Program-made: the position numbers and the translations under genes
In this document: piece by piece, positions 1-64,000 of the stretch
Position numbering within the stretch: the first letter of the stretch is position 1
How the letters are laid out: every line of letters starts with the position of its first letter
Assembly: GCF_003334305.1 (NCBI RefSeq)
Contig: NZ_QOWS01000016.1
DNA: 64,000 bases
Reading direction: 5' to 3' (one strand)
DNA from: Escherichia coli
Lineage (GTDB): Bacteria > Pseudomonadota > Gammaproteobacteria > Enterobacterales > Enterobacteriaceae
Notes under the pieces: generated by a model
Told to the model about the DNA's origin: nothing
Databases searched by the model: none
Seen by the model: the letters and a program-made list of their open reading frames with translations, nothing else

Positions 1-252
1 AATGGAAAAAAAGTTCGGTCCGGCTTCGACCCCGACGCAGAAAATAAACAGCATAAAGCCAAGATTAAGCGCATCGGTGTTAATGCTGAAATGTTGTTGG
101 CCTAATAACAGCGATACGACTAAAACGCCAATGGAATTACCCAGTTGGATCGAACCAAGTCGTAACTTTCCGAGACATAGCCCAAGCGCGAGGACCACAA
201 ATAATAACAGAATGTAATTCCCATTTAACAATTCGGCGACGTTTATATTCAC
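1..252 (-). CDS. ybjL: Putative AAE-family transporter YbjL, N-terminal part only; gene continues beyond the left window edge
   Basis: Minus-strand frame running off the left edge translates to (V/M)[28 protein letters not shown]..., a hydrophobic N-terminus matching YbjL; apparent GTG start at ~250-252. Not in ORF track because it is edge-truncated. Confidence 0.7.
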
Positions 253-521
253 GGAGGCTAACTTCTTGTTTACTAGTAAGCTGTTGAAAGAAATGGTAAT
301 TTACGATAATGTTTTTTACCAGAATTCAGGGCGCAGATTCATTCAGCGCACCTAAACGATAGTAAAGTAACAATATATTTTACTAGTGTAATCACATTAG
401 GTATCAACGGCTATATGAATTGCGTTGGCCTATATTAGCATGGAATGCGAAGCGGCTTTATCTTACTGAACGCCACACTGGCGAAAAATGTGTTCGATAG
501 ACGCAGTGTCAGGAGGAACGA

Positions 522-899
522 GTGAAACATAAACAACGTTGGGCGGGGGCAATCTGCTGTTTTGTCCTCTTCATTGTGGTGTGCCTTTTTCTGGCGACGC
601 ACATGAAAGGCGCTTTTCGGGCTGCCGGGCATCCTGAAATCGGCTTGCTATTTTTCATTCTTCCTGGAGCAGTCGCCAGCTTCTTTTCACAGCGTAGAGA
701 AGTCCTGAAACCTCTGTTTGGCGCAATGCTGGCGGCACCCTGTTCGATGCTCATTATGCGGCTGTTTTTTTCACCGACGCGCTCATTCTGGCAAGAGCTG
801 GCATGGTTACTAAGCGCGGTGTTCTGGTGTGCGCTGGGGGCACTGTGTTTCTTATTTATCAGTAGTTTGTTTAAACCACAGCACAGAAAAAATCAGTAA
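522..899 (+). CDS. ybjM: Inner membrane protein YbjM
   Basis: 125-aa ORF with GTG start preceded by AGGAGG; strongly hydrophobic multi-TM protein; divergent from ybjL. Confidence 0.8.
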   Translation: MKHKQRWAGAICCFVLFIVVCLFLATHMKGAFRAAGHPEIGLLFFILPGAVASFFSQRREVLKPLFGAMLAAPCSMLIMRLFFSPTRSFWQELAWLLSAVFWCALGALCFLFISSLFKPQHRKNQ

Positions 900-918
900 A
901 GCCCTCAACGCGAGGGCT
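900..918. terminator. Hairpin between convergent ybjM and grxA (likely grxA terminator, possibly bidirectional)
   Basis: AGCCCTCaacgcGAGGGCT stem-loop; T-run follows on the minus strand. Confidence 0.5.
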
Positions 919-928
919 TGTCAGACGA

Positions 929-1186
929 TCAGGCGTCCAGATTTTCTTTCACCCATGCAGCAAAATCGGTATAGCCGCCGATATGTTGCTGATCGACAAA
1001 AATCTGCGGCACGGTTTCTACGGGTTTACCTGCCTTTTGTTGTAGATCTTCTTTAGTGATCCCTTCCGCACGAATATCTACATACTGATACTGAAAATCA
1101 TCGCGTTCATTGCTCAATTTCTCAGCCAGATCTTTTGCACGCACACAGTAAGGGCAACCCGGACGACCAAAAATAACGGTTTGCAT
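929..1186 (-). CDS. grxA: Glutaredoxin 1
   Basis: ORF track 929..1201 trimmed to internal ATG (MQTVIFGR.GCPYC...); CPYC active site; GAGGAGA RBS upstream of the trimmed start. Confidence 0.9.
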   Translation of the reverse strand: MQTVIFGRPGCPYCVRAKDLAEKLSNERDDFQYQYVDIRAEGITKEDLQQKAGKPVETVPQIFVDQQHIGGYTDFAAWVKENLDA

Positions 1187-1345
1187 TATTTCTCTCCTCA
1201 TAGATTTATGCCTGTAATGATCACGCTAAAATGTATTCGCTGAAAGTAGGTTTAACCTGTTGCATTAATTGCTAAAAGCTATAACTGTTAAACACAATAC
1301 AGTGAAAAGTTTTAGACTGAAGGCTCACTTTGCAGAGGGAAGCGT

Positions 1346-1633
1346 ATGCGCGCGATCGGTAAATTGCCTAAAAGCGTGTTGATACTGGAATTTATCGGAA
1401 TGATGTTGCTGGCGGTGGCGCTGCTGTCGGTAAGCGACTCCCTGTCGCTGCCTGAGCCATTTTCTCGGCCAGAAGTGCAGATTCTGATGATTTTTCTCGG
1501 TGTTTTGCTCATGCTTCCCGCTGCGGTGGTGGTTATTCTTCAGGTGGCAAAACGTCTTGCCCCACAGCTGATGAACCGTCCACCGCAATATTCACGTTCA
1601 GAAAGAGAAAAAGATAATGACGCCAACCATTGA
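1346..1633 (+). CDS. ybjC: Small inner-membrane protein YbjC
   Basis: 95-aa ORF, hydrophobic; overlaps nfsA start by 17 bp (operon arrangement ybjC-nfsA-rimK-ybjN). Confidence 0.8.
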   Translation: MRAIGKLPKSVLILEFIGMMLLAVALLSVSDSLSLPEPFSRPEVQILMIFLGVLLMLPAAVVVILQVAKRLAPQLMNRPPQYSRSEREKDNDANH

Positions 1634-2339
1634 ACTTATTTGTGGCCATCGCTCCATTCGCCATTTCACTGATGAACCCATTTCCGAAGCGCAGCGTGAG
1701 GCGATTATTAACAGCGCCCGTGCGACGTCCAGTTCCAGTTTTTTGCAGTGCAGTAGCATTATTCGCATTACCGACAAAGCGTTACGTGAAGAACTGGTGA
1801 CGCTGACCGGCGGGCAAAAACACGTAGCGCAAGCGGCGGAGTTCTGGGTGTTCTGTGCCGACTTTAACCGCCATTTACAGATCTGTCCGGATGCTCAGCT
1901 CGGCCTGGCGGAACAACTGTTGCTCGGTGTCGTTGATACGGCAATGATGGCGCAGAATGCATTAATCGCAGCGGAATCGCTGGGATTGGGCGGGGTATAT
2001 ATCGGCGGCCTGCGCAATAATATTGAAGCGGTGACGAAACTGCTTAAATTACCGCAGCATGTTCTGCCGCTGTTTAGGCTGTGCCTTGGCTGGCCAGCGG
2101 ATAATCCGGATCTTAAGCCGCGTTTACCGGCCTCCATTTTGGTGCATGAAAACAGCTATCAACCGCTGGATAAAGGCGCACTGGCTCAGTATGACGAGCA
2201 ACTGGCGGAATATTACCTCACCCGTGGCAGCAATAATCGCCGGGATACCTGGAGCGATCATATCCGCCGAACAATCATTAAAGAAAGCCGCCCATTTATT
2301 CTGGATTATTTGCACAAACAGGGTTGGGCGACGCGCTAA
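1617..2339 (+). CDS. nfsA: Oxygen-insensitive NADPH nitroreductase NfsA
   Basis: 240-aa ORF; sequence recognised as NfsA (MTPTIELICGHRSIRHFTDEPISEAQREAII...). Confidence 0.9.
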   Translation: MTPTIELICGHRSIRHFTDEPISEAQREAIINSARATSSSSFLQCSSIIRITDKALREELVTLTGGQKHVAQAAEFWVFCADFNRHLQICPDAQLGLAEQLLLGVVDTAMMAQNALIAAESLGLGGVYIGGLRNNIEAVTKLLKLPQHVLPLFRLCLGWPADNPDLKPRLPASILVHENSYQPLDKGALAQYDEQLAEYYLTRGSNNRRDTWSDHIRRTIIKESRPFILDYLHKQGWATR

Positions 2340-2399
2340 AACCGCCACGTCGATGTATGATACGCGGGCTTTTGACCAGGTCTGACAGAGAGGTGCAGG

Positions 2400-3302
2400 G
2401 TGAAAATTGCCATATTGTCCCGGGATGGAACGCTCTATTCGTGTAAGCGGCTGCGTGAAGCCGCTATACAGCGCGGTCACCTGGTTGAAATTCTTGATCC
2501 GCTTTCTTGCTACATGAACATAAATCCTGCGGCGTCTTCTATTCACTACAAAGGCCGCAAGTTACCCCATTTTGACGCAGTGATCCCGCGTATTGGCACC
2601 GCCATTACCTTTTATGGGACGGCGGCACTGCGCCAGTTCGAGATGCTGGGGAGCTATCCGCTCAATGAGTCGGTCGCCATTGCCCGGGCGCGTGACAAAT
2701 TGCGTTCCATGCAACTGCTGGCGCGTCAGGGCATCGACCTGCCTGTCACGGGCATTGCGCATTCGCCGGATGATACCAGCGATTTAATCGACATGGTCGG
2801 TGGTGCGCCGCTGGTGGTCAAGCTGGTTGAAGGCACGCAGGGAATTGGCGTCGTGTTGGCGGAGACGCGTCAGGCGGCGGAAAGCGTGATTGACGCTTTC
2901 CGCGGTCTGAACGCGCATATTCTGGTGCAGGAATATATCAAAGAGGCGCAAGGGTGCGATATCCGCTGTCTGGTTGTTGGTGATGAAGTGGTCGCTGCGA
3001 TTGAACGGCGAGCGAAAGAGGGCGATTTTCGTTCCAATTTGCATCGTGGCGGCGCGGCAAGCGTCGCCAGTATCACACCACAGGAGCGTGAAATCGCGAT
3101 AAAAGCCGCGCGAACGATGGCGCTGGACGTTGCTGGTGTGGATATTCTGCGTGCTAATCGCGGGCCGTTGGTGATGGAAGTGAATGCGTCGCCAGGGCTG
3201 GAAGGAATAGAAAAAACAACCGGTATCGACATCGCGGGTAAAATGATCCGCTGGATCGAACGCCACGCTACGACGGAATATTGCCTGAAAACGGGTGGTT
3301 AG
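2400..3302 (+). CDS. rimK: Ribosomal protein S6 glutamate ligase RimK (ATP-grasp)
   Basis: 300-aa ORF, GTG start; ATP-grasp fold protein recognised as RimK. Confidence 0.9.
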
Positions 3303-3389
3303 TCGCAATCACATTACTGATCATGGTTTTGCCTGCGCTTTTTGCGTAAGCTGTGCCGGTCTTTTTATCGGAAGAGGTTGTACAAAATT

Positions 3390-3866
3390 ATGACATCGCT
3401 GGTCGTTCCTGGTCTGGATACGTTGCGTCAATGGCTCGATGACCTGGGGATGAGTTTTTTTGAATGTGATAACTGTCAGGCTCTGCATCTGCCCCATATG
3501 CAGAATTTCGACGGTGTCTTTGATGCCAAAATCGATCTGATCGATAACACGATCCTGTTTTCTGCCATGGCGGAAGTCCGACCTTCAGCCGTATTGCCGC
3601 TGGCGGCGGATTTATCTGCCATCAATGCTAGTTCGCTGACCGTGAAAGCATTTCTTGATATGCAGGATGATAATCTGCCAAAGCTGGTGGTTTGCCAGTC
3701 TTTATCCGTTATGCAGGGCGTAACCTATGAGCAGTTTGCATGGTTCGTGCGTCAGAGCGAAGAGCAGATTTCGATGGTCATTCTTGAAGCTAATGCCCAT
3801 CAACTGCTGTTACCGACTGACGATGAAGGGCAAAACAACGTTACCGAAAACTATTTCCTCCACTGA
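3390..3866 (+). CDS. ybjN: YbjN-family putative sensory transduction regulator
   Basis: ORF track 3342..3866 trimmed to internal ATG (MTSLVVPGLDTLRQWLDD...), 158 aa. Confidence 0.8.
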   Translation: MTSLVVPGLDTLRQWLDDLGMSFFECDNCQALHLPHMQNFDGVFDAKIDLIDNTILFSAMAEVRPSAVLPLAADLSAINASSLTVKAFLDMQDDNLPKLVVCQSLSVMQGVTYEQFAWFVRQSEEQISMVILEANAHQLLLPTDDEGQNNVTENYFLH

Positions 3867-4216
3867 TAACTCCTTTCGAGCACGCAGTCGCTGGTGCAGT
3901 GGCTGCGCGCTGCAAAATTATCTGCTGTTTTTAACCTTTTCTTAAAGATTGTTTCACTTATCTTGTGTCGATTTGGCTTTATCACATAGAGCAAATACGC
4001 ATAAAAATTTGTTAAATACCGTTTTTTAATCCGAGCTATAGTCTCAAACCCTGGCTAAAGTTATTCTTGCGATGCTTTTATATAGCGAGCAGTGCTGGCC
4101 GGGAGAGAGTTCTCTTTTCTTACACCGCGCCGATAAAAAATATGCACGTTTATTGCATATCTTTCAGTGTGACAACTTTTGTTCGTTTGTTAACGAACTT
4201 TCAGAAGGAAAGAGAT

Positions 4217-5329
4217 ATGACCGCCTTAAATAAAAAATGGCTATCGGGTCTGGTTGCGGGTGCTCTGATGGCCGTCTCTGTCAGCACGCTCGCGGCTGAA
4301 CAAAAAACACTCCACATTTATAACTGGTCTGATTATATCGCCCCGGACACGGTGGCCAATTTTGAAAAAGAAACCGGTATTAAAGTCGTCTACGATGTTT
4401 TCGACTCTAACGAAGTACTGGAAGGCAAATTAATGGCGGGGAGCACCGGCTTTGACCTGGTGGTGCCGTCAGCAAGCTTTCTTGAACGCCAGCTGACAGC
4501 GGGAGTTTTCCAGCCGCTGGACAAAAGCAAATTGCCGGAGTGGAAGAATCTCGACCCGGAACTGCTGAAGTTGGTCGCCAAACACGATCCCGACAATAAA
4601 TTTGCTATGCCCTATATGTGGGCGACGACCGGGATTGGCTATAACGTCGATAAAGTCAAAGCGGTGCTGGGCGAAAACGCGCCCGTCGATAGCTGGGACT
4701 TGATCCTCAAGCCTGAAAATCTGGAAAAACTGAAAAGCTGTGGCGTCTCTTTCCTGGATGCGCCTGAAGAAGTTTTTGCTACCGTGCTGAATTATCTCGG
4801 CAAAGATCCCAACAGCACTAAAGCAGATGATTACACCGGACCGGCAACCGATCTGCTGTTAAAGCTGCGCCCGAACATTCGTTATTTCCATTCATCGCAA
4901 TACATTAACGACCTGGCAAACGGCGATATTTGCGTCGCTATCGGCTGGGCAGGCGATGTCTGGCAGGCGTCAAACCGCGCGAAGGAAGCGAAGAATGGCG
5001 TGAATGTCTCTTTCTCGATTCCGAAAGAAGGGGCGATGGCGTTCTTTGATGTCTTCGCCATGCCTGCGGATGCCAAAAACAAAGACGAAGCCTATCAGTT
5101 CCTGAATTACCTGCTGCGCCCGGATGTAGTAGCGCATATTTCCGACCATGTGTTCTATGCCAACGCCAATAAAGCAGCCACGCCGCTGGTGAGTGCGGAA
5201 GTCCGTGAGAACCCGGGTATTTATCCGCCTGCGGATGTTCGTGCGAAGCTGTTCACTCTGAAAGTGCAGGACCCGAAAATCGACCGTGTGCGCACCCGCG
5301 CGTGGACCAAAGTGAAGAGCGGAAAATAA
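4217..5329 (+). CDS. potF: Putrescine ABC transporter periplasmic binding protein PotF
   Basis: ORF track 4067..5329 trimmed to ATG at 4217 (MTALNKKWLSGLVAGALMAVSVSTLA signal peptide), 370 aa. Confidence 0.9.
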   Translation: MTALNKKWLSGLVAGALMAVSVSTLAAEQKTLHIYNWSDYIAPDTVANFEKETGIKVVYDVFDSNEVLEGKLMAGSTGFDLVVPSASFLERQLTAGVFQPLDKSKLPEWKNLDPELLKLVAKHDPDNKFAMPYMWATTGIGYNVDKVKAVLGENAPVDSWDLILKPENLEKLKSCGVSFLDAPEEVFATVLNYLGKDPNSTKADDYTGPATDLLLKLRPNIRYFHSSQYINDLANGDICVAIGWAGDVWQASNRAKEAKNGVNVSFSIPKEGAMAFFDVFAMPADAKNKDEAYQFLNYLLRPDVVAHISDHVFYANANKAATPLVSAEVRENPGIYPPADVRAKLFTLKVQDPKIDRVRTRAWTKVKSGK

Positions 5330-5423
5330 TCCGCAGCCTTAGATGCCGGGCGGGCGCACCACACCCGCCGGCAATTCGCACCATCATGGTGCGCTTGCAC
5401 ACATTCAATGCCGGAGAGCTGCC

Positions 5424-6557
5424 GTGAATGACGCTATCCCTCGCCCCCAGGCGAAAACCCGTAAGGCGCTGACGCCGCTATTAGAAATCCGCAACCTGAC
5501 CAAATCCTACGATGGCCAACATGCGGTGGATGATGTCAGCCTGACCATCTACAAAGGTGAAATCTTCGCGCTACTGGGCGCATCCGGCTGTGGCAAGTCC
5601 ACGCTGCTGCGTATGCTGGCAGGTTTTGAACAACCTTCTGCCGGACAGATAATGCTTGATGGCGTCGATTTGTCACAGGTTCCGCCTTACCTGCGCCCCA
5701 TCAATATGATGTTTCAGTCTTACGCGCTGTTTCCGCATATGACCGTGGAACAGAACATCGCTTTTGGCCTGAAACAGGACAAACTACCGAAAGCGGAAAT
5801 TGTCAGCCGGGTCAATGAGATGCTCGGCCTGGTGCATATGCAGGAGTTCGCCAAACGCAAACCGCATCAGCTTTCCGGTGGTCAGCGACAGCGTGTGGCG
5901 CTGGCCCGAAGCCTTGCCAAGCGCCCGAAACTATTACTGCTCGACGAGCCGATGGGCGCGCTGGATAAAAAGCTGCGTGACCGGATGCAGCTTGAAGTGG
6001 TGGATATTCTGGAGCGTGTCGGCGTGACCTGTGTGATGGTCACTCACGATCAGGAAGAGGCGATGACGATGGCGGGACGTATCGCCATTATGAATCGCGG
6101 GAAATTTGTCCAGATTGGCGAGCCAGAAGAGATCTACGAACATCCAACCACCCGCTACAGTGCTGAATTTATCGGTTCGGTTAATGTCTTTGAAGGTGTA
6201 CTCAAAGAGCGTCATGAGGATGGGCTTGTGCTTTATTCGCCTGGGCTGGTGCATCCACTGAAAGTCGACGCGGATGCCTCGGTGGTCGATAACGTGCCGG
6301 TACATGTGGCGCTGCGCCCGGAAAAAATCATGCTTTGCGAAGAGCCGCCCGCCAATGGTTGTAACTTCGCGGTGGGGGAGGTGATACACATTGCCTATCT
6401 CGGCGATCTTTCGGTGTATCACGTTCGTCTGAAAAGTGGGCAGATGATTAGCGCCCAGCTACAAAACGCCCATCGTCATCGTAAAGGGTTACCGACCTGG
6501 GGCGACGAAGTGCGTTTGTGCTGGGAAGTGGACAGCTGTGTGGTGCTGACGGTTTAA
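5424..6557 (+). CDS. potG: Putrescine ABC transporter ATP-binding protein PotG
   Basis: ORF track 5343..6557 trimmed to in-frame GTG (VNDAIPRPQAK...), 377 aa; Walker A GASGCGKST, signature LSGGQRQR. Confidence 0.85.
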   Translation: MNDAIPRPQAKTRKALTPLLEIRNLTKSYDGQHAVDDVSLTIYKGEIFALLGASGCGKSTLLRMLAGFEQPSAGQIMLDGVDLSQVPPYLRPINMMFQSYALFPHMTVEQNIAFGLKQDKLPKAEIVSRVNEMLGLVHMQEFAKRKPHQLSGGQRQRVALARSLAKRPKLLLLDEPMGALDKKLRDRMQLEVVDILERVGVTCVMVTHDQEEAMTMAGRIAIMNRGKFVQIGEPEEIYEHPTTRYSAEFIGSVNVFEGVLKERHEDGLVLYSPGLVHPLKVDADASVVDNVPVHVALRPEKIMLCEEPPANGCNFAVGEVIHIAYLGDLSVYHVRLKSGQMISAQLQNAHRHRKGLPTWGDEVRLCWEVDSCVVLTV

Positions 6558-6566
6558 GGAGCAAAG

Positions 6567-7520
6567 ATGAGTACACTTGAACCTGCTGCCCAGTCGAAAC
6601 CACCGGGCGGATTTAAGCTGTGGTTGTCGCAGCTGCAAATGAAGCATGGGCGCAAACTGGTCATTGCGTTGCCGTATACCTGGTTGATCTTGCTGTTTCT
6701 GCTGCCATTTCTGATTGTCTTTAAAATAAGCCTGGCAGAGATGGCGCGCGCTATTCCACCTTATACCGAACTGATGGAGTGGGCTGACGGGCAACTTTCC
6801 ATCACTCTTAATCTCGGTAATTTTCTGCAACTGACCGACGATCCGCTCTATTTTGATGCTTATCTCCAGTCGTTACAGGTAGCGGTGATTTCGACTATTT
6901 GCTGTTTACTGATCGGCTATCCGCTGGCGTGGGCGGTGGCGCACAGTAAGCCCTCGACCCGTAATATCTTATTACTACTGGTGATCCTGCCGTCGTGGAC
7001 CTCGTTTCTGATCCGCGTTTATGCCTGGATGGGAATATTAAAAAACAACGGTGTGCTGAATAATTTTCTGCTGTGGCTGGGGGTTATCGATCAACCGCTG
7101 ACCATTCTGCATACCAATCTGGCCGTTTATATCGGCATTGTTTACGCTTACGTGCCGTTTATGGTACTGCCGATTTATACCGCGTTGATTCGTATTGATT
7201 ATTCGCTGGTGGAAGCAGCGCTGGATCTCGGTGCACGACCGCTGAAAACGTTCTTTACTGTGATCGTGCCGCTGACTAAAGGTGGGATTATTGCCGGATC
7301 GATGCTGGTGTTTATCCCGGCTGTGGGCGAGTTTGTGATCCCGGAACTGCTCGGTGGCCCGGACAGCATCATGATCGGGCGCGTGCTATGGCAAGAGTTT
7401 TTCAATAACCGCGACTGGCCGGTGGCCTCGGCGGTAGCGATCATCATGTTGCTGCTGCTAATTGTGCCGATAATGTGGTTCCACAAACACCAGCAAAAAA
7501 GCGTGGGAGAACACGGATGA
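6567..7520 (+). CDS. potH: Putrescine ABC transporter permease PotH
   Basis: 317-aa multi-TM ORF following potG; stop overlaps potI start (ATGA). Confidence 0.9.
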   Translation: MSTLEPAAQSKPPGGFKLWLSQLQMKHGRKLVIALPYTWLILLFLLPFLIVFKISLAEMARAIPPYTELMEWADGQLSITLNLGNFLQLTDDPLYFDAYLQSLQVAVISTICCLLIGYPLAWAVAHSKPSTRNILLLLVILPSWTSFLIRVYAWMGILKNNGVLNNFLLWLGVIDQPLTILHTNLAVYIGIVYAYVPFMVLPIYTALIRIDYSLVEAALDLGARPLKTFFTVIVPLTKGGIIAGSMLVFIPAVGEFVIPELLGGPDSIMIGRVLWQEFFNNRDWPVASAVAIIMLLLLIVPIMWFHKHQQKSVGEHG

Positions 7521-8362
7521 ATAATTTACCGGTAGTTCGTTCGCCCTGGCGGATTGTGATTTTGCTGCTGGGCTTTACCTTTCTCTACGCGCCAATGCTG
7601 ATGCTGGTTATCTATTCGTTTAACAGCTCGAAGCTGGTGACGGTGTGGGCCGGCTGGTCAACGCGCTGGTATGGTGAGTTATTGCGCGATGACGCGATGA
7701 TGAGTGCGGTTGGTTTAAGCCTGACAATTGCTGCCTGTGCGGCAACGGCGGCGGCGATCCTCGGGACTATTGCGGCGGTGGTGCTGGTGCGCTTTGGCAG
7801 GTTTCGCGGATCAAATGGCTTTGCCTTTATGATCACCGCGCCGCTGGTGATGCCAGATGTCATCACGGGCTTGTCGCTGTTGTTATTATTCGTCGCGCTT
7901 GCTCATGCCATTGGCTGGCCTGCGGACCGCGGTATGCTCACCATCTGGCTGGCGCATGTCACTTTTTGTACGGCTTATGTGGCGGTCGTTATTTCTTCAA
8001 GATTGCGGGAACTGGATCGCTCGATAGAAGAAGCAGCGATGGATCTCGGTGCGACGCCGCTGAAAGTGTTTTTCGTCATTACGCTACCGATGATCATGCC
8101 CGCGATCATTTCTGGCTGGTTACTGGCTTTTACTTTGTCGCTTGATGATCTGGTGATCGCCAGCTTTGTTTCCGGGCCGGGAGCCACCACGTTACCGATG
8201 CTGGTCTTTTCCAGCGTGCGGATGGGGGTGAATCCGGAAATCAACGCCCTTGCAACGTTAATTCTCGGTGCGGTCGGAATTGTCGGATTTATCGCCTGGT
8301 ATCTGATGGCTCGCGCAGAAAAACAGCGGATACGCGATATCCAGCGTGCAAGACATGGCTGA
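7517..8362 (+). CDS. potI: Putrescine ABC transporter permease PotI
   Basis: ORF track 7475..8362 trimmed to ATG at 7517 (MNNLPVVRSPWRIVILLLGF...), 281 aa. Confidence 0.85.
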   Translation: MNNLPVVRSPWRIVILLLGFTFLYAPMLMLVIYSFNSSKLVTVWAGWSTRWYGELLRDDAMMSAVGLSLTIAACAATAAAILGTIAAVVLVRFGRFRGSNGFAFMITAPLVMPDVITGLSLLLLFVALAHAIGWPADRGMLTIWLAHVTFCTAYVAVVISSRLRELDRSIEEAAMDLGATPLKVFFVITLPMIMPAIISGWLLAFTLSLDDLVIASFVSGPGATTLPMLVFSSVRMGVNPEINALATLILGAVGIVGFIAWYLMARAEKQRIRDIQRARHG

Positions 8363-8392
8363 AGACACTAAAATTTGCCAACCTGGCTACAT

Positions 8393-8420
8393 AATGCCGC
8401 GCATGCCGCGGCATTGTTTT
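8393..8420 (+). terminator. Rho-independent terminator after potFGHI
   Basis: AATGCCGCG-catgc-CGCGGCATT stem followed by GTTTT. Confidence 0.55.
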
Positions 8421-8421
8421 C

Positions 8422-8910
8422 ATGGAAGACGAAACGTTGGGATTTTTTAAGAAAACATCTTCATCTCATGCTCGCCTGAATGTGCCTGCGCTGGTGCAGG
8501 TGGCGGCGCTCGCCATTATTATGATCCGTGGCCTCGACGTGCTGATGATTTTCAATACGCTGGGCGTGCGCGGTATTGGCGAGTTCATTCATCGCAGCGT
8601 ACAAACCTGGAGTTTAACGCTGGTCTTTTTAAGCAGTCTGGTGCTGGTTTTCATTGAGATCTGGTGTGCGTTTTCACTGGTGAAAGGGCGTCGCTGGGCG
8701 CGCTGGCTATATCTGCTGACACAAATCACCGCCGCAAGTTACTTGTGGGCGGCTTCGCTGGGGTACGGTTATCCGGAGCTGTTCAGCATTCCCGGTGAAT
8801 CAAAACGTGAAATCTTCCATAGCCTGATGCTGCAGAAGCTGCCGGATATGCTCATCCTGATGCTGCTGTTCGTTCCCTCGACCAGTCGGCGGTTCTTCCA
8901 GTTGCAATAA
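8422..8910 (+). CDS. ybjO: Inner membrane protein YbjO
   Basis: 162-aa hydrophobic ORF; start assignment uncertain because the ATG directly abuts the upstream terminator T-run. Confidence 0.7.
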   Translation: MEDETLGFFKKTSSSHARLNVPALVQVAALAIIMIRGLDVLMIFNTLGVRGIGEFIHRSVQTWSLTLVFLSSLVLVFIEIWCAFSLVKGRRWARWLYLLTQITAASYLWAASLGYGYPELFSIPGESKREIFHSLMLQKLPDMLILMLLFVPSTSRRFFQLQ

Positions 8911-8950
8911 TGTGTATAATCGTCGCCCCTGATGATGTGAAGGTCAATGT

Positions 8951-10078
8951 ATGCAGTGCGCACTTTACGACGCGGGTCGCTGTCGTTCCTGTCAGTGGAT
9001 AACGCAGCCGATTCCAGAGCAACTCTCCGCTAAAACCGCCGATCTTAAAAATCTGCTCGCCGATTTTCCGGTTGAGGAATGGTGCGCGCCGGTGTCAGGC
9101 CCGGAACAAGGGTTTCGTAATAAAGCCAAAATGGTGGTGAGTGGTAGCGTTGAAAAACCACTGCTCGGTATGCTGCATCGCGACGGCACACCAGAAGACC
9201 TTTGTGACTGCCCGCTTTATCCTGCCTCATTTGCGCCCGTTTTTGCGGCGCTAAAACCGTTTATCGCCCGTGCGGGGCTGACACCCTACAACGTGGCGCG
9301 TAAGCGTGGCGAACTGAAATACATTCTGCTGACTGAAAGCCAGAGCGATGGCGGCATGATGCTGCGCTTTGTACTGCGTTCTGAAACCAAACTGGCACAA
9401 CTGCGTAAGGCGCTGCCGTGGTTACAGGAACAACTACCGCAACTGAAAGTTATTACCGTCAATATTCAGCCGGTACATATGGCGATTATGGAAGGGGAGA
9501 CGGAGATCTACCTTACTGAACAACAGGCGCTGGCAGAGCGTTTTAATGACGTACCGCTGTGGATCCGTCCGCAAAGTTTCTTCCAGACTAATCCGGCGGT
9601 CGCCAGCCAGCTGTACGCTACCGCGCGCGACTGGGTACGGCAGCTGCCAGTTAAACATATGTGGGATCTGTTCTGCGGTGTGGGTGGCTTTGGTTTACAC
9701 TGCGCGACGCCTGACATGCAGTTAACCGGGATCGAAATTGCATCAGAGGCCATTGCCTGTGCAAAGCAGTCAGCCGCTGAACTGGGCTTAACGCGTTTGC
9801 AATTTCAGGCGCTGGACTCCACTCAGTTTGCCACCGCTCAGGGGGAGGTGCCGGAGCTGGTGCTGGTTAATCCGCCGCGCCGCGGCATTGGTAAACCGCT
9901 ATGTGATTATCTCTCAACAATGGCACCGCGTTTTATTATCTACTCCAGCTGTAACGCCCAAACCATGGCGAAAGATATCCGCGAACTGCCAGGTTACCGC
10001 ATCGAACGGGTACAGCTTTTTGATATGTTCCCGCACACCGCGCACTATGAAGTGCTGACGCTGCTGGTGAAGCAATAA
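8951..10078 (+). CDS. rlmC: 23S rRNA (uracil747-C5)-methyltransferase RlmC (RumB)
   Basis: 375-aa ORF; N-terminal Cys cluster ([14 protein letters not shown]) and SAM-methyltransferase core typical of RumA/RumB family. Confidence 0.9.
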
Positions 10079-10128
10079 AAAAGCCGCAGGTGCGGCTTCA
10101 GATTGCTGATCAGGTGCGCTTTGTTCAT

Positions 10129-10227
10129 GCCGGATGCGGCGTGTACGCCTTATCCGGCCTACAAAATCATGCTAAATCAATACATTGCAGAGTTGATGTG
10201 GGCCGGATAAGCGCAGCGCATCAGGCA
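10129..10227. repeat. REP/BIME-type extragenic palindromes between rlmC and artJ
   Basis: Two inverted REP units: GCCGGATGCGGCGTGTACGCCTTATCCGGCCTAC and GGCCGGATAAGCGCAGCGCATCAGGCA. Confidence 0.7.
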
Positions 10228-10252
10228 ATCTTACTTTTGTCATCAGTCTCAA

Positions 10253-10984
10253 TTACTGCGGAAACCACTGGTCATTGATTTTCTGATATGTACCGTCAGC
10301 TTTAATTGCTGCCAGCGCGTTATTCAGTTTTTCCAGCAGAGCTTTGTTATCCGGACGTACAGCGATGCCCAGACCGGTGCCGAAGTATTGCGGATCGGTC
10401 ACTTTTTCAGTAGCAACGCCCAGTTGCGGATTGGTTTTCAGCCATTCGTTTACCACCGCTGTGTCACCAAATACCCCATCAATACGACCATTTTTCAGAT
10501 CGATAAAGGCATTCTGATAACTGTCATAGGAGACAGTTTTCACTTCGGGGTGCTGATCCTGAATATATTTCTGGTGCGTGGTGCCGTTTTCCATCCCAAT
10601 ACGTTTGCCTTTCAGATCGGCAAACGTTTTGTAGGTATCTTTTTTGGCAATCACGACGGCTGAGTTTTCATAGTAGGGCGTGGTAAACGATACCTGCTTG
10701 CTACGCTCGGGCGTGATATCCATACCGGAGATTACGGCGTCATATTTTCTGAATTTCAGTGACGGGATCAGGCTGTCGAACGCGTGATTAGTAAAAGTAC
10801 ATTCTGCCTGCATTTGTTTGCACAAGGCTTTTGCCAGATCGATATCAAAGCCGACAATCTCATTATTAGCACCTATAGATTCAAAGGGTGGATAGGTGGC
10901 TGAAACGCCAAAATTGATTTTCTCTGCGGCAGAAGCACCGAAAGTAAAGGAAGCAAGTAAAGCGGCAAGAACTAACTTTTTCAT
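10253..10984 (-). CDS. artJ: Arginine ABC transporter periplasmic binding protein ArtJ
   Basis: ORF track 10253..11035 trimmed to ATG at 10984 (MKKLVLAALLASFTFGASA signal peptide), 243 aa. Confidence 0.9.
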   Translation of the reverse strand: MKKLVLAALLASFTFGASAAEKINFGVSATYPPFESIGANNEIVGFDIDLAKALCKQMQAECTFTNHAFDSLIPSLKFRKYDAVISGMDITPERSKQVSFTTPYYENSAVVIAKKDTYKTFADLKGKRIGMENGTTHQKYIQDQHPEVKTVSYDSYQNAFIDLKNGRIDGVFGDTAVVNEWLKTNPQLGVATEKVTDPQYFGTGLGIAVRPDNKALLEKLNNALAAIKADGTYQKINDQWFPQ

Positions 10985-11098
10985 GATGGAACTCCCGTCT
11001 GTCAATCTTATGATTTTTGGCCGTGTCTGCGGCATGGGATAACAATGCCATCAAGTGAATTTATATGCAATAAATATGATTAAATAATTTAAATGAAA

Positions 11099-11135
11099 TA
11101 AAAAAAGACGGATACCTTAGTGAGTTGTCCGTCTT
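11099..11135 (-). terminator. Rho-independent terminator after artPIQM
   Basis: AAGACGGA...TCCGTCTT stem; on the minus strand followed by a 6-7 nt T-run. Confidence 0.6.
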
Positions 11136-11157
11136 CATTATAAGAATTTATGCACTA

Positions 11158-11247
11158 TGTAGGCCGGATAAGGCGTCCACGCCGCATCCGGCACAGGCAC
11201 CGTGCTGATGTCTGATGCGACGCTGGCGCGTCTTATCAGACCTACAA
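11158..11247. repeat. REP-type extragenic palindromes between artJ and artM
   Basis: TGTAGGCCGGATAAGGCGTCCACGCCGCATCCGGCAC and GCGACGCTGGCGCGTCTTATCAGACCTACA. Confidence 0.7.
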
Positions 11248-11275
11248 ACCCCCCCGGCGAATGTACGCAGCTACA

Positions 11276-11944
11276 TTAATTTCGCCGTTCGAATGCCAGT
11301 GCTTTGCGCTCGATCAGACGCATCATCAGCGTCAGCAGGCCGTTGACGACCAGGTAAATAATCCCTGCCGCACCGAACACCATTACATCGTAGGTGCGTC
11401 CGTACAACAACTGGCTGTATCCCATCACTTCCATCAGCGTAATGGTGTAAGCCAGAGAGGTACTTTTGAACACCAGCACCACTTCGTTGGAATAAGAAGA
11501 GAGCGAGCGTTTAAAGGCATACGGCAGCAGGATCGCCAGCGTATCTTTTTTGCTCATTCCCAGGGCGCTACAGGACTGCCACTGACCTTCTGGGATCGCA
11601 CGAATTGCACCGTAAAACAGCTGCGTGGTATACGCCGCACTGTTCAGCGATAACGCAATCAGCGCACATAACCACGGTTCTGACAACAAATGCCACAGTG
11701 CCGGATACTCCTGCAAAGTCGGAAACTGGCCCGGCCCGTAATAAATCAGGAAGATCTGCACCAGCAGCGGCGTACCGGTAAACAGCGTGATATAACCCCG
11801 CACCAGCCACACCAGCACCGGCGTTTTCAGCGTCAGGATGATGGTAAAAATCAATGCCAGAATCAGTGCCACAATCAGCGAGGCAACGGTTAGCGTCAGG
11901 CTGGTGTGTAGCCCTTTCATCAGTTCGGGTAAATACTCAAACAT
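11276..11944 (-). CDS. artM: Arginine ABC transporter permease ArtM
   Basis: 222-aa multi-TM ORF; start overlaps artQ stop by 1 nt. Confidence 0.9.
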   Translation of the reverse strand: MFEYLPELMKGLHTSLTLTVASLIVALILALIFTIILTLKTPVLVWLVRGYITLFTGTPLLVQIFLIYYGPGQFPTLQEYPALWHLLSEPWLCALIALSLNSAAYTTQLFYGAIRAIPEGQWQSCSALGMSKKDTLAILLPYAFKRSLSSYSNEVVLVFKSTSLAYTITLMEVMGYSQLLYGRTYDVMVFGAAGIIYLVVNGLLTLMMRLIERKALAFERRN

Positions 11945-12660
11945 TAGCTGGGCCTCCGCTCAAAACGTGTCGCGCGCAGGTCAATGCGTTTGAGAATGTA
12001 CTGACTGAGCAGGGTGATCACCAGGTAAATCGCCGCCGCCACAATGTACCAGGTAAATGGTTCCTGGGTACGAGTAGCGATGCTTTTTGTTTGCAGCATT
12101 AAATCATTCACACTAATCAAACTGACCAGCGCGGTATCTTTCAGCAGCACCAGCCACTGGTTACCGAGGCCAGGCAGCGCATGACGCCACATCTGCGGCA
12201 TCACCAGACGGAAAAAGATAGCCGATTTCGACAGCCCCAGCGCCTGACCAGACTCCCACTGACCCACCGGCACCGCTTTCAACGCGCCCCGAAGCGTTTG
12301 CGAGGCATAGGCGGCATACAGCAGTGACAGAGCGATGACACCACAAAGGAACGGGCTAACGTCGAAGTTCTCAATGTCCATCTGCACTGGGATCTGCACG
12401 AACCCAAGATTGATAGTGAAGCCATCCGAAAGCGTCAGCAGCAGCTGCGAGGAGCCAAAATAGATAAACAGCACCACCAGAATTTCTGGCAGGCCACGCA
12501 GAATGGTTACCAGCGCTGAACCTGCCCACGCGACAGGACGCCATTTTGCCGACTCCCATACCGCAAAGAACATCGCCAGCGCCAGCCCGACAATCAATGC
12601 ACAAACGGCAAGGCCGACGGTCATCCCGGCGGCGCTTGCTAAAGGAAAAAATTCATTCAT
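11944..12660 (-). CDS. artQ: Arginine ABC transporter permease ArtQ
   Basis: 238-aa multi-TM ORF in artPIQM operon. Confidence 0.9.
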
Positions 12661-12666
12661 CAGGAA

Positions 12667-13398
12667 TTACTTCTGGAACCATTTGTTGTAGATGGTTTCG
12701 TAAGTGCCATCTTTCTTCACTTTTTCCAGCGCAGTGTTGAGTTTCTGCTGCAGCTCAGTGTTGCCCTGACGTACCGCGATGCCGAGGCCAGTGCCGAAGT
12801 AATCTTTATCGGTCACTTTGTCGCCCACCGCCGCCAGTTTCGGGTTATCTTTCAGCCACTCAGTGACCACTGCGGTGTCACCGAAGACGCCGTCGATACG
12901 CCCGTTTTGCAGATCCAGTTTTGCGTTCTGGTAGCTGTCATACGGAACGGTAGTGATTTCCGGGTGCTTATCCATAATGAATTTCTGGTGTGTCGTCCCG
13001 TTCTGTACGCCGACTTTTTTGCCTTTCAGCTGATCAACACTGGTGTATTTGCCTTGCTGACCCACAAACAGGGCAGAGTTGTCATAGTACGGGGTGGTAA
13101 ACAGCACCTGCTTTTCACGCTCCGGAGTGATATCCATGCCCGCCATCACGGCTTCTACGCGACGGAATTTCAGGCTTGGGATCAGGCTGTCAAACGCCTG
13201 GTTAGAGAAAGTGCAGGTTGCATCAATCTCTTTACACAGCGCTTGTGCCAGGTCGACGTCAAAACCAACGATCTGGTTGTTTGCATCAATCGATTCAAAC
13301 GGAGGATAGGATGCTTCGGTAGCAAAACGAATGGTTTCGGCAGCTGTGGCGGAAAGACTAAAACCTGCAATTAACGCGGCAATCAGAACTTTTTTCAT
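12667..13398 (-). CDS. artI: Arginine ABC transporter periplasmic binding protein ArtI
   Basis: 243-aa ORF with signal peptide; paralogous to ArtJ. Confidence 0.9.
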   Translation of the reverse strand: MKKVLIAALIAGFSLSATAAETIRFATEASYPPFESIDANNQIVGFDVDLAQALCKEIDATCTFSNQAFDSLIPSLKFRRVEAVMAGMDITPEREKQVLFTTPYYDNSALFVGQQGKYTSVDQLKGKKVGVQNGTTHQKFIMDKHPEITTVPYDSYQNAKLDLQNGRIDGVFGDTAVVTEWLKDNPKLAAVGDKVTDKDYFGTGLGIAVRQGNTELQQKLNTALEKVKKDGTYETIYNKWFQK

Positions 13399-13415
13399 TG
13401 TTGTTATCCCGAATC

Positions 13416-14144
13416 TTAGTGAGAGAGATAGTTTTTAAATGCTTCGGTTTGCGGCTCGGTAAAGCAGCTCGCGTCGCCTTGTTCTACGATATGACCATTT
13501 TCCATATACACCACTCGGCTGGCGGTTTTACGCGCCACTTCAACTTCGTGGGTGACGATCACCTGGGTAATATTCGTTTCTGCCAGCTCACGAATGATGC
13601 TGACGATTTGTGCCGTAATTTCCGGGTCCAGTGCGGCGGTCGGTTCATCGAACAGCAGTACCTGCGGTTCCATCATCAACGCACGGGCAATAGCAACACG
13701 CTGCTGCTGACCACCAGAAAGATGCAGCGGGTAACGATCGCTATAAGGTTTGAGACGCAGACGTTCCAGCAGTTTTTCTGCACGGGCCAGCGCCAGATCT
13801 TTACTCAACCCCAGTACACGGCAGGGCGCTTCAATCAGGTTTTGCTGCACGGTCAGATGCGGCCACAGGTTGTATTGCTGAAACACCATGCCAACGTTAC
13901 GACGCAAATCGCGAATCGCTTTGTCAGAGGCTGTTTTGGTGAAATCGAAATGGTTGCCTGCAATGTTGAGCGTACCGGAGCGCGGCATCTCAAGCAGATT
14001 GAGTACACGCAGCAGCGAGCTTTTACCCGCGCCGCTGGGGCCAAGTAACACCAGCGTTTCGCCCTGTGGGCAATCCAGCGTGATATCGAACAGCGCCTGA
14101 TGCGCGCCGTAGAAGCAATTAATGCCGTTTAATTGAATACTCAT
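13416..14144 (-). CDS. artP: Arginine ABC transporter ATP-binding protein ArtP
   Basis: ORF track 13416..14243 trimmed to ATG at 14144 ([13 protein letters not shown]...), 242 aa; Walker [10 protein letters not shown], signature LSGGQQQR. Confidence 0.9.
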
Positions 14145-14361
14145 TGACACTCGTATACTGGCAGTCTGATAGCTATTGAGGTCGAAGATAGTACCTTTGA
14201 CAGAATAATTATGCAATATTTCTGCTTTAAAAGTTAAAAGCAAAGCGCATTATTCAATAAACATAGCACAAAATAACGGGGGCGGTGGTCGGCGAGCATA
14301 AATGTCGGCATTCCTCACGAAATGCCGGACAATTTACGGGGTTTATTGGTTGATCAAGGCG

Positions 14362-14877
14362 TTAGCGATTCTCGATGGACTGACGGAGCGTACCCGCCGT
14401 GGCATGAACGCTGCCGCCTAAATAGCGTACATCGTCGATCACCCAACACTGGCCTTCCTGAATCATTAACACTTCATCCTGCCAGCTCTGATCACCCTGT
14501 TTTAGATCCACACGCAGAGGAATATTTCGCGCATCACGATTCGGGATTGTTGAGGCACTGGCAACACGGGCGCTCTCTGGCAAGGTTGTGCGACTGGAGA
14601 ATGGATCGTTGGTCAGTAGTTCCCGATGGTTATTATCCCGGGAGGCATCGCTAAGCAGTGTCGCCAGTTTGTCGCTCAGATAAGGGCGCAAGGCGGTGAT
14701 GTCGTTGCTGCGGTGCAAAATGCGGTAGTCATAAAATTGCTGGGCCACGTTATCCGGGCCTCCTTCAACGCAAGGACCACTGCGTGTGCCGTTATCTTTA
14801 TAAGCTGGAGTGACTGTGGTGCAGGCACTGAGGAGCAGTGCGCAGGGGATAAGCATTGTCAATTTGCTGTAGCGCAT
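14362..14877 (-). CDS. ybjP: Lipoprotein YbjP
   Basis: 171-aa ORF with lipobox-type signal (LLSAC). Confidence 0.8.
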   Translation of the reverse strand: MRYSKLTMLIPCALLLSACTTVTPAYKDNGTRSGPCVEGGPDNVAQQFYDYRILHRSNDITALRPYLSDKLATLLSDASRDNNHRELLTNDPFSSRTTLPESARVASASTIPNRDARNIPLRVDLKQGDQSWQDEVLMIQEGQCWVIDDVRYLGGSVHATAGTLRQSIENR

Positions 14878-15002
14878 AATGATTTCCTTATAAGCGATCG
14901 CTCTGAAAGCGTTCTACGATAATAATGATATCCTTTCAATAATAGCGTATCAGTCTGATAATGCTTTAGAGATCGAAGGCTTAACAAACAAGGAGATCGA
15001 TC

Positions 15003-15326
15003 ATGCAATTTTCTACAACCCCAACTCTGGAAGGCCAGATCATCGTTGAATATTGCGGTGTGGTGACCGGCGAAGCGATTTTAGGTGCCAATATTTTCCG
15101 TGATTTCTTTGCTGGTATCCGCGATATCGTTGGCGGACGCTCCGGTGCGTATGAAAAAGAACTGCGCAAAGCGCGGGAGATCGCCTTTGAGGAACTTGGC
15201 TCCCAGGCCCGGGCGCTGGGGGCCGATGCCGTCGTCGGTATTGATATCGACTACGAAACGGTCGGGCAAAACGGCAGTATGCTGATGGTTAGCGTCAGCG
15301 GTACGGCGGTGAAAACGCGTCGATGA
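15003..15326 (+). CDS. ybjQ: UPF0145-family protein YbjQ
   Basis: 107-aa ORF with AGGAG RBS; stop overlaps amiD start (ATGA). Confidence 0.8.
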
Positions 15327-16153
15327 GAAGAGTCTTCTGGCTGATCGCTGCCGCTCTGTTACTGGCAGGGTGTGCAGGCGAAAAAGGCATTGTCGAGAAA
15401 GAGGGATATCAGCTTGATACCCGACGCCAGGCGCAGGCGGCGTATCCGCGCATTAGAGTGCTGGTGATCCACTACACCGCAGATGATTTTGATAGCTCGC
15501 TGGCGACACTGACCGATAAGCAGGTCAGCTCGCATTATCTGGTCCCTGCGGTACCACCGCGATACAACGGTAAACCGCGCATCTGGCAACTGGTGCCGGA
15601 ACAAGAACTGGCCTGGCATGCGGGGATTAGCGCCTGGCGCGGGGCAACGCGCCTTAACGACACCTCTATTGGCATTGAGCTGGAAAACCGTGGCTGGCAA
15701 AAATCGGCCGGAGTGAAATATTTTGCCCCGTTTGAACCGGCACAGATTCAGGCGCTTATTCCACTGGCGAAAGATATTATTGCCCGTTATCACATCAAGC
15801 CGGAAAACGTAGTGGCACATGCGGATATCGCACCGCAGCGCAAAGACGATCCGGGGCCATTATTTCCCTGGCAGCAACTGGCGCAGCAGGGGATTGGTGC
15901 CTGGCCGGATGCGCAGCGGGTTAACTTTTACCTTGCCGGGCGCGCGCCGCACACACCGGTAGATACCGCGTCATTGCTGGAGCTTTTGGCGCGCTACGGT
16001 TATGACGTTAAACCTGATATGACACCGCGCGAGCAGCGGCGCGTGATTATGGCATTCCAGATGCATTTCCGCCCGACGTTATATAACGGCGAAGCGGATG
16101 CAGAAACTCAGGCGATTGCCGAAGCATTGCTGGAGAAATACGGGCAGGATTAG
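15323..16153 (+). CDS. amiD: N-acetylmuramoyl-L-alanine amidase AmiD (lipoprotein)
   Basis: 276-aa ORF; lipoprotein signal (LLLAGCAG) and Amidase_2-type domain. Confidence 0.9.
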
Positions 16154-17163
16154 CGCGGCAGTTTTCCGTGGTCGCGTAGCCAGGCGGCAGTTTTCTCGAT
16201 ACCTTCATCCAGGGTGATGACCGGCTGATAACCTAACTCTTCCTGCGCACGCGTAATATCCAGCGTAAAGTCAAAATTCAACTTGGAGACGCCGTAGTGG
16301 GTCAGCGGCGGCTCTTTTGCTGACTTGCGGCCTAAACGCTCCATGCTGCGGGCGATCATATCCAGCATCGGGTAGGGGACGGAACGAATACGACAGTCAA
16401 TATTCAACTCGTCGATCAGCTTCTGCACGATGCTGCGCAGTGTGCGATGCTCGCCGTTGGTGATGTTGTACACACGCCCGGAAGGTAGCTTATCGCAGGC
16501 TTCCTGGCTTGCCAGCCACATTGCGTGCACGGCATTTTCATAGTAGGTCATATCGACCAGCGCACTGCCGCCATGCGGTAACAGAATACTGCCGTAGTGG
16601 TGCATCATATGCGCCAGACGGGGAATAAAGACTTTATCGTGCGGTCCGAACAGACTTTGTGGGCGCAGAATAGTAAAGCGCGTTTGTGGATTCGCCTGCG
16701 AAAGCATATTGATCACTTCTTCGCTGGCTGCTTTGCTGCGGGCAAACTCGTTGGCGAAGCGGTGAGGGCGAAAATCTTCTTTAATATCGCGATGGTGGTG
16801 ATAATCGAAGTACAGGGAGGGGGAAGAGATATGAATAAAGTTACGCACACCCCAGGCGACAGCCCATTCACCCAGGCGGCGAGTGGCGCGAACGTTAGCC
16901 AGATCGAAAGCCTGTTGTGTCCCCCAGGGTGAGGTAAAGCTGGAGCAGTGCCACAGCGTATCAATGCCCGCGAGCATCACTTTAGCTTGTGATGAAACCA
17001 GCTCGGTCAGATCCGCCGGAACAAACTCTGCGCCCATTTTTTCCAGCAATTTGCCCATTGCCTCGTTGCGACCGGTCGCTCGCACGCTGATGCCTTTCTG
17101 GCATAAAAACTCTACCGCGTTTCGACCTAAGCCGCTGGTGGCGCCGGTAACCAGTACCTTCAT
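16150..17163 (-). CDS. ybjS: NAD-dependent epimerase/dehydratase family protein YbjS
   Basis: ORF track 16150..17226 trimmed to ATG at 17163 ([13 protein letters not shown], Rossmann motif), 337 aa. Confidence 0.8.
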
Positions 17164-17261
17164 ATCAATCCACTGTTGTTGAGAAAATAACGTGCGCATT
17201 CTTCCGTGATTTCCCCCATGATGCAATGGGAAACATGAAAGAATAACGCAGGTTTTGTCGA

Positions 17262-18692
17262 TTAATCTGTGCTTTGTTCTGCCAGTCTGGCGATTTGTTT
17301 TGCCATTCCGCGAAAAATAAACAGATGCGCGGGGATCATCAATAACCAGTAAAACAGCCCCGGCATACCGTGCGGATGCCAGAAAGCGCGGACATCGATA
17401 GTACGATAGTCGCCTTTATCTTCCAGGCTAAAACACAGTCGTCCCAGCCCCGGCGCTTTCATGCCAAATAACAACGTAAGTTGTTTTTCCGGTTCAACGA
17501 CAATCACTTTCCAGCTATCTACCGCATCGCCAGTCTGTAAATATTCGCGCTCCGGGCGGCCTTTCGCCAGCTTATGACCGATCGCGCGGTCCATCAACGC
17601 CCGTGTCTGCCACAAAATATTGCCAAAGAAATAACGCTCTTTACCGCCGATTTGGTTCACTACCTGCCATAAAGCAGCAAGGCTGGCGGACGTTTTAACG
17701 GTAAACCCCGCCTGTTTGGCAAAATAACCGTACTCCGGTCGCCAGCGGGCAAAGGCCTGAGCGTCGTAGCCCCAGTCGCTGGAGTTGACCAGTTTTTCCT
17801 CCTCTTTCAACGTGCTACGTACCGCGTCATCGAAAGCGATCAGCCGTTGTGGGATGAGTGCACGTAGCGCGGTATCATCCGCCAGCAGATCGTGTTTCAG
17901 CCCCTGAATCAACGCCCTGGCGGTGGTGGGCGGTACGGAAGTAATCACATTGAGAAACCACACCGAAATCCAGCGGGTGGGGAGGGGGATGGGGATCAAC
18001 CAGCGGCGCTTACCGCTCACCGCCATAAAATGTTCAAACTGTTGCTGATAACTGAGCACCTCTGGTCCGGCGGCTTCGAAGATGCGGTGTTCGCTGGCCG
18101 GATGATCTAACAACGCCACCAGATAGTGCAGCAAGTTTTCCAGCGCGATGGGCGTGGTGCGTGAACGTACCCAGCGTGGCGGCGTTAACACTGGCAGGTT
18201 GTAGACCATATCGCGCATGACTTCGAACGCCGCTGAACCTGCGCCAACGATAATTCCGGCCCGAAGTTCGGTCACAGGTACATTCGATTCACGAAGAATG
18301 TCCGCCGTAGCCTGACGAGCACGCAGATGATCCGACTGCTCATGTGGCGGGGCCTGCAACGAACTGAGAAAGATTAATTGCTTAACTGGTACTTCACGTA
18401 GCGCATCGCGGACGTTGAGAGCCACCTGGCGCTCCTGAGCGATAAAATCGCCGCCTTCGCCCATGCTGTGCACCAGAAAATAGACGGTATCGATATCCTG
18501 CAACAGGGCCGAAAGGTTATCCGGCCAGCTGAGATCGACTTTATGGCAACTGACGTTTGCCAGTTGCAGCTTTGCAAGCCTGTCGACATGACGTGCCGCC
18601 GCCAGGATCTGATGCCCTTGCTGGCTGAGTGTGCGCACCAGATGCTGACCAATGTAGCCACTGGCACCGAGAACTAAAATGCGTTGCGGCAC
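17262..18692 (-). CDS. ybjT: NAD(P)-binding domain protein YbjT
   Basis: ORF track 17262..18767 trimmed to in-frame GTG with AGGAGA RBS ([19 protein letters not shown]), 476 aa; 10 nt downstream of ltaE stop. Confidence 0.75.
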
Positions 18693-18702
18693 GTCTCTCT
18701 CC

Positions 18703-19704
18703 TTAACGCGCCAGGAATGCGCGCCAGTGGGCGGCGACTTCCGCCAGTTGTTCGCGCGAGACGTCAAGATGCGTCACCAGGCGGACAATCGGCGAGGCGT
18801 TAATCAGCACGTTTCTCGCTTTCATGTATTCGCCTAACGCGGCAGCATTTTCTTCCCCGACGCGAACAAACAGCATATTAGTGTCCTGACGCATCACATC
18901 CGCGCCTGCTTCACGCAGTTGCTCCGCCATCCAGGCGGCGTTGTCGTGATCTTCCTGCAACCGTGCGACGTTATTTTTCAGGGCATACATCCCGGCGGCA
19001 GCCAGAATCCCGGACTGACGCATCCCGCCACCGGCCATTTTCCGCCAGCGGATGGCACGTTTAATGTAATCACGATTACCGACGAGTAATGAACCGACTG
19101 GCGTCCCAAGACCTTTCGACAGGCAAATGGTGAACGAATCACAATATTGCGTGATCTCTTTCAGTTCGCAGCCGTAAGCCACCACGGCATTAAAGATGCG
19201 CGCACCGTCAACATGCAGCGCCAGATTGCGCTCGCGGGTAAATTCCCATGCTTCTTTCAGGTATTCACGCGGCAGCACTTTGCCGTTGTGGGTGTTTTCC
19301 AGACTGAGTAATTTGGTGCGGGCGAAATGGATATCGTCGGGTTTGATTTTCATCGCCACTTTATCCAGCGGTAGCGTGCCGTCGGCAGCCGCGTCGATGG
19401 GTTGCGGCTGAATACTGCCCAGCACCGCTGCGCCACCGGCTTCAAACAGATAGTTATGCGCGGCCTGACCGACAATATACTCTTCGCCACGTTCGCAGTG
19501 ACTGAGCAGAGCGACCAGGTTGGCCTGAGTGCCGGTAGGCAGAAAAATGGCGGCTTCTTTACCGGAAAGCTCTGCTGCATAGTCCTGCAGAGCATGAACG
19601 GTAGGGTCGTCTCCGTAAACGTCGTCCCCAACCGGGGCGGCCATCATCGCTTCGAGCATGGCGCGGCTCGGTCGGGTAACGGTATCACTGCGTAAATCAA
19701 TCAT
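18703..19704 (-). CDS. ltaE: Low-specificity L-threonine aldolase LtaE
   Basis: 333-aa ORF recognised as LtaE ([31 protein letters not shown]...). Confidence 0.9.
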
Positions 19705-19740
19705 GGCATGTCCTTATTATGACGGGAAATGCCACCCTTT

Positions 19741-21459
19741 TTACCTTAGCCAGTTCGTTTTCGCCAGTTCGATCACTTCATCGCCGCGTCCGCTGATAAT
19801 TGCGCGCAACATATACAGGCTAAAACCTTTGGCCTGTTCGAGTTTGATCTGCGGTGGAATGGCTAACTCTTCTTTGGCGACCACCACATCCACCAACACC
19901 GGACCGTCGATAGAGAAGGCGCGTTGCAGGGCTTCATCAACTTCAGACGCTTTTTCTACACGGATACCCGTAATGCCGCACGCTTCGGCAATGCGGGCAA
20001 AGTTTGTGTCGTGTAGTTCGGTGCCGTCAGTCAAATAGCCACCAGCTTTCATCTCCATCGCCACAAAGCCCAGCACGCTGTTGTTAAAGACGACAATTTT
20101 CACTGGCAGTTTCATCTGCACTACTGAGAGGAAATCGCCCATCAACATGCTAAAACCGCCATCGCCGCACATGGCGACCACCTGACGTTCTGGCTCTGTC
20201 GCCTGCGCACCCAGCGCCTGCGGCATGGCGTTAGCCATCGAACCGTGGTTAAACGAACCTAACAGGCGACGCTTGCCGTTCATTTTCAGATAACGTGCCG
20301 CCCATACCGTTGGCGTGCCGACGTCACAGGTAAAGATGGCGTCATCGGCGGCAAAATGACTAATTTGCTGCGCCAGATATTGCGGGTGAATGGCTTTCTC
20401 GCTCGGTTTAGCTAAATCGTCCAGCCCTTTGCGGGCATCGCGGTAATCTTCCAGCGCTTTATCCAGAAACTTGCGATCGGTTTTTTCTTCCACCAGTGGC
20501 AGCAATGCACGCAGAGTCGACTTGATATCGCCGACCAGTGCCATATCCACCTTGCTGTGAGCGCCGATGCTGGCTGGGTTGATATCAATCTGAATGATTT
20601 TGGCATCGGTCGGGTAGAAGGCGCGGTAGGGAAATTGCGTGCCGAGTAGCACTAACGTGTCGGCGTTCATCATGGTATGGAAACCTGACGAGAAGCCGAT
20701 TAACCCGGTCATTCCAACATCATACGGATTATCGTATTCGACATGTTCTTTACCGCGCAGGGCATGAACAATAGGCGCTTTAATTTTCCCGGCAAACTCA
20801 ACTAACTCTTTATGCGCCCCCGCGCAGCCGCTGCCACACATCAGGGCGATATTGCTGGAATAACGCAGCAGTTGCGCCAGTTTGCGTAACTCTTCTTCTT
20901 CCGGCGTCACGACTGGTTGTGGCGCATGATACCAGTGCGTGGTTGCCCCTTCTGGCGCAGGTTTTAACGCCACGTCGCCTGGTAACACGACAACCGAAAC
21001 GCCACGGTTAAGCACCGCTTTGCGCATGGCAATCGCCAGTACTTGTGGGATCTGCTCCGGGCTGGAAACCAGCTCGCAATAGTGACTACATTCGCGGAAT
21101 AGCTCTTGTGGGTGGGTTTCCTGGAAATAGCCGCTGCCAATTTCGCTGGAGGGAATATGAGCGGCAATCGCCAGTACCGGAACGTGATTGCGGTGGCAAT
21201 CGAACAGGCCGTTGATTAAGTGCAGGTTGCCGGGGCCGCACGATCCGGCGCAGACCGCCAGTTCTCCGCTAAGTTGTGCTTCAGCGCCAGCGGCAAAGGC
21301 CGCCACTTCTTCGTGGCGGGTGGACATCCACTCGATGGTGCCCATGCGATTAAGACTGTCACTAAGACCGTTCAGAGAGTCGCCTGTGACTCCCCAGATG
21401 CGTTTCACCCCTGCCGATTCGAGTGTTTTGGCGATATAAGCTGCAACCGTTTGTTTCAT
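19741..21459 (-). CDS. poxB: Pyruvate oxidase (ubiquinone-reducing) PoxB
   Basis: 572-aa ThDP/FAD enzyme recognised as PoxB ([34 protein letters not shown]...). Confidence 0.9.
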
Positions 21460-21556
21460 GGTTCTCCATCTCCTGAATGTGATAACGGTAACAAGTTTAG
21501 TTCATCTGACGGAGGGGGAAGGGATGGGAGAGAAAGGAGGCACTAACGGTTAAATA

Positions 21557-21582
21557 GCCCGATGAAAGGAATATCATCGGGC
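21557..21582 (-). terminator. Hairpin downstream of hcr (possible hcp-hcr terminator)
   Basis: GCCCGATGA...TCATCGGGC 9-bp stem; only moderately T-rich tail. Confidence 0.4.
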
Positions 21583-21591
21583 ATAAGGCGA

Positions 21592-22560
21592 TTATGCGAG
21601 AACCAAATCCCCCTGCGGATGGCAGGAGCAGGCCAGTACGTAACCTTCAGCGATTTCGGCGTCGGTCAGCGTCATTGTACTGCTCACCGTATATTCACCG
21701 GAAACCACTTTTGTCTTACAGCAGCCGCAAACACCCGCACGGCAGGCAGCGACAACCGGAACGTTATTGCTTTCCAGCGCCTCCAGTAGCGTGGTGCCAA
21801 CCGGGGCGTAAAATTCTCGTGCCGGTTGCAGTTTGGTGAATTTCAGACCGCTGGTCGCCGCTTCTGCTACTGGGGTGAAGAATTTCTCTTTAAAGAAACG
21901 CGTCACGCCGAGCGCTTTCACTTCCTGCTCTACCCAATCCATATACGGAGCCGGGCCGCAGGTCATCACGGTACGTGAAGCTAAGTCAGGTACACCTGCC
22001 AGCAGTTCGCGAGTGAGACGACCAGCGATAAAGCCTTCGGTAACGTTATTTTCTGCCACCAGCGTTACCGGATAGTTACGCCACTCATCGGCGAAAATAA
22101 CATCCTGCGGCGTACGCACGTTGTAGATCACCCGCACATCGGCCTGTGGACGGTTCTTCGCAAGCCAGCGACGCATCGACATAATCGGCGTGACGCCGCA
22201 GCCTGCCGCCAGCAACAGGAATTTATCTTCTGCTTTATCGTCGCAGGTAAATTCCCCCATCGCGTCCGAAAGCCAGAGATAATCACCGCGTTTTACATCG
22301 CGCGTCAGCCACTGGGAGCCGACACCGTCATCAATCCGCCGCACGGTCAGGGTGATATATTCACTCACGCCTGGCGTGGAGGAAATGGTGTAAGCACGCA
22401 GCGTTTCCGCTGAGTTTCGCACGCTGACCAGTGCATATTGCCCGGCGCGATATGGGTAGTAATCGTGGCAAATCAGGGAAATCGTCCACACATCCGGCGT
22501 TTCTTGCGTAATGTGATGAACCTGCATCCGCCACGGGCATTGATTCGTTGGCATCGTCAT
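21592..22560 (-). CDS. hcr: NADH oxidoreductase for hybrid-cluster protein, Hcr
   Basis: ORF track 21592..22566 trimmed to second ATG (MTMPTNQCPW...), 322 aa; C-terminal 2Fe-2S Cys cluster (CRAGVCGCC). Confidence 0.85.
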   Translation of the reverse strand: MTMPTNQCPWRMQVHHITQETPDVWTISLICHDYYPYRAGQYALVSVRNSAETLRAYTISSTPGVSEYITLTVRRIDDGVGSQWLTRDVKRGDYLWLSDAMGEFTCDDKAEDKFLLLAAGCGVTPIMSMRRWLAKNRPQADVRVIYNVRTPQDVIFADEWRNYPVTLVAENNVTEGFIAGRLTRELLAGVPDLASRTVMTCGPAPYMDWVEQEVKALGVTRFFKEKFFTPVAEAATSGLKFTKLQPAREFYAPVGTTLLEALESNNVPVVAACRAGVCGCCKTKVVSGEYTVSSTMTLTDAEIAEGYVLACSCHPQGDLVLA

Positions 22561-22571
22561 CGACAAACTCC

Positions 22572-24224
22572 TTACGCGCTCAACAGTTGCTTCATGTCTT
22601 CTTCAACAGTGGTGATAGAACGCAGGCCAAATTTCTCGTTCAGCACCGCCAGCAGGTCTGGTGTCAGGAAACCAGGTGCAGTCGGGCCGGTGACGATATT
22701 TTTCACGCCCAGAGAAAGCAGCGTCAGCAGAATGACGATCGCTTTCTGTTCAAACCAGGAGAGCACCAGCGACAGCGGCAGATCGTTGACACCGCAGCCC
22801 AGTTTCTCTGCCAGAGTGACAGCCAGAATAATCGCTGAGTAAGCATCGTTACATTGACCTGCATCTACCAGACGCGGCAGACCTTCGATATCGCCAAACT
22901 CAAGTTTGTTAAAGCGATATTTACCACAGGCCAGGGTCAGGATCAGGCAGTCATCCGGCACGCTGGTGGCGAAATCGGTGAAGTAGTGGCGCTCGCCGCG
23001 TGCGCCGTCACAGCCACCAAGCAGGAAGATATGACGCAGTTTTTCACGGCTCACCAGATCAATCAGCGTATCCGCTGCGCCAAGCAGCGTCTGGCGGCCA
23101 AAGCCCACGGTGATCAGGTGCGGAATTTCGCTGTACGGGAAGCCCGCCATTTGTTGCGCCTGGGCGATGACCGCAGAAAAATCTTCGCCATCCAGATGAC
23201 GCACACCCGGCCAGCCAACGATGCTGCGGGTCCAGATACGATCGTCATAAGCGCCTACGGTTGGGTCGATGATGCAGTTCGAGGTCATCACGATGGGGCC
23301 AGGGAAACGAGCGAACTCTACTTGCTGATTCTGCCAGCCGCTGCCGTAGTTACCGACCAGATGCTTGAATTTACGCAGCTCCGGGTAGCCATGCGCAGGC
23401 AGCATTTCGCCGTGGGTGTAGACATTAACGCCCGTGCCTTCGGTCTGTTCCAGCAGGTTGTAGAGATCTTTGAGATCGTGACCGGAAATCAGAATGCATT
23501 TACCCGCCGTCGCTTTGACGTTGACCTGGGTTGGCGTCGGGTGACCGTATTTACCGGTTTCGCCTGCATCCAGAATGCTCATCACTTTGAAGTTCATCTG
23601 GCCGATTTCCATTGAACACTCAAGAAGCGCGTTCATATCGGCAGGCCAGGTCCCCAGCCACGCCATGATTTTATGGTACTGGGCATAAATATCGTTGTCG
23701 TATTGACCGAGAACATGCGCGTGTTCCATATAGGCCGCCGCACCTTTCAGGCCATACAGGCACAGCAGACGCAGGCCGAGAATGTTTTCGCCAATCGCCG
23801 CTTTATCTTTGTTAGGGGTAAATTCTGCTGCCTGACGTTGCAGCTCGCCGAGATCGTCGCTCACCAGTTGCAGGTCAGCCATCGGGTTATCGACGCGCGC
23901 GTTGGCATCTACAGCCAGGCATTGCGCTTTCAGCGCCTCGCGCAGGGCAATCGCTTCACGAGCGTAGCCGACAATACGCGGAGAATCGAAGTTAACGTTG
24001 GTCAGGGTTGAGAAAAAGGCACGTGGCGCGAAGCTGTCAACATCGTGGTTGATGATGCCGTATTCACGCGCTTTTACCGCCCAGGCAGAAAGCCCTTGCA
24101 GCGCCGCGATGAGTAAATCCTGAAGGTCAGAAGTTTCCGCCGTTTTACCACACATCCCCTGCGCGTATGAGCAGCCGTTTCCTGCCGGAGTACGGATAGT
24201 TTGTTCACATTGCACACAAAACAT
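22572..24224 (-). CDS. hcp: Hybrid-cluster protein Hcp
   Basis: ORF track 22572..24230 trimmed to ATG at 24224 ([27 protein letters not shown]), 550 aa; N-terminal Cys cluster. Confidence 0.9.
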
Positions 24225-24320
24225 GATCACACCTTTTAAAGTTATATTTAATATACATGTTTAAGGTTAAGACGCTTAACGCGGGGATAAAAGGGATTTT
24301 TCATGCAACTTTAAGGGAGA

Positions 24321-24334
24321 TTGATTTAGCGCAA
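24321..24334 (-). promoter_or_regulatory. FNR-like site upstream of hcp
   Basis: Minus-strand TTGCG-ctaa-ATCAA, 8/10 match to the FNR consensus, ~100 bp upstream of the hcp ATG. Confidence 0.3.
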
Positions 24335-24367
24335 TTTTGGCGGCAGGGATCTACCGCCAGAGAGGTA

Positions 24368-25267
24368 TTACGCAGAGAAAAAGGCGATGAGGATCGGCAC
24401 TAACAGGCTAAGAATAAAACCGTGAACAATTGCCGCCGGGACCATATCCAGCCCGCCAGTACGTTGAAGAACGGGCAGGGTGAAATCCATTGATGTGGCA
24501 CCGCATAAGCCCAGTGCAGTAGAGCGGCTGCGGCGAATCAGCCCAGGGATCAACATAATAGCAATCAGTTCACGGGCCAGATCATTAAAAAACGCCGCGC
24601 TCCCGATTACCGGACCAAAAGATTCGGTCAATAAAATACCGGAAAGAGAATACCAGCCGAAACCGGAGGCCATTGCCAGCGCGGTATTGATGGGGAGATC
24701 AAGAATAAAGGCGTTAATTAAACCACCAATTAATGAACTGACAACCACCACCACGGCGACAATCATTCCCCGGCGATTAAGGACAATCTGCTTTAAGGTC
24801 ATGCCATTATTGCGCAACTGAATACCAACGAGGAAAAGTAGCAAAATTAACGTGTATTCACTGGCTTCGGTCGCGTGTTGTAAGAAAGCCAGTCCACTCA
24901 GACCAATGGCAAAACCAATCACTACTACGCCGCACAGTTTTAGCGACTCCAGCGCCATCGCAATACGCGACGGGAGTTTTTCTTGCTGATGGTGGTTGCG
25001 CCACGGCAGGCCTCGCTCCAGCCACATCAGGGCGGCAATATTACACAGTAAAATAACGGTAATACTGACGGCAGAATAATGCAGAATCGCCAACAGGTTA
25101 CTGGCGAGGTTATCGAGAAACGCCAGACTGATACCCATAAAAAAGAGAATAAGGTAAACCATCCAGCTTAATAGCTGATTAATAACTTTTAACGCAGCTT
25201 GTTGGCGAAGCGGAATGAGGTAACCCACAATCAGGGGAACCAGAATGATTAACAGCCCAGAAAACAT
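24368..25267 (-). CDS. ybjE: Lysine exporter LysO (YbjE)
   Basis: ORF track 24368..25315 trimmed to ATG at 25267 (MFSGLLIILVPLIVGYLIPL...), 299 aa multi-TM protein. Confidence 0.8.
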   Translation of the reverse strand: MFSGLLIILVPLIVGYLIPLRQQAALKVINQLLSWMVYLILFFMGISLAFLDNLASNLLAILHYSAVSITVILLCNIAALMWLERGLPWRNHHQQEKLPSRIAMALESLKLCGVVVIGFAIGLSGLAFLQHATEASEYTLILLLFLVGIQLRNNGMTLKQIVLNRRGMIVAVVVVVSSLIGGLINAFILDLPINTALAMASGFGWYSLSGILLTESFGPVIGSAAFFNDLARELIAIMLIPGLIRRSRSTALGLCGATSMDFTLPVLQRTGGLDMVPAAIVHGFILSLLVPILIAFFSA

Positions 25268-25721
25268 GAAAACCCAGTCCTTGCAAAGATGAAGTCGAAA
25301 TGCGCGATGACACACTACTGAAAGCGGAAGGACGAGTAAAGTTGCAATTAAAAGGAAATGTTATGCATAAGGAGCAGTAGAGTATTCGTTTTCATTTAAA
25401 GATATTCTTGCGCTTTAATTACAAACTGCACCGATGTTGGTGGCGTCAAAATCGCCGAGGCGTTCCCTGAAGGCCGGGGCAGCCCACATGGATGTGGGCT
25501 GAGGGCGCGTTTTACAGGGATGTTACCTCGCGCCCGACCCGGTAGCCGTAAGGTATAAGTCGAGGGCACCGCGCAGCGGCGATTTTGTTCGCCAGAGCCC
25601 GGGGGTGCATGGGGCGGCGGCGATTGGCCGCCCCCTGCGCGCTCTTTGCGCCAGTGGCAATATGTGGCTTAGCTCATGAAAGGAGCGCAACAAGATGATG
25701 AATCAACATATAACAACATCT

Positions 25722-25750
25722 TAAAAAAAGGCCTGATATTACGCCAGGCC
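25722..25750 (-). terminator. Rho-independent terminator of aqpZ
   Basis: GGCCTG...CAGGCC stem; on the minus strand followed by a 7-nt T-run. Confidence 0.6.
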
Positions 25751-25761
25751 TTCTGCGTTAA

Positions 25762-26457
25762 TTAATCACGCTTTTCCAGCAGGGTCCGGTAAATCAGACC
25801 ACCGATAATGCCGCCGACAATTGGCACCACCCAGAAGAACCACAGTTGTTCTAATGCCCAGCCGCCCTGGAAGATAGCAACCGCGGTGCTGCGCGCCGGG
25901 TTAACAGAAGTGTTAGTCACCGGAATACTAATTAAGTGAATCAGGGTTAAGGCCAGACCAATAGCGATCGGCGCAAAACCTGCCGGCGCGAATTTGTCGG
26001 TTGCGCCGTGGATCACCAACAGGAAACCTGCACTCAATACCAGTTCAACTACCAGCGCGGAAAGCATGGAATAACCGCCTGGTGAATGCTCGCCATAACC
26101 GTTAGAAGCAAAACCGCTGGCTGCCGCGTCAAAACCCGTTTTACCACTGGCAATTAAATACAGCAGCGCCGCTGCAACAATACCGCCGACAACCTGGGCA
26201 ATTACGTAGCCAACGACTTCTTTTGCCGGAAAACGTCCGCCAGCCCATAAACCAATAGTGACCGCCGGGTTAAAATGACCACCAGAAATATGACCAACAG
26301 CAAAGGCCATCGTCAGAACGGTCAGACCGAACGCCAACGCCACGCCGGCAAAACCAATGCCTAATTCCGGGAAGCCTGCGGCCAGAACAGCACTACCACA
26401 GCCACCAAAAACAAGCCAGAAAGTACCAAAACATTCAGCTGCTAATTTTCTGAACAT
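25762..26457 (-). CDS. aqpZ: Aquaporin Z
   Basis: ORF track 25762..26463 trimmed to ATG at 26457 ([19 protein letters not shown]...), 231 aa; both NPA motifs present (HFNPAVT, VNPARS). Confidence 0.9.
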
Positions 26458-26882
26458 ATCCACCTCAATTAAAAATTGACCCTGTGAAAAATATGGTCGT
26501 TTTATAGGGTCGTCGTAAAAAAGTGACGACGGAAATAATGCGCGGCTATTTTAAAAACGAAGGCGAGTCATTCACCAGATAAATAAATCCAGTAAATTTG
26601 ATTTAGGGCAACAGCGGGTTGCCCCATATAGTCATTTGTCTGATTGACAGTGTAGTGCAAGCAAAAGATTTAATCCTTTAGGCGTAATAAAAAATAATTT
26701 ATCATGCTAATTATTTGATTTTGTTGTTTTTGCAGACTTATCAGCAAGAGGGAGTATAACGCGATTATTCGCTCATTTTTCAGACATTTGCCATGCTTAA
26801 ATGTGATGTCATCACGTATTAGCAAGGCCTTTCCCGTTATACTGCCAGCGTAAAGGATAAGTCACATATTTCTGGAGGGGAT

Positions 26883-28541
26883 ATGATTCTTGAGCGCGTT
26901 GAAATTGTGGGTTTTCGCGGTATCAACCGTTTGTCGTTGATGCTGGAACAAAACAACGTCCTGATTGGGGAGAACGCGTGGGGTAAATCCAGCTTGCTGG
27001 ACGCCTTAACCCTGCTGCTATCGCCAGAATCAGATCTCTACCATTTTGAGCGCGACGATTTCTGGTTCCCGCCGGGAGATATCAACGGGCGAGAACATCA
27101 TCTGCATATTATTTTGACCTTCCGCGAATCGCTGCCAGGCCGACATCGGGTTCGCCGTTATCGGCCGCTGGAAGCGTGCTGGACGCCATGCACCGATGGC
27201 TATCACCGTATTTTTTATCGTCTGGAAGGGGAGAGTGCGGAAGACGGCAGCGTGATGACACTGCGCAGTTTTCTCGATAAAGACGGACATCCGATTGATG
27301 TCGAGGATATTAACGATCAGGCACGCCATCTGGTGCGTTTAATGCCGGTGCTGCGCTTGCGTGATGCCCGTTTTATGCGCCGTATTCGTAACGGCACGGT
27401 GCCAAATGTTCCCAATGTGGAAGTCACCGCGCGCCAGCTCGATTTCCTCGCCCGTGAGTTGTCCTCACATCCGCAAAATCTCTCTGATGGACAGATTCGT
27501 CAGGGACTTTCCGCAATGGTGCAGTTGCTTGAGCATTATTTCTCTGAGCAGGGGGCTGGACAGGCGCGATATCGTTTAATGCGGCGGCGGGCCAGCAATG
27601 AGCAACGAAGCTGGCGCTATCTGGACATCATCAACCGGATGATTGACCGACCTGGAGGGCGCTCGTATCGGGTTATTTTGCTCGGCCTGTTTGCTACTTT
27701 ATTGCAGGCAAAAGGCACATTGAGACTGGATAAAGACGCGCGTCCGTTATTGCTAATTGAAGATCCAGAAACCCGCCTGCATCCGATTATGCTTTCCGTT
27801 GCCTGGCATCTGTTGAATCTTTTGCCTTTACAGCGTATTGCTACCACCAACTCTGGCGAGCTGCTTTCGTTAACTCCAGTGGAACATGTTTGCCGCCTGG
27901 TGCGTGAATCTTCTCGTGTTGCCGCCTGGCGTCTGGGGCCAAGTGGCTTGAGCACCGAAGACAGCCGCCGCATCTCTTTTCACATTCGTTTTAATCGTCC
28001 GTCATCGCTGTTTGCTCGCTGCTGGTTGCTGGTGGAAGGGGAAACGGAAACCTGGGTTATCAATGAACTGGCGCGTCAGTGCGGACATCATTTTGATGCC
28101 GAAGGGATCAAGGTCATTGAGTTTGCCCAGTCCGGGCTAAAGCCACTGGTTAAATTTGCCCGCCGAATGGGGATTGAATGGCATGTACTGGTCGATGGCG
28201 ATGAAGCAGGGAAGAAATATGCCGCTACGGTACGCAGCCTGTTGAATAACGATCGGGAAGCCGAACGAGAACATTTAACGGCGTTACCGGCGCTGGATAT
28301 GGAACATTTTATGTATCGCCAGGGATTTTCCGATGTGTTCCACCGCGTGGCGCAAATCCCGGAAAATGTACCGATGAATCTGCGCAAAATTATCTCGAAA
28401 GCGATCCATCGCTCTTCCAAACCCGATCTTGCCATTGAAGTGGCAATGGAGGCCGGACGTCGTGGTGTGGACTCCGTACCGACGCTGCTGAAAAAAATGT
28501 TCTCACGCGTGCTGTGGCTGGCGCGCGGTCGCGCGGATTAA
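26883..28541 (+). CDS. ybjD: OLD-family protein YbjD: N-terminal ABC-type ATPase plus C-terminal Toprim domain, predicted nuclease of unknown role
   Basis: 552-aa ORF with GGAGGGG RBS; Walker A GENAWGKSS (~nt 26967-26990); acidic Walker-B-like patch LLLIEDPE; Toprim glutamate in LLVEGETE (~nt 28035-28049) and DxD in VDGDEAG (~nt 28194-28205). Confidence 0.85.
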   Translation: MILERVEIVGFRGINRLSLMLEQNNVLIGENAWGKSSLLDALTLLLSPESDLYHFERDDFWFPPGDINGREHHLHIILTFRESLPGRHRVRRYRPLEACWTPCTDGYHRIFYRLEGESAEDGSVMTLRSFLDKDGHPIDVEDINDQARHLVRLMPVLRLRDARFMRRIRNGTVPNVPNVEVTARQLDFLARELSSHPQNLSDGQIRQGLSAMVQLLEHYFSEQGAGQARYRLMRRRASNEQRSWRYLDIINRMIDRPGGRSYRVILLGLFATLLQAKGTLRLDKDARPLLLIEDPETRLHPIMLSVAWHLLNLLPLQRIATTNSGELLSLTPVEHVCRLVRESSRVAAWRLGPSGLSTEDSRRISFHIRFNRPSSLFARCWLLVEGETETWVINELARQCGHHFDAEGIKVIEFAQSGLKPLVKFARRMGIEWHVLVDGDEAGKKYAATVRSLLNNDREAEREHLTALPALDMEHFMYRQGFSDVFHRVAQIPENVPMNLRKIISKAIHRSSKPDLAIEVAMEAGRRGVDSVPTLLKKMFSRVLWLARGRAD

Positions 28542-29530
28542 CCGCGAAACATCGTGGCCATTTGTGGCTGAATAGCGTCGAGCATCTCATAGCGCCGACG
28601 GTATTCAGCCCGTTTTTTACTGGCGATTTCGGCAATCTCTTTTCGTGCTATCTGTGCTGGAAGGCGGTAATGGCGTTCAGCATCACATACGCCGCCAACC
28701 GATTCCCAGAAAGCGTTGTAATCGGCATGGATCTTGCCTTCTTTATCACGATAACGCAGGCTGCGGTAAATATGCGTTTCATTGCTGACGGCAATAATCT
28801 GCTCTACCTGCAAACGTTGGGCAAACAGACAGGCCGCTTCCATCACGAGGCGTTTGGGAAATAGCCCGTGGCAGGCTTTCGTCGCATTCTGGATTTCCTG
28901 ATGTGGAATTTCCCATTTTGCGCCTTGCAGTCCGCCAATAAACATCGTTCTTTTCCCCTGATATTCACACAGGGTAAACGTGATCTCTGCCAGAGGAATA
29001 CCTTCGCTGTTGCGAAACAGGATTGTGCTGTCACCTTCTTTATCCATTGAGATCATCATGGTCAGCTCAAGCGTGAACTGCTCGCCGTTTTTGCCTTCCA
29101 GTTTAGCCAGTTGCAGCCCGGGGGTATTCAAATATAAGCTGAATTCTTCCGCCGACATACATCCGCGGAGTAACGCATAATGGTAACGTAACGCCTCCAG
29201 CAATTGCTTACGGCTAAGATTCGCCGCAAGGTAAGGGCGATGCAGACGCACAGGCAGTCGCGGTTGGCGCGTTAACAACACATTGAGATTAGGCCAGTGG
29301 GAAAGTTCGTTCATCCACTCAACGCTTAAACGCGGCATAATCAACGAGCGCAGCAAAAATTTCTGGCGAAAACTACGGCGATGCCAGAATTTACCCGGCC
29401 GACACTGTCCACGTGCCAGACTAAGAAAAAGTGACAGGCTGCTGAGAGATTCAGATGGCGTAAAGGTCCGTTCAGTTAGCTGCGACATATTCATGAAATC
29501 AATGGTTATACATGACGTCGATTTCACCAT
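28538..29530 (-). CDS. ybjX: VirK/DUF535-family protein YbjX
   Basis: 330-aa ORF; stop overlaps ybjD stop by ~3 nt (convergent). Alternative starts at ~29494/29488 (MNMSQLTER...) cannot be excluded; no clear RBS at any candidate. Confidence 0.7.
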   Translation of the reverse strand: MVKSTSCITIDFMNMSQLTERTFTPSESLSSLSLFLSLARGQCRPGKFWHRRSFRQKFLLRSLIMPRLSVEWMNELSHWPNLNVLLTRQPRLPVRLHRPYLAANLSRKQLLEALRYHYALLRGCMSAEEFSLYLNTPGLQLAKLEGKNGEQFTLELTMMISMDKEGDSTILFRNSEGIPLAEITFTLCEYQGKRTMFIGGLQGAKWEIPHQEIQNATKACHGLFPKRLVMEAACLFAQRLQVEQIIAVSNETHIYRSLRYRDKEGKIHADYNAFWESVGGVCDAERHYRLPAQIARKEIAEIASKKRAEYRRRYEMLDAIQPQMATMFRG

Positions 29531-29585
29531 TGCGTATCTTAACCAAACATCAATAGTGTGATTACTAACGTAAATTTTAGGGTTT

Positions 29586-29602
29586 TGTTGATATTTCGTT
29601 GA
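29586..29602 (+). promoter_or_regulatory. PhoP-box-like direct repeat in the ybjX-macA divergent region
   Basis: TGTTGA-tattt-CGTTGA hexamer direct repeat with 5-nt spacer, ~43 bp upstream of the macA ATG. Confidence 0.3.
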
Positions 29603-29644
29603 AGTTAATGACCCGGATTGGCATATGGAGTATTCAGAATATTT

Positions 29645-30760
29645 ATGAAAAAGCGGAAAACCGTGAAGAAGCGTTACGTTATTGCGCTGGTGATAGTCAT
29701 CGCCGGACTGATTACGTTATGGAGAATTCTTAACGCACCCGTGCCGACTTATCAGACACTGATTGTGCGCCCCGGTGATTTACAGCAAAGCGTGCTGGCG
29801 ACCGGAAAGCTGGACGCGCTGCGTAAGGTTGACGTGGGCGCGCAGGTCAGCGGTCAGTTGAAAACTCTGTCGGTGGCGATTGGCGATAAAGTAAAAAAAG
29901 ACCAGCTTTTAGGGGTTATTGATCCTGAACAGGCTGAAAACCAGATTAAGGAGGTCGAAGCAACGCTGATGGAGCTACGTGCGCAGCGGCAGCAGGCGGA
30001 AGCGGAGCTGAAACTGGCGCGGGTGACGTATTCCCGTCAGCAACGTCTGGCACAAACGCAGGCGGTTTCACAGCAGGATCTCGACACCGCCGCGACGGAG
30101 ATGGCTGTGAAACAGGCGCAAATTGGCACCATTGACGCGCAAATCAAGCGCAATCAGGCCTCTCTCGATACGGCTAAAACCAATCTCGATTACACTCGCA
30201 TCGTTGCCCCGATGGCCGGGGAAGTCACGCAAATCACCACTCTGCAAGGCCAGACGGTGATTGCCGCACAACAAGCACCGAACATTCTGACGCTGGCAGA
30301 TATGAGCACCATGCTGGTAAAAGCGCAGGTTTCTGAAGCGGATGTAATCCACCTGAAGCCGGGGCAAAAAGCCTGGTTTACGGTACTTGGCGATCCACTG
30401 ACGCGCTACGAGGGGCAAATCAAGGATGTACTACCGACGCCGGAAAAGGTTAACGACGCTATTTTCTATTACGCCCGTTTTGAAGTCCCCAACCCCAATG
30501 GTTTGCTGCGGCTGGATATGACTGCGCAAGTGCATATTCAGCTCACCGATGTGAAAAATGTGCTGACGATCCCTCTGTCGGCGTTAGGCGATCCGGTTGG
30601 CGATAATCGTTATAAAGTCAAATTGTTGCGTAATGGTGAAACACGCGAGCGTGAAGTGACGATTGGCGCACGTAACGATACCGATGTTGAGATTGTCAAA
30701 GGGCTTGAAGCGGGCGATGAAGTGGTGATTGGTGAGGCCAAACCAGGAGCTGCACAATGA
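29645..30760 (+). CDS. macA: Macrolide efflux membrane fusion protein MacA
   Basis: ORF track 29618..30760 trimmed to ATG at 29645 ([18 protein letters not shown]...), 371 aa; coiled-coil periplasmic adaptor. Confidence 0.9.
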
Positions 30761-32703
30761 CGCCTTTGCTCGAATTAAAGGATATTCGTCGCAGCTATCC
30801 TGCCGGTGATGAGCAGGTTGAGGTGCTGAAGGGCATCACCCTCGATATTTATGCCGGTGAGATGGTAGCGATTGTTGGCGCTTCAGGTTCCGGTAAATCG
30901 ACCCTGATGAATATTCTCGGCTGTCTGGATAAGGCCACCAGCGGCACCTATCGCGTCGCCGGTCAGGATGTTGCCACACTGGACGCCGATGCGCTGGCGC
31001 AACTGCGCCGCGAGCATTTCGGCTTTATTTTCCAGCGTTACCATTTACTTTCGCATTTAACCGCCGAGCAGAACGTTGAAGTACCCGCCGTCTATGCCGG
31101 TCTTGAGCGGAAACAGCGGCTGCTTCGCGCCCAGGGGTTACTGCAACGACTGGGGCTGGAAGACCGTACAGAGTATTATCCGGCACAGCTTTCGGGTGGT
31201 CAGCAACAGCGCGTCAGCATCGCGCGGGCATTGATGAACGGCGGTCAGGTAATTCTTGCCGATGAACCAACCGGCGCACTGGACAGCCATTCTGGCGAAG
31301 AGGTGATGGCGATCCTGCATCAGCTGCGCGATCGCGGGCATACGGTGATTATCGTCACCCACGATCCGCAGGTCGCTGCTCAGGCCGAGCGGGTGATCGA
31401 AATTCGCGACGGCGAAATTGTGCGCAATCCTCCCGCCATTGAAAAAGTGAATGTTGCTGGCGGGACGGAGCCTGTTGTCAACACGGTGTCTGGCTGGCGG
31501 CAGTTTGTCAGCGGTTTTAACGAGGCGCTGACGATGGCATGGCGGGCGCTGGCAGCGAATAAAATGCGTACTTTACTGACCATGCTGGGGATTATTATCG
31601 GTATTGCGTCGGTGGTTTCCATTGTCGTGGTGGGTGACGCCGCCAAACAAATGGTGCTGGCGGATATTCGTTCTATTGGTACGAATACTATTGATGTCTA
31701 TCCCGGGAAAGATTTTGGCGATGACGATCCGCAATATCAGCAGGCGCTGAAGTACGACGACTTAATCGCCATCCAAAAACAACCGTGGGTCGCCTCAGCC
31801 ACACCTGCCGTCTCGCAAAACCTGCGCCTGCGTTATAACAATGTTGATGTTGCTGCCAGTGCCAATGGCGTGAGCGGCGATTATTTTAATGTCTATGGCA
31901 TGACCTTCAGTGAAGGAAACACCTTTAATCAGGAGCAGCTGAACGGTCGTGCGCAGGTCGTGGTTCTCGACAGTAATACTCGCCGCCAGCTTTTCCCCCA
32001 TAAAGCAGATGTGGTTGGCGAGGTGATTCTGGTCGGCAATATGCCCGCCAGAGTCATTGGTGTGGCGGAAGAAAAACAGTCGATGTTTGGTAGCAGTAAA
32101 GTGCTGCGTGTCTGGCTACCTTACAGCACGATGTCCGGGCGAGTTATGGGCCAGTCGTGGCTGAACTCCATTACTGTCAGGGTAAAAGAAGGATTTGACA
32201 GCGCCGAGGCGGAACAGCAACTCACGCGTTTACTTTCACTGCGCCACGGAAAGAAGGATTTCTTTACCTGGAACATGGACGGCGTCTTGAAAACTGTTGA
32301 AAAGACCACACGTACTTTACAACTGTTTCTGACGCTGGTGGCGGTGATTTCGCTGGTGGTGGGCGGTATTGGTGTAATGAATATTATGCTGGTGTCAGTG
32401 ACCGAGCGGACGCGGGAAATTGGCATTCGCATGGCTGTAGGTGCGCGAGCAAGCGATGTTTTGCAACAGTTCCTGATCGAAGCCGTACTGGTTTGCCTGG
32501 TGGGTGGCGCGTTGGGAATAACTCTGTCACTGTTAATTGCTTTCACCTTGCAGCTTTTCTTACCCGGCTGGGAGATTGGTTTTTCACCGTTGGCACTGCT
32601 GCTGGCGTTTCTCTGCTCGACGGCCACCGGGATTTTATTTGGATGGTTACCCGCACGAAATGCGGCACGACTGGATCCAGTAGATGCTCTGGCACGAGAG
32701 TAA
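30757..32703 (+). CDS. macB: Macrolide efflux ABC transporter MacB (ATPase-permease fusion)
   Basis: 648-aa ORF overlapping macA stop (ATGA); Walker [10 protein letters not shown], signature LSGGQQQR, C-terminal FtsX-type permease. Confidence 0.9.
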
Positions 32704-32711
32704 TTTTTGAG

Positions 32712-32745
32712 ATAAAAATGCCAGCCGATCGGGCTGGCATTTTGC
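32712..32745. terminator. Bidirectional terminator between macB and cspD
   Basis: ATGCCAGCC-gatcg-GGCTGGCAT stem flanked by A-run upstream and T-run downstream. Confidence 0.65.
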
Positions 32746-32775
32746 CTTTAGGATGTACACAATGAGACAGAAGAG

Positions 32776-33000
32776 CTATGCGACTGCCGCTTCTACTTCG
32801 ACGGGCACAATAACACTGGCGTGATTGCCTTTTGGCCCCTGGTGGACATCAAACTGAACGGATTGTCCAGCTTTTAGCGTTCTGTAACCATCCATCTGAA
32901 TGGTGGAATAATGAGCGAAAATATCTTCGCCGCCGCCTTCAGGGCAGATGAAACCAAACCCTTTGGCATTGTTGAACCACTTAACAGTACCCTTTTCCAT
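32776..33000 (-). CDS. cspD: Cold-shock-like protein CspD
   Basis: ORF track 32776..33030 (TTG-extended) trimmed to ATG at 33000 (MEKGTVKWFNNAKGFGFI...), 74 aa; RNP1-like KGFGFI motif. Confidence 0.9.
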   Translation of the reverse strand: MEKGTVKWFNNAKGFGFICPEGGGEDIFAHYSTIQMDGYRTLKAGQSVQFDVHQGPKGNHASVIVPVEVEAAVA

Positions 33001-33322
33001 GCTTCGACATCCTTCGCAAATCTTATACAAGTAAGATGGAATAAACCGGGGTCAGAGAGGGGGCTGTTCAAAACCTCGCCAACTCTAGAAATACAATTTA
33101 GAGAATTAGGGCGAGCCGTCAAGCGTTTGACAGGGGCCAGGGGGCAGGTATGAATCAAAAATTTGAAGCAGTTAACGCTATTGACAGGAATGTGACAGAT
33201 GTCGCTGATGCCAACGATAGATGATAGTTATCTATCATGTGGAGTAGATTGGTCAGGCAAATAAGCTCTTGTCAGCGGCAGGGCGTTCTGCCGATAACCG
33301 TAATCGAAGATGATAACTGACA

Positions 33323-33643
33323 ATGGGTAAAACGAACGACTGGCTGGACTTTGATCAACTGGCGGAAGAAAAAGTTCGCGACGCGCTAAAACCGCCATCT
33401 ATGTATAAAGTGATATTAGTCAATGATGATTACACTCCGATGGAGTTTGTTATTGACGTGTTACAAAAATTCTTTTCTTATGATGTAGAACGTGCAACGC
33501 AATTGATGCTCGCTGTTCACTACCAGGGGAAGGCCATTTGCGGAGTCTTTACCGCCGAGGTTGCAGAAACCAAAGTGGCGATGGTGAACAAGTACGCGAG
33601 GGAGAATGAGCATCCATTGCTGTGTACGCTAGAAAAAGCCTGA
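33323..33643 (+). CDS. clpS: ClpA adaptor protein ClpS
   Basis: 106-aa ORF immediately upstream of clpA; recognised as ClpS. Confidence 0.9.
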
Positions 33644-33673
33644 ATGCAGGCATAAAAATTGGGGGAGGTGCCT

Positions 33674-35950
33674 ATGCTCAATCAAGAACTGGAACTCAGT
33701 TTAAATATGGCTTTCGCCAGAGCGCGCGAGCACCGTCATGAGTTTATGACCGTCGAGCACTTGTTACTGGCGCTGCTCAGTAACCCATCTGCCCGGGAGG
33801 CGCTGGAAGCGTGTTCTGTGGATTTGGTTGCGCTCCGTCAGGAACTGGAAGCCTTTATTGAACAAACCACACCCGTTCTGCCTGCCAGTGAAGAGGAGCG
33901 CGACACACAGCCGACGCTGAGTTTTCAGCGTGTACTGCAACGTGCGGTCTTCCATGTCCAATCCTCCGGTCGCAATGAGGTAACCGGTGCAAACGTTCTG
34001 GTCGCTATCTTTAGCGAACAGGAGTCGCAGGCGGCATATCTGTTGCGTAAACATGAAGTCAGCCGTCTCGATGTGGTGAACTTTATCTCTCATGGCACGC
34101 GTAAAGACGAGCCGACACAGTCTTCTGATCCTGGCAGCCAGCCAAACAGCGAAGAACTAGCTGGTGGGGAGGAACGTATGGAGAATTTCACGACGAACCT
34201 GAATCAGCTTGCGCGCGTGGGCGGAATCGACCCACTGATTGGTCGTGAGAAGGAGCTGGAGCGTGCTATTCAGGTTCTCTGCCGTCGCCGTAAAAACAAC
34301 CCGCTGCTGGTGGGGGAATCTGGTGTCGGTAAAACCGCGATTGCGGAAGGTCTTGCCTGGCGAATTGTTCAGGGCGATGTGCCGGAAGTGATGGCTGACT
34401 GTACGATTTACTCTCTCGATATCGGTTCTCTGTTAGCGGGCACTAAATATCGCGGCGACTTTGAAAAACGTTTTAAAGCGTTGCTCAAGCAACTGGAGCA
34501 GGACACTAACAGCATCCTGTTTATTGATGAGATCCACACCATTATCGGTGCGGGGGCAGCGTCTGGTGGCCAGGTCGATGCGGCTAACCTGATCAAACCG
34601 TTGCTCTCCAGCGGTAAAATTCGCGTAATTGGTTCGACAACCTATCAGGAGTTCAGCAACATTTTCGAGAAAGACCGTGCTCTGGCGCGTCGCTTCCAGA
34701 AAATTGATATTACTGAACCGTCGATCGAAGAAACTGTTCAAATCATCAATGGCCTGAAACCGAAGTATGAAGCGCACCACGACGTGCGTTATACCGCAAA
34801 AGCGGTGCGTGCAGCGGTAGAGCTGGCGGTGAAATACATTAACGATCGTCATCTGCCGGATAAAGCCATTGACGTTATCGACGAAGCGGGCGCTCGCGCA
34901 CGCCTGATGCCGGTAAGCAAACGCAAGAAAACCGTTAATGTGGCGGATATTGAGTCCGTGGTGGCCCGTATTGCGCGCATTCCAGAGAAGAGTGTTTCTC
35001 AGAGTGACCGCGATACCCTGAAAAACCTCGGCGATCGCCTGAAAATGCTGGTCTTCGGTCAGGATAAAGCCATTGAGGCGCTGACTGAAGCCATTAAGAT
35101 GGCGCGTGCAGGTTTAGGTCACGAACATAAACCGGTTGGTTCGTTCCTGTTTGCCGGCCCTACCGGGGTCGGGAAAACAGAGGTGACGGTACAGCTTTCG
35201 AAAGCGTTGGGCATTGAGCTGCTGCGCTTTGATATGTCCGAGTATATGGAACGCCATACCGTCAGCCGTCTGATTGGTGCGCCTCCGGGATACGTTGGTT
35301 TTGATCAGGGAGGTTTGCTGACTGATGCGGTCATCAAGCATCCACATGCGGTGCTGTTGCTGGACGAAATCGAGAAAGCGCATCCGGACGTGTTCAATAT
35401 TCTGTTGCAGGTGATGGACAACGGTACGCTGACCGATAACAACGGACGCAAAGCGGACTTCCGTAACGTGGTGCTGGTGATGACCACCAACGCCGGGGTA
35501 CGTGAAACTGAGCGTAAATCCATTGGTCTTATCCACCAGGATAACAGCACCGATGCGATGGAGGAGATCAAGAAGATCTTTACACCGGAATTCCGTAACC
35601 GTCTCGACAACATTATCTGGTTTGATCATCTGTCAACCGACGTGATCCATCAGGTGGTGGATAAATTCATCGTCGAGTTGCAGGTTCAGCTGGATCAGAA
35701 AGGTGTTTCTCTGGAAGTGAGCCAGGAAGCGCGTAACTGGCTGGCCGAGAAAGGTTACGACCGGGCAATGGGCGCACGTCCGATGGCGCGTGTCATCCAG
35801 GACAACCTGAAAAAACCGCTCGCCAACGAACTGCTGTTTGGTTCGCTGGTGGACGGCGGTCAGGTCACCGTCGCGCTGGATAAAGAGAAAAATGAGCTGA
35901 CTTACGGATTCCAGAGTGCACAAAAGCACAAGGCGGAAGCAGCGCATTAA
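33674..35950 (+). CDS. clpA: ATP-dependent Clp protease ATP-binding subunit ClpA
   Basis: ORF track 33659..35950 trimmed to ATG at 33674 ([19 protein letters not shown]...), 758 aa; two AAA+ modules (GESGVGKT and GPTGVGKT). Confidence 0.9.
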
Positions 35951-35975
35951 TCTGATTGTTAGGTAGGTTGGTCAA

Positions 35976-36012
35976 GTCCGTAATCTCGAAAGAGGTTACG
36001 GACTTTTTGTTT
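35976..36012 (+). terminator. Rho-independent terminator of clpSA
   Basis: 12-bp stem GTCCGTAATCTC / GAGGTTACGGAC with GAAA tetraloop, followed by TTTTTGTTT. Confidence 0.7.
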
Positions 36013-36162
36013 ATGGGGTGGAGGAGGTTCAGACCCTTTTTTTAATGATGATGGTAAGTTGTTGATAATTAGTGCTGCGGGAAGGTAAGGATAAAAAAGG
36101 GTGCTGCAGGAGAATGGGATGGTTTTGCTTTATTAACAACGGGCTAAACGTGTAGTATTTGA

Positions 36163-36250
36163 GTTCACTGCCGTACAGGCAGCTTAGAAATCGACGGGGT
36201 GCGGTAAAACCTTTGCGAACGCGTTCACTGCCGTACAGACAGATAAAATG
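36163..36250 (+). CRISPR. Orphan type I-F CRISPR mini-array: two 28-bp repeats flanking one 32-bp spacer; no adjacent cas genes
   Basis: Repeat 1 (36163-36190) GTTCACTGCCGTACAGGCAGCTTAGAAA matches the E. coli/Yersinia-type I-F repeat; spacer (36191-36222) TCGACGGGGTGCGGTAAAACCTTTGCGAACGC; repeat 2 (36223-36250) GTTCACTGCCGTACAGACAGATAAAATG is degenerate at its 3' end, as expected for a terminal repeat. Putative leader 36013-36162. Confidence 0.8.
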
Positions 36251-36251
36251 C

Positions 36252-36281
36252 GAAAAAAAAGCTCGCACTTTCGTACGAGCT
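36252..36281 (-). terminator. Rho-independent terminator of serW
   Basis: GCTCG...CGAGC stem; on the minus strand followed by an 8-nt T-run. Confidence 0.6.
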
Positions 36282-36293
36282 CTTCTTTAAATA

Positions 36294-36381
36294 TGGCGGT
36301 GAGGGGGGGATTCGAACCCCCGATACGTTGCCGTATACACACTTTCCAGGCGTGCTCCTTCAGCCACTCGGACACCTCACC
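36294..36381 (-). tRNA. serW: tRNA-Ser (anticodon GGA)
   Basis: Reverse complement gives GGTGAGGTGTCCGAGTGGCTGAAGGAGCACGCCTGGAAAGTGTG...GGTTCGAATCCCCCCCTCACCGCCA: 88 nt, long variable arm, CU-GGA-AA anticodon loop, encoded CCA end. Confidence 0.9.
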
Positions 36382-36565
36382 AAATTGTTTTGCTACCAAA
36401 CCTCATGGGTGGCAACGGGGCGCTACTATAGGGAGTTGGAGTAAAACGGTCAAGAAGAATTTTAATGATAATTATTGTTTGCTCATACTGTAAACAAGTT
36501 GTGCAGTATATCTACATCGAGACAAGTTACGGACTTATACTTCCAAAGTACTTCATACATATCAC

Positions 36566-36596
36566 AAAATAAAAAGGCCGGTTAAACCGACCTTTT
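36566..36596 (-). terminator. Terminator downstream of infA (possibly bidirectional)
   Basis: GGCCGGTT-a-AACCGACC stem flanked by A-run and T-run. Confidence 0.55.
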
Positions 36597-36634
36597 ACTC
36601 GTTCTTTCTCTTCGCCCATCAGGCGGTAAAACAA

Positions 36635-36856
<222 letters not shown>

Positions 36857-37137
36857 ATCCTCTGGGGTATCACTACCGTAATTTGAACCGGCAAGATAAT
36901 GCCGAAGTTCTGTAAATAAGTAAAGATTTGCGCGCTAAATCGCAACAAACAGGTTCGGCACATTACTCCGAAAACACACGGCTAAGCCGCACCAAAAGCG
37001 CAACGTATAAGGGAGCGGTGAGATAAACGATGGGCGTTACCTGACGCGAAAAATTCCTTATCGGCAGCGGGGTAATGAGCGTAACCAACTCTGCGACCGC
37101 AATTATAACACTCTGGGGAGAAATGTGCCGAAAACAT

Positions 37138-37842
37138 TCATTCTTGTGGTGAAAACAAGCATCGTGGTACCCAGAAATTATTCGGCAATCGTCCGAGGCG
37201 CATTTGATTGAGATAATTAAGGTAATCCCGGCGGGGAATTTCGCAGGCACCAAGCGATGCTGTGTGATCGTTAAGGACCTGGCAGTCGATAAGCTTACCG
37301 CCATGACCGATAAATTCCTCACAGAATACCAGAAGCGCCGTTTTAGACGCATTTTCCATCCGGCTGAACATGGACTCGCCACAAAATAGCGTTCCCTGGG
37401 CCACGCCGTACATACCGCCGACAAGCTCATCTTCACGCCAGACTTCAATGGAGTGGGCATGGCCGAGTTCGTGAAGGCGATGGTAGGCTTCGACCACGCC
37501 ACGCGTGATCCAGGTTCCTTCTTCGCGATCGCTGGCACAGCCTTCAATGACCTGACCAAAAGCGTAATTCATCGTGACACGATAGGGCGAGCGTTTATGA
37601 AATCGCTTCATACTACGGCTGATATGCAGTGATTCTGGCCATAGCACCGCGCGGGGATCGGGCGACCACCAGAGGATGGGGTCGCCTGGAGAAAACCACG
37701 GAAAAATACCACGCTGGTAAGCCATTAACAGGCGCGCAGGGCTAAGATCGCCCCCAAGTGCCAGCAGGCCGTTAGGCTCACGTAATGCGCCTTCCGGGGA
37801 AGGGAAGGCTATTGAATGGCGAGAAAGCTGAACCAGGCGCAT
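37138..37842 (-). CDS. aat: Leucyl/phenylalanyl-tRNA--protein transferase
   Basis: 234-aa ORF recognised as Aat ([39 protein letters not shown]...). Confidence 0.9.
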
Positions 37843-37883
37843 GACCGCAAAACTCCACGCAAGTCGGATCGTTCAATAATAGC

Positions 37884-39605
37884 TTACAAACCCTGCTTGA
37901 ACTGGTAATAACGCCCCTGTCTGGCAAGCAGCTCTGCGTGAGTACCTTGCTCAATAATTTGCCCGTTGTCCATCACTATTATTTGTTGGAAACGAGAGAG
38001 TCCGCGAAGTCGATGGGTGACCATTAACACCGTTTTCTCACGCATCATTTCTGCAAGCAATTCAAGGATCTGGCTTTCGGTTGTGGCATCTAAGCCTTCG
38101 GTAGGTTCATCCAGCAACACCAGTGGCGCATCATGTAACAGCGCACGGGCGATAGCCAGACGGCGCAGTTCACCACCGGAGAGCTGGCGTCCGCCTTCAC
38201 CTAACCAACTGTTGAGACCTGCATCCTCGAGCAGCTTCTCCAGGCCAACGCGACGCAAGCTCTCCGCCAGAGCCTCATCACTACTGCCAGGCGAGGCGAG
38301 TAACAGATTATCACGCAGCGTGGCGCTAAACAGATGCACTCGCTGAGGAACAACGCTGATGGTCTGTCGTAGAGCCGCTTCATTCAGGCTGGCTATGGGG
38401 CTATCGTTAAGCAAAATCTCGCCCTGTTGCGGGTCCCAAGCGCGGGTCAGCAGTTGTAACAGTGTTGATTTGCCGCATCCGGTTCGCCCGAGAATCGCAA
38501 TATGTTCCCCGGCGTTTACCTGAAGAGAAATCCCTTTAAGTGCCTGTTGGGATTGCTCCGGATAAGTGAACTGAACATCCCGTAATGTCAGCGAAACGCG
38601 ATCGGCAACACGAGTTTGGGTATCAGGGAAGGTGACTTCCGGTTTTTGATCCGTTAAATCAGTGATCCGAACGGCAGAGGCAATGACTTGCCCCAGATGC
38701 TGAAATGCACCCGTTACTGGTGCCAGTGCTTCAAACGCGGCTAACGCGCAGAAGACAAACAGGGCAATTAACGCGCCGGGTTGAGCATTGCCGCCAACGC
38801 CGCCAGACGCCATCCACAGCATCAGGATCACCGCTAACGCGCCAATGAGTAGCATTATCGCTTGCGACAATGCGGTCAGTTCAGATTGACGGCGTTGCGC
38901 TTCCAGCCATTGAATTTCTGTATTCTCTAGTTGCGTGCGATAACGATCGCTGGCACCAAAAATGGTCAGCTCAGCTTGCCCTTGCAGCCAGGCCGTCAGT
39001 TGTTGGCGATACTGTCCGCGAAGATGAGTCAGATTTTGCCCGGTGCTTTTTCCCGCACGATAAAACAGCGGTGGCATCAGGAAAAGCGTCAGTAACATAA
39101 TGCCGCCCAGCGTAAAGGCGAGGGTGAAATCAAGGAAACTTAACCCGATTGTCACCACCATAATCACCACAAAAGCGCCCACCAGCGGCGAGATAACGCG
39201 CAGATAAAGATGATCGAGCGTATCAACATCCGCCACCACGCGATTGAGCAATTCGCCCTGACGATAGCGCGCCAGTCCGGCAGGGGAGAGGGGCAGCAAT
39301 TTGCTGAAGGTGTAAATGCGCAGATGCTGCAACACGCGGAAAGTCGCGTCGTGACTTACCAGACGTTCAAAATAACGCCCGGCAGTACGGGTGATTGCTG
39401 CGCCACGCACGCCCGCAGCGGGTAGCATATAGTTGAAGCTGTACAGTCCGGCAACCCCCGCAACCGCTGAGGCCGAGAGGAACCAGCCGGAAAGTGTCAA
39501 CAGACCGATACTGGCGAGCAGCGTGACAATTGCCAGCACGATACCAAGACTTAACATCCATTTATGACGTTTATACAGTGCCAGATAGGGTAGCAAAGCG
39601 CGCAT
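37884..39605 (-). CDS. cydC: Cysteine/glutathione ABC exporter subunit CydC (cytochrome bd biogenesis)
   Basis: 573-aa ORF; N-terminal TM domain plus C-terminal ABC ATPase (GRTGCGKST, LSGGELRR); directly follows cydD. Confidence 0.9.
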   Translation of the reverse strand: MRALLPYLALYKRHKWMLSLGIVLAIVTLLASIGLLTLSGWFLSASAVAGVAGLYSFNYMLPAAGVRGAAITRTAGRYFERLVSHDATFRVLQHLRIYTFSKLLPLSPAGLARYRQGELLNRVVADVDTLDHLYLRVISPLVGAFVVIMVVTIGLSFLDFTLAFTLGGIMLLTLFLMPPLFYRAGKSTGQNLTHLRGQYRQQLTAWLQGQAELTIFGASDRYRTQLENTEIQWLEAQRRQSELTALSQAIMLLIGALAVILMLWMASGGVGGNAQPGALIALFVFCALAAFEALAPVTGAFQHLGQVIASAVRITDLTDQKPEVTFPDTQTRVADRVSLTLRDVQFTYPEQSQQALKGISLQVNAGEHIAILGRTGCGKSTLLQLLTRAWDPQQGEILLNDSPIASLNEAALRQTISVVPQRVHLFSATLRDNLLLASPGSSDEALAESLRRVGLEKLLEDAGLNSWLGEGGRQLSGGELRRLAIARALLHDAPLVLLDEPTEGLDATTESQILELLAEMMREKTVLMVTHRLRGLSRFQQIIVMDNGQIIEQGTHAELLARQGRYYQFKQGL

Positions 39606-41372
39606 TTAAATCTCCTCCTGACGATGGGCCAGTAATGTGGCGAATGGGCCACCAGCCACACTTAATTCCGCGTAACGTCCTTGCTCAATAATCCGGCCAT
39701 CCTGCATAACCCAAATGACATCCCAGTCAGCAAGATCTTCTAACTGGTGGGTGACCATTAACGTTGTCTGGCGCAGAGAGGCGGCATTCAGCGCCTCCAT
39801 TACGCGCTGTTCACTGTGAGCATCAAGGCTGGCAGCGGGTTCATCCAACAGTAATAGCGAACAGGGATTTAGTAACGCACGGGCCACCGCCACGCGCTGC
39901 GCCTGCCCCACGGAAAGGCGGGCAGCCTGGTCGCCAACAGGCGTATCAACGCCTTGTGGCAGGAGCGGTAGAAACTCGCTGACCCAGGCGTTATCCAGCG
40001 CTGCTTGTAATTCTTGTTCGCTGGCATCAGGTCGCGCCAGTAGTACGTTATCCCGCAATGTTGCTGCCGGTAATTGTGGGTTTTGCCCAACCCAGGAGAG
40101 ATGTTTACGCCATGATTCTGGTGATAAATCGCGTAATTCTATCCCGTTGATTCGTAATGATCCCTGATATGAAAGAAAACCAGAAAGCGCGTTCAGCAGT
40201 GAGCTTTTACCTGAACCGCTGCGACCAACCAACACTGCACGTTGGCCTGCTGGCAAAGTAAAGTTCAGCGGTCCGGCCAGCGTTTTACCTTCCGGCGACG
40301 TGATAAACAGATCCTCGGCCTCAATGGTCACCGGATCGGTCGATGCTAATTCCGCCTCACCGCGCTGCGGATGGGCGAGCGGGGTTTCCATAAACGTTTT
40401 CAGACTGTCAGCTGCACCAACAGCCTGGGCTTTAGCATGATAAAACGTACCGAGATCGCGCAATGGCTGGAAAAACTCTGGCGCAAGGATCAGGGCCAGA
40501 AAACCCGCAGCCAGCGTCACACCGGTATCGTAGTGACCAAAATCCAGCTCGCCGAGATAGGAAAAACCAAAGTAGACCGCCACCAGAGCAATTGACAGCG
40601 AGGTAAAAAATTCGAGAATGCCGGAGGATAAAAACGCCAGCCGTAGCACTTCCATTGTCCGTTGGCGGAAATCTTCCGAAGCAGAACGAATACTTTCAAT
40701 TTCAGCTTCACCACGACCAAAAATACGCAATGTTTCCATGCCGCGCAGGCGATCGAGGAAATGCCCACTTAAGCGAGCAAGAGCGAGAAAGTTACGCCGG
40801 TTAGCATCGGCAGCCCCCATCCCAACCAGCGCCATAAACAACGGAATTAACGGTGCTGTGCCCAGCAGAATGAGCGCCGCAGCCCAGTTAGAGGGGAAGA
40901 TCGCCACCACAATCAGCAACGGCACCGACACTGCCAGCGCCATTTGCGGCAGGTAGCGTGCATAGTAATCATGCATATCGTCAATTTGCTCGAGTACCAA
41001 CGTCGCCCAGCTCCCCGCAGGTTTACCCTGAATCCACGCTGGCCCTGCTTGTTGCAGACGGTCGAGAACCTGACGGCGGATGGCAAAGCGGATATGCTGC
41101 CCGGCGTGATAACCCACCCGTTCGCGTAACCAGACCACCCATGCGCGCAGTACAAAGGTCAGAACCAGTAACGTAAAGGGAAGCAGCAGGGCTTCACGGG
41201 GAATATTCTCCATAATCATATGTTGCAGAATTCGCGCCATGAACCAGGCCTGGGCAATGATCAATATGCCGCTTACAAAGCCCAGCAGACGAGAAATATT
41301 CAGCCAACGTTGGGAGATGACGCTTTGCTGTTTTAACCAGCGGGTTAACTCTTTTTGACGGGATTTATTCAT
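39606..41372 (-). CDS. cydD: Cysteine/glutathione ABC exporter subunit CydD
   Basis: 588-aa ORF; TM domain plus ABC ATPase (GRSGSGKSS); abuts cydC start. Confidence 0.9.
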   Translation of the reverse strand: MNKSRQKELTRWLKQQSVISQRWLNISRLLGFVSGILIIAQAWFMARILQHMIMENIPREALLLPFTLLVLTFVLRAWVVWLRERVGYHAGQHIRFAIRRQVLDRLQQAGPAWIQGKPAGSWATLVLEQIDDMHDYYARYLPQMALAVSVPLLIVVAIFPSNWAAALILLGTAPLIPLFMALVGMGAADANRRNFLALARLSGHFLDRLRGMETLRIFGRGEAEIESIRSASEDFRQRTMEVLRLAFLSSGILEFFTSLSIALVAVYFGFSYLGELDFGHYDTGVTLAAGFLALILAPEFFQPLRDLGTFYHAKAQAVGAADSLKTFMETPLAHPQRGEAELASTDPVTIEAEDLFITSPEGKTLAGPLNFTLPAGQRAVLVGRSGSGKSSLLNALSGFLSYQGSLRINGIELRDLSPESWRKHLSWVGQNPQLPAATLRDNVLLARPDASEQELQAALDNAWVSEFLPLLPQGVDTPVGDQAARLSVGQAQRVAVARALLNPCSLLLLDEPAASLDAHSEQRVMEALNAASLRQTTLMVTHQLEDLADWDVIWVMQDGRIIEQGRYAELSVAGGPFATLLAHRQEEI

Positions 41373-41425
41373 TGCACGCTTAGCAGGTGAGTTATCAGAA
41401 TTATTTGCAGAGCAATGTTACAACG

Positions 41426-41467
41426 GGGAAAAAATAAAGGCGACCCATAGTCGCATGGTGTCGCCTT
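41426..41467 (-). terminator. Rho-independent terminator of trxB
   Basis: AAGGCGAC...GTCGCCTT stem; minus strand followed by TTTATTTTTT. Confidence 0.6.
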
Positions 41468-41494
41468 CTTTACTTTTGTTACTGATTTGTAAAA

Positions 41495-42577
<1,083 letters not shown>

Positions 42578-43004
42578 TCAAATTCTCCCGTCATTATCAC
42601 CTCTGCTACTTAAATTTCCCGCTTTATAAGCCGATTAAATGATGAATAAACGCCCCTGTTAATGAATATCTGGCATGTTGTACTAAAAATCGATGTTTTG
42701 CTTTGACAATCCCCTGGTGTTTTGCGAAAACATTCGAGGAAGAAAAAAAACAGTATTCTTATATGCGCATAACCATGCATGTAAATACCATGTTTACCGT
42801 GCTAGTGAAATCTACGTATGGCGTGGACAGACGCCATTCGTGATGTCGATAGCTGCCACAAGGCAACGGTCTTCTCACCGTAGACCCAGGCATTGCGCGC
42901 CGTGAATCTTCATGATTTCGGTCTATCGTGACGGGTAGCGACTCTGAACAGTGATGTTTCAGGGTCAGACAGGAGTAGGGAAGGAATACAGAGAGACAAT
43001 AATA

Positions 43005-43499
43005 ATGGTAGATAGCAAGAAGCGCCCTGGCAAAGATCTCGACCGTATCGATCGTAACATTCTTAATGAGTTGCAAAAGGATGGGCGTATTTCTAACGTC
43101 GAGCTTTCTAAACGTGTGGGACTTTCCCCAACGCCGTGCCTTGAGCGTGTGCGTCGGCTGGAAAGACAAGGGTTTATTCAGGGCTATACGGCGCTGCTTA
43201 ACCCCCATTATCTGGATGCATCACTTCTGGTATTCGTTGAGATTACTCTGAATCGTGGCGCACCGGATGTGTTTGAACAATTCAATACCGCTGTACAAAA
43301 ACTTGAAGAAATTCAGGAGTGTCATTTAGTATCTGGTGATTTCGACTACCTGTTGAAAACACGCGTGCCGGATATGTCAGCTTACCGTAAGTTGCTGGGG
43401 GAAACCCTGCTGCGTCTGCCTGGCGTCAATGACACACGGACATACGTTGTTATGGAAGAAGTCAAGCAGAGTAATCGTCTGGTTATTAAGACGCGCTAA
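43005..43499 (+). CDS. lrp: Leucine-responsive regulatory protein Lrp
   Basis: ORF track 42951..43499 trimmed to ATG at 43005 (MVDSKKRPGKDLDRIDRNILNELQKDGRISNVELSKRVGLSP...), 164 aa; HTH plus RAM domain. Confidence 0.9.
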   Translation: MVDSKKRPGKDLDRIDRNILNELQKDGRISNVELSKRVGLSPTPCLERVRRLERQGFIQGYTALLNPHYLDASLLVFVEITLNRGAPDVFEQFNTAVQKLEEIQECHLVSGDFDYLLKTRVPDMSAYRKLLGETLLRLPGVNDTRTYVVMEEVKQSNRLVIKTR

Positions 43500-43633
43500 C
43501 ACGGAACAGGTGCAAAATCGGCGTATTTTGATTACACTCCTGTTAATCCATACAGCAACAGTACTGGGGTAACCTGGTACTGTTGTCCGTTTTAGCATCG
43601 GGCAGGAAAAGCCTGTAACCTGGAGAGCCTTTC

Positions 43634-46600
43634 TTGAGCCAGGAATACACTGAAGACAAAGAAGTCACATTGACAAAGTTAAGTAGCGGCCGTCGCCTTC
43701 TGGAAGCGTTGCTGATCCTTATTGTCCTGTTTGCCGTCTGGTTGATGGCTGCCTTACTAAGCTTTAACCCTTCGGACCCCAGCTGGTCGCAAACGGCCTG
43801 GCATGAACCTATCCATAATTTAGGTGGGATGCCCGGTGCGTGGCTGGCAGATACGCTGTTCTTTATTTTTGGCGTGATGGCTTACACCATTCCCGTCATT
43901 ATTGTCGGCGGTTGTTGGTTTGCCTGGCGTCATCAGTCCAGTGACGAATACATTGATTATTTTGCCGTTTCGCTACGCATCATTGGCGTTTTGGCGCTCA
44001 TCCTTACCTCCTGTGGTCTGGCGGCAATCAACGCTGACGATATCTGGTATTTTGCCTCCGGTGGCGTCATTGGCAGCTTACTAAGCACTACGCTACAACC
44101 ACTGCTACACAGTAGCGGGGGAACTATTGCGCTGCTCTGCGTTTGGGCTGCGGGCCTGACGCTGTTCACCGGTTGGTCATGGGTGACCATTGCTGAAAAA
44201 CTCGGCGGCTGGATTTTAAACATTCTCACCTTCGCCAGTAATCGTACCCGTCGCGATGATACCTGGGTCGATGAAGATGAATATGAAGATGACGAAGAGT
44301 ATGAAGATGAAAACCACGGCAAACAGCATGAATCACGCCGTGCCCGTATTCTTCGCGGCGCGCTAGCGCGTCGTAAACGGTTGGCGGAAAAATTCATTAA
44401 TCCGATGGGGCGGCAAACAGACGCTGCGTTGTTCTCCGGTAAGCGGATGGATGATGACGAAGAGATTATCTACACTGCACGCGGTGTGGCTGCCGACCCG
44501 GACGACGTCCTATTTTCGGGCAATCGTGCAACGCAGCCAGAATATGACGAATACGATCCATTATTAAACGGTGCGCCAATTACCGAACCTGTCGCTGTAG
44601 CAGCTGCTGCTACCACGGCGACACAAAGCTGGGCTGCGCCGGTTGAACCTGTGACTCAGACGCCGCCTGTTGCCTCTGTTGATGTTCCACCTTCGCAACC
44701 TACAGTAGCCTGGCAGCCTGTACCGGGTCCACAAACGGGAGAGCCGGTTATTGCTCCTGCACCGGAAGGTTACCCACAGCAGTCACAATATGCGCAGCCT
44801 GCAGTGCAATATAATGAGCCGCTGCAACAACCAGTACAGCCGCAGCAGCCGTATTATGCACCTGCAGCTGAACAACCTGCGCAACAACCTTACTACGCTC
44901 CTGCGGCGGAACAACCTGTTCAGCAACCGTATTACGCCCCTGCGCCAGAACAACCGGTGGCAGGTAACGCCTGGCAAGCCGAAGAGCAGCAATCCACTTT
45001 TGCTCCACAGTCTACATACCAGACTGAGCAAACTTATCAGCAACCAGCCGCTCAGGAGCCGTTGTACCAACAGCCGCAATCCGTTGAACAGCAGCCTGTT
45101 GTGGAGCCTGAACCCGTTGTAGAAGAGACAAAACCCGCGCGTCCGCCGCTTTACTATTTTGAAGAAGTGGAAGAGAAGCGAGCCCGTGAACGTGAACAAC
45201 TTGCGGCCTGGTATCAACCGATTCCAGAACCGGTTAAAGAACCAGAACCGATCAAATCTTCGTTGAAAGCGCCTTCTGTTGCAGCAGTACCTCCAGTAGA
45301 AGCCGCTGCCGCTGTTTCTCCGCTGGCATCTGGCGTGAAAAAAGCGACACTGGCGACGGGGGCTGCCGCAACCGTTGCCGCGCCAGTCTTCAGTCTGGCA
45401 AATAGCGGTGGACCGCGTCCGCAAGTCAAAGAGGGGATTGGCCCGCAGTTGCCACGACCGAAACGTATCCGCGTGCCAACTCGTCGTGAACTGGCGTCTT
45501 ACGGTATTAAGCTGCCCTCACAGCGTGCGGCGGAAGAGAAAGCCCGTGAAGCCCAGCGCAATCAGTATGATTCTGGCGATCAGTATAACGATGATGAAAT
45601 CGATGCGATGCAGCAGGATGAACTGGCACGTCAGTTCGCCCAGACACAGCAGCAACGCTATGGCGAACAGTATCAACATGATGTGCCCGTAAACGCAGAA
45701 GATGCAGATGCTGCGGCAGAGGCTGAACTGGCTCGTCAGTTTGCGCAAACTCAACAACAACGTTATTCCGGCGAACAACCGGCTGGGGCGAATCCGTTCT
45801 CGCTGGATGATTTTGAATTTTCGCCAATGAAAGCGTTGCTGGATGATGGTCCACACGAACCGTTGTTTACGCCAATTGTTGAACCTGTACAGCAGCCGCA
45901 ACAACCGGTTGCACCGCAGCAGCAGTATCAGCAGCCGCAACAACCAGTTCCGCCACAGCAGCAATATCAGCAGCCGCAACAGCCGGTTGCGCCGCAGCCG
46001 CAGTATCAGCAGCCACAACAGCAGGTTGCGCCGCAGCCACAATATCAGCAGCCGCAACAACCGGTTGCGCCACAGCCGCAATATCAGCAGCCGCAACAAC
46101 CAGTTGCGCCGCAGCCGCAGTATCAACAGCCGCAACAACCGGTTGCACCGCAGCAGCAGGATACCCTGCTTCATCCGCTGTTGATGCGTAATGGCGACAG
46201 CCGTCCGTTGCATAAACCGACGACGCCGCTGCCTTCTCTGGATTTGCTGACACCGCCGCCGAGCGAAGTGGAGCCGGTAGATACCTTTGCGCTTGAACAA
46301 ATGGCTCGCCTGGTGGAAGCGCGTCTGGCTGATTTCCGTATTAAAGCCGATGTCGTCAATTACTCTCCGGGGCCGGTTATCACTCGCTTTGAACTTAACC
46401 TGGCTCCTGGCGTAAAAGCGGCGCGCATTTCTAACTTGTCACGGGACCTTGCCCGTTCACTTTCGACGGTGGCGGTGCGTGTCGTTGAAGTTATTCCTGG
46501 CAAACCCTATGTAGGTCTGGAGTTACCAAATAAAAAACGACAAACCGTTTATCTGCGCGAAGTTTTGGATAACGCCAAATTCCGCGATAATCCGTCGCCA

Positions 46601-47701
46601 TTAACCGTGGTGCTGGGTAAAGATATCGCCGGTGAGCCGGTGGTTGCCGATCTGGCGAAAATGCCGCACTTGTTGGTTGCGGGGACTACCGGTTCCGGTA
46701 AATCTGTCGGTGTGAACGCGATGATCCTGAGCATGCTTTATAAAGCACAGCCAGAAGATGTGCGTTTCATCATGATCGACCCGAAAATGCTGGAGCTTTC
46801 GGTTTATGAAGGCATTCCGCATCTGTTAACGGAAGTCGTTACTGATATGAAAGATGCCGCCAACGCGCTGCGCTGGTGTGTTAACGAGATGGAGCGTCGG
46901 TATAAACTGATGTCTGCGCTGGGTGTGCGTAATCTGGCGGGTTATAACGAAAAAATTGCTGAAGCCGATCGCATGATGCGTCCGATTCCAGACCCGTACT
47001 GGAAGCCGGGTGACAGTATGGATGCCCAGCATCCGGTGCTGAAAAAAGAACCATACATTGTGGTGTTGGTTGACGAATTTGCCGACCTGATGATGACGGT
47101 AGGTAAAAAAGTGGAAGAGCTGATAGCACGTCTGGCGCAAAAAGCCCGTGCCGCGGGTATCCACCTCGTACTGGCAACTCAGCGTCCATCGGTTGATGTT
47201 ATTACTGGTCTGATTAAAGCGAATATTCCGACCCGTATCGCCTTTACCGTATCCAGTAAGATTGACTCACGTACCATTCTTGATCAGGCTGGCGCGGAAT
47301 CACTGCTGGGGATGGGGGATATGCTCTACTCTGGGCCGAACTCCACGTTGCCGGTACGTGTCCATGGTGCTTTTGTTCGCGATCAGGAAGTTCATGCCGT
47401 GGTGCAGGACTGGAAAGCGCGTGGTCGCCCACAGTATGTTGATGGCATCACTTCCGACAGTGAAAGCGAAGGTGGCGCGGGCGGTTTCGATGGCGCTGAA
47501 GAACTGGATCCGTTGTTCGATCAGGCGGTGCAGTTTGTCACTGAAAAACGCAAAGCGTCAATTTCTGGCGTACAGCGTCAGTTCCGCATTGGTTATAACC
47601 GTGCAGCGCGTATTATCGAACAGATGGAAGCGCAGGGGATTGTCAGCGAACAGGGGCACAACGGTAATCGTGAAGTGCTGGCCCCACCGCCGTTTGACTA
47701 A
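43634..47701 (+). CDS. ftsK: DNA translocase FtsK
   Basis: 1355-aa ORF, TTG start with GGAGAG RBS; N-terminal TM domain, long Pro/Gln-rich repeat linker, C-terminal AAA motor (GTTGSGKS) and gamma domain. Confidence 0.9.
44843..44959 (+). repeat. 3 x 39-bp in-frame tandem repeat in ftsK linker ([13 protein letters not shown] units)
   Basis: Three near-identical 13-codon units read from sequence and translation. Confidence 0.8.
45890..46159 (+). repeat. 7 x 39-bp in-frame tandem repeat in ftsK linker ([10 protein letters not shown](P/Q)QY units)
   Basis: Seven near-identical 13-codon units; creates spurious ORFs on other frames and on the minus strand. Confidence 0.85.
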
Positions 47702-47710
47702 TTAATGCAT

Positions 47711-47745
47711 TGCCGGATAAGGCGCGGTAGCGTCGCATCCGGCAC
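47711..47745. repeat. Single REP element downstream of ftsK
   Basis: TGCCGGATAAGGCGCGGTAGCGTCGCATCCGGCA palindrome immediately after ftsK stop. Confidence 0.7.
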
Positions 47746-47855
47746 TCTATCAACTGAAAATTCAGTATTTTCTTCTTTCCTCAAGCTGATTATTAGCCTG
47801 GAATAGAGAGTAGAGGGAACTCCCGATCGGGAGTGACGTAATTTGAGGAATAATG

Positions 47856-48467
47856 ATGAAAAAAATTGCCATCACCTGTGCATTACTCTCAAGCTTAGTA
47901 GCAAGCAGCGTTTGGGCTGATGCCGCAAGCGATCTGAAAAGCCGCCTGGATAAAGTCAGCAGCTTCCACGCCAGCTTCACACAAAAAGTGACTGACGGTA
48001 GCGGCGCGGCGGTGCAGGAAGGTCAGGGCGATCTGTGGGTGAAACGTCCAAACTTATTCAACTGGCATATGACACAACCTGATGAAAGCATTCTGGTTTC
48101 TGACGGTAAAACACTGTGGTTCTATAACCCGTTCGTTGAGCAAGCTACGGCAACCTGGCTGAAAGATGCCACCGGTAATACGCCGTTTATGCTGATTGCC
48201 CGCAACCAGTCCAGCGACTGGCAGCAGTACAATATCAAACAGAATGGCGATGACTTTGTCCTGACGCCGAAAGCCAGCAATGGCAATCTGAAGCAGTTCA
48301 CCATTAACGTGGGACGTGATGGCACAATCCATCAGTTTAGCGCGGTGGAGCAGGACGATCAGCGCAGCAGTTATCAACTGAAATCCCAGCAAAATGGGGC
48401 TGTGGATGCAGCGAAATTTACCTTCACCCCGCCGCAAGGCGTCACGGTAGATGATCAACGTAAGTAG
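47856..48467 (+). CDS. lolA: Outer-membrane lipoprotein carrier protein LolA
   Basis: ORF track starts at 47853 (MMKKIA...); second ATG at 47856 has better spacing from GAGG; 203 aa with signal peptide ([21 protein letters not shown]). Confidence 0.9.
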
Positions 48468-48477
48468 AGGCACCTGA

Positions 48478-49821
48478 GTGAGCAATCTGTCGCTCGATTT
48501 TTCGGATAATACTTTTCAACCTCTGGCCGCGCGTATGCGGCCAGAAAATTTAGCACAGTATATCGGCCAGCAACATTTGCTGGCTGCGGGGAAGCCGTTG
48601 CCGCGCGCTATCGAAGCCGGGCATTTACATTCTATGATCCTCTGGGGGCCACCGGGTACCGGCAAAACAACCCTCGCTGAAGTGATTGCCCGCTATGCGA
48701 ACGCTGATGTGGAACGTATTTCTGCCGTCACCTCTGGCGTGAAAGAAATTCGCGAGGCGATCGAGCGCGCCCGGCAAAATCGCAATGCAGGTCGCCGCAC
48801 TATTCTTTTTGTTGATGAAGTTCACCGTTTCAACAAAAGCCAGCAGGATGCATTTCTGCCACATATTGAAGACGGCACCATCACTTTTATTGGCGCAACC
48901 ACTGAAAACCCGTCGTTTGAGCTTAATTCGGCACTGCTTTCCCGTGCCCGTGTCTATCTATTGAAATCCCTGAGTACAGAGGATATTGAGCAAGTACTAA
49001 CTCAGGCGATGGAAGACAAAACCCGTGGCTATGGTGGTCAGGATATTGTTCTGCCAGATGAAACACGACGCGCCATTGCTGAACTGGTGAATGGCGACGC
49101 GCGCCGGGCGTTAAATACGCTGGAAATGATGGCGGATATGGCCGAAGTCGATGATAGCGGTAAGCGGGTCCTGAAGCCTGAATTACTGACCGAAATCGCA
49201 GGTGAACGTAGCGCCCGCTTTGATAACAAAGGCGATCGCTTTTACGATCTGATTTCCGCACTGCATAAGTCGGTACGTGGTAGCGCACCCGATGCGGCGC
49301 TCTACTGGTATGCGCGAATTATTACCGCCGGTGGCGATCCGTTATATGTCGCGCGTCGTTGCCTGGCAATTGCTTCCGAAGATGTCGGCAATGCCGACCC
49401 ACGGGCGATGCAGGTGGCAATTGCGGCCTGGGATTGCTTTACTCGCGTTGGCCCGGCGGAAGGTGAACGCGCCATTGCTCAGGCGATTGTTTACCTGGCC
49501 TGCGCGCCAAAAAGCAACGCTGTCTACACTGCGTTTAAAGCCGCGCTGGCGGATGCTCGCGAACGTCCGGATTATGACGTGCCGGTTCATTTGCGTAATG
49601 CGCCGACGAAATTAATGAAGGAAATGGGCTACGGGCAGGAATATCGTTACGCTCATGATGAAGCAAACGCTTATGCTGCCGGTGAGGTTTACTTCCCGCC
49701 GGAAATAGCACAAACACGCTATTATTTCCCGACAAACAGGGGCCTTGAAGGCAAGATTGGCGAAAAGCTCGCCTGGCTGGCTGAACAGGATCAAAATAGC
49801 CCCATAAAACGCTACCGTTAA
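48478..49821 (+). CDS. rarA: Replication-associated recombination protein RarA (MgsA/YcaJ), AAA+ ATPase
   Basis: 447-aa ORF, GTG start with AGAGG RBS; Walker [10 protein letters not shown]. Confidence 0.9.
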
Positions 49822-49890
49822 TGTTATCGTTGCGGTAATGTTGTTACTGTATCCCTGTGGTCGCAGGCTGTGGCCACATCTCCCATTTAA

Positions 49891-51204
<1,314 letters not shown>

Positions 51205-51225
51205 TACCCAATTTTTCTGAATCTA

Positions 51226-51250
51226 AAAAGCGCCTGCGGGCGCTTTTTTT
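51226..51250 (+). terminator. Rho-independent terminator of serS
   Basis: AGCGCC-tgcg-GGCGCT stem followed by a 7-nt T-run. Confidence 0.7.
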
Positions 51251-51258
51251 GTCTCCCT

Positions 51259-51272
51259 TTGATACCGAACAA
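51259..51272 (+). promoter_or_regulatory. FNR-type binding site upstream of dmsA
   Basis: TTGAT-accg-AACAA, 9/10 match to TTGAT-N4-ATCAA; ~170 bp upstream of the dmsA ATG, consistent with an anaerobically activated promoter and long leader. Confidence 0.45.
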
Positions 51273-51442
51273 TAATTACTCCTCACTTACACGTAATACT
51301 ACTTTCGAGTGAAAATCTACCTATCTCTTTGATTTTCAAATTATTCGATGTATACAAGCCTATATAGCGAACTGCTATAGAAATAATTACACAATACGGT
51401 TTGTTACTGGAATCAATCGTGAGCAAGCTTGAGTGAGCCATT

Positions 51443-53887
51443 ATGAAAACGAAAATCCCTGATGCGGTATTGGCTGCTGAGGTGAGTCGCCGTGGTTTGG
51501 TAAAAACGACAGCGATCGGCGGCCTGGCAATGGCCAGCAGCGCATTAACATTACCTTTTAGTCGGATTGCGCACGCTGTCGATAGCGCCATTCCAACAAA
51601 ATCAGACGAAAAGGTTATCTGGAGCGCCTGTACAGTTAACTGTGGTAGTCGCTGCCCGCTACGTATGCACGTCGTGGACGGTGAAATCAAATATGTCGAA
51701 ACGGACAATACCGGCGATGACAATTACGACGGCCTGCACCAGGTTCGCGCCTGTCTGCGTGGGCGTTCCATGCGTCGCCGTGTCTACAATCCGGACCGCC
51801 TGAAATATCCGATGAAACGAGTCGGGGCGCGCGGTGAAGGCAAATTCGAGCGCATTAGCTGGGAAGAAGCCTACGACATCATCGCGACCAATATGCAGCG
51901 CCTGATCAAAGAGTACGGCAACGAGTCTATCTATCTGAACTATGGCACCGGTACGCTGGGCGGCACCATGACCCGCTCCTGGCCGCCGGGAAATACCCTG
52001 GTCGCGCGCCTGATGAACTGCTGCGGCGGTTATCTTAACCATTACGGTGACTACTCTTCTGCGCAAATTGCGGAAGGTTTGAACTATACCTACGGCGGCT
52101 GGGCAGATGGTAACAGCCCGTCGGATATCGAAAACAGTAAATTGGTAGTGCTGTTTGGTAATAACCCAGGCGAAACGCGAATGAGTGGCGGTGGGGTGAC
52201 TTACTATCTTGAACAGGCACGCCAGAAATCTAATGCCCGCATGATCATCATCGATCCGCGCTATACCGACACCGGTGCCGGGCGCGAAGATGAGTGGATC
52301 CCTATTCGTCCAGGAACAGATGCCGCACTGGTTAACGGTCTGGCGTATGTCATGATCACCGAAAACCTGGTGGATCAGGCATTCCTTGATAAATATTGCG
52401 TTGGCTACGATGAGAAAACCCTGCCCGCTAGCGCGCCGAAAAATGGCCACTATAAAGCTTATATTCTGGGTGAAGGGCCAGATGGCGTGGCTAAAACACC
52501 GCAATGGGCCTCGCAAATCACCGGTATCCCGGCAGAGAAAATCATTCAACTGGCACGGGAAATCGGCAGTACCAAACCGGCGTTTATCAGCCAGGGATGG
52601 GGGCCACAGCGCCACGCCAACGGCGAAATCGCGACTCGCGCTATCTCGATGCTGGCGATTCTGACCGGTAACGTCGGTATTAACGGAGGCAACAGCGGCG
52701 CGCGTGAAGGTTCATACAGCTTACCGTTTGTCCGTATGCCGACCTTGGAAAACCCGATCCAGACCAGCATTTCGATGTTTATGTGGACCGATGCCATTGA
52801 ACGTGGCCCGGAAATGACAGCGCTGCGTGATGGTGTACGCGGGAAAGATAAGCTGGATGTGCCGATCAAAATGATCTGGAACTATGCCGGTAACTGCCTG
52901 ATTAACCAGCATTCTGAAATCAACCGTACCCATGAAATCCTTCAGGATGATAAGAAGTGCGAGCTGATTGTGGTTATCGACTGCCACATGACCTCATCGG
53001 CGAAATATGCTGACATCCTGCTGCCTGACTGCACCGCTTCCGAACAGATGGACTTTGCACTGGATGCATCCTGCGGGAATATGTCTTACGTGATTTTCAA
53101 CGATCAGGTGATTAAACCGCGCTTTGAATGTAAGACCATCTATGAAATGACCAGCGAACTGGCAAAACGTCTTGGCGTTGAGCAACAGTTTACTGAAGGC
53201 CGTACACAGGAAGAGTGGATGCGGCATCTGTATGCCCAGTCGCGGGAAGCGATTCCTGAACTGCCAACGTTTGAAGAGTTCCGCAAGCAGGGGATCTTTA
53301 AAAAGCGCGACCCACAAGGGCATCACGTTGCTTATAAAGCCTTCCGTGAAGATCCGCAGGCAAACCCACTGACTACGCCATCGGGCAAAATTGAGATTTA
53401 TTCGCAGGCGCTGGCTGACATTGCCGCTACCTGGGAATTGCCAGAAGGCGATGTGATCGATCCACTGCCGATCTACACGCCGGGCTTTGAAAGTTATCAG
53501 GATCCGCTGAACAAACAGTATCCGCTGCAGCTTACGGGTTTCCACTATAAATCTCGCGTTCACTCAACTTACGGCAACGTTGATGTGCTGAAAGCGGCTT
53601 GCCGTCAGGAAATGTGGATCAACCCGCTTGATGCGCAAAAACGCGGTATCAACAACGGCGATAAAGTCAGGATCTTTAACGATCGTGGTGAAGTTCATAT
53701 TGAGGCGAAAGTGACGCCACGAATGATGCCGGGTGTGGTCGCACTGGGTGAAGGTGCCTGGTATGACCCGGATGCAAAACGTGTCGATAAGGGCGGTTGT
53801 ATTAACGTACTGACCACTCAACGTCCGTCTCCTCTCGCTAAGGGGAATCCGTCACATACAAACCTTGTTCAGGTTGAAAAGGTGTAA
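51443..53887 (+). CDS. dmsA: Anaerobic DMSO reductase catalytic subunit DmsA (molybdopterin)
   Basis: 814-aa ORF; twin-arginine signal (SRRGLVKTTAIGGLAMA...AHA); N-terminal Cys cluster for 4Fe-4S. Confidence 0.95.
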   Translation: MKTKIPDAVLAAEVSRRGLVKTTAIGGLAMASSALTLPFSRIAHAVDSAIPTKSDEKVIWSACTVNCGSRCPLRMHVVDGEIKYVETDNTGDDNYDGLHQVRACLRGRSMRRRVYNPDRLKYPMKRVGARGEGKFERISWEEAYDIIATNMQRLIKEYGNESIYLNYGTGTLGGTMTRSWPPGNTLVARLMNCCGGYLNHYGDYSSAQIAEGLNYTYGGWADGNSPSDIENSKLVVLFGNNPGETRMSGGGVTYYLEQARQKSNARMIIIDPRYTDTGAGREDEWIPIRPGTDAALVNGLAYVMITENLVDQAFLDKYCVGYDEKTLPASAPKNGHYKAYILGEGPDGVAKTPQWASQITGIPAEKIIQLAREIGSTKPAFISQGWGPQRHANGEIATRAISMLAILTGNVGINGGNSGAREGSYSLPFVRMPTLENPIQTSISMFMWTDAIERGPEMTALRDGVRGKDKLDVPIKMIWNYAGNCLINQHSEINRTHEILQDDKKCELIVVIDCHMTSSAKYADILLPDCTASEQMDFALDASCGNMSYVIFNDQVIKPRFECKTIYEMTSELAKRLGVEQQFTEGRTQEEWMRHLYAQSREAIPELPTFEEFRKQGIFKKRDPQGHHVAYKAFREDPQANPLTTPSGKIEIYSQALADIAATWELPEGDVIDPLPIYTPGFESYQDPLNKQYPLQLTGFHYKSRVHSTYGNVDVLKAACRQEMWINPLDAQKRGINNGDKVRIFNDRGEVHIEAKVTPRMMPGVVALGEGAWYDPDAKRVDKGGCINVLTTQRPSPLAKGNPSHTNLVQVEKV

Positions 53888-53897
53888 GGAGTAACCG

Positions 53898-54515
53898 ATG
53901 ACAACCCAGTATGGATTTTTTATTGATTCCAGCCGTTGCACCGGTTGCAAAACCTGCGAGCTGGCCTGTAAAGACTACAAAGATTTGACGCCAGAAGTCA
54001 GCTTCCGCCGCATTTATGAATATGCTGGCGGCGACTGGCAGGAAGATAACGGTGTCTGGCACCAGAACGTGTTTGCCTACTATCTGTCGATTTCATGTAA
54101 CCACTGCGAAGATCCGGCTTGTACTAAAGTCTGCCCGAGCGGTGCGATGCATAAACGCGAAGATGGTTTTGTTGTGGTCGATGAAGATGTATGCATTGGC
54201 TGCCGCTACTGTCATATGGCTTGCCCGTATGGCGCACCGCAATATAACGAAACGAAAGGCCATATGACCAAATGCGATGGTTGTTATGACCGTGTTGCGG
54301 AGGGTAAAAAGCCGATCTGTGTTGAATCTTGCCCGCTGCGGGCGCTGGATTTCGGTCCTATCGACGAGCTGCGTAAAAAACATGGCGATCTGGCGGCCGT
54401 TGCGCCGTTGCCGCGAGCTCACTTTACCAAACCGAATATTGTGATCAAACCCAATGCCAACAGCCGCCCGACCGGGGATACCACTGGCTACCTGGCAAAC
54501 CCGAAGGAGGTGTGA
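53898..54515 (+). CDS. dmsB: DMSO reductase iron-sulfur subunit DmsB
   Basis: 205-aa ORF with four ferredoxin-type Cys clusters (CTGCKTC, CNHCEDPAC, CIGCRYC, CDGC...C). Confidence 0.95.
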   Translation: MTTQYGFFIDSSRCTGCKTCELACKDYKDLTPEVSFRRIYEYAGGDWQEDNGVWHQNVFAYYLSISCNHCEDPACTKVCPSGAMHKREDGFVVVDEDVCIGCRYCHMACPYGAPQYNETKGHMTKCDGCYDRVAEGKKPICVESCPLRALDFGPIDELRKKHGDLAAVAPLPRAHFTKPNIVIKPNANSRPTGDTTGYLANPKEV

Positions 54516-54516
54516 G

Positions 54517-55380
54517 ATGGGAAGTGGATGGCATGAATGGCCGCTGATGATCTTCACGGTCTTCGGGCAATGTGTAGCGGGTGGTTTTATCGTTCTGGCT
54601 TTGGCGCTGCTCAAAGGCGACCTGCGAGCAGAAGCCCAGCAGCGTGTTATCGCCTGCATGTTTGGCTTATGGGTGCTGATGGGCATTGGCTTTATCGCCT
54701 CTATGCTCCATCTTGGTTCACCGATGCGCGCCTTTAACTCGCTCAACCGGGTAGGGGCTTCAGCACTCAGTAACGAAATCGCCAGCGGTTCGATCTTTTT
54801 TGCTGTAGGCGGCATCGGCTGGTTGCTGGCAATGCTGAAAAAGCTGTCACCGGCATTGCGTACGCTATGGCTGGTGGTGACGATGGTTCTTGGCGTCGTC
54901 TTTGTCTGGATGATGGTGCGTGTGTATAACAGCATTGATACCGTTCCGACCTGGTACAGCATCTGGACGCCGATGGGCTTCTTCCTGACGATGTTCATGG
55001 GCGGCCCGTTACTGGGTTACCTGTTGCTGAGTCTGGCTGGCGTCGATGGCTGGGCGATGCGTCTGCTGCCAGCCATTTCTGTACTGGCACTGGTGGTGAG
55101 TGGTGTGATGTCAGTGATGCAGGGCACAGAGCTGGCAACTATTCATAGTTCTGTGCAGCAGGCCGCAGCGCTGGTGCCGGACTATGGTGCGCTGATGTCC
55201 TGGCGGATCGTGCTTTTGGCCGTTGCCCTGTGCTTGTGGATTGCACCACAGCTAAAAGGTTATCAGCCTGCGGTTCCGCTACTATCCGTCTCATTCATTC
55301 TGCTTCTGGCAGGGGAATTAATCGGTCGCGGCGTATTCTATGGTTTGCATATGACCGTGGGGATGGCCGTCGCAAGCTAA
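54517..55380 (+). CDS. dmsC: DMSO reductase membrane anchor subunit DmsC
   Basis: ORF track 54454..55380 trimmed to ATG at 54517 (MGSGWHEWPLMIFTVFGQ...) with AGGAGG RBS, 287 aa multi-TM. Confidence 0.9.
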   Translation: MGSGWHEWPLMIFTVFGQCVAGGFIVLALALLKGDLRAEAQQRVIACMFGLWVLMGIGFIASMLHLGSPMRAFNSLNRVGASALSNEIASGSIFFAVGGIGWLLAMLKKLSPALRTLWLVVTMVLGVVFVWMMVRVYNSIDTVPTWYSIWTPMGFFLTMFMGGPLLGYLLLSLAGVDGWAMRLLPAISVLALVVSGVMSVMQGTELATIHSSVQQAAALVPDYGALMSWRIVLLAVALCLWIAPQLKGYQPAVPLLSVSFILLLAGELIGRGVFYGLHMTVGMAVAS

Positions 55381-55388
55381 TCAGTAAC

Positions 55389-55420
55389 AACCGGGGTTTC
55401 GGCCCCGGTTCTCTTTTATT
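55389..55420. terminator. Bidirectional terminator between dmsC and ycaC
   Basis: AACCGGGG-tttcgg-CCCCGGTT stem followed by T-rich tract; sits between convergent stops. Confidence 0.6.
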
Positions 55421-56042
55421 TCTGCTTCGTTAACGTGTCATAACTGGTCATCAAATTACGATAATCAGGAATATGGTTAGAGAACAACGTCGCCAGTCCT
55501 TCAATATCATTACGCCAGTCACGGTGCAGCTCGCACGCCACGCCGAACCATGTCATCAATTGCGCACCTGCTTGCGACATGCGATCCCATGCCGAATGCC
55601 GGGTAATTTCATTAAAGGTCCCTGACGCGTCAGTCACAACAAAGACATCAAACCCTTCTTCAATGGCTGAAAGCGCCGGGAATGCCACGCAAACTTCGGT
55701 TACCACACCGGCAATAATTAACTGTTTTTTACCTGTCGCTTTGACTGCTTTTACAAAATCTTCGTTATCCCAGGCGTTAATATTTCCCGGGCGAGCAATG
55801 TAAGGTGCATCGGGGAATTGTGCTTTCAGTTCTGGAACTAATGGACCGTTAGGACCGGTTTCAAAACTGGTGGTAAGAATAGTAGGTAAGTTGAAATACT
55901 TAGCCAGGTCACCCAGCGCCAGCACGTTATTTTTAAACTTATCGGGTTCGATATCCCGTACAAGGGAAAGTAAACCAGCCTGATGATCAACAAGCAAAAC
56001 GGCAGCATCATTTTTATCAAGACGAACATACGGTTTGGTCAT
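55416..56042 (-). CDS. ycaC: Isochorismatase-family hydrolase YcaC
   Basis: 208-aa ORF recognised as YcaC (MTKPYVRLDKNDAAVLLVDHQAGLL...). Confidence 0.85.
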   Translation of the reverse strand: MTKPYVRLDKNDAAVLLVDHQAGLLSLVRDIEPDKFKNNVLALGDLAKYFNLPTILTTSFETGPNGPLVPELKAQFPDAPYIARPGNINAWDNEDFVKAVKATGKKQLIIAGVVTEVCVAFPALSAIEEGFDVFVVTDASGTFNEITRHSAWDRMSQAGAQLMTWFGVACELHRDWRNDIEGLATLFSNHIPDYRNLMTSYDTLTKQK

Positions 56043-56356
56043 CCTCTTCTCCTTTCGAGAGTCAGTGGTACGTCTGAAATCGGTCAGACGTGATGCATTG
56101 CTCTGAAAGCATAGACGGGAAATATGAGTTTGCTGTGACCATGAAATTTTTCGACTGAACGAAGCGTATGAAATTTGTGTTAGATCAATAAAAACAATCA
56201 GATGAGATTAATCATCTCTTCAGCATTAGCGTTATGAATGAGTAATATAAATCGATAATACCGCCGCTGCGATATGCGCGTATTTTCACCCATTGACAAT
56301 GTTTTTGGCGGTGGCATGATGCGCATGAAATTTGAACTTCCTCACGGTTTTAATTC

Positions 56357-57505
56357 ATGTCCACGTATACCCGGCCTGTCATGCTTTTGCTGTCTGGCCT
56401 GCTTTTGTTGACTCTGGCGATCGCGGTGTTAAATACACTCGTGCCGCTTTGGCTCGCCCAGGAACACATGTCCACATGGCAGGTAGGCGTTGTCAGCTCA
56501 TCCTATTTTACCGGCAACCTTGTCGGTACATTGCTGACAGGGTATGTCATTAAGCGCATTGGCTTTAACCGCAGCTATTATCTGGCCTCCTTCATTTTTG
56601 CCGCTGGCTGTGCCGGCCTTGGCCTGATGATTGGATTCTGGAGCTGGTTGGCTTGGCGTTTTGTCGCGGGCGTCGGCTGTGCCATGATTTGGGTGGTTGT
56701 TGAGAGCGCGCTGATGTGCAGTGGGACGTCACGTAACCGTGGGCGTTTGCTTGCTGCGTATATGATGGTTTATTACGTGGGAACGTTTTTAGGCCAGTTA
56801 CTGGTCAGCAAAGTTTCAACCGAGCTGATGTCCGTATTGCCGTGGGTTACAGGTTTGACGTTGGCAGGGATCTTACCGCTGTTGTTTACGCGTGTGCTGA
56901 ATCAGCAGGCTGAAAACCATGATTCGACGTCAATTACGTCAATGCTAAAACTCCGTCAGGCGCGGCTTGGCGTGAATGGCTGCATTATCTCAGGAATCGT
57001 TCTGGGATCTCTATATGGCCTGATGCCGCTGTACCTCAATCACAAAGGGGTGAGCAATGCCAGCATTGGTTTCTGGATGGCGGTACTGGTCAGTGCGGGT
57101 ATCCTTGGACAATGGCCGATTGGACGTCTGGCGGATAAGTTTGGTCGACTGCTGGTGTTGCGTGTTCAGGTCTTTGTCGTCATTCTCGGCAGTATCGCGA
57201 TGCTTAGCCAGGCGGCGATGGCCCCAGCGTTATTCATCCTCGGTGCCGCTGGCTTTACGCTATATCCGGTGGCGATGGCATGGGCTTGCGAGAAAGTTGA
57301 ACATCATCAACTGGTGGCGATGAACCAGGCCTTACTGTTGAGCTATACTGTGGGAAGTCTGCTTGGCCCGTCATTTACCGCTATGCTAATGCAGAATTTC
57401 TCCGATAATTTATTGTTTATCATGATCGCCAGCGTATCGTTTATCTATTTGCTGATGCTGCTGCGCAACGCCGGTCATACGCCGAAACCCGTTGCTCACG
57501 TGTAA
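56357..57505 (+). CDS. ycaD: MFS transporter YcaD
   Basis: 382-aa, ~12-TM ORF. Confidence 0.85.
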
Positions 57506-57714
57506 ATGAATTCAAGCAGAGTGTGAACTTACTGTTTCACACTCTGCTTTTTTGTTTCTTCTATCTGACTTGCTTTATTCCAAATTTTATTCGTTTAAAA
57601 ATAAAATGTGCAGCAGGTTATAATTTTGCATTTCGCTATTTCCGCACTTCTTATTTGCCGCGCATAATCCCTCGTTTTACAGATGCCCCTTTAATTTTGG
57701 CGAAGGATTTGTCT

Positions 57715-59145
57715 ATGGCTGGGAATGTTCAGGAAAAACAGTTGCGATGGTACAACATTGCGCTGATGTCTTTTATCACTGTCTGGGGTTTTGGCAACGT
57801 TGTTAATAACTATGCCAACCAGGGGCTGGTGGTTGTTTTTTCATGGGTGTTTATCTTTGCACTCTATTTCACACCTTATGCGCTAATTGTTGGTCAGTTA
57901 GGCTCGACCTTCAAAGATGGGAAGGGCGGGGTCAGTACCTGGATTAAACACACGATGGGACCCGGACTGGCTTATCTCGCCGCGTGGACCTACTGGGTGG
58001 TGCATATTCCCTATCTGGCACAAAAACCCCAGGCAATTCTGATTGCGCTCGGTTGGGCGATGAAAGGCGACGGTTCGCTAATCAAAGAATATTCAGTCGT
58101 AGCGTTACAGGGGTTAACGCTGGTGCTGTTTATCTTCTTTATGTGGGTTGCTTCACGCGGTATGAAATCGCTGAAAATCGTCGGTTCTGTGGCAGGGATT
58201 GCGATGTTTGTTATGTCGCTCCTGTATGTGGCGATGGCGGTAACCGCGCCTGCGATTACTGAAGTGCATATTGCGACCACAAACATTACCTGGGAAACGT
58301 TCATTCCTCATATCGACTTTACCTACATTACCACTATTTCAATGCTGGTTTTCGCGGTTGGCGGAGCAGAGAAGATTTCTCCTTACGTTAATCAAACGCG
58401 CAACCCAGGAAAAGAATTTCCAAAAGGGATGCTATGCCTGGCGGTGATGGTTGCGGTTTGTGCCATTCTGGGCTCACTGGCGATGGGGATGATGTTTGAC
58501 TCGCGTAATATCCCGGATGACTTAATGACTAACGGTCAATATTACGCCTTTCAGAAGCTGGGCGAGTATTACAACATGGGTAATACTTTAATGGTGATTT
58601 ACGCCATTGCGAATACCCTGGGACAAGTAGCTGCGCTGGTATTCTCGATTGATGCCCCGCTTAAAGTGCTATTAGGTGATGCTGACAGCAAATATATTCC
58701 AGCCAGTTTATGTCGTACCAACGCTTCTGGTACGCCCGTTAATGGCTATTTTCTGACCCTGGTGCTGGTGGCAATTCTGATTATGCTGCCGACTCTCGGC
58801 ATCGGTGATATGAACAATCTCTATAAATGGCTGTTGAATCTTAACTCGGTAGTGATGCCGCTGCGTTATTTATGGGTATTTGTTGCATTTATTGCAGTCG
58901 TTCGCCTGGCGCAGAAATATAAACCAGAATATGTCTTTATTCGTAATAAGCCTCTGGCAATGACCGTCGGGATTTGGTGTTTTGCCTTTACCGCCTTTGC
59001 CTGCTTGACGGGGATCTTCCCGAAAATGGAAGCCTTCACTGCAGAGTGGACCTTCCAGTTGGCGCTGAATGTTGCAACGCCGTTTGTGCTGGTAGGATTA
59101 GGACTGATTTTCCCGCTGCTGGCGCGTAAAGCGAATAGTAAATAA
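57715..59145 (+). CDS. ycaM: APC-family amino acid transporter YcaM
   Basis: ORF track 57523..59145 trimmed to ATG at 57715 (MAGNVQEKQLRWYNIALMSF...), 476 aa; the upstream extension is AT-rich promoter-like sequence. Confidence 0.8.
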   Translation: MAGNVQEKQLRWYNIALMSFITVWGFGNVVNNYANQGLVVVFSWVFIFALYFTPYALIVGQLGSTFKDGKGGVSTWIKHTMGPGLAYLAAWTYWVVHIPYLAQKPQAILIALGWAMKGDGSLIKEYSVVALQGLTLVLFIFFMWVASRGMKSLKIVGSVAGIAMFVMSLLYVAMAVTAPAITEVHIATTNITWETFIPHIDFTYITTISMLVFAVGGAEKISPYVNQTRNPGKEFPKGMLCLAVMVAVCAILGSLAMGMMFDSRNIPDDLMTNGQYYAFQKLGEYYNMGNTLMVIYAIANTLGQVAALVFSIDAPLKVLLGDADSKYIPASLCRTNASGTPVNGYFLTLVLVAILIMLPTLGIGDMNNLYKWLLNLNSVVMPLRYLWVFVAFIAVVRLAQKYKPEYVFIRNKPLAMTVGIWCFAFTAFACLTGIFPKMEAFTAEWTFQLALNVATPFVLVGLGLIFPLLARKANSK

Positions 59146-60054
59146 TTATTGTGGTCGGTGACGCTGACTCTGGCAGATCTGACCCGTTTTTACATAATCG
59201 AGAAATGCGCGCAAGCCGCAGGACATATACTGGCGGTTTGGATAATAGATCTGGAAGCCTGGACGCTCTGTGCTCCAGTCTTCCAGTACACATTCTAAAC
59301 GACCAGTATCAAGGTACTCCTTGATCTGTTCATAGAGCAGATACCCGATACCAGCACCCATCAAAACGGCCTCCAGTTCAGCATCAACATCATCCAGAAT
59401 GATATTTCCTGCGACAGCAATTTCCAGCTCCTTTGCAAATTGCCAGTGGAAAGGTTTGCCGCTGGGATAACGAAAAACAACACATTGATGATTAAGCAGA
59501 TCATGAGGATGGCGGGGTTTGCCATATCTTGCAAAGTACTCTGGCGTTGCTGCTACACATAATTTCACTGGCGGGCCGATCGCCACGCTGATCATATCTT
59601 TTTCGACGATGCCACTAAGTCGAACGCCAGCGTCAAAGCCCTGTTGGACGATATCGACAAGAGAATCGTCAGTTGTGAGCTCGACTTTAATATCAGGATA
59701 TTCACGTGTGAAACCAACCAGTAAAGGCATTAAAAATATACGTGCAGCTACCCGGGCGGCATTGATTTTGAGCGTTCCTGTCGGTGTCAGACGAAAATCA
59801 TTCATCTCATCTAACATGATCTGAATTTCGTCGAAAGCTGGGCGCAATCGTTCATAGAGATTAGAACCCGCTTCCGTTAACGATACGCTTCGGGTTGTCC
59901 GATTGAATAAGCGAATTTTAAGACGTTGTTCCAGTGTTTTAATACTATGGCTAATGGCGGACGAGGATAAGCCTAATTCATCGCCCGCTGCACGAAAGCT
60001 TTGATTACGGGCCACGGCAAAGAAAGTGGCAAAGTCAGACATATTCATCCGCAT
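59146..60054 (-). CDS. ycaN: LysR-type transcriptional regulator YcaN
   Basis: 302-aa ORF with N-terminal HTH (FRAAGDELGLSSSAISHSIKTLEQRL) and LysR substrate-binding domain; divergent from ycaK. Confidence 0.85.
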   Translation of the reverse strand: MRMNMSDFATFFAVARNQSFRAAGDELGLSSSAISHSIKTLEQRLKIRLFNRTTRSVSLTEAGSNLYERLRPAFDEIQIMLDEMNDFRLTPTGTLKINAARVAARIFLMPLLVGFTREYPDIKVELTTDDSLVDIVQQGFDAGVRLSGIVEKDMISVAIGPPVKLCVAATPEYFARYGKPRHPHDLLNHQCVVFRYPSGKPFHWQFAKELEIAVAGNIILDDVDAELEAVLMGAGIGYLLYEQIKEYLDTGRLECVLEDWSTERPGFQIYYPNRQYMSCGLRAFLDYVKTGQICQSQRHRPQ

Positions 60055-60066
60055 TAGTGAAAATCC

Positions 60067-60085
60067 TTCATTAACTCATCCTGAA
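60067..60085. promoter_or_regulatory. LysR-type T-N11-A box in the ycaN-ycaK divergent region
   Basis: TTCA-N11-TGAA interrupted dyad located 13 bp from the ycaN start. Confidence 0.3.
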
Positions 60086-60153
60086 TCATCACGTTTACAG
60101 GATTATGCCGCCTGCGTAAAGTGCGCTCCAGAACTTAACGTGGAGGTAAAATT

Positions 60154-60744
60154 ATGCAGTCTGAACGTATTTATTTGGTATGGGCCCATCCTCGTCATGA
60201 TTCATTGACCGCACATATTGCTGATGCGATCCATCAGCGGGCAATGGAGCGGAAAATACAGGTGACGGAACTCGATTTATATCGGCGTAATTTCAACCCG
60301 GTGATGACGTCGGAAGATGAACCAGACTGGAAGAATATGGATAAACGTTATTCTCCAGAGGTTCATCAGCTTTATTCAGAGCTGCTTGAGCATGACACGT
60401 TAGTGGTGGTTTTTCCTCTCTGGTGGTACAGCTTCCCGGCAATGCTAAAAGGATATATTGACAGAGTATGGAATAATGGGCTGGCTTATGGAGATGGGCA
60501 CAAATTACCATTCAATAAAGTTCGTTGGGTGGCGCTGGTTGGAGGAGACAAAGAATCATTTGTCCAGATGGGCTGGGAAAAAAATATAAGCGATTATTTA
60601 AAAAATATGTGCAGTTATCTTGGTATTGAAGATGCCGATGTCACTTTCTTGTGTAATACAGTGGTATTCGATGGGGAAGAACTTCACGCGAGCTATTATC
60701 AGTCGTTATTATCTCAGGTACGGGATATGGTAGATGCACTATAA
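60154..60744 (+). CDS. ycaK: Flavodoxin-fold NAD(P)H:quinone oxidoreductase-like protein YcaK
   Basis: 196-aa ORF with GGAGG RBS; resembles MdaB/KefF-type NAD(P)H dehydrogenases. Confidence 0.8.
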   Translation: MQSERIYLVWAHPRHDSLTAHIADAIHQRAMERKIQVTELDLYRRNFNPVMTSEDEPDWKNMDKRYSPEVHQLYSELLEHDTLVVVFPLWWYSFPAMLKGYIDRVWNNGLAYGDGHKLPFNKVRWVALVGGDKESFVQMGWEKNISDYLKNMCSYLGIEDADVTFLCNTVVFDGEELHASYYQSLLSQVRDMVDAL

Positions 60745-60825
60745 GATGTGTTAAAAACGCTGTAGCAGAATGAAGCGCGGAATAAAAAAGCGGCAACTCA
60801 ATAAAGTTGCCGCTTTACGGGGAAA

Positions 60826-61566
60826 TTAGAACATTACCTTATGACCGTACTGCTCAAGAATGCCTTTCACGCGTTCCATGGTCTCTTTCTTCGGTGGTTT
60901 AACACCGTCGAGTTTGTACTCTTCACCCATTGCCACCCATTTGTGTTTGCCCAGCTCGTGGTAGGGGAGAAGCTCGATTTTCTCAACGTTGCCCATATCA
61001 CGGGTAAATTCACCGAGGCGATGCGCTGAATCGTCATCGTCAGACCAGCCTGGGACAACAACGTAGCGGATCCACACCTTCACATTTTTGTTCGCCAGAT
61101 ATTTGGCGAACTCCAGCGTGCGGTGATTGGAAACTCCAACCAGATTTTGGTGGATCTCGTCGTTCATCTGTTTGAGATCGAGCATTACCAGGTCGGTTAC
61201 TTCCAGCAGTTCATCAATCACCGGATCGTAACGACGAACAAAACCGTTGGTGTCCAGACAGGTATGAATGCCTTCTTTTTTGCAGGCGCGGAACCAGTCA
61301 CGAACAAACTCAGCTTGTAGGATTGCCTCACCGCCGGATGCGGTAACGCCGCCGCCGGAAGCGTTCATAAAGTGGCGATAGGTCACCACCTCTTTCATTA
61401 AATCTTCAACGGTAACTTCTTTACCGCCATGCGTATCCCAGGTGTCGCGGTTATGACAATACAGGCAGCGCATCAGGCAGCCCTGGAAAAAGGTGATAAA
61501 GCGAATACCTGGGCCGTCTACGGTTCCACAGGATTCAAAGGAGTGAATGCGACCAATAACTGACAT
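60826..61566 (-). CDS. pflA: Pyruvate formate-lyase activating enzyme PflA (radical SAM)
   Basis: ORF track 60826..61593 trimmed to ATG at 61566 ([20 protein letters not shown]...), 246 aa; CxxxCxxC radical-SAM motif ([10 protein letters not shown]). Confidence 0.9.
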
Positions 61567-61688
61567 TGCGGTGTTTCTCCAGATGTGGCCCATCTGAGGC
61601 CGTGTTGGTGCGCAGCTCGAAGGCTACGTCGAGTCTGTTTTGGCAGTCACCTTAAAGTATAGATAGCTGACAAAAAAGGCTCTCGTGC

Positions 61689-61715
61689 TAAAAAAGGCCC
61701 CACTTTCGTGGAGCC
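61689..61715 (-). terminator. Rho-independent terminator of pflB
   Basis: Minus strand GGCTCCAC-GAAA-GTGGGGCC stem-loop followed by a 5-nt T-run. Confidence 0.7.
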
Positions 61716-61757
61716 TTTATTGTACGCTTTTTACTGTACGATTTCAGTCAAATCTAA

Positions 61758-64000
<2,243 letters not shown>

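Follow-up and report, generated by a model that had tools for sequence, protein, structure and literature searches.

A TTG codon downstream of the annotated ATG is the probable translation start of Escherichia coli ybjO, a gene with its own promoter and a conserved hairpin in its leader

The annotation of ybjO in Escherichia coli raises the question of how ribosomes could initiate at a codon that stands directly behind a stable hairpin, with no space left for a ribosome-binding site. The DNA analysed here, henceforth the window, is a stretch of 64,000 nt (contig NZ_QOWS01000016.1, assembly GCF_003334305.1) that represents the E. coli chromosome segment potFGHI-ybjO-rlmC-artJ; all positions are those of the window, and every feature located below lies on its plus strand. 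The region is widespread within the species, as a probe covering positions 8200–9000 matched 5,419 of 5,426 complete E. coli genomes at an identity of at least 95%. The gene potI ends with a TGA stop codon at 8360–8362 (an in-frame TAA is also present at 8369–8371), and direct reading then gives, from 5′ to 3′, the hairpin at 8393–8415, G8416, a TTTT run at 8417–8420, C8421, and the annotated ybjO start codon ATG at 8422–8424, with C8421 as the only base between T-run and ATG. The open reading frame from this ATG (8422–8910) encodes 162 aa and begins exactly where RefSeq places the ybjO start (WP_000389260.1, NP_415379.1), both in K-12 and in all other E. coli records inspected. Its product is recognized by the Pfam model PF10767 (DUF2593) with E = 3e-65, which aligns over model positions 1–140 of 141 and residues 21–160 of the 162-aa form; no NCBIfam model matched YbjO. 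An earlier note on this DNA had pointed out that the ATG abuts the hairpin and T-run and that no ribosome-binding site fits outside the stem, and this layout is borne out by direct reading: no Shine-Dalgarno (SD)-like sequence occurs between the stem and the ATG, where the duplex with the anti-SD amounts to −1.7 kcal/mol.

Sequence comparison and published initiation data, taken together, assign a probability of roughly 85% to the reading that translation of ybjO starts at a TTG codon at 8437–8439 (Leu6 of the annotated protein, +15 nt), on transcripts that are made from the gene's own promoter and carry the hairpin in their 5′ untranslated region (UTR). The comparison drew on 32 orthologous loci from a one-genome-per-species collection and seven loci added by protein look-ups (Salmonella, Enterobacter hormaechei, Klebsiella quasipneumoniae, two Citrobacter, Yokenella, and Kluyvera); the Leclercia sequence NCTC13032 (L027), in which a 1-nt insertion shifts the frame, was left out of the counts, and 39 sequences were used. 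Codon 6 is TTG in 34 of these loci, GTG in three (a Pluralibacter MAG, Cedecea, and C. rodentium), ATG in one (Enterobacter sp. R1), and GAG in one, hence start-capable in 38/39. The exception, a Buttiauxella MAG, has an upstream ATG only, so that start usage may differ between lineages. At the 18 other conserved leucine columns of ybjO, TTG makes up 7% of the codons and exceeds 27% in no column. Because TTG is kept at codon 6 even though it is a rare leucine codon, and is replaced almost exclusively by GTG or ATG, the column behaves as a start codon would and not as a leucine. Similarly, coding-type three-base periodicity begins at TTG 8437, with a variability by codon position of 0.16/0.10/0.35 in codons 7–33 and 0.13/0.06/0.33 in the rest of the gene; the preceding stretch, 8422–8436, gives 0.37/0.45/0.32 and is devoid of such periodicity.

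The TTG codon is also furnished with a ribosome-binding site of its own. A weak SD, GGAAG, is found at 8424–8428 with an 8-nt spacer to the TTG, and the G of the annotated ATG is in fact its first base. G8424 and G8425 are invariant in a MAFFT alignment of 27 sequences; when 26 lineages are compared in ungapped register, G8425 and A8427 are constant and G8424 differs in 12%, which makes these three the best-conserved bases between the hairpin and the TTG. The anti-SD duplex at the TTG site is weak in E. coli (−3.3 kcal/mol) and reaches −5 to −6 kcal/mol in many relatives. Opening the ribosome site around TTG 8437 is predicted to cost 6–8 kcal/mol, compared with 16–17 kcal/mol for a ribosome-sized site at ATG 8422, the latter cost being high because that site takes in the 3′ arm of the stem. 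As the ribosome-binding site of the TTG lies wholly 3′ of the hairpin, its use requires no melting of the stem. Pairing of GUUUUC with GAAGAC into a small helix would hide the SD; such a fold is predicted for E. coli, E. albertii, and Citrobacter MGH106 but not for most genera, and was given no weight.

With the TTG as the start, the coding sequence spans 8437–8910 and specifies a PF10767 protein of 157 aa that begins with MGFFKK. A 157-aa annotation from the homologous TTG already exists in RefSeq for Salmonella, Yokenella, Lelliottia, and several Citrobacter. In other relatives, ybjO is annotated with 159, 165, or 170–178 aa from dubious upstream codons, one of which is a CTG inside the hairpin.

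Initiation at the TTG has, moreover, been recorded experimentally in a genome-wide survey. Nakahigashi et al. (2016, DNA Res 23:193, PMC4909307) mapped initiating ribosomes by tetracycline-inhibited ribosome profiling (TetRP), and row 88 of their Table S2 lists ECK0849 ybjO with a new initiation site at 897227 (U00096.2), a shift of 15, the codon TTG, the class "1. new site", and a product beginning MGFFKKTSSS. The TetRP depth in three samples was 129/60.2/16.7 at the TTG versus 0/0/0 at the annotated ATG, these being supplementary-table values from a single laboratory (PMC4909307). The search covered 60 nt around the annotated start, a GTG at +60 included, and the field for a second candidate is empty for ybjO; the N′-peptide column is likewise empty (PMC4909307). 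The lacZ fusions that were built in the same work to tell the ATG from the TTG gave an activity too low to interpret (PMC4909307), and the TRAINSPOTTER supplements contain no N-terminal peptide of YbjO. The TTG start has therefore been in the literature since 2016 without reporter confirmation and never reached GenBank or RefSeq. The situation is the same as that of ftsH, potA, rfaQ, and yedI, for which the same data set moved the annotated AUG to a nearby UUG: annotators took an upstream in-frame ATG, and ribosomes start at a nearby non-AUG codon that has its own SD. ybjO differs from the other re-annotations in that reporter confirmation failed owing to low expression and the GenBank/RefSeq entries were left unchanged. 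The comparison of the 39 loci supplies the confirmation that the lacZ reporter could not give.

The gene has its own σ70-type promoter, which overlaps the end of potI. The −10 element, TAAAAT at 8369–8374, begins six bases after the potI stop, and 26 of 27 lineages have a TAnnnT hexamer in the corresponding position (TAAAAT, TAGAAT, TACTAT, TACACT, or TATAAT), with T1, A2, and T6 kept; the TATAAT variant is that of a Klebsiella MAG whose upstream sequence differs. The mapped transcription start site (TSS), A8381, follows downstream of the hexamer at a distance of exactly 7 nt and corresponds to the plus-strand Cappable-seq TSS at 897171 (U00096.2), with a relative read score (RRS) of 19.7 and a log2 enrichment of 4.5 in a supplementary table from a single laboratory (Ettwiller et al. 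2016, PMC4782308). The coordinates were anchored on the annotated ATG, which is 897212 in U00096.2, 897989 in NC_000913.3, and 8422 in the window, with no indels between K-12 and the window in this region. A candidate −35 element, GTGCAA at 8346–8351, is placed inside the last codons of potI by its spacing to the −10 and the TSS; it agrees with the consensus at 3/6 positions and leaves a 17-nt spacer. At the last six usable potI codons (D-I-Q-R-A-R), one codon is kept in 88–100% of 26 lineages, compared with a gene-wide mean of 69%, and the conserved codons include sixfold-degenerate arginines fixed as CGT and as the rare AGA. A generic promoter and terminator scan called neither this promoter nor the hairpin, and the case for both therefore draws on sequence comparison and published work. 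Cappable-seq also lists a weak TSS at 897208 with a score of 2.7 (PMC4782308), which falls on T8418 within the T-run; an alternative −10, CATAAT at 8390–8395, was rejected, since it is not conserved and this weak TSS lies too far downstream of it (23 nt).

The TSS at 8381 and the conserved −10 together establish that ybjO is transcribed from its own promoter and that the hairpin belongs to its 5′ UTR, which measures 56 nt and holds the hairpin at +13 to +35. Several proposals of the earlier note can be weighed on this basis. Its suggestion that the true start is a downstream in-frame Met holds as far as the start is downstream and in frame, and fails on the codon, which is TTG 8437 and not a Met. 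Its other suggestion, that ybjO translation depends on read-through or on melting of the structure, applies in part to transcription, in that the TSS is upstream and every ybjO transcript passes the hairpin and U-run; for translation, melting is unneeded in view of the low opening cost at the TTG. It had also named a full-length 162-aa N-terminus expressed from an independent promoter as the observation that would speak against its doubt; such a promoter has been found, and the evidence favours the 157-aa protein.

The hairpin itself consists of a perfect 9-bp inverted repeat, AATGCCGCG/CGCGGCATT, with arms at 8393–8401 and 8407–8415 and a 5-nt CATGC loop. It folds with −16.5 kcal/mol as an 11-bp GC-rich stem (8391–8417, a U·G pair included; z = −3.5), and none of 200 shuffles was as stable. 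A stem-loop is present at the same place in every genus with a different sequence; for example, the stem arm is AATGCCGCG in Escherichia, GGCGCCGCA in Klebsiella, GCCTCTCCC in Pluralibacter, and GGTGCAGCG in Citrobacter MGH106. Among 27 enterobacterial sequences, both partners have changed in seven of the nine pairs, and pairing holds in 95% of the cells compared with 30–61% when the 3′ partners are slid; 0/500 shuffles reached the observed values. Given these compensatory changes and a fold stability beyond that of shuffled sequences, the comparison clearly indicates a selected structure and not a chance one. The 12-nt leader that precedes the stem is not conserved. An origin from a REP or another repeat element was rejected on its single occurrence in the window, as was membership of a known RNA family, the only Rfam match being a sub-threshold chance hit to asX2 (18 bits versus a gathering score of 70). 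The T-run, TTTT followed by C, is kept as GTTTTC, GTTTTT, TTTTTC, or ATTTTC in most genera and is missing in the clade of Buttiauxella, Enterobacter R1, and Cedecea, where the hairpin is kept.

The most economical reading of this element is a leaky intrinsic terminator, on account of its position after the last gene of potFGHI and of the U-run that follows it. The stem, with 9–11 bp and a 5-nt loop, falls within the usual description of an intrinsic terminator (GC-rich, at least 5 bp, a loop of 3–8 nt), while the U-tract, GUUUUC, offers four U residues, three of them after the extended stem, where a typical terminator has at least 5–6 within 8 nt. In the proposed sequence of events, RNA polymerase would start at the ybjO promoter overlapping the end of potI and transcribe a leader in which the hairpin and short U-run are followed by the weak SD and the TTG, from which a 157-aa inner-membrane protein would be made. 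The hairpin and U-run would probably act as a leaky terminator that ends most potFGHI transcripts, and a fraction of polymerases would pass into ybjO (and rlmC). The start of ybjO transcription is upstream of the hairpin, so that polymerases from both promoters have to traverse it. That transcripts end at the hairpin, how efficiently they do so, and the co-transcription of ybjO and rlmC are presumed, and "potFGHI terminator" is a putative label. Leaky termination, the TTG codon, and the weak SD would jointly keep the expression of YbjO low. Low YbjO expression of this kind is in keeping with the failed lacZ assay.

Leaky terminators or attenuators between transcription units are known from the E. 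coli rplL-rpoB attenuator and the rpsU-dnaG T1 terminator. The ybjO element resembles both in placing a GC-rich hairpin and U-run between genes of the same strand, with downstream expression in need of read-through; it differs from them in that the ybjO promoter lies between the upstream stop codon and the hairpin, and the gene's own transcripts meet the putative terminator at +13 to +40.

Alternatively, and with a tentative standing well short of even odds, the hairpin may not be a terminator at all, and may instead stabilise or regulate the ybjO mRNA as a stem-loop near its 5′ end, or protect the 3′ end of a processed potI mRNA, with potFGHI transcription either continuing or ending by other means. 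The distance from the TSS down to the stem is 12 nt in E. coli and, judged by the spacing from the −10, only about 1–4 nt in Yokenella and C. sedlakii-type sequences, in the manner of 5′-terminal stabiliser hairpins. The shortness of the U-tract points the same way, together with a consensus terminator scan that did not flag the site, the Buttiauxella clade whose hairpin has no U-run, and the 3′-end tables in the supplement text of Adams 2021, in which neither ybjO nor potI appears; the two genes were likewise not found in Romero 2014 or in the supplement text of SMRT-Cappable-seq, and a literature search for a "potFGHI terminator" returned nothing relevant. However, in most genera the stem leads straight into a U-run although its own sequence has turned over completely, terminators typically stand right behind the final gene of an operon, and low ybjO expression fits attenuation. 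Stem-loops near the 5′ end that stabilise mRNA are known from the type found in the ompA 5′ UTR. Unlike that type, the E. coli ybjO mRNA has 12 unpaired nt before the stem, which would weaken protection, and a U-run after it.

It is unlikely that the hairpin works as a regulated promoter-proximal attenuator, responding for example to polyamines, NusA/NusG, or growth rate, or that it releases a functional RNA of about 40 nt (8381 to ~8420). If either were true, the end of a putrescine-uptake operon would be coupled to the expression of ybjO-rlmC. A leader of just 12 nt is too short to accommodate an antiterminator, and no evidence of a regulated switch at the hairpin was seen.

Returning to initiation at TTG 8437, the reading that ATG 8422 is a genuine start in E. 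coli, either sole or secondary, and yields a 162-aa protein is distinctly improbable. For this, either the stem would have to melt or 30S subunits would have to load on the adjoining U-rich single strand by standby or SD-independent initiation. In its favour, the ATG shares the reading frame and occurs throughout Escherichia and Klebsiella as well as in some sequences of Citrobacter and Leclercia; initiation is inherently better at AUG than at UUG; RefSeq places the start here; and the lacZ test of ATG against TTG could not be interpreted. Against these points, codon 1 is ATG in 19 of the 39 enterobacterial loci and is CAG, AGG, ACG, CAT, AAG, or TAT in the other 20. Pluralibacter and Cedecea retain the ATGGAA motif with the ATG 14 nt, and not 15 nt, from the TTG/GTG, hence out of frame, and the same ATG-to-TTG spacer is longer by one base in E. 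hormaechei. Moreover, the ATG lacks TetRP depth in all three samples as well as an SD, it bears the high opening cost given above, and the 15 nt from its first base onward carry no coding signature. The annotated ATG is thus most likely an annotation error rather than unusual biology, and minor use of it in E. coli would be conceivable, albeit with no positive support.

A start farther downstream, at M34 (8521), M42 (8545), or the GTG of V21 (8482), which would give a much shorter protein, is scarcely credible: these codons are in frame and the Pfam model begins at residue 21, precisely the GTG at 8482, but codons 7–33 show the evolution of a coding sequence, at an amino-acid conservation of 80%, many relatives carry Leu or Thr at M34 and a codon other than GTG at V21, distant homologues (30–45% identity) keep an xPVPV motif and the TM1 segment that such starts would delete, the TetRP search took in the GTG at +60 and lists the +15 TTG only (PMC4909307), and opening the site around GTG 8482 costs 13–15 kcal/mol. 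On the coding periodicity, the Pfam coverage, and the distant homologues, these downstream Met and GTG candidates were rejected.

The mis-annotation of ybjO is of a kind already catalogued by initiation profiling, the gene itself is in that catalogue, and its TSS stands in a public table; the finding has no bearing on any long-standing open question and will not surprise specialists. What the present analysis adds is comparative proof of the TTG, the overlap of the annotated ATG with the SD, and the placement of the promoter between the potI stop and the hairpin. As a consequence, YbjO is five residues too long in the K-12 reference, as it is in practically all of the ~5,400 E. coli RefSeq genomes, and orthologues are annotated with 157, 159, 162, 165, or 170–178 aa according to the upstream codon that the pipeline found. 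Moving the start to the TTG removes the puzzle of a start codon without room for a ribosome-binding site and harmonises the annotation of the family. At the same time, the promoter between the potI stop and the hairpin at the end of potFGHI makes for a compact arrangement, a promoter and a putative terminator in one 60-nt spacer, which may be used for studying promoter-proximal termination.

The last six usable codons of potI, GAT ATC CAG CGT GCA AGA (8341-8358), are near-invariant at their synonymous sites across about 20 genera, as compared with 69% for potI as a whole, which implies that the coding sequence here overlaps an element acting at the nucleotide level. This element would most simply be the ybjO promoter's -35/UP region, the -10 hexamer TAAAAT of that promoter lying at 8369-8374. 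In an uncultured Klebsiella metagenome-assembled genome (locus positions 1355-1500), about 85 additional bases separate the potI stop codon from the -10 position, and the hexamer found there is the consensus TATAAT; the promoter element is retained at this locus despite the differing upstream sequence. Separately, an in-frame TAA occurs three codons past the potI TGA (8360-8371), and the same TAA supplies the opening three bases of the -10 hexamer; potI itself appears to end at this TAA in Kosakonia. The downstream TAA could act as a back-up in tandem with the TGA, or could be a mere by-product of the promoter.

Between the hairpin and the ybjO coding sequence, a weak Cappable-seq start (U00096.2 position 897208, score 2.7) maps to 8418, within the T-run and 4 nt ahead of the annotated ybjO ATG, and the sequence upstream of it holds no recognisable -10. 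At the RNA level, the U-run GUUUUC is predicted to pair with GAAGAC of the Shine-Dalgarno region within 8416-8430, placing the AUG in the loop. This helix is present in the minimum-free-energy folds of E. coli, E. albertii and Citrobacter MGH106, and is absent from those of most other genera.

YbjO orthologues, including those of E. hormaechei and C. sedlakii, are annotated at 157, 159, 162, 165 and 170-178 aa, a spread that arises because annotation pipelines choose differing upstream codons, among them one CTG within the hairpin and, in other cases, a GTG upstream of it. In Leclercia adecarboxylata NCTC13032, a 1-nt insertion (cagtcCacatgcc) near locus positions 1500-1550 shifts the ybjO frame after approximately codon 15, so that the ATG and the TTG argued to be the real start are both out of frame with the remainder of the gene. 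The insertion points to a pseudogene or else to an error in the assembly, and this locus does not enter the start-codon counts.

Further downstream, a perfect TATAAT (8915-8920) is located between the ybjO stop codon (8908-8910) and the rlmC ATG (8951); it could be an rlmC promoter, but no good -35 accompanies it at a spacing of 16-18 nt. In E. coli E2865, which matches the probe 8200-9000 with 100% identity, rlmC (locus positions 2252-3376) is annotated as a pseudogene with its C-terminus missing.

A 247-nt contig assigned to 'Bacillus hominis' (NZ_BOQD01000698.1) encodes a peptide 100% identical to residues 78-158 of E. coli YbjO, which is almost certainly contamination of the Bacillus assembly. 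Plasmid-labelled records account for 7 of the 5,424 matches to the chromosomal segment 8200-9000, and these may be mis-labelled replicons or plasmids carrying chromosomal segments.

Finally, E. coli GmM077 (NZ_CM183654.1) carries a natural deletion in which a truncated potF is fused straight to rlmC, with the loss of potGHI and of ybjO, so at least one isolate can do without ybjO.

Follow-up and report, generated by a model that had tools for sequence, protein, structure and literature searches.

The GC-rich block between aqpZ and lysO of Escherichia coli is very probably TRIP1a (RRS-lysO), a known repeat whose G-rich strand appears to be selected for its fold

Between aqpZ and lysO (ybjE), two minus-strand genes of Escherichia coli, lies a GC-rich, hairpin-dense stretch of non-coding DNA, and the question is whether it is a structured leader of lysO, an RNA gene, a gene remnant or a repeat. 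We analysed it within a window of 64 kb (the whole stretch of DNA under study), in which the ATG of lysO is at 25267 and the stop codon of aqpZ at 25762-25764. The composition described by the original prediction holds: the GC content of 100-nt windows is 0.55-0.69 over 25400-25699, compared with 0.36-0.38 towards lysO (25300-25449) and 0.41-0.42 towards aqpZ (25650-25799). Over 25426-25700 it is 62-69%, with 36-42% in the AT-rich flanks. All three inverted repeats that had been named were found at the block and mapped, and a further 16-nt closing stem (25447-25462 / 25572-25587) was absent from the earlier account. As had been stated, the block holds no open reading frame of at least 60 aa (the longest that overlap it are of 57, 56, 37 and 32 aa), and the distance of about 170 bp to the ybjE start agrees with an element that begins 168 nt upstream of the lysO ATG. 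The limits first given, 25440-25690, were roughly right but slightly too narrow, as the conserved core spans 25435-25691 and conserved junction sequence reaches ~25419 and ~25712, about 15-20 nt beyond each core end. The block is thereby confirmed as a real, non-random feature. A promoter and terminator scan of 25200-25900 detected no sites; the aqpZ terminator listed below was missed by the scan because its loop is 9 nt long.

25481-25489 / 25492-25500: inverted repeat AGCCCACAT / ATGTGGGCT
25503-25509 / 25529-25535: inverted repeat GGGCGCG / CGCGCCC
25611-25618 / 25627-25634: inverted repeat GGGGCGGC / GCCGCCCC
25728-25752, minus strand: intrinsic terminator hairpin of aqpZ, recognised from its inverted repeat and sequence, with the T-run on the minus strand; outside the repeat

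The block is very probably the copy of the TRIP1 repeat next to lysO (TRIP1a), published as RRS-lysO and acting at the DNA level, because its coordinates fit both published definitions exactly and the K-12 copy aligns with it. The TRIP1 family was first listed by Rudd in 1999 and is described in Li et al. 2024 (PMC10888264), where TRIP1a is a 266-bp element that lies 158 bp from ybjE on its upstream side and, downstream of aqpZ, 70 bp from the gene and 31 bp from its terminator, and all TRIP1 copies have 62-65% GC. The RRS, or 'replication risk sequence', comes from Pham, Cox, Goodman and colleagues (PMC10287960, 2023; PMC11194060, 2024), who equate it with the TRIP1 repeat of 1999. RRS-lysO comprises 222 bp, 168-389 bp upstream of lysO, and the extended RRS covers 168-434 bp (PMC11194060). 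In window coordinates these definitions are as follows.

25426-25691, plus strand: TRIP1a according to Li et al. 2024, positions computed from the distances in PMC10888264; copies at other loci align end to end
25435-25656, plus strand: RRS-lysO, 222 bp, from the offset to the lysO ATG in PMC11194060
25435-25701, plus strand: extended RRS (168-434 bp, PMC11194060)

At an identical distance from lysO, MG1655 (K-12) has its RRS-lysO, which departs from the window copy at 4 of 256 positions. The plus strand of the window is the G-rich one, antisense to both lysO and aqpZ. Position, a length of ~266 bp, 62-65% GC, the paralogous loci, a form with a 125-bp deletion and the occurrence of two orientations at lysO and dusC are all shared with TRIP1 as described in PMC10888264, and nothing material differs beyond the four positions that separate the window copy from K-12 TRIP1a; covariation, the strand bias of wobble pairs and the Klebsiella copies are absent from that paper and are added here. 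The 222-bp sequence and its offset from lysO are likewise those of the RRS papers (PMC10287960, PMC11194060, bioRxiv 10.64898/2026.06.16.732529). The element was thus already known, catalogued in 1999 and functionally characterised since 2023.

A GC-rich repeat element had been one of the alternatives considered at the outset, and a similarity search for a repeat family bears it out. The block was matched in all 5,426 complete E. coli genomes surveyed, at a median of three places each (range 1-10) that include unrelated loci, and at 14 places in one K. pneumoniae chromosome; within the 64-kb window it is single copy. The survey query comprised 361 nt across the block, both halves of which are separately multi-copy. 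Paralogous copies were found at four further loci.

Between putP and efeU (ycdN): paralogue, TRIP1b locus
Between alx and sstT: paralogue, TRIP1d locus
Between dusC (yohI) and yohP/mdtQ (yohG): paralogue, TRIP1c locus
Downstream of an ABC-F gene in Klebsiella: paralogue

The first three correspond to TRIP1b at putP-ycdN, which has a 125-bp internal deletion, TRIP1d at alx-sstT and TRIP1c at yohI-yohG (PMC10888264). Copies align end to end over ~256 nt, from TGTTGGTGGCG to GGAGCGCAA. A short form of ~130 nt lacks an internal segment of 125 nt.

25484-25608, plus strand: segment missing from short forms of the TRIP1b type; the two GGA hairpins lie in it, as does the first G-run of the G-quadruplex (G4) tract

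Between putP and efeU, a short copy (131 nt, L002) and a long copy (257 nt, L003) from other strains are otherwise identical in sequence. A short form is also present at lysO in some genomes (121 nt), with a junction unlike that at putP-efeU; since the junctions differ, the short forms are independent internal deletions. A separate contig scan with the 5'-end pattern GTGTTGGTGGCNTNAAANTCGC was too strict: it failed to recover the main E. coli, K. pneumoniae and Kluyvera representatives, and eight of its 22 loci were unrelated chance or coding matches, namely six in Sphingomonadales (L012, L021-L023, L028, L029), one in Coriobacteriales (L020) and a weak match of 37 nt in Klebsiella (L018).

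What is conserved among these copies is addressed by folding and by comparative alignment. Folded as DNA, the plus strand reaches -73.3 kcal/mol (z -5.23) and the minus strand -70.3 kcal/mol (z -5.34); folded as RNA, the z scores are -4.39 and -3.80, respectively. None of 200 shuffles folds as well in any of the four runs. The helices that matter most are listed here.

25441-25594, plus strand: internal module closed by P1 (25441-25463 / 25571-25594; helix 2), a multibranch with two hairpins, from the minimum free energy (MFE) folds
25480-25501, plus strand: hairpin 1, stem 25480-25488 / 25493-25501; apical CATGGATG (25487-25494) invariant in 19 of 19 long copies
25503-25535, plus strand: hairpin 2, outer stem 25503-25509 / 25529-25535; apical ACAGGGATGT at 25514-25523, CA.GGA invariant
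25601-25644, plus strand: hairpin 3, 16-bp stem 25601-25618 / 25627-25644; the 5' arm is the G4 tract

The comparative alignment proposed at the outset does contain compensatory base changes, and the fold of four helices is preserved in it. Of its 19 distinct long copies, six are from Klebsiella and the others from several species of Escherichia, where they represent four loci. Pairs were counted for the MFE structure of the window mapped on it; the RNAalifold consensus, which mis-paired hairpin 1, was set aside. Of all cells, 88.5% pair, and sliding the partners by one to three columns lowers this to 35-43%. Twelve pairs carry compensatory changes, a number reached in none of 500 shuffles, in an alignment where about half of the columns are invariant. 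The support is concentrated in P1 and hairpins 1, 2 and 3. P1 is 98.4% paired with one compensatory pair; hairpin 1 has three (for example, CCCAC/GTGGG to CGCGC/GCGCG and to CCCGC/GCGGG); helices 6 and 7 of hairpin 2 have one apiece; and hairpin 3 (helix 10) is 99.7% paired with four. In two Escherichia copies the stem of hairpin 3 changes from GGGGGCGGC/GCCGCCCCC to GGGGGAGGA/TCCTCCCCC, and in two Klebsiella copies a G to A change inside the G-run is matched by C to T in the partner (GAGGG/CCCTC), so that the stem is kept. Helices 9, 11 and 12 of the 3' tail (25595-25690) were dropped, being only 50-64% paired on this alignment.

The imperfect pairs carry information on the strand. G.T wobbles, pairs that only the G-rich strand can form, occupy 85 cells in 11 pairs, against 21 cells in 5 pairs for A.C combinations, which pair only on the other strand. 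P1 (31 cells) and hairpin 3 (34 cells) together have 65 G.T to 0 A.C on the plus strand. This bias agrees with the stronger block published for the G strand; mutational bias could contribute to it, and the copies are phylogenetically non-independent. We infer from the aligned copies that the feature under selection is the fold of the whole G-rich strand; judged by the same comparison, hairpin 3 is demonstrably protected by evolution.

The 5' arm of hairpin 3 coincides with the single G4 tract, GGGGGTGCAGGGGGCGGCGG, that was predicted on the G-rich strand of the RRS (PMC11194060).

25601-25620, plus strand: G-quadruplex-forming tract GGGGGTGCATGGGGCGGCGG, one base off the published K-12 tract GGGGGTGCAGGGGGCGGCGG

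The window allele has, at tract position 10, a T in place of G, and its G4Hunter score is 1.68, compared with 1.84 in K-12; folding of this allele into a quadruplex is a prediction. The tract lacks four runs of at least three G, with only two-G runs in its 3' half, and therefore at best a two-tetrad quadruplex is predicted. The minus strand has one two-G motif start only, which confines the predicted G4 to the plus strand. In two Klebsiella copies, G4Hunter falls to ~1.0 while the stem of hairpin 3 is retained through compensatory change. As these copies lose G4 propensity and keep the hairpin, the conserved polymerase block may be the hairpin rather than the quadruplex. The sole other bacterial G4 sequence cited by the RRS authors as triggering a replication-linked gap or nick is the pilE-associated G4 of Neisseria gonorrhoeae. 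It is unrelated in sequence, serves pilin antigenic variation and not chromosome topology, and is a canonical three-tetrad G4, unlike the RRS tract with its two-G runs.

How the element acts has been shown by others in experiments on replication. Cumulative GC skew of the plus strand is positive throughout the 64-kb window, which aligns collinearly with the right replichore of MG1655 at 0.915 Mb; the G-rich plus strand is therefore the lagging-strand template, as published. According to that work, fork unwinding leaves this template briefly single-stranded during Okazaki-fragment synthesis, and the G-rich strand, with its G4-capable tract and hairpins, then folds very stably. The fold halts the lagging-strand polymerase, and re-priming downstream leaves a gap of up to ~2 kb onto which SSB and RecA are loaded. 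Several published observations underlie this account. In ssGap-seq, lagging-strand single-stranded DNA bound by RecA and SSB starts at each RRS and spans ~2 kb, and deletion of an RRS, at lysO or dusC, abolishes the peak at that locus (PMC10287960). In vitro, the G4 site arrests polymerases I, II and IV, and ectopic RRS copies create new gaps (PMC11194060). In single-molecule experiments, almost all encounters with a replisome produced a gap if the lagging template was the G strand; with the complementary strand in that role, there were about two-thirds as many gaps (bioRxiv 10.64898/2026.06.16.732529).

The inverted partner of RRS-lysO lies near dusC, and each RRS is ~650 kb from dif according to the RRS papers; in MG1655 we place the partner at 2,229,115-2,229,386 on the opposite strand. 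Under the authors' hypothesis the pair, symmetric about dif, would be a topological relief valve for the Ter macrodomain, situated at its borders. Genome-wide supercoiling changes when both copies are deleted or both inverted, a double deletion needs a compensating 200-kb amplification or the presence of ectopic or inverted copies, and at least one copy is conditionally essential, while deletion of RRS-lysO alone gave no measurable growth defect (PMC11194060). For the window copy, the gap mechanism would hold by analogy with these three papers, all from one collaborating group.

The RRS papers stress conserved orientation and position, whereas our survey found orientation to be polymorphic at both lysO and dusC. 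With an 801-nt query that has the arrangement of the window (K-12 type), 4,027 of the 5,426 genomes are collinear over at least 80%, and in 1,282 (~24%), including an O157:H7 strain, the element is inverted between aqpZ and lysO. This inverted allele, first seen in E69, is full length and has its G strand in the sense of aqpZ and lysO. On a plasmid-labelled contig, the inverted element is also of the short form; its inversion takes in ~16 nt of junction, and other sequence stands in place of the aqpZ terminator region. At dusC, 1,999 genomes (37%) have the E69-type orientation, inverted relative to K-12: in E69 the G strand runs against dusC, and in K-12 it is co-directional with the gene. Relative to neighbouring genes, the G strand is antisense at lysO, and sense at dusC (K-12) and at alx-sstT. 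These proportions match those of Li et al., whose counts for TRIP1a are 3,448 forward and 1,255 reverse, who found TRIP1c split about evenly between the two orientations, and who list swapped flanks as a separate class (PMC10888264). Recombination between inverted copies swaps flanks and therefore does not flip an element in place; the orientation alleles thus point to independent insertion or replacement, which is the behaviour of a mobile repeat. Such variety is not easily reconciled with a strict rule that the lagging template must be the G strand, and inverted RRS copies are reported to keep cells viable (PMC11194060).

This raises the possibility that TRIP1 is a selfish or passively recombining repeat, MITE-like and non-autonomous, whose effects on replication are a by-product of GC-rich palindromes. 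Copy number and occupancy vary among strains (also in PMC10888264), and 1-10 copies per E. coli genome with 14 in one Klebsiella fit a selfish repeat equally with a positioned functional element. Both orientations occur at one locus with differing junctions that travel with the element, the short forms arose separately, the Klebsiella copies are expanded and have longer conserved flanks, and near-identical copies in Kluyvera (PMC10287960) suggest transfer. We infer from copy number, orientation and the Klebsiella expansion that the family behaves like a mobile or recombining repeat. As a full explanation the selfish reading is nonetheless unlikely: no transposase, terminal inverted repeats or target-site duplications were seen at the element ends, the element was not matched in the phage record collection, compensatory changes and invariant loops indicate selection on the fold, and conditional essentiality of at least one copy has been published (PMC11194060). 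It is also compatible with an element acting at the DNA level, as a mobile repeat could be co-opted. Other extragenic repeats, REP/BIME and ERIC/IRU, are likewise GC-rich or palindromic, multi-copy and hairpin-forming. They share no sequence similarity with the block, on which no naRNA4/REP model matched, and TRIP1, at ~260 nt and 1-10 copies per E. coli genome, is much longer than REP (~35 nt).

The DNA-level element TRIP1a/RRS-lysO has a resemblance to an RNA motif. Rfam was searched on both strands at permissive thresholds (E up to 10), and the sole match was TwoAYGGAY (RF01731), on the plus strand at 25446-25585, with 30.8 bits, below the gathering threshold of 43 bits (E 0.045 when 3.5 kb were searched, 0.0037 when the element was searched by itself). 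Models of riboswitches, leaders, sRNAs and REP gave no match to the block on either strand. The scores of two further E. coli copies are 33.1 and 29.8 bits, and the copy of Klebsiella aerogenes has no match at E up to 10. TRIP1 and TwoAYGGAY have in common a long closing stem, two hairpins with A-N-GGA-Y loops and multiple copies in a genome. In the window, loop 1, CAUGGAUG (AUGGAU), fits AYGGAY, and loop 2, ACAGGGAUGU (AGGGAU), does not strictly; it reads ACGGAC in some Klebsiella copies. The SELEX consensus of CsrA is RUACARGGAUGU, a string that occurs in 22 papers, and ACAUGGAUGU and ACAGGGAUGU resemble it. AGGGAU/AGGGAC (CAGGGAU) loops do occur in the TwoAYGGAY alignment of Weinberg et al. 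2010, whose gammaproteobacterial members are several near-identical copies from Psychromonas ingrahamii, and TwoAYGGAY is itself predicted to bind CsrA (Gardner and Eldai 2015, PMC4333381). The differences are the sub-threshold score, the second loop, Klebsiella homologues that escape the model, and an extra 3' module (G4 tract and hairpin) that lies outside it. The match is a resemblance, not membership, and a lead only.

The closing stem, two GGA-loop hairpins and covarying stems of the internal 125-nt module leave a slim chance that this part of TRIP1/RRS belongs to TwoAYGGAY as a divergent member. If it did, CsrA-binding RNAs would also be transcribed from the G-rich strand of RRS copies; conversely, the TwoAYGGAY elements of Clostridia, Psychromonas and gut metagenomes would be RRS-like gap elements at the DNA level or substrates of a hairpin-recognising protein. 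Neither link was found in the TRIP1 or RRS literature examined.

Slimmer still is the prospect that the block is a non-coding RNA gene, its plus strand giving a TwoAYGGAY-like RNA that titrates CsrA with the two GGA-loop hairpins. The strand and architecture of the only Rfam match, its CsrA-like loops, their invariance and the covarying stems would all suit such a gene. With about half of the alignment columns invariant, the invariance of the loops is weak evidence, and the three E. coli matches, all below 43 bits, are paralogues that count as one observation. The orientation relative to neighbouring genes is not conserved, and a literature search yielded no usable CsrA CLIP data over lysO or dusC and no transcription or CsrA-binding data for the element. 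The earlier suggestion of an sRNA gene was not upheld either by Rfam, where no sRNA model matched, or by the negative promoter and terminator scan.

The main proposal of the original prediction, that the block is a structured 5' leader of the lysO mRNA (an attenuator or a lysine-responsive riboswitch-like element), is highly improbable. Its attractions are the placement between the aqpZ terminator and the lysO start and the minus-strand RNA, in the sense of lysO, which folds better than shuffles (z -3.80). The same block stands at unrelated loci (putP, dusC, alx/sstT and the Klebsiella ABC-F gene) and in variable orientation, and multi-copy occurrence at unrelated loci is what that prediction had itself named as speaking against a leader; we rejected it on these grounds. 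Between this one pair of genes the element is inverted in 1,282 of 5,426 genomes and cut down to 121 nt in others, so that a leader RNA of constant form is not conserved. The covariance scan gave no riboswitch or leader family and no cis-regulatory match on the minus strand at E up to 10, the wobbles favour the strand antisense to lysO, the loss of RRS-lysO was without measurable effect on growth (PMC11194060), the promoter scan was empty, and a literature search yielded no usable transcription start for lysO.

We give virtually no credence to a decayed protein-coding gene, also suggested initially: ORFs of 56-57 aa do overlap the block on the minus strand, but the copies differ by indels of 1, 2 and 11 nt, not multiples of three, which rules out a coding remnant, and their substitutions are paired and compensatory with no codon-position pattern, so that the structure signal explains the conservation.

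For the annotation of this locus, the analysis removes a false riboswitch or leader candidate and supplies the correct label, TRIP1a / RRS-lysO; as a discovery it is of little consequence, the element being already known and characterised. For those who work on the RRS, it offers three points. The comparative data suggest selection for hairpins, one of them made of the G4 tract. At both loci, the orientation of the RRS varies within natural populations. Finally, the twin GGA-loop hairpins resemble an orphan Rfam motif.

Among the 5,426 complete genomes of E. coli, the TRIP1a repeat (RRS-lysO) at the aqpZ-lysO site lies in the orientation of the window in 4,027 and is flipped in place in 1,282. 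The inverted allele is represented by the following copies:

L013 (locus of E. coli E69), 3897-4152: inverted element between aqpZ and lysO
L001 (plasmid-labelled record NZ_CP148327.1), 3963-4083: inverted element between aqpZ and lysO
H99 (genome of an O157:H7 strain): inverted element between aqpZ and lysO

The two orientation alleles have unlike junction sequences, and about 16 nt of the 5' flank moves along with the inverted element. Inversion in place cannot be produced by recombination between the two copies of the element. The copy at dusC also varies, with the orientation seen in E69, which is inverted relative to K-12, detected in 1,999 of the 5,426 complete genomes.

Within RRS-lysO, the source strain of the window carries T at 25610, inside the G4 tract, where K-12 has G (GGGGGTGCATGGGG...); the three other differences from K-12 are at 25554, 25645, and 25666. 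The published G4 tract forms the 5' arm of hairpin 3 (window 25601-25644; columns 169-214 of the alignment of 19 distinct long copies), a 16-bp stem preserved by four compensatory pairs. In two Klebsiella copies (L007 and L019) the G4 propensity is lost (G4Hunter about 1.0) and hairpin 3 is retained. Copies at two different loci (L004 and L030) have 11-nt deletions in the region of the 3' arm of hairpin 3 (alignment columns 203-216), the missing stretch being CTGCGCGCTCC or a neighbouring one. Such deletions appear to stem from slippage that has recurred between short direct repeats.

Several other features are found in the window:

17975-17995, + strand: canonical G4 motif GGGTGGGGAGGGGGATGGGG, in which G occurs in four runs of at least three
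36163-36243: two type I-F CRISPR repeats, GTTCACTGCCGTACAGGCAGCTTAGAAA and GTTCACTGCCGTACAGACAG, one of the two degenerate
51218-51352, - strand: sRNA STnc130 (Rfam, 140 bits, above threshold)
11162-11242, + strand: REP-derived naRNA4 element (Rfam, 78.5 bits, above threshold)

The G4 motif has the top G4Hunter score in the window (2.44) and lies within a 501-aa ORF (17262-18767, - strand), 7.6 kb from the RRS; both are on the same lagging-template strand. The CRISPR repeats (spacing about 33 nt; Rfam CRISPR-DR4, 50.1 bits) adjoin a tRNA (36297-36381, - strand), and the pair looks like an orphan mini-array. STnc130 and naRNA4 are ordinary features without relation to TRIP1a/RRS-lysO.

A 432-bp contig labelled Pseudobutyrivibrio xylanivorans (NZ_VTVE01000017.1) contains an element of the short form, 131 nt long and one base apart from L002, the copy of that form at putP-efeU in E. 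coli; it is almost certainly E. coli contamination of that assembly. The plasmid-labelled records L001, L002, L003, and several from PLSDB carry core chromosomal genes in long stretches (macA-ybjX-ybjD-aqpZ-lysO-hcp-hcr-poxB; efeUOB-putP-putA), and some are 4-5 Mb in length. These records are mislabelled chromosomes or chromosome fragments.

The Klebsiella copies (L007, L008, L015-L017, and L019), which are laid out as …gctggctgaaactgccgg, the element, and then t.tgctctgaa…cgtttttccc…, share 20-40 nt more conserved sequence per side than the E. coli copies, and one K. pneumoniae chromosome has 14 places matching the element. The family is therefore larger and more numerous in Klebsiella.

Follow-up and report, generated by a model that had tools for sequence, protein, structure and literature searches.

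The ybjD gene of Escherichia coli belongs to the "y-ome", and the OLD nucleases are a widespread and poorly understood class of effectors. The gene poses a puzzle: what appears to be an intact and strongly constrained OLD nuclease has been kept throughout an entire bacterial order, though no measured trait has yet been altered by deleting the gene or its nuclease domain. Solving it would reveal whether bacterial OLD enzymes hold conserved cellular roles, as Cran1 does in archaea, and whether "Class 1" of the family lumps together unrelated biology; if YbjD orthologues are counted as Class 1 OLDs, that class becomes far commoner than DefenseFinder's 0.45% of genomes. We analysed the locus in a 64,000-nucleotide stretch of an E. 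coli contig (NZ_QOWS01000016.1), referred to here as the window, for which an earlier note had interpreted ybjD as a solitary OLD-family gene joining an ATPase to a Toprim domain, an interpretation that our results support.

The identification itself is not new, the protein having been classified as an OLD in 2019 and the gene tested in 2026. Schiltz et al. searched with YbjD (b0876), recovered 833 OLD homologues and defined the OLD classes from this search; E. coli fell into Class 1, whose members are single genes (PMC6755086). The arrangement of domains, the solitary position and the assignment to Class 1 are thus all in print. The direct study of the gene by Atahualpa et al. (MicroPubl Biol, May 2026) proposed the name oldB, and reported that ybjD is expressed and that the Keio knockout is viable with unchanged phage susceptibility (PMC13261556). 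Arabinose-induced YbjD lowered the plating of Bas18 and Bas20 and reduced the plaque size of Bas64-68; these effects were weak, were seen at a non-toxic inducer level, and concerned 7 of the 68 BASEL phages (PMC13261556). Mutation of three acidic Toprim residues, or deletion of the Toprim domain (residues 378-552), left the phenotype unchanged, deletion of the ATPase domain abolished the effect, and a K35A variant retained the effect and was more toxic; the toxicity was RecBC-independent, in that recBC(ts) cells were not killed, unlike with P2 Old (PMC13261556). What the present analysis adds is the order-wide synteny, the domain-wise pattern of selection, the comparison of nuclease with ATPase conservation, and a C-terminal region that looks like that of Class 2.

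The gene is real: in the open reading frame listing, ybjD occupies positions 26883..28541 on the plus strand, starts with ATG and encodes 552 amino acids followed by a stop, and its Pfam matches to DUF2813 and OLD-like_TOPRIM are much stronger than chance would give. The product is 100% identical to RefSeq E. coli ybjD, annotated as "ATP-dependent endonuclease", and to many other E. coli records, and the DNA is about 97% identical to the copy in E. coli JB41. GC content is 53% and GC3 55%, with similar values in the flanks. The gene order in the window is hcp, lysO, aqpZ (minus), ybjD (plus), ybjX (minus), then macA and macB. Upstream, aqpZ (25762-26463, minus strand) is divergent; downstream, ybjX (28538-29530, minus strand) is convergent, and the ORF coordinates place a 4-nt overlap of the two convergent frames, TTAA, at 28538..28541. 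With a divergent gene on one side and a convergent gene on the other, ybjD has no partner on its own strand, just as had been noted before. In an RNA-seq study of E. coli, the ybjD-ybjX pair was listed as a convergent excludon (PMC12288877). Induction of ybjD by a cathelicidin peptide has also been reported, a signal that might be antisense.

How ybjD might be expressed from this position can be read in part from the aqpZ-ybjD intergenic region. A Shine-Dalgarno sequence, GGAGG (26874..26878, plus strand), lies 4 nt before the ATG, as read from the sequence, and is conserved across genera. Further upstream, 39 nt from the ATG, is a candidate -10 element, TATACT (26838..26843, plus strand), within the string GyTATACT, which is kept in nearly all of 25 aligned Enterobacteriaceae upstream regions; the remainder of the intergenic region is not alignable across Enterobacteriaceae genera. 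Such a conserved -10-like element fits an autonomous ybjD promoter, and the gene is monocistronic with a conserved candidate -10 element of its own. A generic promoter scan called no site in the intergenic region, the candidate TATACT included, and neither a CRP site nor a box for LexA or PhoP was found in the same region. At positions 24000-31000, Rfam returned no RNA family near ybjD, and for this reason an association of the gene with a retron or RNA element was rejected.

The assignment to the OLD family draws on both profiles and fold. Pfam divides YbjD into DUF2813 (residues 1-375, E=3.5e-160) and OLD-like_TOPRIM (PF20469, residues 376-440, E=7.8e-16). DUF2813 is also found in long fusion proteins of 1000-1867 aa, which carry an insertion and a C-terminal extension without a Pfam match and shed no light on YbjD. 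The profile search against OLD, GajA and AriA that the earlier note had proposed gave matches to the GajA and Old models and only an N-terminal one to AriA: in PADLOC, the best GajA model (PDLC00094) matches residues 260-549 at 7e-80 and is accompanied by many weaker GajA models, the Old profile matches at 2e-24, and the AriA match is confined to residues 1-51, the P-loop region. A match to a GajA profile alone does not make YbjD a Gabija system. NCBIfam yielded only P-loop-level matches far below their cut-offs and no curated equivalog; the retron Eco8 effector model, for instance, matches the P-loop only (E=1.6e-4, 20.5 bits against a cutoff of 250). A family profile built from 63 diverse YbjD homologues, at 28-54% identity, matches the OLD of Thermus scotoductus (TsOLD, Class 1) at 2e-21 and B. 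cereus GajA at 1.4e-19.

Structure prediction, likewise proposed earlier, points the same way. The AlphaFold2 model has a mean pLDDT of 88.8 and a pTM of 0.87, its best PDB matches in Foldseek are GajA, TsOLD and the retron-Eco8 OLD, and the overall predicted fold matches solved OLD proteins, the helical insertion of the ATPase included. The C-terminal part of the model (pLDDT 93.6) superposes best on a solved OLD Toprim, the BpOLD C-terminal region (6nk8, Class 2; score 17.4, 164 residues, 2.4 Å), and also on GajA (Class 2; 12.7, 174 residues, 3.4 Å) and TsOLD (Class 1; 12.2, 148 residues, 3.1 Å). Judged from sequence and model together, it is nearly certain that YbjD has the identity and architecture of an OLD-family ATPase-Toprim protein, and the profile and fold evidence excludes the scenario that had been named as a refutation, that of a generic ABC ATPase with no Toprim fold.

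Residue roles in YbjD were assigned from TsOLD and P2 Old (PMC7049728) together with alignment to the 63-homologue profile, and all four motifs quoted by the earlier note are present, at residues 29-37, 289-296, 382-389 and 437-443. All of the following features lie on the plus strand. The Walker A motif or P-loop, GENAWGKSS (residues 29-37; 26967..26993), includes K35, which is found in 80/80 Enterobacterales orthologues. In the AF2 model, four long helices (177-195, 202-221, 241-255 and 259-277) form an insertion between the two ATPase lobes (residues ~177-277; 27411..27713). This helical insertion is the least conserved region among the 80 orthologues and is a putative counterpart of the OLD dimerisation domain, through which YbjD may dimerise by analogy with TsOLD and GajA (PMC7049728, PMC10568477). 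Profile alignment places the Walker B motif LLLIEDPE (289-296; D294, E296) and the D-loop His300 (RLHP) at 27747..27782; against the "IIEEPEMYLHP" of TsOLD, D294 stands opposite Ts E276 and H300 opposite Ts H283, and D294, E296 and H300 are present in 80/80 orthologues. The H-loop, TTNSGELL (321-328; 27843..27866), aligns with the "sTHS" of TsOLD and GajA, with Asn323 replacing the canonical switch His; N323 is likewise found in 80/80 orthologues, and this His-to-Asn exchange is reported to be common in Class 1 OLDs (PMC7049728).

The Toprim core, delimited by PF20469 and the family alignment, spans residues 378-480 (28014..28322) and contains LLVEGETE (382-389) and VDGDEAG (437-443). Homology predicts E385, D438 and D440 as ligands of metal A and E389, D472 and E474 as ligands of metal B, the TsOLD residues used for the assignment being E377/D431/D433 and D381/S478/E480, respectively (PMC7049728). 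A C-terminal helical subdomain with an invariant K513-P514 follows (residues 481-552; 28323..28538).

The two halves of the protein differ in how strictly these residues are kept. Across the 63 distant homologues, E385, E387, E389, D440 and E474 are invariant, D438 and D472 are each present in 62, and K513 is invariant too, as are a number of Toprim glycines and aromatics. The six metal ligands and K513 are kept in 80/80 orthologues, except that D472 varies in one. On the ATPase side of the same 63-homologue family, the Walker A Lys position is occupied by K in 56, R in 6 and S in 1; the Walker B Asp position by D in 36, E in 18, N in 5, A in 2 and T in 1; and the H-loop position corresponding to Asn323 by N in 37, Q in 10, H in 10 and Y in 5. 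Because the H-loop carries Asn323 and the ATPase residues vary in the family, it is uncertain whether YbjD hydrolyses ATP robustly.

These conservation data also bear on the idea that YbjD is just a generic ABC/SMC-like ATPase, with no functional Toprim nuclease in its C-terminal domain. The replacement of the H-loop His by Asn and the absence of any effect of the Toprim deletion and triple acidic-residue mutants (PMC13261556) can be counted in its favour, but a domain that Pfam recognises as OLD-like_TOPRIM at 7.8e-16, that is modelled at a pLDDT of 93.6 and fits onto a solved OLD Toprim at 2.4 Å, and whose metal ligands and K513 vary little or not at all in both the 63 distant homologues and the 80 orthologues, makes this idea very hard to credit.

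Selection was compared in 80 sequences, namely the 79 recovered Enterobacterales orthologues and the window copy, all of which (80/80) are intact, at 550-556 aa. For ybjD, dN/dS comes to 0.015 among Escherichia sequences and to 0.033 in the comparison with Citrobacter; the Toprim core has the lowest values, 0.007 and 0.015. The gene is under strong purifying selection that is strongest on the predicted nuclease site, from which we conclude that the native role of YbjD needs the nuclease. The Toprim site, dispensable for the published phenotypes, is the most conserved part of the protein. Since those phenotypes are nuclease-independent and yet the nuclease is the part most protected, the native function of YbjD has probably gone unobserved so far.

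The earlier claim that ybjD is a core-genome gene holds: it is present in 5425 of 5426 complete E. coli genomes, presence being defined as at least 80% of the query (ybjD plus its upstream region) at 95% identity or more. A scan of one genome per species found at least 494 confirmed relatives, the best 80 of which are Enterobacterales without exception, ranging from Escherichia (97-99%) via Citrobacter, Klebsiella, Enterobacter, Cedecea and Mangrovibacter to Pectobacterium, Brenneria, Serratia and Hafnia at 64-68%. With tblastn, full-length YbjD was found in Yersinia (65%), Proteus (56%), Aeromonas (45%) and Vibrio (43%). The order hcp-lysO-(aqpZ)-ybjD-(ybjX)-macA-macB is kept in nearly all of the 80 loci with sufficient flanks; aqpZ and ybjX are variably present and ybjD is constant. 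The distances between pairs of YbjD sequences correlate with the corresponding distances for Hcp, LysO, MacA and MacB (Pearson 0.89-0.93), and the evolutionary rate of YbjD equals that of LysO, MacA and MacB. By these comparative measures, ybjD is a core gene, vertically inherited throughout Enterobacterales. At five loci of distant homologues, the neighbours are unrelated and the gene is equally solitary; it adjoins housekeeping genes (pgpA/dxs, ushA/moeA, cysS/yicC) and, in one case, polB and a PIN toxin-antitoxin pair.

A phage or plasmid origin was considered and rejected. Among 50,697 phage records, tblastn found no real copy of ybjD, only one 98-residue fragment in a 2-kb unannotated record. 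The plasmid matches listed, where the record length is given, are mostly Mb-scale replicons, apparently mislabelled chromosomes or chromids, although a few E. coli records are plasmid-sized (42-88 kb). There are strong PHROG matches, to phrog_4747 (ybjD) and phrog_35383 (ybjX); given the lack of a real phage copy and the predominance of Mb-sized plasmid records, these are probably host genes swept into prophage predictions.

It is against this background that a role in immunity must be judged. YbjD may be a true single-gene Class 1 immune nuclease that senses a phage cue, stops the infection, and simply happens to be a fixed core gene, a pure defence reading that we regard as a live rival, possible if short of probable. 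Every characterised bacterial OLD (P2 Old, Vc OLD, GajA, Eco8 OLD, AriAB) is defensive (PMC10568477, PMC12392090), the top profile matches of YbjD are models of defence systems, and induced YbjD does lower the plating of Bas18 and Bas20 and shrink the plaques of Bas64-68 (PMC13261556). Some defence genes do become part of the core genome, and vertical descent by itself is therefore compatible with immunity. However, the knockout leaves phage susceptibility unchanged, and the phenotype requires overexpression rather than the nuclease and extends to only 7 of 68 BASEL phages (PMC13261556). The gene is ubiquitous, syntenic and clock-like and lies outside any defence island, with no real phage copy and, among the matches inspected, no clearly plasmid-borne one; it displays none of the traits typical of mobile defence, namely patchy spread, residence in mobile elements or defence islands, and rapid turnover. 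The only phenotypes reported for YbjD are anti-phage (Bas18, Bas20 and Bas64-68) and Toprim-independent, and they neither show use of the nuclease nor exclude defence.

A constitutive cellular function, for example a surveillance of genome or RNA that also hits some phages, seems more likely than typical mobile defence. That the knockout is viable and has no known phenotype speaks against a housekeeping role of any importance in laboratory culture, and a conserved cellular function beyond classical mobile defence is best described as plausible, with a probability that at most approaches even. Taken as a whole, the best explanation, in which we place considerable confidence, is that YbjD is a vertically inherited stand-alone OLD enzyme that would be switched by nucleotide, depend on its nuclease, and likely serve the cell. 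Sequence, profiles and fold show an N-terminal ABC/SMC-type ATPase head, split by the helical insertion, and joined to it a C-terminal Toprim domain whose two-metal site is complete and a helical tail bearing the invariant Lys. By analogy with TsOLD, BpOLD and GajA, the protein may dimerise through the insertion and cut or nick nucleic acid by two-metal catalysis; nuclease and ATPase activities are both predicted. The ATPase head is perhaps a nucleotide-controlled switch and not a motor, such that bound nucleotide would keep YbjD quiescent and loss of binding would free a toxic activity of the ATPase and insertion half. This reading is suggested by the family-wide relaxation of the ATPase catalytic residues beside invariant or nearly invariant nuclease ligands, and by the K35A variant, which is more toxic yet active and in this resembles ATP-inhibited GajA (PMC13261556). 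The dimerisation and switch models are drawn from homologues only 15-22% identical to YbjD.

Where does such a protein belong among the OLD classes? Class 1 comprises stand-alone genes without a conserved partner, the defining criterion of Schiltz 2019 (PMC6755086) and Dot 2023, and ybjD stands alone in the window, in the 80 loci and at the five distant homologue loci. The structural traits of the Class 1 TsOLD, namely the lack of the Insert-3 helix (alpha3-beta4) and of a C-terminal helical domain, are not shared by YbjD, and in the model its C-terminal region bears the closest resemblance to Class 2 OLDs, for which the comparators were GajA (8U7I/8SM3) and the B. pseudomallei OLD C-terminal region (6NK8). 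As for Class 3, the retron effectors, there is no RT ORF near ybjD and Rfam is empty at 24000-31000. YbjD also differs from Class 4, the two-protein PARIS AriA/AriB, in that ATPase and Toprim are fused in one 552-aa ORF.

A further reading would make YbjD an orphaned Gabija GajA, the remnant of a Class 2 OLD after loss of the GajB helicase. No GajB-type UvrD-like helicase lies beside ybjD in the window, beside any of the 80 orthologues or beside the distant homologues, which makes such an origin improbable. Identity to B. cereus GajA (8U7I/8SM3) is only 15-17%, the YbjD family as sampled has no GajB, and ybjD is chromosomal and core, whereas GajA is patchy and island-borne.

Within Class 1, the superposition on TsOLD (PDB 6P74) is limited to 148 C-terminal residues at 3.1 Å. 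The H-loop residue is Asn in YbjD and His in TsOLD, the Walker B position holds the canonical Asp in YbjD and Glu in TsOLD, and the helical C-terminal subdomain of YbjD is longer, with its invariant Lys 39 residues past the metal-B Glu. The Class 1 defence nucleases P2 Old and Vibrio cholerae Vc OLD are single-gene OLDs like YbjD. P2 Old, to which YbjD is 18% identical (PMC6755086), is prophage-borne, cleaves tRNA, kills recBC cells and requires its ATPase and Toprim residues, whereas the toxicity of YbjD is independent of both RecBC and Toprim; Vc OLD resides on a mobile element and requires its own ATP-binding residues.

A precedent comes from archaea. Cran1, an OLD nickase of the Sulfolobales, has no antiviral activity, is essential and is vertically inherited (PMC12796447), and its non-defence role means that OLD enzymes can have cellular roles. 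Like YbjD, it shows order-restricted vertical inheritance with no sign of horizontal transfer, and like YbjD it is toxic on overexpression in a manner that depends on the ATPase domain (PMC12796447). We therefore offer, tentatively and as a suggestion that may well prove wrong, that the DUF2813 clade is a bacterial counterpart of Cran1: a domesticated OLD that would nick or process chromosomal DNA or RNA in replication, repair or stress, with the anti-phage effects a by-product of nucleic acid binding by the ATPase and insertion half, and with the near-perfectly conserved Toprim site marking the true function. The presumed homology between the two is distant, and Cran1 is an essential protein under cell-cycle regulation, whereas laboratory strains can do without ybjD.

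The gene downstream of ybjD, ybjX (28538-29530, minus strand), encodes a member of the VirK/YbjX family, and its evolution in the Enterobacterales departs sharply from that of its neighbours. When the window was compared with loci L003-L081, the Enterobacterales ybjD loci drawn from the best 80 of at least 494 relatives (one genome per species), ybjX identity was only 44–60% where that of ybjD, lysO and macAB was 80–91%. Across the same loci, pairwise YbjX and YbjD distances were poorly correlated (Pearson 0.47), with a mean distance of 0.46 for YbjX versus 0.18 for YbjD, and ybjX was missing in Klebsiella, Raoultella, Trabulsiella and others. The low identity, weak distance correlation and patchy presence relative to the neighbouring genes suggest that the ybjX locus is subject to either diversifying selection or allele replacement.

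The two genes converge so closely that their reading frames overlap by 4 nt (28538-28541), and there is no intergenic terminator between them; the sole terminator-like hairpin 3′ of ybjD, at 28597-28614, lies within the ybjX coding sequence. The pair is listed among the convergent excludons in a study of E. coli RNA-seq (PMC12288877). It has also been reported that a cathelicidin peptide “induces” ybjD by 1.3 log2, together with arn and evgS genes (PMC6737244), and this could be antisense signal coming from ybjX if the RNA-seq in that study was not strand-specific.

Both genes also surface in collections of mobile elements. In PHROGs, chromosomal ybjD (26883-28538) matches phrog_4747 (2.9e-116) and chromosomal ybjX (28541-29497) matches phrog_35383 (2.4e-152); a search of a phage genome collection with ybjD returned no real copy, and the two families probably contain host genes taken in through imprecise prophage boundaries. 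Many of the PLSDB “plasmid” records carrying ybjD (matches H14-H19, H24 and H28-H33) are 0.5–5 Mb in length and hold the gene in its chromosomal ybjD-ybjX context, so that these seem to be chromosomes or chromids entered under the wrong label. Six “plasmid” places were reported for ybjD within the set of E. coli genomes.

Upstream of ybjD, a perfect palindrome, GTGATG-T-CATCAC (26803-26815), sits 68–80 nt 5′ of the ATG and a short way 5′ of the conserved −10 element. E. albertii retains it with one mismatch, and in the aligned ybjD upstream regions it is not conserved in genera other than Escherichia; it could serve as a species-specific operator, or the match could have arisen by chance. On the 3′ side of the −10 element, a 5′-UTR block like GATAACTTAAAGGAAAAAGT (26844-26869) is common to many genera (loci L004-L067) and matches no family in Rfam. 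In Edwardsiella, one of the top two ChIP-seq peaks of the xenogeneic nucleoid protein EnrR lies upstream of the ybjD orthologue ETAE_2212 (PMC9023278). With 37% GC, the aqpZ-ybjD intergenic region of E. coli is AT-rich, which makes it plausible that H-NS-type proteins bind there.

Among distant homologues of the DUF2813 OLD type, six metagenomic DUF2813/OLD proteins (P0149 at locus L085, P0162 at L095, P0163, P0165, P0175 and P0196) reach 1000–1867 aa. In P0162, ~220 aa are inserted after the P-loop segment, and the C-terminus is extended by ~490 aa with no match in Pfam. A gene for a YicC-like endoribonuclease adjoins or lies near two of the distant OLD genes, those for P0162 (L095) and P0138 (L086-L088, where a same-strand AAA-ATPase_like/PDDEXK_9 gene additionally lies upstream), which may reflect lineage synteny and not a functional link. 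At L092-L094, a PhdYeFM/PIN toxin-antitoxin pair lies upstream of the DUF2813 OLD gene for P0184 and a family-B DNA polymerase gene lies 47 nt downstream, both on the strand of the OLD gene, making this the sole context with a DNA-metabolism neighbour among the distant homologue loci inspected.

What the first reader, a model, noticed from the sequence alone, without database searches (positions are those of the whole stretch)
28538..29530. ybjX (VirK/DUF535-like) converges on ybjD with overlapping stop codons
The ybjD stop (28539-28541) and the ybjX stop (28538-28540) overlap, so the two transcripts must terminate within or run into each other, and no intergenic terminator is present. Convergent overlap can couple expression through transcriptional interference. 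The ybjX start is also ambiguous (29530 versus ~29494/29488) and none of the candidates has a convincing RBS.
Basis: seen in the sequence. Interest (0 to 1): 0.3.

Follow-up and report, generated by a model that had tools for sequence, protein, structure and literature searches.

The report
Ordinary tail-to-tail overlap of ybjD and ybjX
Two E. coli genes on opposite strands end on the same four bases (TTAA), so their transcripts run into each other; this is a common and already catalogued arrangement, and the uncertain ybjX start has already been settled by published experiments.

Summary
ybjD (+) ends with TAA at 28539-28541 and ybjX (-) ends with TAA on 28540-28538, giving the tetramer TTAA with no intergenic DNA.

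It is not unusual:
- Two of the nine convergent junctions in this window are 4-nt stop/stop overlaps.
- The YTAR class has been described since 2007.
- 'ybjD-ybjX' is listed in the 2025 E. coli excludon map.

A 2021 dataset gives a Rho-dependent termination region on the minus strand, antisense to ybjD, about 0.9 kb past the ybjX stop. This fits ybjX transcripts reading into ybjD. For ybjD I found a hairpin plus T6 at 28566-28618, inside ybjX. It is kept in Escherichia only and no mapped 3' end supports it.

A ybjX-family gene overlaps ybjD in 46 of 48 species loci. The reason is mechanical: YbjD always ends Asp(GAY)-TAR, and the reverse complement of that contains a stop.

The start question is settled. 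The TSS (about 29512) lies downstream of the ATG at 29530, which sits just upstream of the -10 box. Translation starts at 29494 or 29488. Only 29488 is conserved across genera.

Regulatory coupling between the two genes is plausible but has not been shown.

The parts
26883..28541 (+). ybjD (proposed name oldB), a 552-aa stand-alone OLD-family ATPase/TOPRIM protein. It ends ...ARGRAD-TAA.
   Evidence: ORF. RefSeq annotation. Pfam DUF2813 plus OLD-like TOPRIM. PADLOC GajA/Old hits. PMC13261556.
28538..28541 (.). TTAA, the shared tetramer. ybjD stop TAA is 28539-28541. ybjX stop TAA is the reverse complement of 28538-28540.
28538..29494 (-). ybjX CDS as actually expressed: 318 aa from Met13 at 29494, or 316 aa from Met15 at 29488. 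VirK/YbjX (DUF535, PF04393) family.
   Evidence: PGAP annotation. Orthologues of 315-317 aa starting at Met15, which is invariant. Mutagenesis in PMC12562796.
29528..29530 (-). ATG of the longest ORF (the 330-aa MG1655 annotation). It lies upstream of the transcription start and just upstream of the -10 hexamer, so it is not a start codon.
   Evidence: PMC2760140. PMC12562796. MG1655 annotation. Promoter alignment.
29512..29513 (-). ybjX transcription start (accurate to +/-1 nt). This leaves an 18-nt leader without a Shine-Dalgarno sequence.
   Evidence: Primer extension in Shigella (a T, 18 bp after the annotated ATG; the Met codons at +19 and +25). E. coli K-12 TSS at +18. Mapped onto the window sequence.
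29521..29526 (-). -10 hexamer TGAAAT of the ybjX promoter, preceded by TG-G (extended -10-like).
   Evidence: Mutation of this hexamer abolishes promoter activity (PMC12562796). Most loci keep TGAAAT or a close variant.
29539..29555 (-). PhoP box TATTGA-N5-GGTTAA overlapping the -35 region.
   Evidence: PMC12562796. ATTGA-N5-GGTTAA is kept, often with small variations, in most Citrobacter, Salmonella, Silvania and Pseudocitrobacter loci.
28566..28618 (+). Terminator-like element for ybjD inside the ybjX coding sequence. Inverted repeat 28566-28580 / 28596-28610, then CG and T6 at 28613-28618.
   Evidence: Inverted repeat of 15 nt, 93% complementary. RNA hairpin of -27.1 kcal/mol, z = -3.6. Kept in all Escherichia loci. 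No covariation across genera. T-run broken in many genera. No mapped 3' end in PMC7815308.
28018..28257 (-). C-rich, G-poor stretch of the ybjX read-through RNA (C/G 1.3-2.0 in 80-nt windows, peaking at 1.8-2.0). A candidate Rho loading region.
27656..27656 (-). [quoted passage not shown]
   Evidence: PMC7815308 supp. 2: reads upstream/downstream 299/18 without BCM and 568/545 with BCM, score 15.9, p = 6.9e-53. Coordinate transfer checked.

Best explanation
This is an ordinary, evolutionarily frozen 4-nt tail-to-tail overlap between two unrelated genes. One is ybjD (oldB), a stand-alone OLD-family ATPase/nuclease. The other is ybjX, a PhoP-activated VirK/DUF535 gene.

Because there is no spacer, each gene's termination signal lies inside the other's coding sequence.

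ybjX:
- Shown: its mRNA starts at about 29512 from a PhoP-dependent promoter.
- Shown: it is translated from ATG 29494 or 29488.
- Shown: minus-strand RNA covers the 3' part of ybjD and is stopped by Rho, with the Rho-score peak at 27656.
- Inferred: that this minus-strand RNA is ybjX read-through.

ybjD:
- Inferred from sequence only: its mRNA runs past its stop and probably ends at a hairpin plus U6 at 28566-28618, or further on through Rho.

The two transcripts are therefore complementary over at least about 80 nt and up to about 0.9 kb. This matches the published listing of the pair as a convergent transcriptional overlap.

The overlap persists because YbjD always ends Asp(GAY)-TAR. The reverse complement of that, YTA-RTC, contains TAR one base in. 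The ybjX frame therefore always meets a stop there and nowhere earlier.
For: Sequence and annotation.

Conservation: 46 of 48 species loci keep a 4-nt overlap between ybjD and a ybjX-family gene, in all four variants TTAA, CTAA, TTAG and CTAG. In 41 loci the gene is ybjX itself. In 5 Kluyvera-group loci it is a second, ybjD-proximal ybjX-like copy. The two Siccibacter loci, where the ybjD stop is TGA, have a 3-4-nt gap.

Protein ends: the YbjD C-terminus (...WLARG[RK][AG]D) is nearly invariant. The last ~10 residues of YbjX vary in sequence but are almost constant in length.

Cost of losing a stop: loss of the ybjX stop would add about 150 aa. Loss of the ybjD stop would add about 10 aa.

How common it is: 2 of 9 convergent junctions in this window have 4-nt overlaps and 1 has a 0-nt gap. 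The class is described in PMC2174442.

Transcription: ybjD-ybjX appears in the excludon list. A Rho region lies antisense to ybjD. No U-tract terminator follows the ybjX stop on the minus strand.

Start: TSS and start codons are. Met15 is invariant and Met13 is found only in Escherichia.
Against: - The source of the minus-strand RNA antisense to ybjD is inferred to be ybjX read-through. An internal antisense promoter was not excluded; the consensus scan found none, but that is weak evidence.
- The Rho coordinate comes from 800-nt comparison windows, so it is coarse.
- The ybjD hairpin/U6 has no mapped 3' end and is not conserved beyond Escherichia.
- I could not see the per-pair data behind the excludon listing, because no supplements are held.
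Confidence: 0.8

Rival explanations
1. Functional excludon. When PhoPQ is activated (low Mg2+, cationic peptides), strong ybjX transcription reads about 0.5-0.9 kb into ybjD. It lowers ybjD expression through polymerase collision and/or RNase III cleavage of the sense/antisense duplex. The zero-spacer arrangement is kept by selection for this coupling.
For: - The pair is listed as a convergent excludon, and that paper reports that excludon pairs as a class are rarely co-expressed in single cells and are more syntenic.
- Rho-limited antisense RNA over ybjD is present.
- YbjD is cytotoxic when over-expressed, so damping it could be useful.
- The junction is kept in 46 of 48 species loci, and the ybjX tail keeps its length although its sequence drifts.
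Against: - No data specific to this pair show anticorrelated expression.
- Conservation of the overlap is explained without selection by YbjD's invariant Asp-TAR end.
- The same layout occurs at unrelated neighbouring pairs in the window.
- Both genes are weakly expressed in standard conditions, so collisions would be rare.
- A dataset in which ybjD rose together with arn genes after peptide treatment runs opposite to repression. Its strandedness is not stated, so this may be antisense signal.
Confidence: 0.17
2. Clean, independent termination. Both transcripts stop within a few tens of nucleotides at intrinsic terminators embedded in the partner's coding sequence, so overlap is minimal and has no consequence.
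For: The plus strand has a strong hairpin (-27.1 kcal/mol, z = -3.6) followed by T6, starting 24 nt after the ybjD stop. PMC2174442 notes that some E. coli convergent overlaps do use rho-independent terminators inside genes.
Against: - No hairpin plus U-tract follows the ybjX stop on the minus strand.
- Minus-strand RNA extends hundreds of nucleotides into ybjD and is bicyclomycin-sensitive.
- The pair is scored as overlapping in RNA-seq.
- Even the plus-strand element places the ybjD 3' end about 80 nt inside ybjX.
- No Term-seq 3' end was reported there.
Confidence: 0.08
3. Annotation artefact. One of the two ORFs is called too long at its 3' end, and the real genes do not overlap.
For: The 5' end of ybjX was indeed over-called in the K-12 annotation.
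Against: - Stop codons are not a matter of choice.
- Both reading frames are conserved up to the shared tetramer in 46 of 48 species loci.
- The YbjD C-terminus is nearly invariant.
Confidence: 0.01

Closest known systems
4-nt convergent (tail-to-tail) stop/stop overlaps, tetramers CTAA/TTAA/CTAG/TTAG (Lillo & Krakauer 2007, PMC2174442)
   Same: The geometry is identical: opposite strands, both stops inside YTAR, no spacer. That paper counts 58 convergent overlaps in E. coli and notes that any terminators must lie in coding sequence.
   Different: Nothing differs in kind.
Convergent excludons of E. coli MG1655 (ExcludonFinder, PMC12288877)
   Same: ybjD-ybjX is named in their list of 165 convergent pairs with overlapping transcription. 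So are amiD-ybjS and ycaM-ycaN from the same window.
   Different: An excludon in the strict sense implies mutually exclusive expression. That has been shown only for the class, not for this pair.
Rho-dependent suppression of antisense read-through (Rho termination regions of Adams et al. 2021, PMC7815308)
   Same: A bicyclomycin-sensitive region antisense to ybjD, as seen for many other 'antisense' regions downstream of convergent genes in that table.
   Different: No discrete 3' end was mapped. The origin of the RNA at the ybjX promoter is inferred.
PhoP-activated promoters with a PhoP box over the -35 region (Salmonella/E. coli PhoP regulon; ybjX promoter in PMC12562796)
   Same: A direct repeat TATTGA-N5-GGTTAA lies upstream of a TGAAAT -10 box. 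The promoter is activated at low Mg2+ and depends on phoPQ.
   Different: The leader is only 18 nt, has no Shine-Dalgarno sequence in E. coli, and carries two usable ATGs 6 nt apart.

Membership tests
4-nt convergent stop/stop overlap (YTAR class) | Two genes on opposite strands whose in-frame stop codons both lie within one tetramer CTAA/TTAA/CTAG/TTAG | tested here: met
   TTAA at 28538-28541. Both ORFs end there. The same is seen in 46 of 48 species loci, with all four tetramers.
Convergent excludon | Transcripts of the two convergent genes overlap | not testable with these tools
   Literature only: listed in PMC12288877, and minus-strand RNA antisense to ybjD in PMC7815308. The sequence makes some overlap unavoidable because the spacer is 0 nt.
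Convergent excludon | Expression of one gene excludes or lowers expression of the other | not testable with these tools
   No pair-specific data were found.
Intrinsic (Rho-independent) terminator, for ybjD | Stable G+C-rich hairpin followed directly by a U-tract, with a mapped 3' end in the U-tract | tested here: inconclusive
   Hairpin 28566-28610 of -27.1 kcal/mol, z = -3.6, then CG + T6. Kept in Escherichia. No covariation across genera. T-run absent in many genera. No Term-seq 3' end reported.
Intrinsic (Rho-independent) terminator, for ybjX | Hairpin plus U-tract downstream of the stop on the minus strand | tested here: not met
   The consensus scan places no minus-strand site within about 300 nt downstream of the ybjX stop; the nearest is at 28238-28221. 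Hairpins near 28560-28520 are not followed by U-runs. A T7 run (complement of 28493-28499) is not preceded by a closing stem.
Rho-dependent terminator, for ybjX read-through | Read-through on Rho inhibition; untranslated C-rich, G-poor RNA upstream | tested here: met
   The bicyclomycin effect is from the literature (score 15.9, p = 6.9e-53). The C/G ratio of 1.3-2.0 (peaking at 1.8-2.0) at 28257-28018 was computed here. The RNA past 28538 is untranslated in the ybjX frame.
VirK/YbjX family (Pfam PF04393, DUF535) | Match to the family profile over the whole protein | tested here: met
   All close homologues carry a precomputed PF04393 hit. PGAP names it 'VirK/YbjX family protein'. No NCBIfam or PADLOC model matched.
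Class 1 OLD protein (ybjD) | N-terminal ABC-type ATPase plus C-terminal OLD-type TOPRIM, with no partner gene in an operon | tested here: met
   DUF2813 (residues 1-375) plus OLD-like TOPRIM (376-440). PADLOC GajA/Old models. Neighbours are aqpZ (divergent) and ybjX (convergent). Classification proposed in PMC13261556.

The most novel reading that the evidence does not exclude
The zero-spacer junction works as a conserved switch. PhoPQ activation drives ybjX transcription through the 3' half of ybjD as antisense RNA. This turns down the potentially toxic OLD-family defence protein YbjD during envelope or low-Mg2+ stress, which would link an envelope-stress regulon to anti-phage defence across Enterobacteriaceae.
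Probability: 0.15. Interest if true: 0.45.

Novelty: already known. Interest (0 to 1): 0.12.

Why it matters
It matters little as a discovery. The overlap is in the reference annotation, its class is textbook, the pair is already in a published list of overlapping transcripts, and the start codon has been determined experimentally.

Two practical points remain:
1. The MG1655 RefSeq record still carries the 330-aa ybjX. Its first 12 codons lie upstream of the mapped start of transcription, within the promoter.
2. Deleting or replacing either gene (for example the Keio mutants) alters the 3' untranslated region and terminator of the other. Phenotypes assigned to ybjX or ybjD mutants should be checked for effects on the partner.

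If the PhoP-to-ybjD antisense link were real, it would be a neat case of a stress regulon tuning a defence nuclease.

Tried and rejected
1. Conserved RNA structure at the junction. The E. coli hairpin (28566-28610) was tested on a 39-species alignment. Pairing and covariation were no higher than in column shuffles, and RNAalifold found no consensus helix. It was rejected as a family-wide element.

2. The T-run as a selected terminator tail. The T-run is the antisense of the invariant Lys-Lys of YbjX. Many species use AAG AAG there, including most ybjD-proximal Kluyvera copies. There is no sign of selection for it.

3. Known RNA families. Rfam found nothing at E <= 1 over 27400-29700.

4. Sigma-70 promoter scan for an internal antisense promoter in ybjD. 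None was found on the minus strand. This is weak evidence.

5. Term-seq 3' ends at the junction in PMC7815308. None were reported.

6. Other 3'-end and antisense datasets. Dar & Sorek 2018 and the iRAP paper have no supplements held. Ju 2019, Thomason 2015 and Peters 2012 are not held.

7. Pair-level data from ExcludonFinder. No supplements are held.

8. Expression studies that might show ybjX/ybjD anticorrelation. Nothing usable was found.
Full report
**Identity of the region.** The window is E. coli chromosome. Bases 26800-29700 are 100% identical to NZ_CP027462.1 and are present in 5425 of 5426 complete E. coli genomes. The genes are aqpZ (-), ybjD (+, 26883-28541), ybjX (-, stop at 28538), macA and macB (+). 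K-12 MG1655 has no indels relative to the window across ybjD-ybjX and is identical over 28480-28660. K-12 coordinates therefore transfer as window = MG1655 - 889590.

**The observation.** The sequence reads ...GCG GAT TAA CCG.... ybjD ends Asp-TAA at 28539-28541. ybjX, read on the other strand, ends ...TTC CGC GGT TAA, with its stop on 28540-28538. The two genes share TTAA (28538-28541) and there is no intergenic DNA. The three ATGs named for the ybjX start (29530, 29494, 29488) exist, and none is preceded by a Shine-Dalgarno sequence.

**How unusual it is.** It is not unusual.
- The identical strain's annotation gives nine convergent junctions in this 64-kb window.
- Two of them are 4-nt stop/stop overlaps: ybjD/ybjX, and amiD/ybjS with TTAG at 16150-16153.
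- One has a 0-nt gap (ycaN/ycaM).
- Lillo and Krakauer (PMC2174442) counted 58 convergent overlaps in E. coli. [quoted passage not shown] They also point out that such genes must carry any terminator inside coding sequence.

**Conservation and its cause.** A scan of one genome per species returned 48 loci with a ybjX relative.
- In 41 loci the ybjX stop and the ybjD stop overlap by exactly four bases.
- In five further loci (Kluyvera and relatives) a second ybjX-like copy sits between ybjX and ybjD, and that proximal copy overlaps ybjD by four bases.
- Only the two Siccibacter loci differ. There the ybjD stop is TGA and a 3-4-nt gap is present.
- All four possible tetramers occur.

The cause is visible. 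YbjD ends ...WLARG(R/K)(A/G)D in every genus, so the DNA is GAY-TAR. Its reverse complement, YTA-RTC, always contains TAR one base in. The ybjX frame therefore always meets a stop there. The last ten or so residues of YbjX drift in sequence, and gain or lose whole codons, but contain no earlier stop. Loss of the ybjX stop would add about 150 residues, whereas loss of the ybjD stop would add about 10. The conserved overlap needs no regulatory explanation, although it does not exclude one.

**Where the ybjX transcript ends.** Nothing on the minus strand in the first ~300 nt past the ybjX stop resembles an intrinsic terminator: the hairpins there are not followed by U-runs. Adams et al. 2021 (PMC7815308, supplementary file 2) list a Rho termination region on the minus strand classed as 'antisense ybjD'.
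- The best coordinate is 917246, which is window 27656.
- Read counts in the 800-nt windows upstream/downstream are 299/18 without bicyclomycin and 568/545 with it.
- The Rho score is 15.9 and p = 6.9e-53.

So minus-strand RNA covers several hundred nucleotides of ybjD antisense and is stopped by Rho. The read-through RNA has a C-rich, G-poor stretch at 28257-28018. No promoter-like site was found on that strand inside ybjD. The simplest source is therefore ybjX read-through, but this is an inference.

**Where the ybjD transcript ends.** I found an inverted repeat at 28566-28580 / 28596-28610.
- It folds into a hairpin of -27.1 kcal/mol (z = -3.6; 1 of 200 shuffles folds as well), followed by CG and T6 at 28613-28618.
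- It starts 24 nt after the ybjD stop and lies inside ybjX codons, as the antisense of ...SKKRAEYRRRYEMLDAIQP....
- It is kept in all Escherichia loci.
- Across genera there is no covariation, and the T-run is often broken by AAG codons.
- No Term-seq 3' end was reported anywhere near the junction.

It is a plausible, genus-level terminator for ybjD, but it is unverified.

**Do the transcripts overlap, and are the genes coupled?** ExcludonFinder (PMC12288877) lists ybjD-ybjX among 165 convergent pairs with overlapping transcription in at least half of 58 MG1655 RNA-seq samples. I found no evidence for this pair that one gene's expression affects the other. The class-level claim of mutual exclusion rests on sparse single-cell data.

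**The start of ybjX.** This is settled in the literature.
- Mendoza-Vargas et al. 2009 mapped the K-12 TSS at +18 of the annotated ATG. They concluded that the annotation is wrong and that the protein starts at Met13 (PMC2760140).
- The 2025 Shigella study mapped the same TSS by primer extension and killed the promoter by mutating the -10 TGAAAT.
- That study also showed that Met13-to-Leu or Met15-to-Leu alone leaves YbjX levels unchanged, while the double mutant abolishes the protein (PMC12562796).

On the window this puts the TSS at 29512 (+/-1), the -10 at 29526-29521 and the PhoP box at 29555-29539. The 29530 ATG falls just upstream of the -10 hexamer, and its TG sits where an extended -10 TG would be.

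My alignments add three points.
- Met15 (29488) is invariant across genera.
- The Met13 ATG exists only in Escherichia.
- In other genera a weak GGAT lies 10-13 nt upstream of the ATG; in E. coli it has decayed to TGAT. The 'no convincing RBS' remark therefore holds for E. coli.

PGAP already annotates the 318-aa form. The MG1655 record still has 330 aa.

**The proteins.** YbjX belongs to PF04393/DUF535 and is PhoP-regulated. YbjD has DUF2813 plus an OLD-like TOPRIM domain, hits GajA/Old models, and was recently described as a class 1 OLD protein that is toxic when over-expressed (PMC13261556).

**Verdict.** The one open and mildly interesting question is whether PhoP-driven ybjX read-through tunes ybjD. 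I give that about 15%.

Noticed in passing
window 16150-16153: A second 4-nt stop/stop overlap in the same window: amiD (+, TAG 16151-16153) and ybjS (-, TAA on 16152-16150), tetramer TTAG. This pair is also in the published excludon list.
   Followed up: partly
window 59184-59185: ycaN and ycaM converge with a 0-nt gap: the stop codons abut and there is no spacer. This pair is also in the excludon list.
   Followed up: no
L015, L017, L018, L020, L021, L024, L042 (about 4000-6140 in each): Kluyvera species and one unnamed Enterobacteriaceae isolate carry two ybjX-like genes in tandem. The second copy is about 51% identical to E. coli YbjX in the two loci where this was measured (L020, L042). 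The copy next to ybjD keeps the 4-nt overlap.
   Followed up: partly
L041 and L043 (about 4943-4952): In Siccibacter the ybjD stop is TGA, ybjX has its own TAG two codons earlier, and the genes are separated by 3-4 nt. These are the only loci without the overlap.
   Followed up: partly
window 29521-29530 (- strand); NC_000913.3 918128-919120: The ATG of the 330-aa ybjX annotation still present in the MG1655 RefSeq record lies just upstream of the -10 hexamer (TG-G-TGAAAT) and upstream of the mapped TSS. PGAP records use the 318-aa form.
   Followed up: yes
window 29495-29512 (- strand); loci L009-L050 upstream of the ybjX start: The 18-nt ybjX leader has no Shine-Dalgarno sequence in E. coli (TGAT). 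Most other genera keep a weak GGAT 10-13 nt before the conserved ATG.
   Followed up: partly
window 29512-29645: The ybjX and macA promoters are back to back. The published macA TSS, 73 bp upstream of its ATG (29645), maps to about 29572. That leaves roughly 58-60 bp between the two start sites, with overlapping -35 regions. The ORF listing also offers a longer macA ORF from TTG at 29618.
   Followed up: no
ybjD (window 26883-28541), literature: In a UTI89 transcriptome after cathelicidin-like peptide treatment, 'ybjD' rose together with arnF (PMC6737244). The text does not say whether the library was strand-specific. If it was not, the signal could be PhoP-induced ybjX read-through antisense RNA rather than ybjD mRNA.
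   Followed up: partly
Salmonella Typhimurium ybjX, literature: A proteogenomics study reports a peptide suggesting an unannotated frameshift in S. Typhimurium ybjX (PMC7593589).
   Followed up: no

Follow-up and report, generated by a model that had tools for sequence, protein, structure and literature searches.

The direct repeat TGTTGA-N5-CGTTGA at positions 29586-29602 of the window (the whole 64-kb stretch of Escherichia coli DNA that was analysed) is a PhoP box, the type of site recognised by the Mg2+-sensing regulator PhoP. Combining footprint-derived motif scoring, comparative analysis of the ybjX/macA locus and the published record, we conclude with high confidence that this repeat constitutes the distal of two PhoP boxes in the low-Mg2+-inducible promoter of ybjX, a promoter of the 'architecture II' class (Zwir 2012). 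The distal box, its partner box, the regulator and the effect on ybjX are all already in the literature, making this an ordinary known element of small discovery value. The site is nonetheless useful for calibration: consensus counting would dismiss it on account of its three mismatches, and a footprint-derived matrix puts it at the top of 64 kb.

A preliminary description had noted the repeat between ybjX and the divergent pump gene macA and had suggested that one box might serve both promoters. The box is indeed known at ybjX, but the spacer contains two boxes, and the proximal one (29539-29555) had been missed. The one-box proposal is therefore incomplete, with 29586-29602 constituting the distal, auxiliary member of the pair and the essential proximal box overlapping the -35 region. 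The features of the locus, with the evidence that defines them, are as follows.

29486..29494, minus strand: used ybjX start codons Met13 (29494..29492) and Met15 (29488..29486); mutagenesis and Western blot (PMC12562796)
29513, minus strand: ybjX transcription start, uncertain by about 1 nt; Shigella primer extension and Reg-Seq start 919103 (reverse strand)
29521..29529, minus strand: ybjX extended -10, TGgTGAAAT (hexamer TGAAAT at 29526..29521); mutagenesis and conservation
29555..29539, minus strand: proximal PhoP box, TATTGA-TGTTT-GGTTAA; Shigella mutagenesis, matrix rank 3, Reg-Seq site and essential Salmonella counterpart
29572, plus strand: macA transcription start, an A located 73 bp before the ATG; mapped in E. 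coli DH10b by primer extension from a plasmid (PMC12562796)
29583..29608, no strand assigned: H-NS/StpA repressor stretch, Reg-Seq -95..-70 of ybjX, overlapping the distal PhoP box
29586..29602, plus strand: distal PhoP box of the ybjX promoter, TGTTGA-TATTT-CGTTGA; sequence, matrix rank 1, conserved hexamers, Harari listing and Reg-Seq
29645..30760, plus strand: macA coding sequence, 371 aa from the ATG at 29645

Motif strength and promoter layout

The textbook PhoP box is a direct repeat of two (T/G)GTTTA hexamers 5 nt apart, with an 11-bp period. Read on the plus strand, the distal box consists of TGTTGA (29586-29591), TATTT (29592-29596) and CGTTGA (29597-29602), and has three mismatches to TGTTTA-N5-TGTTTA, with G in place of T at position 5 of both hexamers and an initial C in the second. 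This initial C is the reason why the strict pattern KGTTKA-N5-KGTTKA, which has no match in the 64-kb window, misses the site. The pattern GTTKA-N6-GTTKA yields two sites in the window against 0.43 expected, and allowing up to three mismatches to TGTTTA-N5-TGTTTA yields 64 against 46 expected, a count too unspecific to be informative. Sites for CpxR, PmrA and OmpR (OmpR/PhoB family) were also considered; they do not match the GTTGA hexamers and 11-bp period, the CpxR consensus being GTAAA-N5-GTAAA.

A weight matrix was derived from the 23 DNase-footprinted Salmonella 'activation' PhoP boxes in Table 1 of Zwir 2012 (PMC3335776), leaving both ybjX boxes out of the training set so that the test is independent of the ybjX locus. 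On this matrix the 19-mer TTGTTGATATTTCGTTGAA (29585-29603) scores 18.0-18.2 bits, compared to a training median of 16.3, and ranks first among the 127,964 positions on both strands of the window, bearing out the resemblance to a PhoP box noted in the preliminary description. The analytic probability of such a score is 1.5e-7 per position, corresponding to 0.02 expected occurrences per window and about 1.4 per 4.6-Mb genome; within the 150-bp intergenic region the chance is about 1e-3, even using the region's own AT-rich composition. GTTGA half-sites, CGTTGA included, are found in footprinted Salmonella boxes, such as those of ompX (CGGTTGAGGGTTCGTTGAA) and pagD (Zwir 2012, PMC3335776). The third-ranked match in the window, CTATTGATGTTTGGTTAAG (29556..29538, minus strand), lies in the same spacer and corresponds to the proximal box.

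The proximal box is in direct orientation relative to ybjX, spanning -26..-42 of its promoter, overlapping the -35 region and leaving 12 nt to the -10. Centred near -81, the distal box spans -73..-89 of the ybjX start in reverse orientation, and is hence direct relative to macA. The two boxes are arranged back-to-back with a 30-nt gap (47 bp centre to centre), and it is this combination of a direct proximal box 12 nt from the -10 with a reverse box 30 nt upstream that defines architecture II.

A 601-base stretch around the distal box is 100% identical to many complete E. coli genomes, with ybjX and macA annotated under the match, and the K-12 RefSeq record (NC_000913) carries no annotated regulatory features in the ybjX/macA spacer. 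The distal box ends 42 nt before the macA ATG at 29645, in agreement with the approximately 43 bp originally given. The 114-bp divergent region described at the same time holds for the K-12-style ybjX ORF, starting at 29530 on the minus strand, but is incorrect for the real untranslated spacer, because primer extension and mutagenesis indicate that the ybjX ATG it relies on is not used. Counting from the used starts (29494 or 29488) the untranslated spacer is 150 bp. Its composition is 67% A+T.

A good extended -10 is present at the ybjX promoter, a usable -35 is not. The K-12-style ATG (29530..29528, 330 aa) overlaps the extended -10 TGgTGAAAT, and the mapped transcription start at 29513 falls downstream of it. 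The K-12 ybjX start codon is thus mis-annotated, being actually part of the extended -10; the 318-aa form appears in the PGAP annotation of other strains, and NC_000913 retains the 330-aa form. A scan of 29350-29800 for sigma-70 promoters and terminators returned none, as expected, since activator-dependent promoters with poor -35 elements escape such scans.

Experimental support for this layout comes from a 2025 study (PMC12562796) in Shigella flexneri, which is equivalent to E. coli at the ybjX/macA locus. Primer extension placed the ybjX start 18 bp inside the annotated ORF, and changing the -10 from TGAAAT to CGAATT abolished reporter expression. Induction of ybjX at 0.1 mM Mg2+ was found to depend on phoP and phoQ, and the study reported one PhoP box, TATTGA-5 bp-GGTTAA, overlapping the -35, in which an AT to GC mutation at -39/-40 lowers low-Mg expression. 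The box reported there is the proximal box at 29555..29539, distinct from the repeat at 29586-29602; the study reported and tested the proximal box only.

Conservation of the box pair

A scan for MacA in one genome per species returned 80 loci from Escherichia, Citrobacter, Salmonella, Enterobacter, Leclercia, Kosakonia, Kluyvera, Atlantibacter, Siccibacter, Phytobacter, Cedecea, Pluralibacter and others. With the window included, ybjX is divergent from macA at 69 loci, and 12 loci lack an adjacent ybjX. A locus was considered to carry the pair if its best back-to-back pair of matrix matches exceeded 20 bits combined. The pair is present in 65 of the 69 ybjX-adjacent loci, representing 15 genus labels, and the median combined score of all 69 is 30.7 bits. 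The gap between box cores is 29-31 nt in the 65 loci and exactly 30 nt in 56 of them. Among the loci with macA but no adjacent ybjX the pair was found in 0/12 (median 2.7 bits, maximum 15.7), an absence that may simply reflect the loss of the spacer together with ybjX. The null distribution for the pair score was drawn from the same window, and its maximum, 33.4, equals the combined score of the real boxes; a random draw almost certainly landed on the real site itself, so that this value is no independent false positive.

Alignment of 56 distinct sequences, drawn from 15 genus labels, anchored on the distal box and weighted by genus, reveals three conserved blocks: the ybjX extended -10 (ATTTcA.CA on the plus strand), which is the most conserved, the proximal half-sites and the distal half-sites. 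Mean information is 1.58 bits in the distal hexamers and 1.43 bits in the proximal hexamers, whereas each 5-nt spacer carries 0.29 bits, the stretch separating the boxes 0.38 bits and the sequence downstream towards macA 0.29 bits. Hexamers conserved at an 11-bp period around a freely varying spacer are characteristic of a response-regulator dimer rather than an AT-tract. The boxes keep their 30-nt spacing far more strictly than the sequence it contains, which suggests that a particular geometry is required. The distal box stays at a fixed distance from the ybjX promoter, its distance to the macA ATG ranges from 45 to 74 nt among clear cases, and the macA -10 region mapped in Shigella shows no conservation between genera. 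On these comparative data, the distal box belongs to ybjX.

Across 29575-29614, 4,208 of the 5,407 E. coli genomes match the window exactly and about 1,198 show a one-base difference. The three variants sampled all carry a T to G change at 29583, two bases outside the 19-mer, leaving the box itself unchanged; one of them has further changes at 29584 and 29613. The sole difference between K-12 and the window in this region lies at 29640, and the spacer has no indels.

The pair is not obligatory, as illustrated by two Kluyvera loci (L027 and L032) that keep the distal box in the 200 nt upstream of macA, at 17.8 bits and, in the matching position of L032, 14.0 bits, with no recognisable proximal box and a divergent ybjX -10 block (ATTTTAGCA and ATTTTACCA, respectively). 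A third Kluyvera locus (L045) has both boxes. In Citrobacter koseri (L009, about 1361-1500), ybjX has been lost apart from roughly its final 24 codons. Just to the right of the deletion endpoint a distal-box-like sequence, TTGTTTATTTACCGTTAAG, survives; its 19-mer begins 67 nt, and its core 65 nt, upstream of the macA ATG, with neither ybjX nor a proximal box at the locus.

Many non-Escherichia genera present a -10-like hexamer (TAGAAT, TAAAAT or TAAGAT) 2-4 nt after the distal box, where E. coli has GTTAAT. Loci bearing this hexamer include representatives of Enterobacter, Leclercia, Kosakonia and Trabulsiella (e.g. L030, L043, L058 and L031), and the hexamer might be a genus-specific macA promoter element or a flanking preference of the box.

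Published record and proposed mechanism at ybjX

The distal box has been listed before as a PhoP binding site. Fig. S2 of Harari 2010 (PMC2908699) contains the entry 'ybjX: TTGTTGAT---TCGTTGAA E. Coli', identical in sequence to the distal box, and a second entry, 'ybjX: CTATTGAT---TGGTTAAG E. Coli'. In Reg-Seq (Ireland 2020, PMC7567609), the E. coli K-12 ybjX promoter was dissected by massively parallel mutagenesis, and two activator sites assigned to PhoP emerged, one spanning -90..-72 and the other -41..-25 relative to start 919103 on the reverse strand. Fixing the coordinate offset by macA at 919235 in K-12, these sites convert to 29585-29603 and 29538-29554 of the window, matching the two boxes, with agreement exact to the nucleotide for the distal one. 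The assignment of these sites to PhoP was based on motif similarity (TOMTOM E = 0.01), with no knockout, and for -95..-70 the proteins identified by mass spectrometry were H-NS and StpA (PMC7567609). The K-12 element in these two sources is therefore the same element, identical in sequence to that of the window, and macA is not discussed in them. Our literature search returned no footprinting, gel-shift or ChIP experiment that paired E. coli PhoP with the exact distal-box sequence.

Direct evidence of binding is available for Salmonella, where both ybjX boxes were footprinted with DNase I by phosphorylated PhoP (Zwir 2012, PMC3335776). Mutation of the direct box, GTATTGACGATTGGTTAAT, located 12 nt from the -10, abolished GFP expression, and mutation of the reverse box, TTGTTTAGATACGGTTTAC, located 30 nt further upstream, cut expression more than 8-fold (PMC3335776). 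The published Salmonella boxes occupy the same alignment columns as the two boxes of the window, so that the distal box corresponds in position to the reverse box footprinted there. The Salmonella Typhimurium ybjX (somA) promoter thus shares with that of E. coli the gene, the reverse orientation of the upstream box, the 30-nt gap and the 12 nt between proximal box and -10. The footprinting and site-directed mutagenesis of Zwir 2012 were performed on the Salmonella sequence only, and the hexamers differ, being near-consensus in Salmonella (TGTTTA and GGTTTA) versus TGTTGA and CGTTGA in E. coli. Given the G at position 5 and the initial C, the affinity of PhoP for the distal box may be below that for the Salmonella box. 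That E. coli PhoP physically binds this exact GTTGA-type variant is what we infer from the sources above.

In the mechanism that we propose for ybjX, a phosphorylated PhoP dimer on the proximal box (29555..29539) would replace the poor -35 and recruit RNA polymerase to TGgTGAAAT. That the proximal dimer supplies the missing -35 contact has been shown for Salmonella and is supported for Shigella and E. coli. A second PhoP dimer on the distal box, in opposite orientation and 30 nt away, would boost output several-fold, an effect for which the evidence is mutational in Salmonella and, in E. coli, consists of the activator footprint seen by Reg-Seq. Most likely, this distal dimer would aid transcription by making the upstream complex more stable, by driving H-NS/StpA off this AT-rich stretch, or through a combination of the two.

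Counter-silencing of H-NS/StpA would be the likeliest contribution of the distal dimer, by analogy with virK, the Salmonella paralogue of ybjX, which also has architecture II. We favour it because H-NS/StpA map on the same stretch in E. coli and because the virK distal box overcomes H-NS silencing, its mutation strongly lowering in vivo expression. The analogy is partial in layout, since the virK distal box is in direct orientation 26 nt upstream, whereas that of E. coli ybjX is reverse at 30 nt; an anti-H-NS role of the latter is thus inferred by likeness to virK.

The macA side and alternative readings

Both genes flanking the repeat have been linked to PhoPQ, as the preliminary description stated: ybjX in Shigella and macAB in Salmonella. 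The repeat does not lie upstream of the macA promoter: the mapped macA start at 29572 puts the distal box at +15..+31 and the proximal box at -33..-17 of macA. The divergent ybjX and macA starts are 58 bp apart and their -35 regions overlap. Reports of PhoP control of macAB come from Salmonella only, and its direction is disputed. According to papers citing it, Nishino 2006 found a PhoP box ahead of Salmonella macA to be bound by PhoP and macAB to be repressed by it, whereas Honeycutt 2020 found that PhoP promotes macAB transcription and placed the main Salmonella macA start 504 nt upstream of the ATG, inside ybjX. Our search found no E. coli or Shigella data on the response of macA to PhoP; the Shigella study built a macA reporter and reports no PhoP test (PMC12562796). 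A 2021 Chem Rev review mentions PhoPQ regulation of macAB in E. coli, with a supporting reference that we could not trace.

Published sigma-32 signals fall at about 28500-29650, consisting of a peak from genomic SELEX attributed to the spacer between ybjX and macA, and of a ChIP target designated ybjX. Together with the Salmonella start inside ybjX, these signals suggest that macA may have extra upstream promoters reading through the PhoP boxes.

The boxes could serve as an additional operator for macA, with PhoP on both boxes blocking or occluding RNA polymerase, so that low Mg2+ would turn ybjX on and the sigma-70 macA promoter down. We consider this possible, if on balance doubtful. Both boxes overlap the macA promoter or lie just downstream of it, in positions that fit repression rather than activation, the two promoters overlap, and the binding and repression attributed to Nishino 2006 by citing papers would agree with such a role. 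Against it, the pair does not stay with macA irrespective of its neighbour, being absent where ybjX is not adjacent and lying at a variable distance from the macA ATG. The lack of conservation of the macA -10 region, the absence of macA-PhoP data for E. coli or Shigella in the literature searched, and the promotion of macAB from a distant main start in Salmonella (Honeycutt 2020) also weigh against it.

There is a precedent for a regulator shared in this manner. In E. coli, a single PhoP box is reportedly common to the divergent overlapping mgtA and treR promoters, with opposite effects said to have been shown experimentally in work attributed to Yamamoto in 2002. This system resembles ybjX/macA in placing a PhoP site in the short spacer between divergent overlapping promoters, but has one box instead of two. 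The likeness illustrates how a single bound regulator could switch on one of the two genes while hampering its neighbour.

Extending this idea, the distal box might be bifunctional, in that the same PhoP dimer that boosts ybjX, possibly through eviction of H-NS/StpA, would also, with the proximal box, shut the sigma-70 macA promoter, the 30-nt gap reflecting the dimer geometry required. We regard this combined proposal as unlikely; if true, low Mg2+ would flip expression between the divergent ybjX and macA genes.

It is very improbable that the distal box takes the place of a -35 in a macA promoter activated by PhoP, mirroring the function of the proximal box at ybjX. Its direct orientation relative to macA, the symmetrical back-to-back layout of the boxes and the PhoP-supported transcription of macAB in Salmonella would suit such a promoter. 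However, by eye there is no convincing -10 at 12 nt (GGATTG, 29615-29620) or at 21-23 nt (TATGGA, 29624-29629) downstream, the sigma-70 scan of 29350-29800 returned no promoter, and the mapped macA start lies upstream of the box. The variable distance to the macA ATG and the lack of conservation downstream of the box likewise speak against it.

Even less probable is the view that the stretch serves mainly for H-NS/StpA nucleation on AT-rich DNA, with an incidental likeness to a PhoP box. The recovery of both proteins on -95..-70 and the A+T content of the spacer favour it, but conservation is confined to hexamers at 11-bp periodicity around a variable spacer, Reg-Seq scores the same bases as an activator site too, and the Salmonella counterpart is footprinted by PhoP. 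A functionless chance resemblance, suggested by the three mismatches to the textbook consensus and by how common such matches are in the window, is a negligible prospect given the top matrix rank with 0.02 occurrences expected, and is already refuted by conservation in 65/69 loci and by published mutational data.

Three of the next-best matches to the PhoP matrix in the window, at 13-15.7 bits, are clustered at 24233-24251 (plus strand), 24549-24567 (minus strand) and 24718-24736 (minus strand). One lies just upstream of a 552-aa ORF (22572..24230, minus strand) and the remaining two fall within the ORF at 24368..25315 (minus strand); this cluster may merely mirror AT-rich sequence.

Follow-up and report, generated by a model that had tools for sequence, protein, structure and literature searches.

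The window analysed here is a stretch of 64,000 nucleotides of Escherichia coli DNA (NZ_QOWS01000016.1), in which macB, cspD, clpS and clpA follow one another (Table 1). Window coordinates equal those of NC_000913.2 minus 888813 and those of U00096.3 minus 889590, the offset being anchored on cspD and clpS, and K-12 MG1655 is identical to the window over 33141-33303, with no indels across a 1-kb region. Upstream of clpS lies a small dyad, which has a single exact match within the 64-kb window, 10 nt to the left of the position (33226-33247) that a preliminary description had given for it. The distance from the dyad to the clpS ATG (33323) is 86 nt, in agreement with the roughly 80 bp estimated there. 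The nested inverted repeats described in the dyad are both real and both perfect, with 7-nt arms: GATAGAT/ATCTATC (33216-22 and 33230-36) encloses a 7-nt gap, and ATGATAG/CTATCAT (33221-27 and 33232-38) a 4-nt gap, each arm of this second repeat being one base longer than the TGATAG...CTATCA originally reported. The placement in the cspD-clpS intergenic region takes no account of the annotated small gene yljB, which stops inside the left arm. Both its stop TGA (33222-24) and the in-frame TAG that follows (33225-27) fall within the dyad on translation, thus the region is not simply intergenic.

Perfect 7-nt inverted repeats with a gap of at most 10 nt are common, with 54 in the 64-kb window (0.84 per kb), and 14% of random 320-nt sequences hold at least one. 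Overlapping pairs are rare: no second one occurs in the window, and 0.2% of random sequences have such a pair. The two repeats are not independent of each other, since one word, GATAG, is used twice directly and once inverted.

Table 1. Genes, transcription starts, promoter elements and attachment-site sequences around the dyad upstream of clpS (window coordinates)
Feature	Position	Strand	Remarks
macB	30757-32703	+	
TSS clpS;clpA	32727	+	103 reads (Cho et al. 2014)
TSS clpS;clpA	32770	+	1011 reads (Cho et al. 2014)
cspD	32776-33000	-	
TSS cspD	33086	-	1398 reads (Cho et al. 2014; also in Kim 2012 table)
yljB, 24-aa small protein	33150..33224	+	RefSeq annotation; translation
Dyad, GATAGATGATAGTTATCTATCA	33216..33237		unique exact match; two inverted repeats
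Left arm (B), GATAGAT	33216..33222		presumptive integrase core-type site; attP counterpart ATAAAT
17-bp block, ATAGATGATAGTTATCT	33217..33233		1.3-2 bits per position (37 sequences)
Second repeat, ATGATAG-TTAT-CTATCAT	33221..33238		coincides with the segment common to both junctions and the empty site
clpS P1	33221..33257	+	-35 ATGATA 33221-26, 18-nt spacer, -10 TAGATT 33245-50, TSS G33257
Central 7 bp, GATAGTT	33223..33229		presumptive overlap region; identical in attB, attP, attL and attR
clpS P2	33229..33241	+	-10-like TATCTA 33229-34 (putative hexamer assignment), TSS G33241
Right arm (B'), ATCTATC	33230..33236		attP counterpart ATTTAT(C); 33234-36 poorly conserved across genera
TSS clpS;clpA	33241	+	77 reads; NC_000913.2 922054 (Cho et al. 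2014)
TSS clpS;clpA	33257	+	166 reads; NC_000913.2 922070 (Cho et al. 2014)
clpS coding sequence, 3' of the site	33323..33643	+	
TSS clpA	33418	+	10 reads (Cho et al. 2014)
attB			...CCAACGATAGAT GATAGTT ATCTATCATGTGG...; core ATAGAT-GATAGTT-ATCTAT
attL			...CCAACGATAGAT GATAGTT ATTTATCATCTAG...
attR			...AAATGATATAAAT GATAGTT ATCTATCATGTGG...
attP, reconstructed from attR-left and attL-right			...GATATAAAT GATAGTT ATTTATCATCTAG...; core ATAAAT-GATAGTT-ATTTAT

Promoters and transcription starts around the dyad

Transcription start sites (TSSs) were taken from Table S6 of the sigma-factor network paper (Cho et al. 2014), in which the two proximal clpS starts at 33241 and 33257 are assigned to both sigma70 and sigmaS, with ChIP signals; these proximal starts are absent from the TSS table of Kim 2012. 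TAGATT occupies -12 to -7 of the start at 33257, which lies exactly 7 nt after the hexamer, and had been singled out from conservation alone, ahead of the match with the TSS table. Its variants TAAATT, TAGAGT and TACATT all keep TAnAnT (T-12, A-11, T-7), and no indels occur in the spacer. The putative -35 of P1, ATGATA, matches the consensus at four of six positions, falls below the threshold of a consensus scan and is no better conserved than its flanks. The start at 33241 places TATCTA at -12 to -7. At the empty site, clpS is transcribed from the TSSs at 33257 and 33241, the dyad spanning -41 to -20 of the stronger proximal promoter and -25 to -4 of the weaker. Its centre lies at about -140 from the cspD TSS, too far for a simple cspD operator.

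Several further features of the locus were observed. The starts at 32727 and 32770 lie just past the macB terminator and run antisense through the whole of cspD; the latter has the most reads among the clpS-assigned starts, and its transcript would carry yljB in a leader of about 550 nt and could disturb cspD as well as the proximal clpS promoters. At 33092-33100 the invariant TACAATTTAGA includes the cspD -10 TAAATT on the minus strand, overlapped by 3 bp by a plus-strand -10-like TACAAT (33092-97, five of six positions). The two elements possibly form a bidirectional promoter, from which yljB could be transcribed; the TSS tables examined hold no plus-strand start at 33092-33100. The clpS 5' UTR contains a GC-rich hairpin at 33271-33298 (CGGCAG-GGCGTT-CTGCCG) with a fold z-score of only -0.7, and other genera have different hairpin-capable sequences at this position. 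The 3' side of the hairpin, GCCGATAA, corresponds to the sigma28 -10 consensus. Term-seq 3' ends at 33620 (+), 297 nt into clpS and 54 nt before the clpA start, were present in both growth conditions listed and suggest processing or attenuation between clpS and clpA.

The small gene yljB

Published work found yljB by initiation-complex ribosome profiling, validated it by western blot and reported that a small ORF of Salmonella is homologous to it. The N-terminal half of yljB has a different reading frame in Klebsiella- and Leclercia-like sequences, and 17 of 37 enterobacterial sequences have no ATG ORF ending at the yljB stop. Coding constraint on YljB was thus rejected as the cause of conservation at the dyad, since the frame varies or is absent while the nucleotide block persists. 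A separate block within yljB, CAAAA(A)TTTGAAGCAGTTAACGCTATTG at 33155-33183, is shared by a much wider range of lineages than the dyad, with slight variants in Yersinia, Serratia and Rahnella; a 1-nt indel in its A-run shifts the yljB frame between lineages, so that the constraint acts on the DNA and not on the YljB protein. A CRP site reported for the cspD promoter presumably overlaps this block.

In one E. coli genome (NZ_CP101274.1, L155) a 2-nt deletion in the left arm, equivalent to 33216-33217, leaves an annotated YljB of 22 aa and a palindrome with arms of only 5 bp, and could serve as a natural test of promoter and attB function.

Conservation of the site across Enterobacteriaceae and within E. 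coli

Regions upstream of clpS were gathered from species-representative genomes and from metagenome contigs found via the neighbouring conserved block, giving an alignment of 37 unique gap-free enterobacterial sequences in which the selection pattern forces ATAG and TAT; an unbiased alignment of 11 species has the same invariant columns, with ATAG (33217-20) invariant. The 17-bp block is kept in Escherichia and in Citrobacter-, Klebsiella-, Enterobacter-, Leclercia-like and related sequences; those of Pantoea/Erwinia-like type and of Yersinia, Serratia and Rahnella do not have it at all. T33240 and GTAGATT (33244-50) are nearly invariant, the interval from the block to the hexamer is free of indels, and positions 33234-36 are almost free (0.26-0.9 bits in the 37 sequences). 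Within the proximal promoter, ATAG (-40 to -37) and the spacer motif TTATCT (-29 to -24) are more conserved than the putative -35.

The palindrome is perfect, with seven of seven pairs complementary, in E. coli and E. albertii only. Among the 37 sequences, complementarity is kept at the outer pairs of the first repeat in 10, 13 and 25, and at the middle pairs of the second repeat in 11 and 18. In each of these pairs the left partner is fixed and the right one drifts, and conservation is no lower in the centre than in the arms. Such one-sided conservation would be the pattern of a promoter, not that of a symmetric operator.

Within E. coli, the 44 nt at 33210-33253 differ from the window in 672 of 5,425 genomes, compared with 107 for the adjacent 5' UTR segment, thus invariance within the species was rejected as a sign of constraint. 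Sampled variants include G33239A, the pair C33212T and G33247A, which turns the -10 into TAAATT, and a 2-nt deletion in the left arm. In some sampled genomes homology stops abruptly at about 33217-33220, where a mobile element lies between yljB and clpS.

Islands between yljB and clpS

A junction query made of the yljB 3' end, attL and the 5' end of the integrase gene (int) matched over its whole length in 367 of 5,426 complete E. coli genomes, an occupancy of 6.8%, and this number agrees with the 368 genomes lacking an intact empty site. Genomes with the empty site match the attL query only up to 33237. Occupied sites were seen in E. coli only.

Strain LH50-c carries an island of about 10.47 kb at this site, which resembles a phage-inducible chromosomal island (PICI) and encodes a tyrosine integrase, an HTH regulator, an Icd-like protein, DUF4222, primase, SSB, PerC, ProQ/FinO and a small terminase. 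The island of isolate AF4, of about 14.49 kb, resembles a capsid-forming PICI (cf-PICI); its early module is as in LH50-c, and its late genes encode major capsid, prohead protease, portal, connector, HNH, TerS and TerL. Neither island has tail or lysis genes in the RefSeq annotation. The published description of cf-PICIs gives a size of 10-18 kb, integrase, regulator and primase modules and packaging genes, without tail or lysis genes. Going by their annotation only, the two islands agree with this description, and we regard both as phage satellites with PICI-like and cf-PICI-like gene sets. A limited literature search linked no named published PICI to the site, which PICI catalogues may already describe. 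In CFT073, the host of EcCICFT073, the site is empty.

Both island strains hold a second mobile element by the tRNA-Ser gene downstream of clpA (L158, 9313-10515; L159, 9078-12037), one with a tyrosine integrase and the other with Mor-family and hypothetical genes, so that the clpS-clpA operon can have integrative elements on both sides.

Attachment sites, crossover and integrase

On either side of the islands of LH50-c and AF4, the match to the empty site breaks off within the dyad. The left junction, attL, equals attB through 33231, followed by T at 33232 and TATCA, and attR equals attB from 33221 on; attL combines the left arm of attB with the right arm of attP, and attR the left arm of attP with the right arm of attB. 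The two parental sites, attB and attP, share 11 bp of identity (33221-33231), bounded by mismatches at 33220 (G/A) and 33232 (C/T). Since 33220 and 33232 are partners in the repeat with the 7-nt gap, inverted arms around GATAGTT are kept in both attB and attP. Both strand exchanges lie between 33220 and 33232, because attL has G33220 and T33232 and attR has the reverse, and by this comparison of sequences the crossover is placed within 33221-33231, an interval that would also fit other overlaps of 6-8 bp.

The reconstructed attP was matched at 71 of 71 nt in an IMG/VR metagenome contig of 10,780 nt (L170), 182 nt upstream of int, with flanks matching the right end of the island at 96 of 96 nt and the left end at 395 of 400 nt. 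As this contig joins both island ends through attP, an excised or circular form of the island exists. The attP flanks contain TAGATTAAT-type repeats, with TAGTTAAT present five times (two tandem pairs and one inverted copy) and TGTTCG four times, which would be arm-type sites of the kind expected.

The integrase gene adjoins yljB in both islands, starting 180 nt after the yljB stop, and encodes 412 aa; the two proteins (WP_000092879.1 and WP_001576601.1) are 95% identical to each other. Pfam domains are an N-terminal Arm-DNA-bind_3 (PF13356, 4.6e-16), a central domain and Phage_integrase (PF00589, 3.8e-17), and the protein matches a PHROG integrase (1e-67). Its identity to the integrases of deposited phage records is only 33-48%, with none closer than 48%. 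A sister group in IMG/VR (L193-L241) has 403-aa integrases that are 76-79% identical to the clpS-site integrase; as these have no GATAGTT core upstream of int, they must target a different chromosomal site, and they would form a useful contrast set for mapping specificity determinants.

Discussion

Integrases of the lambda/P4 type are heterobivalent and act on two inverted core-type sites around a 6-8-bp overlap. We consider it likely that the dyad upstream of clpS is the attB core (B-O-B') of such an integrase, encoded by a phage satellite, and that it lies atop the clpS core promoter and the yljB stops. By analogy, two integrase protomers would bind the inverted arms (ATAGAT/ATCTAT in attB, ATAAAT/ATTTAT in attP), strand exchange would take place at the edges of the 7-bp overlap GATAGTT, and the N-terminal arm-binding domain would hold the repeated arm sites in attP; the dyad symmetry would reflect a need of the integrase and not of the host. 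The assignment of the arms as putative core sites and of GATAGTT as the putative overlap follows the architecture of the site. Like the lambda/P4-type systems, the site has inverted arms of 6-7 bp, a 7-bp centre identical in attB and attP, hybrid attL and attR, repeated arm-type motifs in both attP flanks and an integrase with arm-binding N-terminal and catalytic domains, whose gene adjoins attL. Unlike them, its target is a promoter and the 3' end of a small ORF instead of a tRNA gene, and the integrase is distant from those deposited for phages.

The islands are likewise similar to PICIs and cf-PICIs in size (10.5 and 14.5 kb), in the order int, HTH regulator, Icd-like, DUF4222, primase and SSB, and in a morphogenesis end with TerS alone or with capsid, protease, portal, connector, HNH, TerS and TerL; the likeness is one of annotated genes only. 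In this class, induction and packaging depend on a helper phage, and the attP-bearing contig bears on excision or circularisation only. Tyrosine-integrase attB cores, PICI and cf-PICI elements and sigma70 promoters are each of a textbook kind, and it is the overlap of promoter, small-ORF stop and att site that is neat.

Host constraint on the region is independent of the integrase, as 93% of the genomes have the site empty and the block is conserved in genera in which no island was seen. Of 21 distinct 23-mers from orthologous sites, 11 have the overlap GATAGTT unchanged and three have the full ATAGAT-GATAGTT-ATCTAT core, from Escherichia and Klebsiella-like sequences. The host keeps the 17-bp block for reasons of its own, among which promoter function is the most plausible, though it explains the conservation only in part. 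The clpS site resembles sigma70/sigmaS promoters with a weak -35 in its TSS, its TAnAnT at -12 to -7, its fixed spacing and the conservation of the key -10 positions across genera, and differs from them in that its most conserved bases, ATAG and TTATCT, are non-canonical, unless TTATCT is the -10 of P2.

It might be argued that the locus is a promoter and nothing else, the symmetry being fortuitous: the clpS promoter, with its AT-rich upstream half, and the yljB stops would together yield a palindrome from repeated GATAG and TATC words, and the integrase would need a short identical stretch but not inverted arms. The frequency of single 7-nt inverted repeats given above, the derivation of the nested repeats from one word used three times, the fit of the mapped TSSs and the drift of the right arm across genera under a conserved block and -10 all agree with this account. 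However, attP has inverted arms of its own and differs from attB at exactly two symmetric positions, which is unexpected by chance, and integrases of the family to which the domains point typically use inverted core sites. We therefore regard mere coincidence as rather improbable.

A still less probable reading is the one put forward in the preliminary description, an operator for a dimeric transcriptional regulator, in which a host factor would repress clpS through the dyad or through a mini-dyad AGAT-N7-ATCT at -41 to -20. The position over the -35 and spacer is the classic one for a repressor and is shared, together with the symmetry, with LexA-, Fur- and FNR-type operators; in addition, the conservation of the 17-bp block exceeds what a weak -35 would require, and AGAT and ATCT are kept in 32-36 of 37 sequences. 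On the other hand, the clpS dyad differs from those operators in that it has neither symmetric conservation nor a motif match. A symmetric operator is not supported by a right arm that drifts beside a conserved left half and block; the conservation in relatives by which the operator was to be judged is one that the dyad fails to show, and 33210-33253 is not especially invariant within E. coli either. We compared the dyad with 17 consensus sequences, and found none convincing for Fur, FNR, CRP, ArgR, NsrR, Zur, MntR and LexA, nor for PhoB, ArcA, IHF, TrpR, MqsA, Nac/LTTR, HipB and PdhR. The best fits were FNR-like (8/10), PhoB-like (12/18), ATA-N9-TAT and Fur 7-1-7 (10/14), with uncorrected P values of 0.02-0.05; none survives correction for 17 tests. 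MqsA has been connected with a palindrome of the cspD promoter, although its control of cspD is disputed in the literature; the dyad does not fit the MqsA consensus. The published PhoB ChIP-seq table lists a site, TGTCACATTCCTGTCAAT (minus strand, 33180-33197), inside yljB and 20-40 bp upstream of the dyad, with little change of cspD and clpS RNA in the phoB mutant, and lists none at the dyad; the parts searched of the yTF ChIP-exo supplement hold expression rows only for these genes, and no binding rows. What stands of the original proposal is a symmetric protein-recognition site in regulatory DNA, as the dyad overlaps two clpS promoters, while a host regulator as its binder is not supported. 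An additional host factor may nevertheless bind the block.

We set aside as very improbable an RNA hairpin in the long yljB-carrying transcripts that would hold the UGA in its stem and affect yljB termination, clpS coupling or RNA stability: a 9-bp stem is predicted (-8.3 kcal/mol, z about -3) and the starts at 32727 and 32770 feed clpS;clpA units that would include yljB and the dyad, but the stem is AU-rich and has no U-tract, and changes in the right arm are not compensated, a single possible case of covariation apart. Moreover, many lineages with the block have no yljB frame or a different one, and the hairpin is missing from P1 and P2 transcripts, which begin within the dyad or beyond it. 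A terminator scan reported nothing at the dyad, Term-seq data have no RNA 3' end there and compensatory changes were not seen, thus an intrinsic terminator or structured RNA was rejected.

The small palindrome upstream of clpS is most likely an insertion spot of phage satellites and not the operator of a regulator. On integration as an attB core, attL retains the yljB stop codon, and attR retains ATGATA, the spacer, TAGATT and both TSS positions, while the DNA upstream of about -37 is swapped for island DNA. At occupied loci, clpS lies 10-14 kb from yljB, from the PhoB site at 33180-97 and from the distal TSSs. It is conceivable, if doubtful, that integration puts ClpS/ClpA expression under altered control in about 7% of E. 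coli strains, with the integrase as a de facto repressor or modulator, or that the right arm was imprinted by the satellite. If the former is true, clpS-clpA would be cut off from the PhoB site, the conserved upstream blocks, yljB and the distal TSSs, which give most of the clpS-assigned reads; the sites of the integrase (and of an excisionase) would lie over the clpS -35, and the integrase would modulate the N-degron adaptor in island-bearing cells. As for imprinting, the Escherichia-specific right arm TATCAT has the same sequence as the P' arm of the satellite and may have been left by past cycles of integration and excision, which would explain why the palindrome is perfect only in Escherichia.

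The base-level coordinates of attB, attP, attL and attR can be used to flag PICI and cf-PICI islands at yljB/clpS, and the att assignment warns against reading the palindrome as a regulator site. It also raises the question of whether carriage of an island alters the expression of ClpS/ClpA, and with it N-degron proteolysis. One stretch of 22 bp thus serves as a promoter core, as the end of a small gene and as a satellite site used in about one in 15 sequenced E. coli, an example of a satellite that targets a conserved promoter without destroying it.
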